In this document: in pieces, positions 1-31,780 of the stretch
How the letters are laid out: each line of letters starts with the position of its first letter
Position numbering within the stretch: the stretch's first letter is position 1
DNA from: a virus
Lineage: Duplodnaviria; Caudoviricetes
Length of the DNA stretch: 31,780 bases
Virus record (IMG/VR): IMGVR_UViG_3300017777_000502
Span: 1 to 31,780 of that record
Reading direction: 5' to 3' (one strand)
Position numbers and translations under genes: made by a program
The notes under the pieces: generated by a model
Told to the model about the DNA's origin: nothing
The model's input: the letters and a program-made list of their open reading frames with translations, nothing else
The model's database searches: none

Positions 1-1
1 A

Positions 2-316
2 GTTACCAAAAAAGGCAATCGGTCAGACATTGAAGAATTCTTTGCACTTGAGAAACTGAACGCACAAGAAGTTGAGTTGCGTGAGCGAATGATCTACGCA
101 GGCAGGCCCGGTATGTGGCAAGACTGGCAGAAGTTCCAAGCAGCGGCGGCCAAAAGGCGCAAGGGCGAAAAAGATGCTGCGGCCAAGGCCATCAAGGTGC
201 GAAAGGCCAAGATGGAGCAATTGACCGAGTACATCGCCATCGGTATTGGCAGCATCATCCTGACTGCATTACTGATTTACGGCATCATCATTTACATGAT
301 GCACATCCGAAGATGA
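2..316 (+). CDS. Hypothetical phage protein with C-terminal transmembrane helix (5'-truncated by window)
   Basis: Frame is open from base 2 (VTKKGNRSDIEEFFALEKLNAQEVELRERMIYAGRPGMWQDW...). It has a hydrophobic C-terminus (IAIGIGSIILTALLIYGIIIY), and its stop overlaps the next ATG (ATGA at 313-316). Confidence 0.75.
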   Translation, partial: VTKKGNRSDIEEFFALEKLNAQEVELRERMIYAGRPGMWQDWQKFQAAAAKRRKGEKDAAAKAIKVRKAKMEQLTEYIAIGIGSIILTALLIYGIIIYMMHIRR

Positions 317-921
317 GCGAGAAACCTGAATCCATCATCGACAAGGTGCTGGCCTATGTGGACAGCCCCTTCAAGCTGTTTGCGGCCATCCTGATGGGTG
401 TCATTGCGTTTAGCGGGTACTTCCTGTGGCAAAACCAAACTTTCATGTTTGATGCCTACAAGGAATCCAAAAAGCTGCCCGAGATCAACACCTCAAGGGC
501 AGATGATGCCAGTTCGATGCTGCTGAAGAAAACAGGGGCCACGGTGGTGGCCGTGTTCAAGGTCAACCCTCTGTTCAACAGCAGGGTGCTGTATCGGGCA
601 TACACCAAGGATGGCCGCGACAAGGCGATTGAGGATATTGATGTGGGGCTGTTCAGTCAAAACACGGCCAACAACTCGGATGTGGTCAAGCTGATGACCA
701 ACGAGATCCCGTGCGGTGAATACCGATACGCACAGTCCGAAGTGGGGCTGTGGTATTTAGACAAGGGCGTGACCTACACCTGCCGGGTGAGTGTTCCACC
801 AGACAGTCACAGGTTTGTGGGCCAGATCACAGTGGGCTGGGCAGAGCAACCAGCAAACATTGAGCAAGTAAAATTCATGCTGGAGATCGCCAGCGCAATG
901 CTAACCAAAAGGGGAAACTGA
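313..921 (+). CDS. Putative holin, T4 holin T-like (single TM plus periplasmic GAF-like domain)
   Basis: The ATGA overlap fixes the start at 313 (202 aa). One N-terminal TM (LFAAILMGVIAFSGYFLW) is followed by FMFDAYKESK, ATVVAVFKVNP and RFVGQITVGW, which resemble T4 T as I recall it. It lies in the lysis cassette. Confidence 0.6.
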   Translation: MSEKPESIIDKVLAYVDSPFKLFAAILMGVIAFSGYFLWQNQTFMFDAYKESKKLPEINTSRADDASSMLLKKTGATVVAVFKVNPLFNSRVLYRAYTKDGRDKAIEDIDVGLFSQNTANNSDVVKLMTNEIPCGEYRYAQSEVGLWYLDKGVTYTCRVSVPPDSHRFVGQITVGWAEQPANIEQVKFMLEIASAMLTKRGN

Positions 922-922
922 T

Positions 923-1411
923 ATGGATTGGCTAAGACAAATCGCACCCACCATCGCCACGGCAATGGGCGGCCCACTGGCTGGGATGGCCGTGTCGGTC
1001 ATCTCCAAGGCCATCGGTGTTGACCCCGACAAGGTGGGCGACATGATCAGCAACAACAAACTGACAGCCGAGCAGATTGCCCAGGTCAAGATCGCTGAGA
1101 TTGAACTGCAAAAGCAGGCGCAAGAGCTTGGCCTGAACTTTGAAAAGCTGGAGGTGGAAGACCGAAAGTCAGCACGGGATATGCAGGCGGCCACAAGATC
1201 CTTGATGCCGCCACTGCTGGCAGGATCTGTCACTGTGGGTTTCTTTGGCATCATGGGCATGATGTTTAACGGCCAAGTGGACAGCAGCAACCCGGCTATC
1301 TTGATGATGCTGGGCAGCCTTGGCACGGCATGGACAGGCATCATCTCTTACTACTTTGGCTCCTCTGCTGGCTCACAGGCCAAGACCGATTTGCTTTCTA
1401 AAAAGGCGTGA
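923..1411 (+). CDS. Holin, 3TM GTA-type holin family
   Basis: N-terminal APTIATAMGGPLAGMA, central DRKSARDMQ, two C-terminal hydrophobic helices ending YYFGSSAGSQAK. Directly upstream of the endolysin. Confidence 0.75.
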   Translation: MDWLRQIAPTIATAMGGPLAGMAVSVISKAIGVDPDKVGDMISNNKLTAEQIAQVKIAEIELQKQAQELGLNFEKLEVEDRKSARDMQAATRSLMPPLLAGSVTVGFFGIMGMMFNGQVDSSNPAILMMLGSLGTAWTGIISYYFGSSAGSQAKTDLLSKKA

Positions 1412-1412
1412 C

Positions 1413-1919
1413 ATGAAAGACAACTTTGACGAAGCATTAAAGGCTGTGCTGCACCACGAAGGAGGGTACGTTTTTCACAAAGACGATCCAGGAGGTCGGA
1501 CCAACCTTGGCGTGACGCAAAAGGTCTGGGAAGAATGGGTCGGCCATAAGGTGGATGAAAAGGCCATGCGTGCCTTGACCCCCGAGATTGTTGGCCCGAT
1601 GTACAAGGCCAAGTATTGGGACAAGATTAAGGGCGATGACCTGCCTGCTGGCGTGGATTACGCTGTCTTTGACGCAGCGGTCAACAGTGGGCCAGGGCGT
1701 GCCGCCAAGTGGCTCCAAGCCTGTGTGGGTGTCGAGCCTGATGGCGGCATTGGCCCCAAGACCTTGGCGGCGGTGGCAGCGTTTGAGGGTGACTTGGTTG
1801 ACGATTACAGCAAGCGCCGACTGTCATTCCTGATGGACTTGCCCCATTGGCCGACTTTCGGCAAGGGCTGGGGCCGCAGGGTGGCCGATGTGAACAAGAC
1901 AGGCTCTGGCATGGCATAA
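1413..1919 (+). CDS. Endolysin, glycoside hydrolase family 108 with peptidoglycan-binding C-terminus
   Basis: HEGGY..HKDDPGGRTNLGVT catalytic motif, FDAAVNSGPGRA, DGGIGPKT and FGKGWGRRV. ATG at 1413, 2 nt after the holin stop. Confidence 0.92.
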   Translation: MKDNFDEALKAVLHHEGGYVFHKDDPGGRTNLGVTQKVWEEWVGHKVDEKAMRALTPEIVGPMYKAKYWDKIKGDDLPAGVDYAVFDAAVNSGPGRAAKWLQACVGVEPDGGIGPKTLAAVAAFEGDLVDDYSKRRLSFLMDLPHWPTFGKGWGRRVADVNKTGSGMA

Positions 1920-1935
1920 GTGGAATAATCACCAA

Positions 1936-2592
1936 ATGGCCAACGTCAAGCAGCAACTCGAAACCCCCGCAATCCCAAGTCTTGGTTTTGCGCCTGCGGC
2001 CTATGAGCAAAGGCATTTCAGCGAGAACTACGGGTCACTGAACACCTACTTTCGCAGGATGATCGGTGTGCTGGGTTCGTTGTTTGGGCCGATGGGTTCC
2101 AAGTTCCTGAACACCCCCCATGGTGCGTTTCAGGATTCGACAGACCAGACTGCCGCCAACACGACCACAGCCTATGCGGTCACATTCAACACCACTGACT
2201 TTTCCAACGGCGTGACCATTGCCAGCAGCAGCCGCATGACGGTGGCTGTGGATGGTATTTGGAACGTGCAGTTTTCCATCCAGTTCAAAAACACCACCAA
2301 CGATGGTCAGGATGTTGACATCTGGTTTCGCAAAAACGGCACCAACATTGCGAACAGCAACAGCCGATTTCATTTGCCACCAAGAAAATCCTCTGGCGAC
2401 CCAAGCCATGGGATTGCGGCACTGAACTTTTTTGTAAGCATGGTCGCCAACGACTACATTGAGATCATGTTTAACGTAACCAATACTGGCGTAAGCATTG
2501 AGCATTTTGCCGCTGGCACAAGCCCGACCCGGCCAGCAATTCCATCAGCGATTGCCACGGTGTCGTTTGTCTCCAACTTACCAACGGTGTGA
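1936..2592 (+). CDS. Virion/tail-associated protein with beta-rich (C1q-like) C-terminal domain
   Basis: Thr/Ser-rich beta-strand pattern (GIWNVQFSIQF, DVDIWFRKNG, DYIEIM). Sits immediately before the tail hub gene. Confidence 0.55.
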   Translation: MANVKQQLETPAIPSLGFAPAAYEQRHFSENYGSLNTYFRRMIGVLGSLFGPMGSKFLNTPHGAFQDSTDQTAANTTTAYAVTFNTTDFSNGVTIASSSRMTVAVDGIWNVQFSIQFKNTTNDGQDVDIWFRKNGTNIANSNSRFHLPPRKSSGDPSHGIAALNFFVSMVANDYIEIMFNVTNTGVSIEHFAAGTSPTRPAIPSAIATVSFVSNLPTV

Positions 2593-2594
2593 CC

Positions 2595-4073
2595 ATGTAT
2601 ATCCCATTGAAACTTCCCCCAGGCGTCTACAAAAACGGCACCGAATACCAAGCTGCTGGCCGCTGGAACAACGCCAACTTGGTGCGCTGGTACGAGAACA
2701 CCATTCGGCCAGTTGGCGGGTGGCGCAAGTTTTCAGCAAGCCAACTGTCGGGCATGTGCCGAGGCATCATCCCTTGGCGGGACAACGGCGGCACGCGCTG
2801 GGTTGGCATTGGCACGCACACCAAACTCTATGCCATGTCGCAGCTTGGCGTGGTCAAGGAGATCACGCCAACTGGCATGGCCGCAGGCATTGCTGACGCC
2901 ACCACGGTGACTGGCTATGGCTACAACAATTACGGCAGCTACGCATACGGCGTGGCCAGGCCTGACATCGGCACATCAACACCAGCCACCACTTGGTCGA
3001 TGGACACATGGGGCGAGTATCTGGTGGCCTGCTCCAGCACTGACGGTATGCTGTACGAGTGGCAGCTTGGCTTTACAACGCCCACACTGGCCGCACGAAT
3101 CACAAACTCACCTGCAAGCTGCAAGGCTCTGATGGTCACAGCCGAGCGCATTATTTTTGCCCTGGGCGCGGATGGCAACGCACGCAAGATTAAGTGGTGC
3201 GACCAAGAAGACAACACGGCATGGACAGCCTCCACCAGCAACCTGGCTGGAGACTATGAGTTGTCATCGACAGGCACCTTGCTGGCTGGCAAGCGCGTCA
3301 AGGGTATCAACTTGCTGTTCACCGATGTGGATGTGCACACAGCGCAATATGTGGGTGCGCCATTTGTTTATGGCTTTGAGCGTGCTGGCTCTGGCTGCGG
3401 CCTGATTGGGGCGCAGTCTGTGGCTGCCATCGACACTGCCGCCATCTGGATGAGCAAGTCAGGGTTTTGGATTTACGATGGTTACGTCAAGCCACTGCCA
3501 AGTGATGTGGGTGATTACGTCTTTCAAAACATCAACTATGCGCAGTCATCCAAAATCTATGCGGTCCACAACAGTCAGTTTGGTGAGATCTGGTGGTTTT
3601 ACCCCAGCATCTCCAGCAACGAAAACGACAGCTATGTCACGTTCAACTATCGAGAAAATCATTGGTCAATTGGTGCGCTGGATCGCACTGCTGGCAGCCA
3701 TGCTGGTGTTTACACCAACCCGCTGATGGTGTCTGATGATGGCTATGTGTACGAGCATGAGGTGGGCTATGCCTACGATGGCGCAACGGTGTTTGCAGAG
3801 TCTGGACCGATTCAGATTGGCAATGGCGACAACGTGATGAGCGTGCGTGAGGTCATCCCCGATGAACAGACATTGGGCGAGGCCGTGGTTTCATTCACCA
3901 GCAGGCTGTACCCCACAGGAGCGCAATCGTCATTTGGGCCTTATTCGGCAGCCAACCCGACTTCTGTCAGGTTTTCGGGCAGGCAGGTCAATGTGAAGGT
4001 GACGGGTGCTGTGCTGGCCGACTGGCGCATTGGCACGATGCGGCTGGATGCGGTGCCTATGGGCAAGCGATGA
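2595..4073 (+). CDS. Tail hub/nozzle (P22 gp10-like DNA stabilisation protein)
   Basis: About 490 aa beta-propeller-like protein (WSMDTWGEYLVAC, IKWCDQED, GEIWWFYPS). Its position before the ejection genes is typical of podoviruses. Alternative GTG start at 2589. Confidence 0.72.
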   Translation: MYIPLKLPPGVYKNGTEYQAAGRWNNANLVRWYENTIRPVGGWRKFSASQLSGMCRGIIPWRDNGGTRWVGIGTHTKLYAMSQLGVVKEITPTGMAAGIADATTVTGYGYNNYGSYAYGVARPDIGTSTPATTWSMDTWGEYLVACSSTDGMLYEWQLGFTTPTLAARITNSPASCKALMVTAERIIFALGADGNARKIKWCDQEDNTAWTASTSNLAGDYELSSTGTLLAGKRVKGINLLFTDVDVHTAQYVGAPFVYGFERAGSGCGLIGAQSVAAIDTAAIWMSKSGFWIYDGYVKPLPSDVGDYVFQNINYAQSSKIYAVHNSQFGEIWWFYPSISSNENDSYVTFNYRENHWSIGALDRTAGSHAGVYTNPLMVSDDGYVYEHEVGYAYDGATVFAESGPIQIGNGDNVMSVREVIPDEQTLGEAVVSFTSRLYPTGAQSSFGPYSAANPTSVRFSGRQVNVKVTGAVLADWRIGTMRLDAVPMGKR

Positions 4074-4438
4074 TTGACCTGGGGCATCTGGAGCGACTGC
4101 GCCACCATGTGGAGGCGGCATTAGAATACTCTGGAGGCACACACCACTTTGATGATGTCGTTGAGATGGTGAGGGACAGCAGGCTGCAAGTGTGGCCGGC
4201 CACAGAGTCCATTGTGCTGACTGAGATCATTGTCTATCCACGGCTAAAGAATTTGCACTATTTCTTGGCTGGAGGCGACCTAGATGAACTTTCACGGATG
4301 CGGCCAATGATCGAATCCTGGGGCAAGTCAGTGGGTTGCACCAGGGTGACTTTGGCAGGCCGCAGGGGCTGGTCAAAGACATTTTTACAAGATGAAGGGT
4401 ACAGCCCACAGTGGTCTGTATTGGCAAAGGAGCTTTAA
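4070..4438 (+). CDS. Small GNAT-like virion assembly protein
   Basis: LHYFLAGGDL...WGKSVGCTRVTLAGRRGW pattern. Occupies the slot between nozzle and ejection genes; ATGA overlap. Confidence 0.55.
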   Translation: MIDLGHLERLRHHVEAALEYSGGTHHFDDVVEMVRDSRLQVWPATESIVLTEIIVYPRLKNLHYFLAGGDLDELSRMRPMIESWGKSVGCTRVTLAGRRGWSKTFLQDEGYSPQWSVLAKEL

Positions 4439-4440
4439 CC

Positions 4441-6171
4441 ATGGCAACAGCAGCGGAAATTCAAGCAGAACTGGCGGCAGGCCCACAGACACAGGATGCA
4501 CTTGATGCGGCTTTGCTGAAGTACTCGCCAGCCGAGATGGCTGCGGCATTCCCTCAGTTTGGCAACGTGGCCGACTTCAACAATGCGACTCAGCAGGCGT
4601 ATGCACGGGTGCAGCAGCAGCAGCAGGCTGCTAACCGTGCGGCTGTGCAAGCTGACATGGCGGCAAGAGGTGAGGAAATTCGTATCGCCAACCCCGGTGG
4701 ATCGGTCACCACACAAAGCACACCCCGTCCTCAGATTTCTGGAATTCCACAGTCTGAAGTGGATGCGGCCAGAGCGAGACTGACACCAGAGCAGCAGCAA
4801 TTCATTGACTGGCAGATAACCCAAGTCAACAGCATGACTGGCGAAAGAATTGGTGATGCCTATGCGCGGCAGGGTGTCAACCCATACGCCAACCCAGCAC
4901 AAGCACAGGCACAAATTGACCGTGCCACAAATCGTGAAGAATTGTTTGCACAGGCTGGCATTAACCCCGGCGACCTGCGCCCATGGAGCGATGCACCACC
5001 ACCAACAGTGGGCGGCGGTGGACTGCTTGGCGGTGGCACGGCACCAAGAACAGTCGTTGGTGGCGGTGGTGTGACCCCTGGCACTGCACCAGCCACTGGC
5101 GGTGGACTGCTTGGTGGTGGCACTACAGCACCCGCTGCACCAGCACCAGCAGCACCCGCAGCACCTGCCAACCCCCGCATCCAAGCCATCCAGCAGTGGT
5201 ACAGCGCCAACGCTGGCCGCACAGATCCACAGGCCCAAGGCGACCTGAACAGGTGGCTGGCCACAAGCGGATTCACAGCCCGAGAGATCAACACAGCCCT
5301 GCCTCAGTGGGGTTTGAATGACCTTCAAAACGCCATGCGCACGGCCATTGGTGAGGTGGCGCAGCAGACACCATTCGCACCAGCAGTGACGCAGCCCTTA
5401 GTGCAGCCCTACACATCCATTGCCTCGCAACTGCCTGGAGGCATGGACGCACGCGCCCAAGAGATTCGCAACTGGTATGCGGCCAATGAAGGCCGAGGCA
5501 CTCAGGCTGATTTAGATCGTTTTCTTGCCAGCGGTTACTCTGCCCAAGAGATCAACAGGGCATTGCCGCAGTTTGGTGTGAATGACTTGGAGCGCCAGAT
5601 TGGTGTTGCGCGGCAGGCATACCCAGATGCAGCTTTGCAGCGCCAACTTGCGGCATACCAAGCAACTGCACCCGGTGCGCAATTCACAGGCGCTGTCAGC
5701 CCCTACGGCCTACTGACGCAGCAGACGCAGGCATTCCGCAACCCGTATGCCGACACCTTGGCCAACACGTCATTGGGCGGCTACAACCCCGGCGTGTACA
5801 ACGTGCTGCTCAATGAGACTGTGGACCCTGTGACGGGTGCTGTTATCGACAATGGCAGCGGCAACACGGGCGCTGGTGGTGCATCTGGCGGGGATGCTGC
5901 TGCATCACCCGGTGAAACTGGTGTCTCTGCTGAAGGCGAAGCAAGTGCTGGAGGCCCAGGAAGCGGCGGTGGTGCCGACAACTACATGGGCGGCCTGATC
6001 ACCCAAGTATTTGGCCCAGACCCTGATGGCCCCGATGAAGGCCAGATCAACATCCAGCGTGGCGAATACGTCATCAAAAAATCAGCGGTTAAGAAGTATG
6101 GCCAAGGCTTGCTAGACATGATCAATGACGGCAAGATCCCTGCCAAGAAAATGAAATCTTTACTCGGTTAA
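4441..6171 (+). CDS. Internal virion/ejection protein with repeated helical domain
   Basis: Ala/Gln/Gly-rich, AAGGAG RBS before ATG 4441. The C-terminal GGLI..GP.PDG.DEG.I.I.RGEYVIKKSAV..YG..LLDMIN motif is typical of internal virion and tape-measure proteins. Confidence 0.65.
   Translation: MATAAEIQAELAAGPQTQDALDAALLKYSPAEMAAAFPQFGNVADFNNATQQAYARVQQQQQAANRAAVQADMAARGEEIRIANPGGSVTTQSTPRPQISGIPQSEVDAARARLTPEQQQFIDWQITQVNSMTGERIGDAYARQGVNPYANPAQAQAQIDRATNREELFAQAGINPGDLRPWSDAPPPTVGGGGLLGGGTAPRTVVGGGGVTPGTAPATGGGLLGGGTTAPAAPAPAAPAAPANPRIQAIQQWYSANAGRTDPQAQGDLNRWLATSGFTAREINTALPQWGLNDLQNAMRTAIGEVAQQTPFAPAVTQPLVQPYTSIASQLPGGMDARAQEIRNWYAANEGRGTQADLDRFLASGYSAQEINRALPQFGVNDLERQIGVARQAYPDAALQRQLAAYQATAPGAQFTGAVSPYGLLTQQTQAFRNPYADTLANTSLGGYNPGVYNVLLNETVDPVTGAVIDNGSGNTGAGGASGGDAAASPGETGVSAEGEASAGGPGSGGGADNYMGGLITQVFGPDPDGPDEGQINIQRGEYVIKKSAVKKYGQGLLDMINDGKIPAKKMKSLLG
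5014..5123 (+). repeat. 26-bp direct repeat (GGCGGTGGACTGCTTGGYGGTGGCAC) at 5014-5039 and 5098-5123
   Basis: Two copies with one mismatch, each encoding GGGLLGGGT in the Gly/Pro linker. Confidence 0.85.
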
Positions 6172-6183
6172 AGGAGAGCGAAA

Positions 6184-7119
6184 ATGTCAAAAGGTGGAAC
6201 CAGCACCAGTGGTGTGAATATTGATCCAGACGTTAAGGAAGCGTTTCTTGCCAACTTTGCCAATGCGCGAAGTGTTGCAGGGGCGCTGTCTACGCAGCAG
6301 TTTGCAGCACTTAACCCAACGTATCAGGCGGGTGAAGAGGCTTTGGTCAACACGGGCTTGGCTGGCCCCGGCATTGCTGGCACTGACTTGGCCGCGCAGA
6401 TGGCCGCTGCTGGTGGTATGTATCAGCCCATGCAGCAGGTCGCTGGCCAAGCCAACCTTGGCATGACGGGTGCAGGCTCCATCGGCTCTTACATGAACCC
6501 CTACACCCAGATGGTGCGTGAGAACGCCTTGGGTGACTTAGAGTCTGCACGCAGATCGGCCATCCAGCAAACGGGTGAGCGTGCCACACAAGCCCGAGCT
6601 TTTGGTGGCTCACGCCAAGGTGTCGCAGAGGCTCTGACAAACCAAGGGTTTGCCAAGCAAGCCGCGACACTTGGCACGCAACTCAACGAGAACGCATTCA
6701 ACAACGCAGTGCAATTGCAGGCGGCTGACCTTGCACGCCAACAGCAAGCAGCGGGAGCCAACCAAACAGCAGGCTTGCAGGCTGCGCAGTTGCGCCTTGG
6801 CGGTACGCAGCAACTTGGCAGCTTGGCAGCACAGCAGCAGGCTTTGCGCCTTGGCGGTGCGCAGGCGGTGATGGGTGCAGGCGGGGCGCGTCAGGCACTG
6901 GAGCAGCAGCAGATGGATGCCATCCGCAACATTGGCCTGCAACGCCTTGGCGTGGTGCAGTCGAGCCTGGGTGCGCAGCCTGCGAACCTTGGCCAGATCG
7001 CCACCACCCCATACAGCCAGAACGTGGCATCTGGCGCATTGGGCGGTGCATTGGCTGGTGGCCAAATGTTTGGCCCATACGGCGCAGTGGCTGGTGGCAT
7101 TTTGGGCCTGCTGGGTTAA
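6184..7119 (+). CDS. DNA ejection (pilot) protein
   Basis: MSKGG start, YMNPY and AFGGSR motifs, Gln/Ala-rich, ending in a Gly-rich hydrophobic tail (GALGGALAGG...GAVAGGILGLLG). AAGGAG RBS. Confidence 0.7.
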   Translation: MSKGGTSTSGVNIDPDVKEAFLANFANARSVAGALSTQQFAALNPTYQAGEEALVNTGLAGPGIAGTDLAAQMAAAGGMYQPMQQVAGQANLGMTGAGSIGSYMNPYTQMVRENALGDLESARRSAIQQTGERATQARAFGGSRQGVAEALTNQGFAKQAATLGTQLNENAFNNAVQLQAADLARQQQAAGANQTAGLQAAQLRLGGTQQLGSLAAQQQALRLGGAQAVMGAGGARQALEQQQMDAIRNIGLQRLGVVQSSLGAQPANLGQIATTPYSQNVASGALGGALAGGQMFGPYGAVAGGILGLLG

Positions 7120-7129
7120 GGAGAATCAC

Positions 7130-8596
7130 ATGGCAACAGGTTTTGACTTTGCAAGTTTGGGCAATATGTTTGCCCCAGGCGGCACACCGACAGGGATTGA
7201 TGCCCTGTTCAACGAGGACCAGCGCCGACTGATGGGCCGCAATGCCAACCTGTCGGCGGCGGCTGCGCTGCTGCAAGCCAGTGGCCGCAGCCGTGAGCGC
7301 ATTGGCTTGGGTCAGGCTCTTGGCTCTGCCCTGCAAGCGGGTCAGCAGGGCTACCAACAAGCCCGTGCGGGATCGCTGCAAGATTTGTTGCTGGGTGAGA
7401 AACTGAAAGAGGCGCAAGACGTAAGGACGCGACAAGCTGAAATGTCTAAACTTTTCCCGCAAGTATTTCAGCGCACAGACACTCCAGAGACAACAGCAAT
7501 TCCCGGTTTCCCCGGCTTCCCTGGGCGAGATGAGGACGGAAACTTGATGCCCGGTGCGCAATTCACCCCAGCGTCTACGCAGTTAAGAGTTGACCCCAAC
7601 AAACTGCAAGCATTGGCAATGCTTTCAAAAAATCCGCTGGAGAGTCTTGGGCAAATTGCAAAATTAGTTCCAGACCTTAGAAAAGCTGGATTGACTGGTG
7701 CAGGCACACAAACAGATAACCCTTTCAGTGTGTTTACAACAGATCAAACGATCCCTCAAAACGTGCGCAATGTTGCCCAGCAATATGCCAACAGTTTTTC
7801 ATCTGGTGCCTTGGACCCCGACAAGGTTGATGATCGGGTAAAAACCTTGTCTGAAATGGCGCAAAGAGCGCAACAATTTGCTGCGACAAAGGATGAAAAA
7901 GAAGCTAACAGACTGAGAATGGAGGCTCAATTTAAGCAGTCTCAAGATGAAAAAGAAGCCAACCGACTCAGAATGGAGGCTCAATTTAAGCAGTCTCAAG
8001 AGGCTTTGGAGTCATTCCGCAGTCAAGGTCTGGAAAACTCAGCGCAGGCCAGAAATTTGGCCGCAAGCATCCAGCAGCAAACTCTTGATATGCGCAGAGA
8101 AGCTAACGCCAACAAGCCGGAACAGTTTTCTTATTCTCAGAAAAAGGACTTTGACAGTGTTCAGAAAACACTGGAAACGGCTAAGTCGGCTGAAGACAGC
8201 GCATTGCTTGCCGCAAGGGCAGCGCCATTGTTGTCTCAGGCATATGGTGGCCGTGTTGAATCAGGAATTAAAGGCTTGGCTGGAGCTGTTGGTTTCAGCA
8301 CTGCCGCAAAAGAAGCCAATGACCAGTTGACGCAAATCTCTCAGCAATTGGCTCTTAAAACCCCAAAATTTAGTGGACCAACATCAGATGCTGATGCAAA
8401 AAGATATGACAAGGCTGTTGGTGATTTGGCCAACCCTAGCGTCAGCCAAGTATCAAAAATTGCAGCATTGAAAGACATTCAAAACCTTGCACTCAAGCAA
8501 GCAGATTACGCACGACAACAAGAAAATTATTATTTTGCAAACAATAAGAGTTTGCGAGGTTTTTCGTTTACTGAGTCCAATCCATTTGGGAAGTGA
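7130..8596 (+). CDS. DNA ejection protein
   Basis: AAGGAG RBS at 7118-7123 supports ATG 7130. Helical Q/A/E-rich protein with C-terminal GPTSDAD motif, inside the ejection cluster. Confidence 0.65.
   Translation: MATGFDFASLGNMFAPGGTPTGIDALFNEDQRRLMGRNANLSAAAALLQASGRSRERIGLGQALGSALQAGQQGYQQARAGSLQDLLLGEKLKEAQDVRTRQAEMSKLFPQVFQRTDTPETTAIPGFPGFPGRDEDGNLMPGAQFTPASTQLRVDPNKLQALAMLSKNPLESLGQIAKLVPDLRKAGLTGAGTQTDNPFSVFTTDQTIPQNVRNVAQQYANSFSSGALDPDKVDDRVKTLSEMAQRAQQFAATKDEKEANRLRMEAQFKQSQDEKEANRLRMEAQFKQSQEALESFRSQGLENSAQARNLAASIQQQTLDMRREANANKPEQFSYSQKKDFDSVQKTLETAKSAEDSALLAARAAPLLSQAYGGRVESGIKGLAGAVGFSTAAKEANDQLTQISQQLALKTPKFSGPTSDADAKRYDKAVGDLANPSVSQVSKIAALKDIQNLALKQADYARQQENYYFANNKSLRGFSFTESNPFGK
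7892..7999 (+). repeat. 54-bp in-frame tandem duplication (DEKEANRLRMEAQFKQSQ x2)
   Basis: Copies at 7892-7945 and 7946-7999 differ only at synonymous positions. Confidence 0.95.
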
Positions 8597-10830
8597 TCAT
8601 GGCAGAAAAAAAACCAACCACTAAAGACATTTATCTGCTGTCGCAGCGGCCTGATCTTGCTGCAATGTTTGATGAAACATATGGCCCAGGTGCTGCTGCG
8701 CAAGTGTTGTCAAAAGTCAAACCAGTTGCCTCGCAAACAGCGCCAAGCCAACCGACAGGAAGCTACACAGGCGCAGCGGTGCGAGGGCTTGCACCACCAT
8801 TGCTTGGTGCTGCCATGGGCGCTCCATTCGGCCCTGTGGGTATGCTTGCCGGAAGTTTGGCATTGCCTGCTGCTGATGCGTTAACTGCACTTTTAAACAC
8901 AGCAACTGCTGGCGCTGAAAAAGTTACGGGCGGTCAATATGGAAGAATTACAGCGCCATCTCAGGGCATACAAAATCTGCTGACTCAAGCTGGTGTGCCA
9001 CAAGCAGAGACAACTGGACAGAGAATGCTTCAAACTGGTGTTGGTGCAGTGGGTGGGGTTGCTTCTCAGTTGCCTGGCTTGCAGCGATTGGCAACACAAG
9101 CATCAACCCCATTGGCCCGAGCAATATCTCAGCAAATGGCGGTGCGACCTGTTGCACAAACTGCTGTTGCTTTGCCTGCTGGTGGGGCTGGTCAACTGGC
9201 CGCCGAGTCTACCCAAGCACTTGGCCCTATACCTTCAACCATTGCTTCCATGCTTGCGTCAACCGCAGTTGGTGGGGTGGGTATGGCTCAAAAGCCCCAA
9301 GCCTCTAGAACTGGCGCAGAAACTAGGGCCGCCACAGTTGCAGACAAAGCACGCAGTCTTGGCTTTACAGGAGAAACCGCACTGACTCCAGGCCAAGCTG
9401 GCACAAGCAGAACGGCCCAAATATTTGAGGCAGCCGCATCAACTTTACCAATGTCTGCTGGACAATTTACTAAGCGATACAGTCAGCAATCAGACTATGC
9501 GCAAGGCATCATTACAAAAATTGCTGATCTTTTTGGCGGTATGCCAGCCCAACCAGACACAGCATTTTCATCTGGTGCCAGTGCTGTCAAAAGTGCAGCC
9601 CAGCGAAATGTTGACAGTGTTGGAAGTCAGATTCGTCAAGTTGCTTCACAGACTGACATTGAACTGGCGCAAGTTCCAAAATTTGAAGAGTCAATCAAAA
9701 ATGCAAGGCAGCTTCTTTCTTCAATTCCACCAGCCTTGCGCAAAGACCCATTGTTTGAGAGTTTTGAACAGTTTTATTTTGGCAAGCCCAATGATGAATT
9801 AAAGACAATGGTTGAGTCTGCTTTGCAGCAAGCTGGCTTAAATCCTACAAATCAAAACTACAAAGCAACGCAGGCCAGCTTTAGAAAACAGCTTGTTGAC
9901 AGTGGCGTGCCTGAGTTTGAGTTTTTGGGTTATCAGCAAAGGGGCAAGATTGCAGGCAATGATTACCAAGACCAGCGGCAATTGTTTGGTGATCTGGCGT
10001 TTACAAACAAAGGCACCAAAGTTGGCGAAGCCTTTAGGGCACTGCGCAATTCTCTTGATGACGCAAGAGATGAAACCTTTAGGCAAGCAGGCATGGATGA
10101 CCAGATTGCAAAACTTAAAGAGTTGCGTGGGTCTTATGGCGCAGCAAAAGACTTGAACGACAAAATTAAAACAGCCAGCGACAAAACTGCTGTTGGTTAT
10201 GTAATGAGCAATCAAGACAGCTTTGCCAATAAGGTGTTGCCATTGATGAATGAGTCAGAAAAAACCTCTATGGCTCAAGCAATATTGGCTGACATTCAAT
10301 TGAACTCTATGTTTCCTACGGGTGAAATGGACATCACTAAATTTGGCCGAAACCTTATCAAAGACGTTAAGGCTTCTCCCACTACGTTGCCAAAAATCCT
10401 TGGGCCAGAAAATGCCGCAACATTGACAGACTTGGCACAGGTTGCGCAATCTGCACTGAAAGCCAAGGTGCCAACATCTGGAACAGCAGAACGATCCGGC
10501 ATGATGGGAATGCTCACCTCTATGCCTGCAAAGGTGGGGGCTGCAATGGCAGGTGGCACGGCCTTGACGGGTGAGCCTATTCTTGGAACAGCTTTGGCTT
10601 TAGGAACTCCGGCCTTGGCAACAAGGGCTTATCTTTCGCCCACAGCGCAAAGCTTGTACTCCAACATTGCAGACCCATTATTTAACTATGGGGCAGCACC
10701 AACCCTGCCAATGATGCAATACATGGGAAGCCCTGGCCTGCTAAATATTGAGTCGGCAAAAACTAGAATGCCTGACGAAGAAGAGCGTAGAAGGATGTCA
10801 AGCCTACTTGGTGATATTCGTTTGGACTGA
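8593..10830 (+). CDS. Large DNA ejection protein
   Basis: 745 aa with N- and C-terminal Gly/Ala-rich hydrophobic segments and a helical core. Last gene of the rightward late operon. Start is GTG 8593 (GTGA overlap) or ATG 8599. Confidence 0.65.
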   Translation: MIMAEKKPTTKDIYLLSQRPDLAAMFDETYGPGAAAQVLSKVKPVASQTAPSQPTGSYTGAAVRGLAPPLLGAAMGAPFGPVGMLAGSLALPAADALTALLNTATAGAEKVTGGQYGRITAPSQGIQNLLTQAGVPQAETTGQRMLQTGVGAVGGVASQLPGLQRLATQASTPLARAISQQMAVRPVAQTAVALPAGGAGQLAAESTQALGPIPSTIASMLASTAVGGVGMAQKPQASRTGAETRAATVADKARSLGFTGETALTPGQAGTSRTAQIFEAAASTLPMSAGQFTKRYSQQSDYAQGIITKIADLFGGMPAQPDTAFSSGASAVKSAAQRNVDSVGSQIRQVASQTDIELAQVPKFEESIKNARQLLSSIPPALRKDPLFESFEQFYFGKPNDELKTMVESALQQAGLNPTNQNYKATQASFRKQLVDSGVPEFEFLGYQQRGKIAGNDYQDQRQLFGDLAFTNKGTKVGEAFRALRNSLDDARDETFRQAGMDDQIAKLKELRGSYGAAKDLNDKIKTASDKTAVGYVMSNQDSFANKVLPLMNESEKTSMAQAILADIQLNSMFPTGEMDITKFGRNLIKDVKASPTTLPKILGPENAATLTDLAQVAQSALKAKVPTSGTAERSGMMGMLTSMPAKVGAAMAGGTALTGEPILGTALALGTPALATRAYLSPTAQSLYSNIADPLFNYGAAPTLPMMQYMGSPGLLNIESAKTRMPDEEERRRMSSLLGDIRLD

Positions 10831-11214
10831 CCCAAAAAACGCAGCCACCAGCGGGTCACGTTTCACGACCCGTCTTTGCTGTCTGCGCCTGGCATCCTTA
10901 AAAGCCTTGTCTTCAATAGACAAGGAACCCCGGTACTGTTGCACCCTTTGCGTGCTGGTGCGGCCAGTTGGCAGTGGGCAGTCAACGTCATCACCCTGCC
11001 CCAGCTTGTACTGTGGCCGCCAACGGTAACTTTCACCCGCAGGCATCCACCCGGCAATGTGCACAAGCCCCTGATCGTGCATGTCTTGCAGCACCCGCTG
11101 CACGGCGCGTCTATCGCAGTGGATGATGTCCATCAATTCACGGTCACATCTGGCGACACCATCGGCCAAAGCAATCAGCAGGCTGGGCCTGATGCGTGGT
11201 TTTAATCCTCGCAT
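10804..11214 (-). CDS. Winged-helix DNA-binding protein (putative)
   Basis: DRELMDIIHCDRRAVQRVLQDMHDQGLVHIAGW fits HTH plus wing; basic C-terminus. Confidence 0.6.
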   Translation of the reverse strand: MRGLKPRIRPSLLIALADGVARCDRELMDIIHCDRRAVQRVLQDMHDQGLVHIAGWMPAGESYRWRPQYKLGQGDDVDCPLPTGRTSTQRVQQYRGSLSIEDKAFKDARRRQQRRVVKRDPLVAAFFGSVQTNITK

Positions 11215-11399
11215 TTTTCGGCCTCATCCAGTTTGACTTTCCACAGTGCCAACTCCCGGCGTTTGACACGCTCTAGCATGGCCCGTGCAACATACGCACG
11301 GGTGCGCAGGTCTTGCGGGATGGCGTGGCCACTGCCATCAGGATCCAGCAGATCAGTCAGCAGGTCGATGCCTGCATCCAGTGCGGGTGTGAGGCTCAT
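11202..11399 (-). CDS. Hypothetical protein
   Basis: Part of a tightly packed leftward chain; its start overlaps the upstream stop (ATGA). Confidence 0.7.
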   Translation of the reverse strand: MSLTPALDAGIDLLTDLLDPDGSGHAIPQDLRTRAYVARAMLERVKRRELALWKVKLDEAEKCED

Positions 11400-11572
11400 T
11401 TGAGGTCACCAACGTCTTTGCGGTACACCAAGCCGTAGTGCATCAAGCTGGGCAACTTGAAGGCATCCATGGCCCCTGGGCGGCCTGCATAGGGCAGCAA
11501 CTCTTTGCCTTCGTATCGCCCCGACATCTTGTCGATCAAGTTGGGTGGGGTCTTAATAAATTTGTCGGCCAT
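11396..11572 (-). CDS. Hypothetical protein, 58 aa (not in ORF track)
   Basis: Read by hand: MADKFIKTPPNLIDKMSGRYEGKELLPYAGRPGAMDAFKLPSLMHYGLVYRKDVGDLK. Fills the gap exactly, with an ATGA overlap. Confidence 0.75.
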   Translation of the reverse strand: MADKFIKTPPNLIDKMSGRYEGKELLPYAGRPGAMDAFKLPSLMHYGLVYRKDVGDLK

Positions 11573-11762
11573 TTTCGATGCATCCTATGAGGTATTGAAG
11601 GGATTGAACTTTGCGCCAAGCTTGGTCAGACGATTGCAGGTCACTCGGGCAATTGCGCACGGCATGTGCTGGCAATGCCAACCCCCGTGCATCATCAAGC
11701 GCGTGCTGCAATTGGGCCTCAAGGTCGGGCAGGTCATCGGTGGTCAGGTCTTTGAGGCTCAT
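11553..11762 (-). CDS. Hypothetical protein, 69 aa
   Basis: MSLKDLTTDDLPDLEAQLQ...; start set by ATGA overlap with the upstream 34-aa ORF. Confidence 0.65.
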   Translation of the reverse strand: MSLKDLTTDDLPDLEAQLQHALDDARGLALPAHAVRNCPSDLQSSDQAWRKVQSLQYLIGCIENGRQIY

Positions 11763-11863
11763 TTGCGGCATCCCTTCAGGCAGGCTGGTGAATGTTTGGA
11801 CTGGCACACGCCAAGGATCTGGCAGCGTGTCAGTGGCTTGGGTTTGATCCAGATGGTCTTCAT
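11759..11863 (-). CDS. Small Cys-rich protein, 34 aa (not in ORF track)
   Basis: MKTIWIKPKPLTRCQILGVCQSKHSPACLKGCRK, with ATGA overlaps at both ends. Confidence 0.65.
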   Translation of the reverse strand: MKTIWIKPKPLTRCQILGVCQSKHSPACLKGCRK

Positions 11864-12138
11864 GCCTGATCCTTTGTGTAAAGCGCAATTGGCTTGTATA
11901 CGCTTGAAGGTTTTTTCCATCGAAAATATTTGTGGCCAACTGCGTTCTCACAGAGGTATGCAATCGGCTCAGGAATTGTTATTGAGATCACGCCAGTCTG
12001 GCTGGGTGGCGGCTGCTCCAGGTACTCAGCATAAACACGATCAGCAACAAGGTCAGCAAAACGCTGCAAAGCCTTGGGGTGATCCAGATGGCAGGCTGGC
12101 AAATTGGCCTCTCTGGCCAAGTCCATGATCGTCTTCAT
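11860..12138 (-). CDS. Hypothetical protein, 92 aa
   Basis: MKTIMDLAREA...LQRFADLV...EPIAY...IALYT, with ATGA overlaps at both ends. Confidence 0.7.
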   Translation of the reverse strand: MKTIMDLAREANLPACHLDHPKALQRFADLVADRVYAEYLEQPPPSQTGVISITIPEPIAYLCENAVGHKYFRWKKPSSVYKPIALYTKDQA

Positions 12139-12278
12139 GCCGACCACCCATAAAACAAGGCAGCAGCCAAGCCGATGCCAATGACCAAGGCGGTGATCAG
12201 GTCCAGTGCAGCCTCTGCACGGGCGTGCAGCTTGGCGGCTCTGACTTGGTAGTGCTGGTGATATTTTTGGTGTTTCAT
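12135..12278 (-). CDS. Small membrane protein, 47 aa (not in ORF track)
   Basis: MKHQKYHQHYQVRAAKLHARAEAALDLITALVIGIGLAAALFYGWSA; AAGGA RBS and ATGA overlap. Confidence 0.7.
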   Translation of the reverse strand: MKHQKYHQHYQVRAAKLHARAEAALDLITALVIGIGLAAALFYGWSA

Positions 12279-12286
12279 AATGTTCC

Positions 12287-12946
12287 TTAAAACAATTCTT
12301 GCTCAACTTGAATGCACAAATCTGGTCCATCGTCATACCGCTGCTGATCGCATTTGGGATACAACTTCAGCACTGGGTAATTCAGCTTTTCTTGCATCAT
12401 TCGGCGCTGTCGCTTGTCGCCAACAAACTGAAAATAACGGTGCTTGTCCATGGGCTTGACCATTTCAATGCCATTCTCTTTGGCCCATCGTGTTGGGTCT
12501 GTTATGCCTCTGTCCCTCAAAGTCATTGGATGCGTGCGCTTGCCATCAACGATATAGGCTTTGTCATGGCTCTTGGTGGCTCCCGTATACAGCCAGTTAG
12601 TGGCCTGATAAATGATGCCGCAATGGTTTTGCTCCATGTCGGCATAACTAATCACGGCGCATGGCTTTGGCTCCAACAACTTCAAGCTGTTGGCCACCAA
12701 AAAACTTGAAGCGTTTTTTGTCTTGGACTGCACCACCACACGGGCCAATTCATACAGCCTGAATTCCCTGTCCTTGAATGCGTGCTTTTGAATTGGCGGG
12801 GATGGCTGGCCATACACTGCAACACCTGTAATTTGGCCATCCTCCTCAAGCCCAAAGCCAGCCCAAAAAATAGAGGCTCTGCGGCTGTAGTGTTTGGTCA
12901 GAACAAATTGCTCTGCCACCTGTTTTGAAATTGGTATGACGTTCAT
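12287..12946 (-). CDS. mom: Mom-family adenine modification enzyme (GNAT fold)
   Basis: Motifs HYS, GVAVYGQP, ELAR, SFLVANSLK and VISYAD....HCGIIYQATNWLYTG are characteristic of phage Mu Mom homologues. Confidence 0.8.
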   Translation of the reverse strand: MNVIPISKQVAEQFVLTKHYSRRASIFWAGFGLEEDGQITGVAVYGQPSPPIQKHAFKDREFRLYELARVVVQSKTKNASSFLVANSLKLLEPKPCAVISYADMEQNHCGIIYQATNWLYTGATKSHDKAYIVDGKRTHPMTLRDRGITDPTRWAKENGIEMVKPMDKHRYFQFVGDKRQRRMMQEKLNYPVLKLYPKCDQQRYDDGPDLCIQVEQELF

Positions 12947-12957
12947 TTGCAGCACCT

Positions 12958-13143
12958 TTAAACGCTCTTGATTGCTTCTTTGCATTTGGCAAGCCACTCA
13001 GGTGCATAACCAGCATCAAAGTCCACATCGCCAGTCAGCAGCCAATACGCAGACGCTATGTCGTTTGTGCCAAATTCTTGAACACGGCTGCGGCCTTCAT
13101 AACCATTCCAGTTGCCCCAGATGTTTTGCTTTATTTTTCGCAT
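12958..13143 (-). CDS. Hypothetical protein, 61 aa
   Basis: Fills the gap in the leftward early chain; purine-rich RBS region. Confidence 0.65.
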   Translation of the reverse strand: MRKIKQNIWGNWNGYEGRSRVQEFGTNDIASAYWLLTGDVDFDAGYAPEWLAKCKEAIKSV

Positions 13144-13157
13144 CGTTTTCTTTCTGT

Positions 13158-13176
13158 GGAAAGGGGCCGAAGCCCC
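13158..13176 (-). terminator. cUUCGg hairpin, weak terminator or RNA-stabilising stem
   Basis: Minus strand reads GGGGC-TTCG-GCCCC-TTTCC, just after the 49-aa ORF stop. The U-tract is short. Confidence 0.55.
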
Positions 13177-13184
13177 GTGGGTGA

Positions 13185-13334
13185 TTAGGCTGCGTTATAA
13201 GCAGGGACTGGGATGTAGCCATACTTTTTCCATTCCATCCGAATCAGTGGGCTGTATGTGGCTTTGCTGTTTTTCGCAACTGTCATTGCGCCATGTACTT
13301 GTGCGCGAACTGCGTAAATTTGTGATTTGGTCAT
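13185..13334 (-). CDS. Hypothetical protein, 49 aa (first early gene; not in ORF track)
   Basis: MTKSQIYAVRAQVHGAMTVAKNSKATYSPLIRMEWKKYGYIPVPAYNAA; GGAG RBS, downstream of the leftward promoter. Confidence 0.7.
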   Translation of the reverse strand: MTKSQIYAVRAQVHGAMTVAKNSKATYSPLIRMEWKKYGYIPVPAYNAA

Positions 13335-13389
13335 GTCGTTTTCTCCGGTTTAGTCGTTACCCAGAACAAATGCTGTGCTGGTGAAACGT

Positions 13390-13418
13390 ATTATGCACTA
13401 AATTAAAAGACAATGCAA
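13390..13418 (-). promoter_or_regulatory. Leftward sigma70-like early promoter
   Basis: Minus strand TTGCAT-N17-CATAAT in an AT-rich intergenic region. Confidence 0.65.
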
Positions 13419-13470
13419 CGACCCTACAAAACAGTCAACTATTAACAAAGAATGCAAGTAAAATGCTGGC

Positions 13471-13659
13471 ATGACATCTGTTCACGACATCCGCACCTTG
13501 GCCAAGCAGCACGGCATCTCCATGAAGGCCGTATGCCTCGAAGCCAAAATACAACAGCCCCAGGTCAGCAGATGGCTGAGTGGGGCTGTGGATCCTCTGT
13601 GGGGGTCAGTCAATCAGCTTGAACAGGCACTGCTTAAGCTGATTGGTGCCAAGGGCTGA
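13471..13659 (+). CDS. Cro/C1-type HTH regulator, probably leaderless
   Basis: AKQHGISMKAVCLEAKIQQPQVSRWLSG HTH pattern. TAAAAT at 13459-13464 lies 6 nt before the ATG and there is no SD. Confidence 0.8.
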   Translation: MTSVHDIRTLAKQHGISMKAVCLEAKIQQPQVSRWLSGAVDPLWGSVNQLEQALLKLIGAKG

Positions 13660-14232
13660 TTACCAGTCATCTCCAACGTCAGCAGTGGCCACGGGTGCTG
13701 GCGCTGCACCCCGGCTGATGCCGAAGTCGGCGGCAGCAGTCGGCTTGGCACCACCCAATGGGTCACCCTTCTTCACCAACAGGATGTTGTTCAGGCCGAA
13801 CGACACACCATTGTTGCCAGCCTGGCTGTAGGCGTAAGCATTTAGCGACACACGAATGTAGTCCCCCGAAACAATGTCATCGCTGCCGATCAGGTCATTG
13901 CCATGCGTATCAATCGCGCCAGGCTTACTGGTGCTCTTGACGTTGCAAAAGAAATGGCCCTGATACTCACGGCCCAAAGGAGAACCATCAGTCTTGGTTT
14001 CGGTGTCGCCATCCCTGAGTGGATTGCGCACGTTCTTGGGGATCTTGTCCCCAAACTTGGCTTGCAGCGCCTCTTTGGCCGCAGCCTTGAGTGCTGTCAG
14101 CGTGTCCTTGTCGGACTTGGGAATCAAAATCTGCGTGCTAAATTCATCCTTACCGGAAAGTTCATTCTTGCGAGGTGCAAGTGCAGAGAAATACGAGGTG
14201 CGGACCTCGCCAGTGGTGACTCTAGTTGTCAT
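13660..14232 (-). CDS. Single-stranded DNA-binding protein (DUF2815, T7 gp2.5-like)
   Basis: PLRDGD, SGDYIRVSLNAYAY..AGNNGVSFGLNNI..VKKGDPLGG, and an acidic tail ending in an aromatic residue (GDDW). Confidence 0.88.
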   Translation of the reverse strand: MTTRVTTGEVRTSYFSALAPRKNELSGKDEFSTQILIPKSDKDTLTALKAAAKEALQAKFGDKIPKNVRNPLRDGDTETKTDGSPLGREYQGHFFCNVKSTSKPGAIDTHGNDLIGSDDIVSGDYIRVSLNAYAYSQAGNNGVSFGLNNILLVKKGDPLGGAKPTAAADFGISRGAAPAPVATADVGDDW

Positions 14233-14283
14233 GATCGTTTCTTTCAGATTGATCGTTTAAAGGTTTTCAGCGCCATCACCTGA

Positions 14284-14345
14284 TGACGCAATTGCACTTT
14301 AGCACAAATATTTTTCTTGCGTCAAAAAAAATAGGGATGCACAAT
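14284..14345. promoter_or_regulatory. Overlapping divergent promoters with 8-bp inverted repeat
   Basis: Rightward TTGCGT(14317-22)-N17-CACAAT(14340-45). Leftward TTGACG(14325-20)-N18-TAAAGT(14301-14296) with TGn. Inverted repeat TGACGCAA (14284-91) / TTGCGTCA (14317-24). Confidence 0.65.
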
Positions 14346-14380
14346 GGCGACTCATTTCAACCGTGAAACCGAGGAAACCG

Positions 14381-15598
14381 ATGAACCTGTACCCGCATCA
14401 GGAAACTGCCAAACAGTTTCTGCTCACCCAAAAGAGGGCCATTCTGGCCGACCAGCCGCGAGTCGGCAAGACACTGCCAACAGCAGCCGCAGCCCTCGAA
14501 AACCTCCCCGCCTTGATCGTCTGCCCAGCCATTGCAAAAACGGTCTGGGAAGCCGCATTCTGCAAGCTGTCCAACGCCTCTGTGCGTGTTGTCAACGGTA
14601 AGAATGACGCCATGAAGACCACCAACCATCAGGTGGTCATCATCAACTACGACCTGCTGCAATACTTCAACAATGCGGGTTACCGCACGCTGGTGCTGGA
14701 TGAGTGCCATCGCATCAAGAACCCCTTGGCAAAACGCACCGCATCCGCATCCCTACTGATGAAGCAGATTGACCGTGTGTATGCCTTATCTGGCACGCCT
14801 ATCCCCAACAGGCCCGTAGAACTGTGGCCCATCTTGCACGGCCTGGGTATTTACCGTGGCGGCTGGTACGACTTTGCGGCCAGGTACGCCAAGATGTGGA
14901 AATCGCCATGGGGCTTAGATGTCTCAGGCTCCAGCAACATCCCCGAACTCAAGGCACTGATGAAGCCCCATGTGCTGCGGCGCAAAAAAGAGGATGTGTT
15001 CAAAGACTATCGTGATCCACAGGTGTCACTCATCACCTTTGATCTGCCCAATGACAAGCGTGAGCAGCAATTCGATGCTGATGCCTTGGCGGCCAACCCC
15101 AACGCCTTGCTGGCCTTTGAAGGCTTGGCAGAGATCATGAAAGAAGCGGGTATGCGCAAAGTCAATTTAGCAGCCGAATTCATTGATGACCTGCTGAACT
15201 CTGGTGAACCCGTGGTGGTCTTTGCGCACCACAAGGATGTGGTGGCCGAACTAGTCAAAGAACTCAAGGCCCACAAGCCTGTGACGGTGGTCGGCGACAC
15301 GCCAAGAGCGCAGCGCGACAAGGCCATTGAAGCCTTTCAAGCTGGCAAGACCAAATGCATCATCGGCAACATTGCGGCTATGAGCGAAGGTGTGGACCTG
15401 AGTGCAGCCGACACGATCGTCTTTGTCGAGTGCACTTGGTCAACGTCTGCACTGGAGCAGGCCAGCAGCCGGGTCGAGAACATCACCAAGAACGGCATCC
15501 AGCCCGTCATCTACATCTTGACCATCAGGGCATCCCTTGACCACACCGTGCTGGCCAAGGTGCTGAAGAAGTTGAATGTCGTTAACCAAATCATTTGA
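14381..15598 (+). CDS. SNF2-family (SF2) helicase
   Basis: [10 protein letters not shown] (Walker A), LVLDECH (Walker B), [15 protein letters not shown] and QASSR. GAGGA RBS before ATG 14381. Confidence 0.9.
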
Positions 15599-15606
15599 GG
15601 TCATAT

Positions 15607-16272
15607 ATGAAAGTAGAAATTGGAGACGCAACGCTGTACCTAGGCGACTGCATGGACATTTTGCCTACGCTGCAAAAGGTGGATGCGGTAATTACTGACC
15701 CGCCTTATGGTCTTGCTGAAAAATTGCAGGGCGGTACTTGGGGAAAAGCATTTGAAGGCGCTTACAAGGACTGGGATGCGGCGGCTCCCGTTGAGCTTGT
15801 TCAAGCGGCTTTACGGCTATCAGATAAAGCCATTGTTTGGGGTGGAAATTACTTTCAATTCCCGCCTTCACGATGCTGGCTGACATGGATTAAGCGGGAT
15901 GCCGTTCGAACAATGGCTGGATGCGAGCTTGCGTGGACAAACTTTGATGCAAACGCCAAGTTTTTTGATTGGACGATTGCCGCCACAAATGCAGAGCGTG
16001 TTGCACATCCGACACAAAAGCCGCTTGCCTTGATGAAGTGGTGCATCGATCAAGCTGGTAACCCTGAAACCATCCTAGACCCATTTATGGGCAGCGGGAC
16101 AACTGGCGTGGCTGCTGTGCAAATGGGCCGCAAGTTCATAGGCATTGAGCGCGAACAAAAATACTTTGAAATTGCTTGTCAACGAATTGAGAAAGCATAT
16201 GCGCAACAGTCTTTATTCGACAGGTCCAACGGCATAACCGCCAGCGACTTCAAACAGCAACCACTTATTTAA
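15607..16272 (+). CDS. DNA amino-methyltransferase (N4-C/N6-A, beta class)
   Basis: Motif IV TDPPY precedes HPTQKP and motif [11 protein letters not shown]; GIERE. Confidence 0.92.
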
Positions 16273-16280
16273 GAACTACC

Positions 16281-17306
16281 ATGCAACACACTGAACGCAA
16301 ACACGCACGCCTATCAGCATCACGCACTGAGCGATTTATGCAATGCCCAGGCTCTGTGCGTCTGGAATCACAAATGCCTGATGAGCCACCAGGCGAGGCC
16401 GCAGCCATCGGCACGGCCATCCATGAACTGTCCGAAAAGCTGCTGCGTGGCGAACGCATCAACCCCAACGACTACCCAACCGATCACTTCAGCATGGCCA
16501 TGGAGTACGTTGAATTCATCAACACCTTGGTCGAGAAGCCCCGCAAACGCATGATTGAGGTCAACGTGGATGCTGGCCTCAAGTCGCTGCATCATGCCCT
16601 TGGCGGCACGGCTGACGCTGTGCTGGTCGATGGCAACCACCTCCATGTCATCGACCTCAAGACTGGCCGTGTGCTGGTCGAGGCCGAGAACAACAAGCAA
16701 CTGATGACCTATGCCCTTGGGGTCATGCGGCAGTTCAACGCACCCATTGACATCACCTGCACCATGCACATCTTCCAGCCCCGTGCTGGCCACAGCAAGT
16801 GGACCATCAGCGGCATCGATCTGGTCAACCATGGCCATGACCTGCGCAACGCTGCCGCCTTGGCCTTAACGCCCGATGCCCCCACAAACCCATCACCCGA
16901 TGCCTGCAAATATTGCCGAGCCAAAACCATCTGCCCGTCCATGCGCCAAAAGGTCCAAGACAATGCACGCAAAGACTTTGCCACCGACACGGCCATCACG
17001 CCTGAGATGATTGATCTGGCCAAGATGGCAGAAACATGGGCCGATGCCGTGCTGACTGCCGCCAAGCAGCAACTGACCAACGGCAGCACCATTGCAGGCT
17101 GGAATCTCAAGCCAGGCCGCAAGACCCGTTTCTGGAAGTCTGAGGAGTTGGCCGCTGCTGCCTTAAAAGACCACCCCAAAGCCTTCACCCTGCGAAGCCC
17201 TGCCGCCATTGCTGACCTGAAGATTGAGGTGTCTGAAGACCTGATCGGCATCACTCATGCCGCCCCAAGTCTTGCCAAAGACAAGGCCAAAAAGTCCGAA
17301 GAATAG
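16281..17306 (+). CDS. DUF2800-family PD-(D/E)XK exonuclease (Cas4-like Fe-S)
   Basis: HARLSAS...CPGS, GTAIH, GGTAD, IDLKTG, QL..YALG and C-terminal CKYC....C, giving four Cys. Confidence 0.85.
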   Translation: MQHTERKHARLSASRTERFMQCPGSVRLESQMPDEPPGEAAAIGTAIHELSEKLLRGERINPNDYPTDHFSMAMEYVEFINTLVEKPRKRMIEVNVDAGLKSLHHALGGTADAVLVDGNHLHVIDLKTGRVLVEAENNKQLMTYALGVMRQFNAPIDITCTMHIFQPRAGHSKWTISGIDLVNHGHDLRNAAALALTPDAPTNPSPDACKYCRAKTICPSMRQKVQDNARKDFATDTAITPEMIDLAKMAETWADAVLTAAKQQLTNGSTIAGWNLKPGRKTRFWKSEELAAAALKDHPKAFTLRSPAAIADLKIEVSEDLIGITHAAPSLAKDKAKKSEE

Positions 17307-17325
17307 AATTCATTCCCCAACCCCC

Positions 17326-17364
17326 AAAAAGAAAGCCCCTGCGTGACGCGAATCACGCAAGGGC
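17326..17364 (-). terminator. Intrinsic terminator on the antisense strand upstream of the primase gene
   Basis: Minus strand GCCCTTGCGTGA-TTCGCG-TCACGCAGGGGC-TTTCTTTTT: a 12-bp stem with one G-U pair, then a U-tract. Confidence 0.65.
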
Positions 17365-17388
17365 CAAGTTCCCAACTTAGGAGTTCCA

Positions 17389-17436
17389 GTGTCAATTTTA
17401 CATCCAGCAACAGCCAGAGGCATCAACCATGGCTAA
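17389..17436 (+). CDS. Putative 15-aa leader peptide overlapping the primase start
   Basis: TTAGGAG SD five nt before GTG 17389; reads (M)SILHPATARGINHG. Its stop at 17434-36 lies just past ATG 17429. Confidence 0.35.
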   Translation: MSILHPATARGINHG

Positions 17437-19597
17437 GAAGACATTTGGATTCATTGCCCAAAACTTGGCCGATCTTGGCTACGAGCCAGTCCCCATAATC
17501 CGAGGCGAGAAACGGCCAGCCGTGGACAAGTGGCAGTCTGGTGGGTGGGAGGTGCACACCCAGCAGTTCGAAACCAACTACACCGGGCTGCTGACCCGAT
17601 TCAACCCCGGCGTGGACATTGATGTGTCAGACGAGGAACTGGTCCAAGCCATTCGCGCCATCGTCTTTGATGTCGCCGGGTGCCATGAGATGCCGCCACC
17701 CCGGCGCATTGGCAACGCGCCCCGAGAGTTGCTGCTGTTTCGCACTGAGGAAGAGTTCGCCAAGGTCAGCACCGCTGCCTACGTTCTCAAGACCGACAAG
17801 GCAGATGCCAATGGCAAGGTCAAAGGCTCCAAGGTCGAGATCCTTGCCAGTGGCCAGCAGTTTGTGGCCTACGCCATCCACCCCGACACCAAGCTGCCCT
17901 ACAACTGGAACGGTGGTGGTGAGCCGTTGGCCATGGAGCGCAGTAAGCTGGTGACGCTGGACGAGGCCCAGGCCAAGGAGATCGTGGCCAGGTGCGAGGT
18001 GCTGCTGTCGCTGCACGGGCAGCTTGTCGAGCGTAGATCCATCACCTCAGACTCAGGTGGAACGCTTGCGGACAGAATCCCGAACGAGCGCCAAGATGCC
18101 GATGACCCAATCCTGGCTCTATCCGCAGTTGGCGCCATGCCCAACCCCAACCTGCCGTTTGACGATTGGCTGCGCGTGCTGTACGCCACTAAGGGCGCAC
18201 TCAAGGAAGAAGGCCGCAACGCCTTTATGCGCTGGTCGGCCAAGTCCATCAAGCACGACCAAGCCTTTGCTGACAAGGAATGGCAAAAGGCCCGGCCCAC
18301 TATGCTGGGTGCTGGCTCACTCATATGGATGGCCAAGAAGTTGGGCTGGGCACCCGTGATGGCCATTCAGGTCGCGCAGCCTGTGGCCAACAGCGTGGTG
18401 GTGGACGAGGATGGCGAGGTGGCATCCCTTGTTTGGCCACACATGTCAGGCGGCAAAGCCCCCAAGCCGCTGAACACGCTGGAAAATTTTGCCGCCCTGT
18501 CCCGGTTTCTTGGCATCGAGTACCGAATGAACATGATGACGGGCGAGGAGGTGGTACGCATTCCCGGTATGCAAGTGGCCGAGGGGTCGGAGGCCAACAG
18601 CGCGGTCACCTACATGATGAGTCAGGCTCACCTGATGAGCCTGCCGTCTAGCTTGGTGCCAGAGTTCATGTCCATGATTTGCGCCCAGAACCCGTTTCAC
18701 CCCGCCCAGCAGTGGGTGGATTCCAAGCCTTGGGATGGCGTGAGCCGTTTGCAGGCATGGATGGACACCATCACAGCCGTGGACCAGCCACTGAAAGAGC
18801 AGATGATGCGCAGGTGGGCCATCAGCGCCATGGCCGCCCTGTATAAGCCGGGAGGTGTCAGCGCCCATGGCGTGCTGACCCTGCTGGGCGACCAAGGCAT
18901 TGGCAAGACCAGTTGGTTCTTGTCGTTGGTGCCTAGGGGTTTGGGCTTTGCCAAGGATGGGATGATCTTGCGGCCTGACAGCCCAGACAGCGTGCGCCAA
19001 GTCACCGCCAACTGGCTGGTCGAGCTTGGCGAGTTGGATGCCACCTTTCGCAAGTCGGACATTGCCGCCCTCAAAGCCTTCATCACCCAGGCCAGTGACA
19101 CCTACCGACTGCCCTACGCCAGAAAGAACACGGTCAACCCAAGACGGACGGTTTTCTTTGCCTCGGTCAATGACTCAAAGTTTTTGAGCGACAACACGGG
19201 CAACCGCAGGTACTGGACTATCGACTGCCTTGAGATTGACTACCGCCACCAGATCGACATGCAGCAGCTTTGGGCCGAGGTCAAGACGTTCTACCAAGCA
19301 GGCGAGGATTGGTATCTGGATGAGGCCGAGTTGGCCAGCCTGAACGAGTCGAACGAGCAGTTCATGACGCTGGACCCGATTGCCGAGAGGCTTGAGACTC
19401 GGCTGGATTGGGATGCGCCAAGCATTGATTGGCACTGGCGTACAGCCACCGAAATTGCCATGGCCATCGGGCTGACCAACCCGAGCAGGTCGGATGTGAC
19501 CCGCATTGCGTCCTATTTGCAAAAGAGTAAAGGGTGCAACCATAAGAGATCGCACGGCCTGACCAAGACCCTGGTTGCACCCTATGTGTTTGTCTGA
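17429..19597 (+). CDS. Primase-polymerase / PriCT-2 / VirE-family helicase fusion
   Basis: N-terminal bifunctional PrimPol motifs (PI..GEKRP, GVDIDV, HPDT..PY.W). PriCT-2 (FDDWLRV...FMRWSAKS.KH). C-terminal P-loop GDQGIGKT, VELGELD, RLPY and FLSDNTGNRRYW. Confidence 0.88.
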   Translation: MAKKTFGFIAQNLADLGYEPVPIIRGEKRPAVDKWQSGGWEVHTQQFETNYTGLLTRFNPGVDIDVSDEELVQAIRAIVFDVAGCHEMPPPRRIGNAPRELLLFRTEEEFAKVSTAAYVLKTDKADANGKVKGSKVEILASGQQFVAYAIHPDTKLPYNWNGGGEPLAMERSKLVTLDEAQAKEIVARCEVLLSLHGQLVERRSITSDSGGTLADRIPNERQDADDPILALSAVGAMPNPNLPFDDWLRVLYATKGALKEEGRNAFMRWSAKSIKHDQAFADKEWQKARPTMLGAGSLIWMAKKLGWAPVMAIQVAQPVANSVVVDEDGEVASLVWPHMSGGKAPKPLNTLENFAALSRFLGIEYRMNMMTGEEVVRIPGMQVAEGSEANSAVTYMMSQAHLMSLPSSLVPEFMSMICAQNPFHPAQQWVDSKPWDGVSRLQAWMDTITAVDQPLKEQMMRRWAISAMAALYKPGGVSAHGVLTLLGDQGIGKTSWFLSLVPRGLGFAKDGMILRPDSPDSVRQVTANWLVELGELDATFRKSDIAALKAFITQASDTYRLPYARKNTVNPRRTVFFASVNDSKFLSDNTGNRRYWTIDCLEIDYRHQIDMQQLWAEVKTFYQAGEDWYLDEAELASLNESNEQFMTLDPIAERLETRLDWDAPSIDWHWRTATEIAMAIGLTNPSRSDVTRIASYLQKSKGCNHKRSHGLTKTLVAPYVFV

Positions 19598-19795
19598 GGT
19601 TGCACCAAGTTGGCAGGTTGCACCGAGGTTGCACCTGCCGCAAACCCGCATGGTTATTAGCTTTGTGCAACCTGGTGCAACCTGGTGTAACTACTTTACT
19701 TAAAATGGATATTAGTGGAATATGGCAAATAAACACATAGAAAACGCAAATAGAAAGGTTAAGCAATTGGTTGCACCCGTTGCACCCGTTGCACC
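19533..19795. repeat. Iteron cluster (GGTTGCACC), putative phage replication origin
   Basis: Direct copies at 19573, 19598, 19616, 19627, 19769, 19778 and 19787. Inverted copies at 19533, about 19664, 19674 and 19684 (degenerate). An AT-rich tract lies at about 19690-19765. Confidence 0.8.
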
Positions 19796-20102
19796 CGATG
19801 ACTTTTTGGACGATGACCGGGTGACCTGCGACACCTGCCAACATCGAGGCGACCAGCCAGCCGATGAGTTTGTGGATTTGGACAAGGCAAGGCAACTCAG
19901 GACCATGGGCAAACGATTGGGTATGCCTGGCGACAAGTTTGAGCAAAAGGGCAACTGGCTCAGAATTTCATGGATTGAAGCCTGCTGCCATGCGACTGGC
20001 TTTTCGCCACAACCCAGCCAACTCAAGCATCGATGCCATTTGTATTCCAAGGCAACTGCACTGCCTTCATCGGTAGAATCCGATGCATGGTGGCTCGACT
20101 AA
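19722..20102 (+). CDS. Hypothetical Cys-containing protein (possible Zn binding)
   Basis: CDTC...CC...HRC. The N-terminal VAPVAPVAP is the translation of iterons. Confidence 0.6.
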   Translation: MANKHIENANRKVKQLVAPVAPVAPDDFLDDDRVTCDTCQHRGDQPADEFVDLDKARQLRTMGKRLGMPGDKFEQKGNWLRISWIEACCHATGFSPQPSQLKHRCHLYSKATALPSSVESDAWWLD

Positions 20103-20473
20103 GAAAAAGCATTGAACACACTGAACAGGTCAAACTGGTGCAGCGGGTCAGAGCCTTCTACCCTGATGTCATCATTGCTGCCATACCGAATGGGGGCAAC
20201 AGAACGGCCTCAGAGCGTGTCAGACTGCATCAGGAGGGGGTACTTGCTGGAATGCCTGATCTGTGCGTCCTTGAGGCATCTGGTGGTCACCATGGGCTGT
20301 TTGTTGAGATGAAGACAGCAACAGGGCAACAGAGCAAAGAGCAGAAGGCTTTGCAGTTGCAATTAAACAACAATGGGTATCTGTGCGCTGTCGCACGTTC
20401 AGCCCAAGAGGGTTTTGAAATTATTGAGGAGTATTTGAATGGCGAAAGCAAACACGCTGGCCGAGTGGGCTGA
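20087..20473 (+). CDS. VRR-NUC endonuclease
   Basis: EHTEQ, IPNGG.R, EGVLAGMPDL, LFVEMKT..G..S.EQ. Confidence 0.88.
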   Translation: MVARLRKSIEHTEQVKLVQRVRAFYPDVIIAAIPNGGNRTASERVRLHQEGVLAGMPDLCVLEASGGHHGLFVEMKTATGQQSKEQKALQLQLNNNGYLCAVARSAQEGFEIIEEYLNGESKHAGRVG

Positions 20474-20939
20474 CAACATTGTTGAAAGGCAGATTACCCT
20501 CAAAGACAAGGCAGCCATCGCACGCAAGGAAGCCTCAGACGTCAACAAGAAGATCCACCAGTTCGGTGGCGAGGTTGCCATTGTTGACAGACTGTCCCAA
20601 GGGGAAACCGTTTTGGGTGTGGCAAGGACGCTGGGTATAAGTCACACCGCTTTTTACGATTGGGTGGATAGAGGGGGCGAGGCACGCACTGCCGCTCTTG
20701 CGCGTGCACGCACGCGAGGTGGTCAGAGTTTAGCCGAGCAAACGCTGGAGATCGCCGACAGCGCGACCCCGCAAGAGGCGCAGGTGGCCAAGCTGCGGGT
20801 CGATACAAGGCGCTGGCTGGCCAGCAAGATGAACGAGGAATACAGCGACAAGCAGCAGCCTTTGGTCAACATCGATCTGGGCAGCATGGCACTCGATGCG
20901 CTGCGCAAGCGCAGCGTGGATATGCATACCGATAACTGA
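20439..20939 (+). CDS. terS: Terminase small subunit
   Basis: HTH (GETVLGVARTLGISHTAFYDW), then EIAD...VAKLRVDTRRWLASKM, the Sf6-like TerS pattern. Confidence 0.82.
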   Translation: MAKANTLAEWADNIVERQITLKDKAAIARKEASDVNKKIHQFGGEVAIVDRLSQGETVLGVARTLGISHTAFYDWVDRGGEARTAALARARTRGGQSLAEQTLEIADSATPQEAQVAKLRVDTRRWLASKMNEEYSDKQQPLVNIDLGSMALDALRKRSVDMHTDN

Positions 20940-20943
20940 CGGT

Positions 20944-20971
20944 ACTTCGCACAACGTCCATTATGTTAAGT
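20944..20971 (+). other. dif-like XerC/XerD recombination site
   Basis: ACTTCGCACAA-CGTCCA-TTATGTTAAGT has the 11-6-11 layout. The right arm matches the XerD arm TTATGTTAAAT at 10/11 and the left arm matches the E. coli XerC arm GGTGCGCATAA at 7/11. Confidence 0.8.
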
Positions 20972-20981
20972 CGATACAGAG

Positions 20982-21070
20982 TTATCCACAGATTAATGGA
21001 TACGTTTGGTTTAACTTGCAAGTTATCCACAGGAATCTGTGGATAACTGTGGACAAACCCCTGTGGACAA
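20982..21070. promoter_or_regulatory. Cluster of five DnaA boxes
   Basis: TTATCCACA at 20982-90 and 21023-31; TGTGGATAA at 21038-46; TGTGGACAA (1 mismatch) at 21048-56 and 21062-70. Confidence 0.88.
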
Positions 21071-21232
21071 GCCGATGCCGCGCCAGCCTGGGGCCGTGGC
21101 CGCGACCCCCCCGGTGGCCGCCTTGGCGGGGGCGGCTGCTGCGGTACCCCACACCCATCCCTGACAACCCTGAAAAATTTTTTTTAAGTTTGTCAAAAAT
21201 GTAACCAAGGGCACTTAAAGCAAATAAAGCAC

Positions 21233-21262
21233 TTGCACACCCTGATGAACTTGCCTTAAACT
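21233..21262 (+). promoter_or_regulatory. Possible sigma70-like promoter
   Basis: TTGCAC-N18-TAAACT, upstream of an AAGGAG RBS and ATG 21291. Confidence 0.45.
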
Positions 21263-21290
21263 GCAATTCCCTATAAACAAGGAGACACTG

Positions 21291-21455
21291 ATGGACACGA
21301 CATTTCTCAAAAGGGTACGCACGCTGTATCCGCAAAGCCGCCATCTGCAAAGGCAGTGGATCAAGAGCATTCGGCATCTGGGTGCTAAGTGGCTGATCTG
21401 TCAGCCGCAGCCACAGGACAAGCTGCGTGAGCAGGCGGCGGGGCGGTGGGCATGA
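21291..21455 (+). CDS. Hypothetical protein, 54 aa (not in ORF track)
   Basis: MDTTFLKRVRTLYPQSRHLQRQWIKSIRHLGAKWLICQPQPQDKLREQAAGRWA; AAGGAG RBS and ATGA overlap. Confidence 0.75.
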   Translation: MDTTFLKRVRTLYPQSRHLQRQWIKSIRHLGAKWLICQPQPQDKLREQAAGRWA

Positions 21456-21655
21456 ACTGCTGCGATGCAAACGGCAATTGCCGACAGGGCCGTGATTGCC
21501 CTGTGAGGGGGTATTGGAAGAATCCACCAGAGACAAAACTCAGCGTCATTGCTGAAGACGAGCAGCCAACCCCAGCCGATGGGCAACTGGTCTGGGTGGT
21601 GGTGGCGTTTATCACCCTGATGCTGGGCCTGTTGACTTTGAGGAGTTGTTTATGA
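21452..21655 (+). CDS. Small membrane protein with N-terminal Cys cluster
   Basis: MNCCDANGNCRQGRDCPVR followed by a C-terminal TM; ATGA overlaps at both ends. Confidence 0.7.
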   Translation: MNCCDANGNCRQGRDCPVRGYWKNPPETKLSVIAEDEQPTPADGQLVWVVVAFITLMLGLLTLRSCL

Positions 21656-22314
21656 CACCGAACACAATCCAATTCAGCGGTACAGACAGCACATGGGTGA
21701 TGCGTATTACCGCAGATCGCCGCATTGAAGTTAACGAAGACGTTGAGGTTACTGAAGCAGCACAGAAAGTTCTGGATGCCTTGCAGCATTTGTTAAAAAT
21801 AGAACCTGTGCAGGAGCCTGTGGCGACAGTCACAAGCGAATCAGGAAATCCAGATGTAGCGATGTCATGGTGGCATGAACCGCCATTGCCTGTTGGCACA
21901 AAGCTCTACACCACCCCACCCGCAGCACAGCCAGCACCTGTCAAGGTTTGGGAAGCCGAAGGCTATGACGCGCTGATGAAAGAGATGCAGATGGTCAAGG
22001 CCAGAAACATTCGGCAGCACGCTGAGATTGAGCGACTGAAGGCAGCACCTGTGCAGCCTGTGAAGGGATGCCAGCACAAGCGGTATTCAGTCGATGCGCG
22101 TGAAGGGACGGGCACATGCCACGATTGTGGTGCAGAAGGCCAAATGCAATTTGTCGTCGGTGATACTTCCTCGGTTGCCACCCCACCCGCATCACAGCGG
22201 CAATGGGTTGGTCTGACGGATGAGGAGCGCACAGAAATTAGGCGAGAACATTACGCACGAACACTTCCACTTATGGATGCCATCGAAGCCAAACTTCGCG
22301 AGAAAAACATATGA
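21652..22314 (+). CDS. Mosaic hypothetical phage protein
   Basis: GAGGAG RBS. Modules are joined by linkers (QEPVA, LYTTPPAAQ, QWVGLTDEE, AIEAKLREKN) typical of variable phage accessory genes. Confidence 0.7.
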   Translation: MTPNTIQFSGTDSTWVMRITADRRIEVNEDVEVTEAAQKVLDALQHLLKIEPVQEPVATVTSESGNPDVAMSWWHEPPLPVGTKLYTTPPAAQPAPVKVWEAEGYDALMKEMQMVKARNIRQHAEIERLKAAPVQPVKGCQHKRYSVDAREGTGTCHDCGAEGQMQFVVGDTSSVATPPASQRQWVGLTDEERTEIRREHYARTLPLMDAIEAKLREKNI

Positions 22315-22535
22315 CCCCGAAACAAGAACTGGCTTTGCGGGAATACTTGCAAGAATCCATCTTGCCGCTGATTGAAGATGTGCTGACCAAGAAACTGGGG
22401 CAAGCCATGACGTTTGCGAAAGAAGAACTTGCACAGCCAAAGCCAGCAGTCCCTGATGCCATCACCGACAACAGCGAAACCCCCGAGTACATCCAAGGCT
22501 GGAACGACTGCCGACAGGCGATGCTGGCCGCATAA
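22311..22535 (+). CDS. Hypothetical protein
   Basis: ATGA overlap; C-terminal YIQGWNDCRQAML motif common in phage accessory proteins. Confidence 0.7.
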   Translation: MTPKQELALREYLQESILPLIEDVLTKKLGQAMTFAKEELAQPKPAVPDAITDNSETPEYIQGWNDCRQAMLAA

Positions 22536-22544
22536 TTGACGCAT

Positions 22545-23954
22545 ATGGCAAAAGAAAATGTGTTTCAGCAGTGGGTGGAGAGGTATCAGCCTGACCCGGT
22601 GCTGTTTGTGCGGGAGGTGCTGGGGGTAGATCCGGACCCGTGGCAGGTGAAGTTTCTCCAGGCGATTGCCCGTGGGGACAGGAAGATATCAGTGCGCAGC
22701 GGCCACGGGGTGGGGAAATCTACGGCATCAAGCTGGGCCATGCTGTGGTACTTTATGACCAGATCACCCGTGAAGGTGGTGGTGACCGCGCCGACCAGCA
22801 GCCAGCTTTATGACGCGATGTTTGCGGAACTGAAGCGGTGGATCAATGCGATGCCTGCCCCATTGCAGGGGTTGCTGACTGTGAAGCAAGAGCGCATTGA
22901 GTTCAACGCAGCGCCGACTGAGATGTTCATCTCAGCCAGGACATCACGGGCCGAGCAGCCCGAGGCTTTGCAGGGCATTCACTCTGAGTATGTGATGCTG
23001 GTGGCCGATGAGGCCAGCGGTGTGCCAGAGCAGGTGTTCGAGGCGGCGGCGGGCAGTATGTCGGGCCACAACGCTGTGACGCTGCTGCTGGGCAACCCGG
23101 TGAGGTCATCAGGGTTCTTCTATGACACCCACACCCGGCTGGCTGGGGAGTGGACCACGTTTCAGGTGGCGTGTACCGACTCGCCAAGAGTCAGTGACGA
23201 GTATGTGAAGGAGATGGCGCAGCGGTACGGTGAGGACAGCAACGTCTACCGCATTCGCGTGATTGGGGAATTCCCCAAGGGTGATGACGACACCATCATT
23301 GGCATGGACCTGCTGGAAAGTGCGGTGCATCGGGATGTGGCCCCGAGCCAGTCGGCACCCATGGTGTGGGGGTTGGATGTGGCGCGGTTTGGCAGTGACA
23401 GGTCGGCGCTGTGCAAGCGCCAAGGCAACGTGATGACCGAGGCCATCAGGACTTGGAAGAATCTGGACCTGATGCAACTGACGGGTGCTGTGGTGGCTGA
23501 GTACAACGTGCTGCCGTCAAGCCAGCAGCCCAAAGAGATTTTGGTGGACAGCATCGGTCTTGGGGCTGGGGTGGTGGACAGGCTTAGAGAGCTTGGCCTG
23601 CCAGCTAGGGGCATCAATGTGTCCGAAAGCCCAGCCATGGGCGGCACCTATCGCAACCTGAAAGCTGAACTTTGGTACAGGGCCAAGGCGTGGCTGGAGG
23701 CGAGAGACTGCAAGCTGGCCAAGGACGAGGTGCTGATTTCCGAATTGGCCACGGTGCGGTACACCTTCACCAGTAATGGGAAAATTGCCATTGAAGGCAA
23801 AGACGAGATCAGGAAGAGGGGATTGCCCAGCCCTGACAAGGCTGATGCTTTTGTCTTGACGTTTGCAAGCGATGCGATTGCCGGGATGTACGGGTCAGCA
23901 GGCAGCAACAAGTGGAGCCAGCCGCTGCGCCGAAACCTGTCGAGGGTTGCATAA
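22545..23954 (+). CDS. terL: Terminase large subunit
   Basis: Walker A RSGHGVGKS, Walker B LVADEASG, motif III LGNP, and nuclease residues GLDVARFGSD, VDSIG and SPDKADA. Confidence 0.95.
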   Translation: MAKENVFQQWVERYQPDPVLFVREVLGVDPDPWQVKFLQAIARGDRKISVRSGHGVGKSTASSWAMLWYFMTRSPVKVVVTAPTSSQLYDAMFAELKRWINAMPAPLQGLLTVKQERIEFNAAPTEMFISARTSRAEQPEALQGIHSEYVMLVADEASGVPEQVFEAAAGSMSGHNAVTLLLGNPVRSSGFFYDTHTRLAGEWTTFQVACTDSPRVSDEYVKEMAQRYGEDSNVYRIRVIGEFPKGDDDTIIGMDLLESAVHRDVAPSQSAPMVWGLDVARFGSDRSALCKRQGNVMTEAIRTWKNLDLMQLTGAVVAEYNVLPSSQQPKEILVDSIGLGAGVVDRLRELGLPARGINVSESPAMGGTYRNLKAELWYRAKAWLEARDCKLAKDEVLISELATVRYTFTSNGKIAIEGKDEIRKRGLPSPDKADAFVLTFASDAIAGMYGSAGSNKWSQPLRRNLSRVA

Positions 23955-23980
23955 TCTGGGAATTACCAACTGGAGCTTTT

Positions 23981-24469
23981 ATGGCCACAATGCAGCGCAC
24001 CATGGAACAAGTCATGGACAAGGAAGAAGGCGAGGACATGAGCGCAGGCGAGAACTGCCCCATGCCAACGCAAGACATTACGCTGAATTTAAAGAATCGG
24101 GCCAAGGCCATCACCAGTGCGTCCTACGGTCCTGAGAATCCAAAGCTGCCCAACAGTGCGTTTTGGGCCAAGAAGGCTGACCAGTGGGATGTTTCCACAG
24201 ATGACGCAAAGCAAAGCCTGTGCGGCAACTGCGCGGCATTCAACGTGTCGGATACGCTGAAGAAGTGCATTGCCGAGGGCATCGGCATGGAGGCCGACCC
24301 ATGGGGGACGATCAAGCTGGCCGACTTGGGCTATTGCGAGATTTTCGATTTCAAGTGCGCAGCCAGCCGGACCTGCGATGCATGGGTGGTGGGCGGTCCC
24401 AACACGGGTGAGCAAGAGGGTGAAGAGGACGAAGATGGCATGGTGTATGCCGAAGGGGATGAAGCATGA
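23981..24469 (+). CDS. Cys-rich protein with HiPIP-like cysteine pattern
   Basis: GGAG RBS. Contains CGNCAAF...GYCEIFDFKCAASRTCDAW, with acidic termini. Confidence 0.6.
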   Translation: MATMQRTMEQVMDKEEGEDMSAGENCPMPTQDITLNLKNRAKAITSASYGPENPKLPNSAFWAKKADQWDVSTDDAKQSLCGNCAAFNVSDTLKKCIAEGIGMEADPWGTIKLADLGYCEIFDFKCAASRTCDAWVVGGPNTGEQEGEEDEDGMVYAEGDEA

Positions 24470-24621
24470 AAGCAGGTTTGTATGCCAACATCAACGCCAA
24501 ACAGGCACGCATTGCCGCTGGCTCCAAAGAGAAGATGCGCAAGCCTGGCGCCAAGGGGGCGCCAAGTGCAGCCGACTTTAAGGCGGCGGCCAAGACAGCC
24601 AAGCCAGTGAAGAAGAAATGA
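24466..24621 (+). CDS. Small very basic protein, 51 aa (not in ORF track)
   Basis: MKAGLYANINAKQARIAAGSKEKMRKPGAKGAPSAADFKAAAKTAKPVKKK, with ATGA overlaps at both ends. Confidence 0.85.
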   Translation: MKAGLYANINAKQARIAAGSKEKMRKPGAKGAPSAADFKAAAKTAKPVKKK

Positions 24622-25307
24622 TCCCGATCTGCATTGCGACTGTGCATGGCAAGGGTCTGGGGGTGCTGCTGGAGAGCATTCGGCAGTATGCACCAGAGCA
24701 TCCTGTCTACCTGCATGGGCCTGAGTCGGTCATTAAGAAGTTTGACGCAACCCTCAAGATCTTTGGCCAGCCCAGCAATTTTGGCGATGATTACAACTAC
24801 ATCATCAGGAGGGCGCTGCAAGACTATGACCAGTGCCTGGTGGCCAATGATGACATTGTGCTGACGCCTGACAGCATCAAGGTGCTGCTGGAAGATGTGG
24901 GCATCATCAACAGCATGAGCAGCGTGCGTGCTGGGTGGGTCGCGTCACGCAGTGATGCGGCGCGGCCATGCCAAAACGTGCGGATTACTGGAAAGCCGGA
25001 GCCTTTGCACTTTTTCAAATTCCCGTCTGAGGCCCACATCAAGATGGTCGAGGAAGTCAGCCCGATCTTGGCCCACATCAGCAAAGAGGCATTTGGCGAG
25101 GGATTCCCTCCGCTGAATTGGTACAGCGATGATGTCCACTGCCGGGATTTGGTGGAGCGCGGGTACAGCCACTTTGTCAGTGCCAGCTATGTGCATCACA
25201 TCGGCAGCCACACCATTGGCTTTGATGCCAAAAAACTGCATGACCAGGCGCTGCCATGGTTGCAGACTCACAGACCCGAGTATGCCAAGGCGTGGTTTGA
25301 CGTTTGA
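24618..25307 (+). CDS. Glycosyltransferase, GT-A fold (GT2-like)
   Basis: NFGDDYN, CLVANDDIVL (DxD-like), WYSDDVHC and YVHHIGSHT. Confidence 0.7.
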   Translation: MIPICIATVHGKGLGVLLESIRQYAPEHPVYLHGPESVIKKFDATLKIFGQPSNFGDDYNYIIRRALQDYDQCLVANDDIVLTPDSIKVLLEDVGIINSMSSVRAGWVASRSDAARPCQNVRITGKPEPLHFFKFPSEAHIKMVEEVSPILAHISKEAFGEGFPPLNWYSDDVHCRDLVERGYSHFVSASYVHHIGSHTIGFDAKKLHDQALPWLQTHRPEYAKAWFDV

Positions 25308-25349
25308 AGATTAAAATTGCGGCAGTACGGTTTACCTAAAGGCACGGCC

Positions 25350-27554
25350 ATGAACGACATGAACATCAGCACCGACATTGCGGCCAAGACCCAAATGGAT
25401 GATGCGGAATTGCAAAGCATCATCACGCAAGACCTGACCGATGCGGTCAGCTACATCGACAGCGACCTCTCGCCAACACGGGCCAAGGGGACCGAGTATT
25501 ACCGGGGCGACCTGTTTGGCAACGAGGTCGAGGGCAACAGCAAGGTGGTGGCCATGGAGGTGCGGGATACCGTGTCGGCCATGCTGCCCAGCCTGATGAG
25601 GGTTTTCTTCAGCAGTGAGAATGTGGTCGAGTTTGTACCCCGTGGGCCTGAAGATGTGCAGTCTGCAAAGCAGGCGACAGATTACGCCAACTACATTTTC
25701 CAAAACGACAACAATGGGTTTTTGACCAGTTACGCAATTTTCAAAGATGCCCTGGTGCGTAAATGCGGCATTGCCAAGTTCTGGTGGGAGGACGATGAGA
25801 AGGTCAGCATTGACGAGTACACAGGGCTGGATGACCAGACCCTTGAGATTTTGATGCAAGAGCCTGACGCAGAGGTCAAGATTGTGGTGTCTTACCCAGA
25901 CCCCAACGTGGATGAGATGCAGATGACCACGGTAGACCCGGCTACTGGCCAGCCAATCACCATGCCTGCGCCGATGATCCATGATGTGCAGATCAAGCGC
26001 ATAAGCAAGGATGGCATGATTCGCATCATGGCTGTGCCGCCAGAGGAATTGCTGCTGGACAGACGCGCCCGGTCCTTTGATGACGCATCCATCATTGCGC
26101 ATCGGCAGATGGCCACGGTGGCCGACCTGATCGCCATGGGGTATGACCAAGAGGAGATTGAAGAAAACATTTCCAGCACCGACCTCGACAGCAATGACGA
26201 GTATCTGGCACGGCAGCCGCTGTCCACCACGTTTGGTGCCAATGACGCAGCTAACCCGATGATGCGCAGGGTGCTGTACATCGAGGCGTATTCTCGGGTG
26301 GACTATGACGGGGATGGCATTGCTGAACTGCGCAAAGTTTGCTGCATGGGCAGCGGTTACCAGGTGGTGCGCAATTTGCCGGCAAGTTACATCCCATTTG
26401 CAGATTTTCCATGTGACCCCGAGCCACACACAAGCCCACTTGAGGCGATGTCCATTTTTGACATCACCCGCGACCTGCAAGAGATCAAGTCGGAAATCTT
26501 GCGCAACACCTTGGACAGCTTGGCGCAAAGCATTCACCCTCGCACGGCAGTGGTCGAGGGCCAAGTCAACATTGATGATGTGCTGAACAACGAAACGGGT
26601 GCCATCATTCGGATGCGTGCACCCGGCATGGTGCAGCCCTTGACAACGCCATTTGTTGGCCAGGCTGCATTCCCGATGATGGAGTACATGGACCAGATCA
26701 AAGAAGATCGCACAGGCATGAGCAAGGCGGCCATGGGCCTGAATGCCGATGCCTTGCAATCCAGCACCAAGGCGGCGGTCAATGCCACCATCAGTGCCAG
26801 CCAAGGCCGCATTGAGTTGACTGCACGCATCTTGGCCGAGGGCATGAAGAAGCTGTTCAAGGGCATCTTGTTCTTGGTGACAACGCACCAAGACAAAGAG
26901 CGCATGGTGCGCCTGCGCAACGAGTGGGTGGCCATCGACCCGCGGCACTGGAATGCAGGCATGGACGCCAGCATCAACATCGGCCTGGGCAATGGCGACA
27001 CCAACGAGCGACTGCAAGCCTTGATGATGATTATGGCCAAGCAAGAGCAGATCTTGCAGCAGCTTGGCCCACAGAATCCGCTGGTGACCCCGCAGCAGTT
27101 CAGCCACACGCTGCGCAAGATCGTGGAGTTGTCTGGGTTTCGGGATGCGTCTAGCTTCTTCCAAGACATCCCTGCCGACTATGTGCCACCAGCACCACCA
27201 GCACCCAAGCCCAGCCCCGAAGAGATTTTGGCGCAAGTGCAGGCCGAGAGCATCAAGGCCGACATCCAGAAAAAGGCGGCAGACTTGGAATTGCAGCGTC
27301 AGCAGATGATCATGGATGACGATTTGAAGCGTGACCAGATGGCCCAAGACCTGTATCTCAAGAAGTATGAAATTGAGTTAAAGTACAACTCACAGATCAG
27401 CACAGCGGAAATTGACGCTGCGCAAAACATTGATCGTGAAGCGATACGCCAGCAGGCGGCACTGGCCCAGCAGCAGGCAGCACAGTTTGTGCAGCAGCCG
27501 CAGCCGATGCAGCCGATGGCGTCACCCATCAACCTTAATGGAATCGCACAGTGA
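25350..27554 (+). CDS. Portal protein (P22-like)
   Basis: About 735 aa, downstream of terL. Contains EYYRG, FKDALVRKCGI, PF..F...P.PH and RTGMSKAAMGL, ending in a Gln-rich helical barrel. Confidence 0.9.
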   Translation: MNDMNISTDIAAKTQMDDAELQSIITQDLTDAVSYIDSDLSPTRAKGTEYYRGDLFGNEVEGNSKVVAMEVRDTVSAMLPSLMRVFFSSENVVEFVPRGPEDVQSAKQATDYANYIFQNDNNGFLTSYAIFKDALVRKCGIAKFWWEDDEKVSIDEYTGLDDQTLEILMQEPDAEVKIVVSYPDPNVDEMQMTTVDPATGQPITMPAPMIHDVQIKRISKDGMIRIMAVPPEELLLDRRARSFDDASIIAHRQMATVADLIAMGYDQEEIEENISSTDLDSNDEYLARQPLSTTFGANDAANPMMRRVLYIEAYSRVDYDGDGIAELRKVCCMGSGYQVVRNLPASYIPFADFPCDPEPHTSPLEAMSIFDITRDLQEIKSEILRNTLDSLAQSIHPRTAVVEGQVNIDDVLNNETGAIIRMRAPGMVQPLTTPFVGQAAFPMMEYMDQIKEDRTGMSKAAMGLNADALQSSTKAAVNATISASQGRIELTARILAEGMKKLFKGILFLVTTHQDKERMVRLRNEWVAIDPRHWNAGMDASINIGLGNGDTNERLQALMMIMAKQEQILQQLGPQNPLVTPQQFSHTLRKIVELSGFRDASSFFQDIPADYVPPAPPAPKPSPEEILAQVQAESIKADIQKKAADLELQRQQMIMDDDLKRDQMAQDLYLKKYEIELKYNSQISTAEIDAAQNIDREAIRQQAALAQQQAAQFVQQPQPMQPMASPINLNGIAQ

Positions 27555-27811
27555 CCAACGAAGACCAAGTACGCAAGGGCCGCAAGGCCCAGCAGATTCT
27601 TGAGGATGACACCTTGAGCAATGCAATTGTGAAATTAGAAAACGACCAGCTTTGGCTGTTTCGATCCTCGAAACCCGAAGAGTCGGCAAAACGTGAAACG
27701 GCGTGGTGTATGTTGCAGGCCATTGATGGCTTGCGACAAGAGTTAATCAAAGTCATGGACAATGGCAAGATTGCTCAGAAGTCCATTGATCGTTCACCTA
27801 AACTGATTTAA
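27551..27811 (+). CDS. Small hypothetical protein between portal and scaffold
   Basis: GTGA overlap; helical protein in a slot commonly occupied in podoviral head operons. Confidence 0.75.
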   Translation: MTNEDQVRKGRKAQQILEDDTLSNAIVKLENDQLWLFRSSKPEESAKRETAWCMLQAIDGLRQELIKVMDNGKIAQKSIDRSPKLI

Positions 27812-27815
27812 GACT

Positions 27816-28796
27816 ATGGCAGAAATACAAGCAATTAATGTGGCCGATGCGGCCACTGCTATCTCGGCAATGATGGCCCCTGAAGAAGGACAAGCACAAG
27901 TTGACGAGACGCAGCCAGCCGAGGTGTCCGATGAGGACACCGAGGTAGCGGCCTCTGAGGATGATGACTCTGGTGTGGAAGACGCGCCAGATGATGAATC
28001 CGCAGAGGAACAGTCCGAGGAGAGTGAGGAATCCGAGGAGCAAGAACAGCCACAGACTTTTACCGTCAAAGTTGACGGCAAAGAAGTCGATGTGACGCTG
28101 GACGAGCTTCAAAAGGGTTACTCACGCACCCAGGACTACACCCGAAAAACGCAGCAGATTGCCGAGGTGCGAAAGCAAGTCGAGCAAGAAACGCAGGCAG
28201 TTCGGGCCGAGCGTCAACAGTACGCTCAGTTGTTGGGAGCATTGCAAGCACAACTTCAGGTATCAGAGCCGCAGGTCGATTTGGAACGTCTTTACAACGA
28301 AGACCCAATCGAATGGGTGCGGCAAAAGGAAGTCTTGCGGGAGCGACAGGAAAAGGCATACGCTATTCAGGCCGAACAGCAACGCCTTTCTTATGTCAGC
28401 CAGCAAGAGCAGCAGCGTGCCATGGAGGAACATCTTGAAAGCCAAAAAGATGCCCTGTTGGCTGCACTGCCGGAATGGAAAGACCCCAAGAAGGCCAAAG
28501 CTGAAAAGGCTTTGGTGTTGGAGTCTGCCAAGTCGGTGGGCTTTTCCGATGAAGACCTGAAGAGCGTTTACGACCACAGGCTGGTGCTGTTGCTGCGCAA
28601 AGCGGCGATGTACGACCAGATGGTGAGTAAGCGCCAGGGCATCAAGCCTGTGGTGAACAATGGCCCACGACCTGCCAAGCCTGGGGCAGCGGGTCGAGTT
28701 TCGACAACTACTGAGAGTACGAGGGCAAAGCAGCGTCTTGCAAAAACTGGCCGTGTCGATGATGCGGCCTCTGCAATTGAACTTTTACTGAGGTAA
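27816..28796 (+). CDS. Capsid scaffolding protein
   Basis: Very acidic N-terminus, VKVDGKEVDVTLDELQKGYSRTQDYTRKTQ motif, coiled coil; directly before the MCP. Confidence 0.85.
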   Translation: MAEIQAINVADAATAISAMMAPEEGQAQVDETQPAEVSDEDTEVAASEDDDSGVEDAPDDESAEEQSEESEESEEQEQPQTFTVKVDGKEVDVTLDELQKGYSRTQDYTRKTQQIAEVRKQVEQETQAVRAERQQYAQLLGALQAQLQVSEPQVDLERLYNEDPIEWVRQKEVLRERQEKAYAIQAEQQRLSYVSQQEQQRAMEEHLESQKDALLAALPEWKDPKKAKAEKALVLESAKSVGFSDEDLKSVYDHRLVLLLRKAAMYDQMVSKRQGIKPVVNNGPRPAKPGAAGRVSTTTESTRAKQRLAKTGRVDDAASAIELLLR

Positions 28797-28800
28797 TCAA

Positions 28801-29766
28801 ATGGCAATCGTAGCAAACACGTTCACGACCTACTCTGCAAAGGGTATTCGTGAAGACCTTTCCAATGTGATCACAAACATTGCACCCGAAGAAACGCCTT
28901 TTATGTCCAACATTGGACGCGAAAGCGTGTCTAACACTCTGTTTGAATTCCAAACAGATACGCTTGCAGCCGCTGCTGCCAATGCCCAACTTGAAGGTGA
29001 TGATGTTGGCACTTTTGATTCTGTCGTTGCCACTGTGCGCGTGCAGAACTATTGCCAGATCAGCCGCAAGACTATTGTTTTGTCAGCTACTGAAGAAGTG
29101 GTGAACAAGGCAGGCCGCCGAAGCGAACTGGCTTACCAGATCGCCAAGCGTGGCTCTGAGTTGAAGCGTGACCAAGAGTTCATCATGCTGTCCAACACGG
29201 GTGCAGTTGCTGGTGACTCGACCACTGCGCGTAAGACGGGTTCTTTGACGGCCTTCTTGAAGACCAACATCGACTTTGACACCACCAACGGCGCAAGCCC
29301 GACTTACACCACTTTGCCATCCACTGCCCGTACTGATGGCACTGTGCGCACCTTCACTGAAACCATTCTCAAGAATGTGATTCAGAAAGTGTGGACTGCT
29401 GGTGGTACTCCGAAAATCCTGATGGTTGGCCCTGTCAACAAGCAGCGCGTTTCTGGTTTCACTGGCATTGCATCTTCACGTTTCAACATTGATGGCGGCG
29501 CAAAGCCTGCCACATTGATCGGCGCAGTTGATATTTATGTCTCTGACTTCGGCAATGTGTCTGTGATTGCCAACCGATTCCAACGTGAACGTGATGCGTT
29601 TGTGCTTGACCCTGACTACGCCAAGATGACCGTGCTGCGTCCTTACCAGCAGATCGAACTGGCCAAAACAGGCGATGCCGACAAGCGCATGTTGTTGGTT
29701 GAATTTGGCTTGAAGGTGTTGGCAGAAAATGCCCATGGTCTGGCAGCAGACTTGGTTACTTCTTGA
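28801..29766 (+). CDS. Major capsid protein (DUF5309/SU10-like)
   Basis: REDLSNVITNIAPEETPF, EGDD, NYCQI..K, ELKRDQE, SDFG and LAKTGD. GAGGT RBS, followed by a terminator. Confidence 0.92.
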   Translation: MAIVANTFTTYSAKGIREDLSNVITNIAPEETPFMSNIGRESVSNTLFEFQTDTLAAAAANAQLEGDDVGTFDSVVATVRVQNYCQISRKTIVLSATEEVVNKAGRRSELAYQIAKRGSELKRDQEFIMLSNTGAVAGDSTTARKTGSLTAFLKTNIDFDTTNGASPTYTTLPSTARTDGTVRTFTETILKNVIQKVWTAGGTPKILMVGPVNKQRVSGFTGIASSRFNIDGGAKPATLIGAVDIYVSDFGNVSVIANRFQRERDAFVLDPDYAKMTVLRPYQQIELAKTGDADKRMLLVEFGLKVLAENAHGLAADLVTS

Positions 29767-29780
29767 TTTGAAATTAACGG

Positions 29781-29810
29781 AAAAGGCCAGGGTAACCTGG
29801 CCTTTTTTTT
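29781..29810 (+). terminator. Rho-independent terminator after MCP
   Basis: AAAAGGCCAGG-GTAA-CCTGGCCTTTTTTTT. Confidence 0.92.
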
Positions 29811-29813
29811 AAG

Positions 29814-30131
29814 ATGATTCACAAAAGACTATTTAGCGAAAACAAAGATCAAGGCATCAAACGCTACTGGCATGAGAATGTCGAAACAGGAGATGTGACC
29901 ATTGAGACTGAACAAGACGTTACAGCAGTGATTGAGGCCAACAAAGCCATCTACAATGCAGTTGACGAGAAAGCCAATTGGACAGGTGAATGGCACCTGG
30001 TGGCATCCATCCCTGAAGCCTTGTATTACAAGATGAAGGCCGAGGGCAAGATCGATGATCAAGAGTACATGAAGAAATGGCTCAACGATTCTGACAACCA
30101 ATTTTTTAGAACACGACCTGGGAAAGTATGA
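29814..30131 (+). CDS. Hypothetical head-operon protein
   Basis: QDVTAVIEANK...VASIP...KWLNDSDNQFFRT; ATGA overlap with the next gene. Confidence 0.75.
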   Translation: MIHKRLFSENKDQGIKRYWHENVETGDVTIETEQDVTAVIEANKAIYNAVDEKANWTGEWHLVASIPEALYYKMKAEGKIDDQEYMKKWLNDSDNQFFRTRPGKV

Positions 30132-30775
30132 GCAACTACATTGCAGTCTGCACGCCAGCGCGGGACATGGTTCATACCATGTACAGCTATGACTTGGTGA
30201 ACATGGTGGCGTATCACACGCTGAACACTGAAGACGCTGTGAGCCTCAAGATCAGCCAAGGCACCCTGATTGCCAACCAGAGGGCAGAGTTGTCACTGGA
30301 CGCGATGCAAGAGGGTTGCAGCCACATCCTGTTCATTGACTCCGACATGAGATTCCCGCAGGACATGATCGGGCGGCTTTTAAAGCATGACCTCGACATT
30401 GTGGCCACCAACTGCGCCCGGCGTAGAATGCCCACTGGTCCGACAGCGCAACTGTACAAAGAGAACGGTGACCGTGAACTGGTCTGGACCATGCCAGAGT
30501 CCACAGGACTACAAGAGGTGGGATCTGTGGGGATGGGCGTGATGCTGATCAAGGCCAATGTCTTTGCGGCGCTGGCCGAGCCTTGGTTCGAAACGCCTTG
30601 GCGCATGGACAAAAGAGGCTACATTGGCGAGGACGTTTTTTTCTGCCAAAAAGCAGCGGCTGCTGGCTTTAAAATATGGATTGATCACGATGTCTCTAAA
30701 GAGATTGGACACATCGGGACTTTTGAATTCAAGCATGACCACACCTGGGTGATGAAAGAAATAAAGGCAATCTGA
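30128..30775 (+). CDS. Glycosyltransferase, GT-A fold (GT2-like)
   Basis: IAVCTPAR, IANQR, HILFIDSDM (DxD), GMGVMLIK..VF, GEDVFFC and IGHIG. Confidence 0.75.
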   Translation: MSNYIAVCTPARDMVHTMYSYDLVNMVAYHTLNTEDAVSLKISQGTLIANQRAELSLDAMQEGCSHILFIDSDMRFPQDMIGRLLKHDLDIVATNCARRRMPTGPTAQLYKENGDRELVWTMPESTGLQEVGSVGMGVMLIKANVFAALAEPWFETPWRMDKRGYIGEDVFFCQKAAAAGFKIWIDHDVSKEIGHIGTFEFKHDHTWVMKEIKAI

Positions 30776-31398
30776 TGGCGCTGACAACCTACACAGAATT
30801 GAAGGCATCGATTGCAGACTGGCTGAATCGTACAGATTTGACCACCACCATCCCTGACTTCATCAGCTTGGCCGAGGCGCAGATTGAGCGCACCCTGCGC
30901 ACCCGGCAGATGATCGTGCGTGCCAATGCGTCATTTGATTCTGAGTATGGCGCGGTGCCTGATGACTTTTTAGAAACCAAGTCGCTGAAGCTGACCAGCA
31001 CCAACCCTTTGACACCCTTGGCATTTTTGTCAATTGATGACATGGACGCTGCACGGTCGCATTACACAGCTAGTGGGCGGCCACGGTTCTTCAGCGTGGT
31101 CGGTGGTCAATTCCGCATCAGCCCCACACCCGATGCAGCCTATACAACCGAGTTGATCTATTTTGCAAAGTTGGCAAAGTTGTCAAGCACTGTGGCCAGC
31201 AACTGGTTGTTGACCTCCAGCCCTGACATTTACTTGTATGGATCGCTGCTCCAAGCTGCGCCTTATTTGCAAGACGATGCGAGAATTCAGACATGGGCAA
31301 CGCTGTATGAGCGTGCATTGAATGACCTGCGCACAGCAGATGATCGCGGGGCATCATCTGGTGGTGCGCTGTTGACCCGAGCAAAGACTTTTGGATGA
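30775..31398 (+). CDS. Head-tail adaptor protein
   Basis: YTELKASIADWLNRTDL...IPDFISLAEA...NWLL...PDIYLYGSL pattern, located after the MCP. Confidence 0.75.
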   Translation: MALTTYTELKASIADWLNRTDLTTTIPDFISLAEAQIERTLRTRQMIVRANASFDSEYGAVPDDFLETKSLKLTSTNPLTPLAFLSIDDMDAARSHYTASGRPRFFSVVGGQFRISPTPDAAYTTELIYFAKLAKLSSTVASNWLLTSSPDIYLYGSLLQAAPYLQDDARIQTWATLYERALNDLRTADDRGASSGGALLTRAKTFG

Positions 31399-31586
31399 AT
31401 ATGATCACCACGACCAAGGGCGACATGGACGAGTCACTGCTGGAAAAGCGTGAGGGGTCTGTTGACAATGACACCGAGACAACGACCTGGGTGGAGTACT
31501 GGCTGGACGGTGAGTTGGTCCATAGGTCGGTTCACATGGTTTTAAAACGTGGCGTTTTTGCTGATGGCGAAACCCAACAAATTTAA
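31395..31586 (+). CDS. Hypothetical protein
   Basis: ATGA overlap; ITTTKGDMDESLLEK...WVEYWLDGELVHRS. Confidence 0.7.
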   Translation: MNMITTTKGDMDESLLEKREGSVDNDTETTTWVEYWLDGELVHRSVHMVLKRGVFADGETQQI

Positions 31587-31594
31587 GGATTGAT

Positions 31595-31780
31595 ATGGCA
31601 AACACTCAGGCAATGTGTACCAGCTTTAAAGGCGAATTGCTGGTCGGCCATCACAACTTTGGCACTGGTGTTATTCGTGCTGCCACCACAGCCGACACCT
31701 TCAAGGCTGCGCTGTACTTGGCATCGGCCACTGTCAACGCAGCCACCACAGCGTACAGCGCCACCAACGAGGTGTCAGGC
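31595..31780 (+). CDS. Virion structural protein (3'-truncated by window)
   Basis: AAGGA RBS. Reads MANTQAMCTSFKGELL.GHH.F...FKAALY...TTAYSATNEVSG and stays open to the window end. Confidence 0.75.
   Translation, partial: MANTQAMCTSFKGELLVGHHNFGTGVIRAATTADTFKAALYLASATVNAATTAYSATNEVSG

Follow-up and report, generated by a model that had tools for sequence, protein, structure and literature searches.

Phages that exploit host Xer recombinases have been described among integrating filamentous, tailless and ssDNA types. Mobile elements of the IMEX kind (CTXphi, VGJphi, TLCphi, GGI and the enterogokushoviruses) carry a dif-like site and have no integrase. In phage P1, the Cre/loxP system provides a recombination site near the packaging start, which is present twice in the terminally redundant virion DNA and closes the circle; our literature search confirmed Cre of P1 only for its role in dimer resolution. 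Where the virion DNA has short direct terminal repeats, circularisation is mostly attributed, as an assumption, to homologous recombination.

On plasmids, the sites cer (ColE1) and psi (pSC101) are described as a core for host XerCD with an altered centre and neighbouring DNA for accessory proteins (PMC5357621). In phage T5, DnaA boxes in both orientations occur in the 10-kb terminal repeat and the DNA is injected in two steps; the role of DnaA there is itself a proposal (Davison, bioRxiv 10.1101/866236).

The locus described here is found in a 31,780-nucleotide stretch of an uncultured tailed phage (the window), where a dif-like site and five DnaA boxes form a cassette directly behind the gene for the small terminase subunit. 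It shares the dif-like site and the lack of an integrase with the IMEX elements, but the phage is a tailed dsDNA virus, no integrated copy was found, homology to the host centre on the XerC side is seen in only part of the sites, and DnaA boxes are present. Like cer and psi, it combines a core of host XerCD type and an altered centre with neighbouring DNA of accessory character. Unlike them, the motifs identified beside it are DnaA boxes and not sites of PepA, ArgR or ArcA, the layouts vary, and it belongs to a tailed phage and probably to a genome end. The P1 system may be likened to it, as the site lies near the probable packaging start, is likely to be present twice in virion DNA and would close the circle; in contrast to P1, the recombinase would be host XerCD, or a serine resolvase in a sister group, the repeat is likely short and fixed, and there is no sign of a partition system. 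With T5 it shares boxes in both orientations, and would differ in the length of the repeat and the mode of injection. A literature search conducted outside most subscription papers and bioRxiv supplements returned no paper on dif in the terminal repeat of a tailed phage, or on dif combined with DnaA boxes on a phage.

The Cassette and Its Genome

The window represents about 32 of about 36 kb of a podovirus-like genome with an SU10-type portal, capsid and adaptor, and 34 relatives that are 97-100% complete were therefore also checked. It encodes a PriCT_2/VapE primase-helicase (17429..19597, plus strand), an SNF2 helicase, a DUF2800 nuclease, an Enc34-type SSB, a VRR-NUC protein and, downstream of the cassette, the large terminase subunit terL (22536..23954, plus strand), which is 53% identical to terL of phage phiM5. 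An array of iteron-like GGTTGCACC repeats without a DnaA box follows directly after the primase-helicase gene (19598..19796) and is likely the origin of the phage itself. Small as the genome is, the window also encodes both a Mom-like DNA modification gene (12287-12997, minus strand) and an N6/N4 methylase (15595-16272, plus strand).

The cassette begins 4 nt past the stop codon of terS, a small terminase subunit gene of Sf6-like type (20439..20939, plus strand; PF20901, phrog_1482). The dif-like site (20944-20971) is 28 bp long and reads ACTTCGCACAA CGTCCA TTATGTTAAGT, with two 11-bp arms around a 6-bp centre, and its XerD arm is of the proteobacterial type. The XerC-side arm (20944..20954, plus strand) has C at position 9, as in Comamonadaceae, a letter found in all 144 box-linked sites. 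The centre CGTCCA (20955..20960, plus strand) is phage-specific: 21 centre variants occur among the 144 sites, and none of them is the host TGTATA. The XerD-side arm TTATGTTAAGT (20961..20971, plus strand) is identical to the host-type arm.

Ten nucleotides past the XerD arm lies the first of three perfect DnaA boxes, TTATCCACA (20982..20990, plus strand). The second (21023..21031, plus strand) is paired with the third as its inverted partner (21038..21046, minus strand), and two further boxes of the form TTGTCCACA have one mismatch each (21048..21056 and 21062..21070, both minus strand), the former of which varies among relatives. The cassette thus has several high-affinity 9-mers, as a DnaA-dependent origin does.

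Several tests bear on the reality of this signal. The only three perfect DnaA boxes of the window are all in the cassette, together with five of the seven window matches with at most one mismatch. Under a looser pattern the number of boxes in the whole window is not unusual (4 against 3.1 expected). It is their clustering that stands out, with five within 90 nt, compared to a largest cluster of three in 300 Markov-1 resamples; the dif pattern occurred in none of these 300 resamples. The cassette stretch is no assembly artefact, since contigs from public runs span it with 0 (X1), 3 (X2) and 3 (X8) differences, the best of which may be the source of the window itself. A sequence-only reading of the window had placed a dif-like site 4 nt past the terS stop, with five DnaA boxes starting 10 nt further on, in a window with no apparent integrase or partition gene. 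The positions proved exact and far above chance, and no match to integrase, partition or DNA polymerase families was found among the 33 window ORFs scanned.

An RNA gene search returned two sub-threshold eukaryotic matches only, and promoter and terminator scans were at chance level. With five periods tried, the boxes showed weak helical phasing on the minus strand (P about 0.04, n=11) and no significant phasing on the plus strand.

Conservation and Layout among Relatives

The sequence-only reading would have fallen if the two elements did not occur together in related phages, and they do. Among loci found in IMG/VR with terS alone (the best 80 of 149, 65-100% amino acid identity), the dif-like site, a box at +10 and at least three boxes are present in 79 of 80; in the remaining one, the contig ends just after dif. 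Although the XerD arm belonged to other search patterns, it is present in all 80 of these terS-retrieved loci. The same co-occurrence is seen in 37 of 47 informative terL relatives. When the gap was left free, the +10 spacing was found in 86 of 120 matches, and every other gap at most five times.

The cassette is not confined to one position. Some phages have it in forward orientation behind terS and others in the inverted one; it also follows a terS that comes with a different terL, and in further cases it precedes terS-like genes. Inversion relative to terS leaves the +10 spacing unchanged, as does its placement in a carrier with a P22-type portal and a terL identity of only 30% (G425). A scan with the site only covered 120 of about 920 matching IMG/VR stretches. 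Of these, 63 have the +10 box, and another 35 show one of five alternative box layouts. Boxes are absent from 21, most of which have poor left arms, and one lies at a contig edge. In a wider set of 202 unique site contexts, part of which came from loci found with a box in the search pattern, 188 have at least two boxes, in at least six layouts. This suggests that dif plus boxes is the constant, with exact spacing being specific to the lineage. As at cer and psi, conserved accessory DNA therefore stands beside the core.

The site itself varies within narrow bounds. There is one site per genome and the 11-6-11 geometry is strictly kept. Across the 140 cassettes that have a box at +10, the centre ends in CCA (112), TCA (27) or CTA (1), the last two letters being CA in 139, while the first triplet takes 11 forms, of which the host TGT accounts for 27/140 and CGT is that of the window. 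Position 13 matches the host in 91% of cassettes. Parts of this stretch of the window occur in 20 public runs from 14 studies.

Related arrangements were seen elsewhere. In two loci (L176 and L180), the cassette lies upstream of a 404-409-aa ORF (a ParB-domain methylase by eye) that is followed by a terS-like ORF, with no terS before it. Other viral contigs (L278, L173, L269, L695, L717, L739 and L643) combine a dif-like site with DnaA boxes in varied layouts; their centres often end in TCA, and L278 adjoins tRNA-like genes (by eye). On a 155-kb viral contig (L650:170-450), a canonical dif is accompanied by five DnaA boxes spaced about 11 nt apart, with two more dif-like arms within 100 nt. 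Of 88 viral sites with canonical arms and a non-host centre, 7 have at least two boxes, and a C-run/G-run block is present in L695 as well; the dif-plus-boxes design thus recurs at a low rate in other host groups.

The Likely Host

The closest chromosomal counterpart is the dif/XerCD/FtsK system of Comamonadaceae, with which the cassette shares the 28-bp 11-6-11 build, an identical XerD arm and the C at position 9. It differs in lying on a phage, in a centre that is never TGTATA, in a position 10 that is mostly A, in its DnaA boxes and in having only one GGGNAGGG motif. A chromosomal dif has the host centre, lies at the chromosome terminus and is KOPS-guided; the cassette has none of these features. 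The single GGGNAGGG is the only KOPS motif in the window, and no KOPS pattern was found across 10 genomes.

Published dif tables place the arms more closely. In Table 1 and supplementary rows of PMC2731167, and in 30 of the 108 betaproteobacterial rows plus 8 named ones of PMC3025954, position 9 is C in Rhodoferax, Polaromonas, Delftia, Acidovorax, Verminephrobacter and Variovorax, and T in Polynucleobacter, Methylotenera, Bordetella and Neisseria. This C is not a unique mark, because the rows also give it for Leptothrix, Methylibium, Aromatoleum and Shewanella oneidensis. When metagenomes were scanned for arms of this kind around the host centre, the loci obtained (120 listed of about 280) were mostly ACTT(C/T)ATACGA TGTATA TTATGT(T/A)AAGT. 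At two of four host-type loci tested, the adjacent TatD clusters at 90% with Limnohabitans proteins. The consensus arms of the phage group match the Rhodoferax/Limnohabitans-type dif, whereas the window's own arm taken alone is ambiguous: its site is identical to the Limnohabitans type at 22 of 28 positions and to the Thiobacillus dif at 23 of 28 (by eye). From the match of the arms and the clustering of TatD, the host is likely a Limnohabitans/Rhodoferax-type bacterium. A search in a class sample of 401 genomes without taxon labels gave 0 matches and is uninformative. Three host-type loci (L360, L413 and L424) have the dif beside an ankyrin gene and tatD, similar to the ankyrin neighbour listed for Rhodoferax.

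The phage and host sites are nevertheless distinct. Position 10 of the XerC arm is A in 123 of 144 phage sites, compared to G in 119 of 120 host sites, and the host centre is found in none of the 144 box-linked sites. Only 1 of 112 host-type difs has any DnaA box within -130..+170, and the cassette is therefore no chromosomal segment taken over by the phage.

The Neighbouring Element and the Probable Genome End

Beyond the boxes lies a C-run/G-run element (21100..21149, plus strand), a candidate packaging or terminus signal that aligns with the end of the phiM5 repeat and with phages that carry a serine resolvase. On its far side the sequence has an A5T8 tract (21173..21185, plus strand). In 132 of 144 cases, a C-run/G-run block followed by an A/T tract is reached less than 200 nt outward from the site, on its XerD side in 106 and on its XerC side in 26. 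The combination was seen at none of 1,992 positions drawn at random from these loci and at none of 59 host difs. As a hairpin, the element did not rise above shuffled sequences in the window (z +1.19), phiM5 or MW202879, and this idea was dropped.

phiM5 is the closest cultured relative by terL (53%), and the terS proteins do not align by BLASTP. Its annotated 357-bp direct terminal repeat starts inside its terS and ends about 12 nt past a similar C-run/G-run block; no dif was seen in its whole record with a beta/gamma-type pattern. Because the annotated repeat ends at such an element, the cassette likely lies in the short terminal repeat of its phage. By analogy with this single record, and for a dif group known here from contigs alone, the right end of the repeat is predicted near 21140, so that the cassette would be included if the repeat is longer than about 200 bp. 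The 3' part of terS is then also likely to be inside the repeat. Contig ends near the site are spread over the conserved terS, with no sharp peak. No peak of starts or ends was listed for the public contigs that span the stretch, whose depth is in any case no measure of copy number.

These results modify the sequence-only reading, in which the site and the boxes behind terS form one unit that recruits host XerCD and DnaA. The unit is conserved, and its parts have the look of XerC/XerD and DnaA sites; what it appears to be linked to is a probable genome end, not terS as such.

Exchange with a Serine Resolvase

MW202879, the closest relative in GenBank (terL 75%), lacks both dif and boxes behind terS. 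Instead, a serine resolvase gene lies just past the neighbouring element. The same alternation is found among other relatives. From a set of 80 terL loci, 33 of which were uninformative, the 47 relatives that show the end of terS comprise 37 with the cassette, 10 with the resolvase, none with both and none with neither. By an unbiased count, 0 of 127 informative loci have neither dif nor resolvase. In a separate set, dif was found in 0 of 54 resolvase loci. The resolvase family PF00239 is present in 4 of 4 resolvase genomes and 0 of 30 dif genomes, and with PF00589 included the latter count is still 0 of 30; a phage-coded recombinase is thus found only in the resolvase sister group. On a terL tree of 130 rows, from which loci with neither dif nor resolvase, or with a terL below 55% identity or 400 aa, were omitted, the two states require only 2 changes, which points to few independent events of exchange. 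The two groups may also differ in host.

The resolvase loci have features of their own. The serine recombinase (PF00239) of L161:966-1634 and L301-L354 is about 220 aa long, is encoded just past the C-run/G-run element and lies behind a near-consensus sigma-70 promoter (by eye). A palindrome of the GGGTTAACCC type follows terS in resolvase phages at the place where the sister group has dif, and it is also present in some dif phages (L255, L275).

Such an exchange is what one might expect of a plain multimer-resolution site, at which XerCD would resolve dimers of circular phage DNA in a theta phase or in an unpartitioned carrier state, the place beside the packaging signal being incidental or regulatory. 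Plasmid prophages of Bacillus are described as employing recombinases of either type (PMC8026635), and a single site per genome with a non-host centre, as on plasmid sites, fits equally well. However, no ParA was found in 34 genomes, and this explanation would leave unexplained both the position of the site less than 200 nt from a terminus-like element across layouts and the presence of dif inside the terminal repeat of phage Gotham (see below). We consider this explanation unlikely.

Integration, Origin Function and Plasmid Maintenance

Xer-mediated integration and a plasmid-like or carrier state with host-initiated replication had also been proposed from the sequence for the cassette. Integration, an origin at the boxes and a stable plasmid state all lacked support. 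The tyrosine recombinase family PF00589 and the ParA family PF13614 were each found in 0 of the 34 near-complete relatives, while all 14 of 14 controls were positive; the lack of ParA speaks against the stable plasmid state. Comparison with plasmids gave matches of the dif part to Acinetobacter pdif-like sites and of the box part to large replicons, and none covers both among 30 listed of 611 matches.

Integration could proceed without a phage integrase if the site were an attP of the VGJphi type, recombining with host dif through XerC alone and leaving the junction to be resolved by replication. The cassette combines host-like arms with a centre that diverges on its XerD side, as described for VGJphi (PMC5357621), and gokushoviruses, also without an integrase, integrate in this way. 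In the phage group, position 13 is mostly host-like and the first triplet of the centre is at times TGT. Yet this triplet varies widely and is CGT in the window, and no match to a repressor family was found in the ORFs scanned. No integrated copy came to light either: a search of 185,579 GTDB genomes for the XerD arm and box in the +10 layout gave 15 matches, none of them near a window-like gene, and such a gene was absent from all 120 host-centre metagenome loci (120 of about 280), counts that are limited by sampling and binning. The last triplet of the host centre was found in 0 of 119 dif-only viral matches. With the host centre absent from the box-linked sites and no junction in either collection, we hold integration by this route to be very unlikely.

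The boxes could also be a DnaA-dependent origin that dif merely adjoins. The window has no DNA polymerase family match, and by BLAST the box part resembles the origins of chromids. In the window, however, the iteron array follows the rep gene 1.2 kb from the cassette, and the boxes are therefore probably not the origin. In two relatives (G402 and G403), a different rep gene is followed by DnaA boxes of its own, and yet the dif-linked boxes persist as a separate set, which indicates that the latter go with dif and not with the origin. Resolvase phages, in turn, lack dif-linked boxes, and many of them keep origin boxes. An origin function of the cassette is accordingly most improbable.

Replication modules in this group are exchangeable. 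Iteron-like arrays (window:19598-19796; L161:2950-3400) swap with the rep gene, and a RepA-type module carries 2-3 perfect DnaA boxes of its own, while the PriCT_2/VapE module of the window has none. In gut Bacilli/Mollicutes-like genomes (L289, L290, L292-L295, L300), a word resembling the XerD arm precedes a DnaA box by 10 nt, and in L295 a dnaA-like gene (by eye) lies downstream of the two; the L289-L300 set is possibly a chance overlap with degenerate boxes.

Dif Sites and DnaA Boxes in Other Tailed Phages

No cultured-phage record covers the cassette. A search of cultured phages returned mostly small tailless phages, and a match in 720R6 turned out to be host DNA. No convincing dif was found in Venkman, HTVC106P and MW202462 (parts of each record), or in phiM5, MW202711, MW202496 and C72C1 (whole records). 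The Methylophilales phage Venkman has three perfect DnaA boxes around its record ends (L619:7615; L622:52, 365), just upstream of a terS-like gene.

A dif query, on the other hand, matched 139 phage records, mostly of rV5-like coliphages. One of these, the E. coli phage Gotham (MT682716), has the E. coli dif arms around the centre TGGGTA, and its two copies (L616:170-197 and L617:2737-2764) lie inside an annotated 459-bp repeat at both ends of the genome. The record does not annotate it as dif, and our literature search found no description of it. Gotham shares with the cassette phages the host dif arms, a private centre and, for Gotham by annotation, a terminal repeat; it differs in being a 137-kb Vequintavirus without DnaA boxes. 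The pairing of dif and boxes is therefore not universal, since the Gotham repeat has dif without boxes, while that of BF23 has boxes without a convincing dif.

A further possibility is a non-catalytic docking pad, where XerC, XerD and DnaA would bind the ends without exchanging strands. Bound in this way, they could protect the ends against exonucleases, anchor them at the membrane or septum, or set the pace of ejection or packaging. DnaA boxes are present in T5-like terminal repeats, and a role of DnaA at the T5 injection stop has been proposed (bioRxiv 10.1101/866236). The many forms of the centre and the departure of the XerC arm from the host at position 10 in most sites would fit such a pad. 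Against it stand the strict geometry, the nearly invariant CA at the end of the centre and the fact that the alternative state is a gene for a catalytic recombinase, and we rate this explanation as quite improbable.

A Possible Route to Circular Phage Genomes

The cassette is conserved, with host-type arms, a non-host centre, one site per genome and a constant neighbour; sister phages have a resolvase in its stead, and neither an integrase nor ParA was found. We propose, with about even confidence, that host XerCD joins the two genome ends into a circle, with DnaA as an accessory factor. In this mechanism, virion DNA would end just past the C-run/G-run element, and the injected DNA would have the site twice in direct repeat. 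Host XerC and XerD would bind the arms and recombine the two end copies, giving rise to a circular genome. The private centre would allow phage sites to recombine with each other and limit exchange with host dif. DnaA on the boxes might pair or activate the two sites away from the septal FtsK, as PepA does with ArgR or ArcA at cer and psi. Circular dimers might also be resolved at this site later on. Among the options raised by the sequence-only reading, DnaA-gated recombination beside the packaging start would come closest to this mechanism; a joining of ends inside a terminal repeat was not one of them.

Some observations count against the joining of ends at this site. phiM5 has ends of this kind and no dif was seen in it, so such ends can work without the site. 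The repeat is borrowed from this one relative, with a terL identity of 53% and a non-aligning terS. The boxes lie mostly on the XerD side, whereas the accessory DNA of cer and psi lies on the XerC side, and their helical phasing is weak.

A broader proposal is tentative and, in our view, less likely than not. Many lytic tailed phages may place a host dif with a private centre in their terminal repeats, so that XerCD circularises the genome on entry. In the present group, DnaA would switch Xer on without FtsK. This would be a third route to Xer activation, one that senses the replication state of the host and can be swapped for a phage-coded serine recombinase.

The arms of dif provide a host label for an uncultured phage group that is widespread in freshwater data; the site pattern is found in about 920 IMG/VR stretches. 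With the rV5-like phages, E. coli K-12 already offers a system in which the core idea can be examined. If the host-Xer route is true, the exploitation of Xer would no longer be confined to integrating phages of the filamentous and tailless kinds but would include tailed phages that appear to be lytic, and DnaA would gain a role in site-specific recombination.

What the first reader, a model, noticed from the sequence alone, without database searches (positions are those of the whole stretch)
20982..21070. Five DnaA boxes in 89 bp with nested palindromes: second origin or DnaA sponge
Seen: three perfect and two one-mismatch boxes. Boxes 2 and 3 form a perfect 12-bp inverted repeat (AGTTATCCACAG-GAAT-CTGTGGATAACT), overlapped by the palindrome AACTTGCAAGTT (21013-21024), and an A/T tract lies at about 21172-21204. 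The phage already has its own primase-helicase and iteron origin 1.3 kb upstream. Inference: the boxes either give a host-dependent alternative origin, or titrate DnaA (datA-like) as phage copy number rises and so block host initiation without any protein.
Basis: partly seen in the sequence, partly recalled or inferred. Interest (0 to 1): 0.8.

Follow-up and report, generated by a model that had tools for sequence, protein, structure and literature searches.

The report
DnaA boxes phased beside phage dif
A freshwater phage keeps a cluster of sites matching the binding sequence of the host's replication-starter protein DnaA exactly 10 bases from a copy of the host's chromosome-unlinking (dif) site near its predicted genome end, so DnaA likely controls when host recombinases circularise or cut apart phage genomes, a role I found in no paper.

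Summary
The five DnaA-type boxes are real (about 1 in 1000 shuffles). The module lies just after terS, about 175 bp inside the predicted genome end (inferred from phiM5). In three terS clades only 25-34% identical, all 160 distinct loci have the XerD arm, 155 have a box at exactly +10, and 155 have an opposite box at +65/66. In one clade, site and boxes are inverted together relative to terS, the end signal and the A/T tract. So the boxes follow the Xer site, not a second origin. Spacers vary and never match the host-type spacer, and I found no integrated copies, which points to self-resolution. Best model (inferred, untested): DnaA is an accessory factor gating host XerCD circularisation or multimer resolution, like PepA/ArgR at cer. 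Titration may be part of that switch. DARS spacing is not met; datA was inconclusive; origin features are absent. The scan has noted DnaA boxes beside dif or terminase on other DNA; my paper searches found no description.

The parts
20439..20939 (+). terminase small subunit (terS)
   Evidence: phrog_1482 E 5.8e-19, PF20901
20944..20954 (+). XerC-type arm of the dif-like site (ACTTCGCACAA)
   Evidence: 7/11 to E. coli dif; 10/11 to a chromosomal site in G026 (L672); resembles pdif arms in Table 1 of PMC13141974
20955..20960 (+). 6-bp spacer CGTCCA, variable among relatives
   Evidence: 22 spacer kinds in 114 distinct loci, none TGTATA; none TGTATA in 120 metagenome loci
20961..20971 (+). XerD-type arm (TTATGTTAAGT)
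   Evidence: 10/11 to E. coli, 11/11 to L672; only match of the dif pattern in the window; present in 160 of 160 distinct terS-anchored loci
20982..20990 (+). DnaA box 1, exactly 10 bp after the XerD arm (core)
   Evidence: at +10 in 155 of 160; flanks match E. coli oriC sequence 16/16
21023..21031 (+). DnaA box 2 (+51), clade-specific
   Evidence: 71/71 and 23/25 in two clades, 6/64 in the inverted clade
21038..21046 (-). DnaA box 3 (+66), opposite orientation (core)
   Evidence: at +65/66 in 155 of 160
21048..21056 (-). one-mismatch box 4 (+76), poorly conserved
   Evidence: 10 of 71 close relatives
21062..21070 (-). one-mismatch box 5 (+90); a distal reverse box at +88 to +100 is common
21099..21135 (.). 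C-run/G-run element marking the packaging end
   Evidence: with the A-tract in 79 of 79 relatives; a similar element closes the annotated phiM5 terminal repeat
21144..21150 (.). predicted right genome end (inferred by analogy, not mapped)
   Evidence: phiM5 end lies 13 nt after its G-run and 21 nt before its A-tract
21172..21204 (+). A/T tract; travels with the end element and the next promoter-like site, not with the boxes
22536..23954 (+). terminase large subunit
   Evidence: phrog_2 E 1.9e-46; 52.6% to phiM5 TerL
19534..19794 (.). separate repeat array (likely iteron origin) after the primase-helicase; no perfect DnaA box here in this phage
   Evidence: 64 of 75 close relatives carry 2 or more perfect boxes at this place

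Best explanation
The boxes sit in fixed phase on the XerD side of a phage-borne dif-like site near the predicted genome end, and likely act as its accessory arm: host DnaA bound there would gate recombination by the host's XerC/XerD. Shown: the site, the +10 and +65/66 geometry, joint inversion, variable spacers, no phage-coded recombinase or DnaA domain. Inferred step 1: the module lies inside the terminal repeat, so the virion DNA has a copy at each end in direct repeat. Inferred step 2: host XerCD joins these copies to circularise incoming DNA and resolves early dimers to monomer circles (like loxP/Cre of P1, recalled). Inferred step 3: DnaA at the phased boxes shapes or activates the synapse in place of PepA/ArgR or FtsK. 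Most speculative step 4: as genome copies multiply, free DnaA runs short, recombination stops and concatemers build up for packaging.
For: Geometry in sets chosen by terS, not by motif: XerD arm 160/160, box at +10 155/160, reverse box at +65/66 155/160, 2-5 boxes on the XerD side against mostly 0-1 on the XerC side, terS clades 25-34% identical. Joint inversion in 64/64 loci of clade II, where distal boxes overlap the terS 3' end. Same geometry in a fourth lineage with another gene order. In a scan that allowed gaps of 5-30, the gap was 10 in 102 and 22 in 13 of 120. MW202879 (TerL 75%, TerS 53%) lacks both the site and these boxes and has an annotated serine resolvase there. End position from phiM5. 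A dif-like site lies in both copies of the 459-bp terminal repeat of cultured phage HdK5. 21 of 62 canonical viral dif-like sites have a terminase gene as a nearest ORF. Only one KOPS motif in 31.8 kb, so FtsK guidance is not evident. cer and psi need accessory proteins (PMC5357621).
Against: No experiment; host unknown; ends not mapped and repeat length unknown (the phiM5 ORF in its repeat shows no BLAST match to this terS, and phiM5 has no dif-like site). Most viral dif-like sites lack boxes (3 of 120 with 2 or more, background 3 of 312), HdK5 included, so DnaA is not generally needed. Head-to-head DnaA pairs lie beside terminase genes in 12 of 37 unrelated loci with no dif within 400 bp, so boxes near packaging sites can have a dif-free role. 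The +10 gap also gives a 17-bp promoter spacing. The XerC arm is degenerate in many relatives. Loci within clades are related, so the counts are not independent; co-loss rests on one genome.
Confidence: 0.5

Rival explanations
1. DnaA-controlled promoter: box 1 overlaps a -35-like hexamer and the XerD arm holds a -10-like CATAAT 17 bp away, so the fixed gap would reflect promoter geometry and the dif site would work independently.
For: The only promoter-like hit in 19400-21500 is this one. DnaA pairs lie near terminase genes without dif in other phages.
Against: One hit is what shuffles give (mean 0.9). It would fire antisense into terS in two clades and towards terL in the inverted ones. The 22-bp variant breaks the spacing. 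It does not explain the reverse box at +65/66.
Confidence: 0.15
2. Second, DnaA-dependent origin used on the freshly circularised genome.
For: Three high-affinity-type boxes; 64 of 75 close relatives also put perfect boxes at their repeat origin, so the family appears to use DnaA.
Against: No 13-mer, GATC or trio nearby (motifs recalled). The A/T tract separates from the boxes on inversion and persists where they are lost. GC skew does not change sign here. Phages with and without boxes at the repeat origin keep the same module.
Confidence: 0.13
3. DnaA sponge or nucleotide switch (datA- or DARS-like) that shuts down or resets host initiation.
For: Extra datA copies impair initiation (PMC5742627). 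Boxes 2/3 match the E. coli bioD-uvrB (DARS1) region at 93% over 29 nt. Head-to-head pairs are enriched in viral contigs, about 260 against 7 for a permuted control.
Against: DARS spacing is 5 and 3 bp against 6 and 1 here. Box 2 is missing in 58 of 64 clade II loci. No conserved IHF match between boxes. A sponge needs no phase to an Xer site.
Confidence: 0.12
4. The repeats are terminase (TerS) recognition sites that merely resemble DnaA boxes.
For: They lie right after an HTH-bearing terS and beside the predicted end.
Against: Same 9-mer with TerS proteins 25-34% identical. The array flips relative to the end signal. A relative with 53% identical TerS lacks it. The same boxes occur at repeat origins.
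Confidence: 0.06
5. The dif-like site is an attachment site for integration at the host dif (IMEX), with the boxes aiding it.
For: Arms nearly identical to a real chromosomal site (L672); no phage integrase.
Against: Spacers never match TGTATA and vary freely. No integrated copy among 84 genome matches or 120 metagenome loci.
Confidence: 0.04

Closest known systems
Plasmid Xer sites cer (ColE1) and psi (pSC101) with accessory sequences
   Same: A core XerC/XerD site beside protein-binding accessory DNA on an extrachromosomal element (PMC5357621, passages).
   Different: Accessory motifs here are DnaA boxes, not PepA/ArgR/ArcA sites; they lie on the XerD side (cer/psi on the XerC side, recalled); the element is a tailed phage, at its packaging end.
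Acinetobacter pdif sites
   Same: 11-6-11 layout, conserved XerD arm, variable spacer, recombination between like spacers (PMC13141974); the window site retrieves 191 Acinetobacter plasmid records by blastn.
   Different: One site per genome, no paired dif modules; DnaA array attached.
E. coli DARS1/DARS2
   Same: Head-to-head pair followed by further same-strand boxes; 29-nt likeness to the DARS1 region.
   Different: Spacing 6 and 1 bp instead of 5 and 3; the pair is not the conserved core.
E. coli datA / Bacillus DnaA-box clusters
   Same: Non-coding DnaA-box cluster away from the origin (PMC5742627).
   Different: No clear IHF site; fixed phase to an Xer site; on a phage.
P1 loxP/Cre circularisation (recalled, not looked up)
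   Same: Proposed site-specific joining of redundant ends after infection.
   Different: Would use host XerCD; no phage recombinase.
dif-like site in rV5-like (Vequintavirus) terminal repeats
   Same: Xer site in both copies of a terminal repeat of a lytic phage (HdK5).
   Different: No perfect DnaA box in the 459-bp repeat.

Membership tests
XerCD dif/pdif site | 11-bp XerC arm + 6-bp spacer + 11-bp XerD arm | tested here: met
   7/11 and 10/11 to E. coli; 10/11 and 11/11 to L672; 0.06 expected by chance
XerCD dif/pdif site | XerD arm conserved, spacer free to vary | tested here: met
XerCD dif/pdif site | Bound and recombined by XerC/XerD | not testable with these tools
   needs biochemistry
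Chromosomal dif | KOPS converging on the site for FtsK | tested here: not met
   one KOPS in 31,780 bp, none within 9 kb
cer/psi-type site | Adjacent accessory DNA at conserved phase | tested here: met
   +10 and +65/66 in 155 of 160 each
cer/psi-type site | PepA with ArgR or ArcA as accessory proteins | not tested
   no motif search made; the motifs present are DnaA-type
IMEX attP | Integrated copies at host dif; spacer compatible with host dif | tested here: not met
   (samples, not exhaustive)
DARS | Boxes I-III with 5-bp and 3-bp spacing, I opposite to II and III | tested here: not met
   orientation met, spacing 6 and 1
DARS | Releases ADP from DnaA | not testable with these tools
   needs assay
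datA | IHF site between DnaA boxes | tested here: inconclusive
   only one-mismatch matches, none conserved across clades (consensus recalled)
oriC-type origin | Unwinding element (13-mers or DnaA trios) tied to the boxes | tested here: not met
DnaA box | TTWTNCACA with free N position | tested here: met
   213 boxes: position 5 C153/G59/T1, position 1 T179/A23/C11, at most one change at any other position
Short direct terminal repeat phage | Mapped ends with the module inside the repeat | tested here: inconclusive
   analogy to phiM5 only; no raw reads available

The most novel reading that the evidence does not exclude
A large group of freshwater podophages uses the host initiator DnaA as the accessory factor of a host XerCD site in its terminal repeat. 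This protein-free module circularises the genome on entry and, by exhausting DnaA as copies accumulate, flips replication from monomer circles to packageable concatemers: a copy-number switch built only from two host housekeeping systems, and a first case of DnaA controlling site-specific recombination.
Probability: 0.3. Interest if true: 0.9.

Novelty: new variant of a known kind. Interest (0 to 1): 0.72.

Why it matters
How small lytic phages with short terminal repeats and no recombinase circularise and then switch to concatemers is poorly known (my knowledge). This module offers a concrete answer that can be tested in E. coli with two cloned 130-bp copies. It would give DnaA a new job, controlling Xer recombination, and show a possible FtsK-independent way to activate XerD. 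It is common: about 620 viral stretches carry the XerD arm with a box behind it, and about 1700 carry a dif-like pattern, often beside terminase genes.

Tried and rejected
Nested palindrome 21013-21024: not conserved (2 of 71). DARS: attractive blastn hit, spacing fails. Host search: 84 GTDB matches were scattered in gap length and taxon, none with the phage layout, so the host is unidentified. Chromosomes as the template: a perfect box 5-30 bp behind an XerD arm occurred in 5 of 401 genomes of one class, never at +10; 0 of 29 chromosomal sites had 3 or more boxes. End mapping: no RNA holder listed and only contigs available. Contig depth rose at 20793-21057 in two of four runs, but summed contig depth is no copy number and the stretch is shared between strains, so I do not count it. 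Cultured phages with 30% TerL (Ab31, Carin1, first 2.6 kb of Vibrio 1.185.O) had no convincing dif-like site. Three closer TerL relatives (phiM5, MW202711, MW202496) had none; C72C1 had one after terS, reversed and without boxes. blastn of the module against cultured phages gave only MW202879 at E below 0.01. No structure or complex prediction was run, since only stand-in host proteins were available.

Full report
Observation. The five boxes, the 12-bp inverted repeat, the palindrome and the A/T tract are at the stated places. The motif is not enriched genome-wide, but the cluster arose in 1 of 1000 shuffles. The window is an 89% complete virus record with SU10-type portal, capsid and adaptor genes, a primase-helicase at 17429-19597, terS at 20439-20939 and terL at 22536-23954. 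Nearly all runs that hold it are freshwater or viral metagenomes. The boxes start 42 bp after the terS stop.

The boxes look like true DnaA sites. In 80 terS relatives (79 with room, 71 distinct), all 79 have three or more boxes after terS. Across 213 copies of boxes 1-3, position 5 varies (C153, G59, T1), position 1 a little, and the other positions almost never. That matches the free N of the consensus. Box 1 with its flanks equals 16 bases of E. coli oriC. No DnaA domain IV and no tyrosine recombinase were found in this record or in 5 complete relatives, so the readers are likely host proteins. Head-to-head box pairs occur in about 260 viral stretches against 7 for a permuted control; roughly half of the 120 loci returned belong to this family.

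The missed partner. The most invariant motif in the region (99% over 20959-20970) is not a box. It is the XerD arm of a dif-like site: ACTTCGCACAA, CGTCCA, TTATGTTAAGT at 20944-20971. It is the only match of the dif pattern in the window, and the same pattern finds E. coli dif. The arms match E. coli at 7/11 and 10/11 and a chromosomal site in G026 at 10/11 and 11/11. The pattern behaves as a dif detector: 97 of 201 genomes of one bacterial class match, against 1 for the reversed control. That tally includes two unpublished genomes, G047 and G149 (95 of 199 without them); they are also among the non-matching genomes. Plasmid pdif sites have the same layout with variable spacers (PMC13141974, passages and Table 1).

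Boxes follow the Xer site. A scan for the XerD arm with a box 5-30 bp behind it gave about 620 viral stretches. Of 120 loci the gap was 10 in 102, 22 in 13 and other in 5, and 34 had the module inverted relative to terS. Because that scan selects for boxes, I repeated the test on loci chosen by terS alone, from three clades 25-34% identical (193 loci, 4 too short and 29 duplicates dropped). All 160 have the XerD arm. The first forward box is at +10 in 71/71, 60/64 and 24/25; a reverse box lies at +65/66 in 71/71, 62/64 and 22/25; the XerC side has mostly 0-1 boxes. Clade II is inverted in 64 of 64, with its distal boxes overlapping the terS 3' end, while the C-run/G-run element, A-tract and terL keep their direction. 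Of 120 metagenome loci, 59 were in the window's orientation, 28 inverted, 2 matched terL only and 31 had no hit. I annotated 9 no-hit loci (7 of these 31 and 2): they form a further lineage with the module between primase and terL and the same geometry. These loci are related within clades, so the independent evidence is about four lineages and at least one inversion.

Position at the genome end. The closest cultured TerL relative with annotated ends, phiM5 (52.6%), has a 357-bp direct terminal repeat in its GenBank record (paper not read). Its right end lies 13 nt after a similar G-run and 21 nt before an A-tract. By analogy the window's end is at about 21144-21150, and the module lies 75-200 bp inside it. 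This is inference: phiM5 itself has no dif-like site and its repeat ORF does not align with this terS. Support for the general idea: HdK5 has a dif-like site in both copies of its 459-bp repeat, and 21 of 62 canonical viral dif-like sites (from the 80 of 120 loci with flanks) have terS or terL as a nearest ORF. MW202879 keeps the end element and A-tract but has neither the site (whole genome) nor these boxes, and carries an annotated serine resolvase next to it. That is one genome only.

Self-resolution, not integration. Spacers vary (22 kinds in 114) and are never TGTATA, the commonest chromosomal spacer. No integrated copy appeared among 84 genome matches or 120 metagenome loci. Chromosomal dif sites of the class sampled do not carry the array, so it does not look copied from those hosts; the true host is unknown.

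Mechanism. cer and psi need accessory proteins on adjacent DNA, and chromosomal dif needs FtsK guided by KOPS (PMC5357621, passages). This phage has one KOPS in 31.8 kb. I propose that DnaA bound one helical turn from XerD, with a second DnaA facing it about five turns on, serves as the accessory factor. With a copy at each end, XerCD would circularise incoming DNA and resolve early dimers. A phage that packages from concatemers must later stop this, and exhaustion of free DnaA by multiplying boxes would do so. Binding, recombination, the sign of the DnaA effect and the switch are all untested; DnaA could instead block the site.

Evidence against. Only 3 of 120 general viral dif-like sites have two or more boxes nearby, no more than background. 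Of 43 flanked DnaA-pair loci without a close terS, 6 belong to the wider family; 12 of the other 37 lie beside terminase genes of other families and none of the 37 has a dif within 400 bp. So boxes near packaging sites can exist without Xer. The +10 gap also forms a weak promoter, though it would point in opposite directions in different clades. Origin, sponge, DARS and TerS readings are weighed under rivals. DARS fails on spacing (PMC6868365, passages). Titration is plausible as a side effect (PMC5742627, passages).

Novelty. Ten full-text searches (listings seen, four papers read in passages) found no report of DnaA boxes as accessory sites of an Xer site, or of dif sites in terminal repeats of tailed phages. 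The library lacks most subscription papers, so this is not proof. I identified the site (note) before reading earlier scan notes on dif. Those AI notes describe DnaA boxes before a terminase gene, a dif site in an rV5-like repeat, DnaA/IHF/Xer sites in a giant phage, and boxes beside two chromosomal dif sites; they are leads, not support. Verdict: real, reinterpreted, a new variant of accessory-controlled Xer sites; interest 0.72.

Noticed in passing
L004, L011, L014, L029, L048 etc., 1100-1400 bp before the terS stop: 64 of 75 close relatives carry 2-3 perfect DnaA boxes at the post-primase repeat array, with different repeat units; a tandem pair 11 bp apart appears to lie in the start of the next ORF. 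This phage and 10 other loci lack them, suggesting exchangeable replication modules with and without DnaA help.
   Followed up: partly
L339-L418 (viral dif-like scan): dif-like sites with freely varying spacers sit beside terS/terL in 21 of 62 loci, mostly phrog_1482 terS with phrog_2 terL, usually without DnaA boxes: a possibly general, undescribed use of host Xer by tailed phages.
   Followed up: partly
L083, L091, L100, L104, L125, L133, L158: Head-to-head DnaA pairs beside terminase genes of unrelated families, with no dif nearby.
   Followed up: partly
L081, L098, L108, L112, L116, L154, L156: Long ORF-poor regions of other phages hold 2-11 DnaA boxes, some with a recurring GACACGCCCG motif.
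   Followed up: no
L110:2980-3030: A microvirus-like contig has a head-to-head DnaA pair inside the start of the ORF after the capsid gene.
   Followed up: no
L408:80-500: A 155-kb viral contig has a dif-like site with five perfect DnaA boxes within 200 bp.
   Followed up: no
L208:7004-7280 (Streptomyces phage TunaTartare): DnaA pair plus a third box at the start of a 1-kb gene-free region; Lactococcus phages 949 and P1048 also gave non-coding matches.
   Followed up: no
L201:966-1840 (MW202879): Relative with an annotated serine resolvase directly after the end element, lacking dif and post-terS boxes.
   Followed up: partly
window 12287-12997 and 15595-16272: Mom-like DNA modification gene and a DNA methyltransferase in the same small genome.
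   Followed up: no
window 21291-22535: Small ORFs between the end signal and terL; this gap ranges from about 0.6 to 2.9 kb among relatives, a variable gene slot behind a promoter-like site.
   Followed up: no
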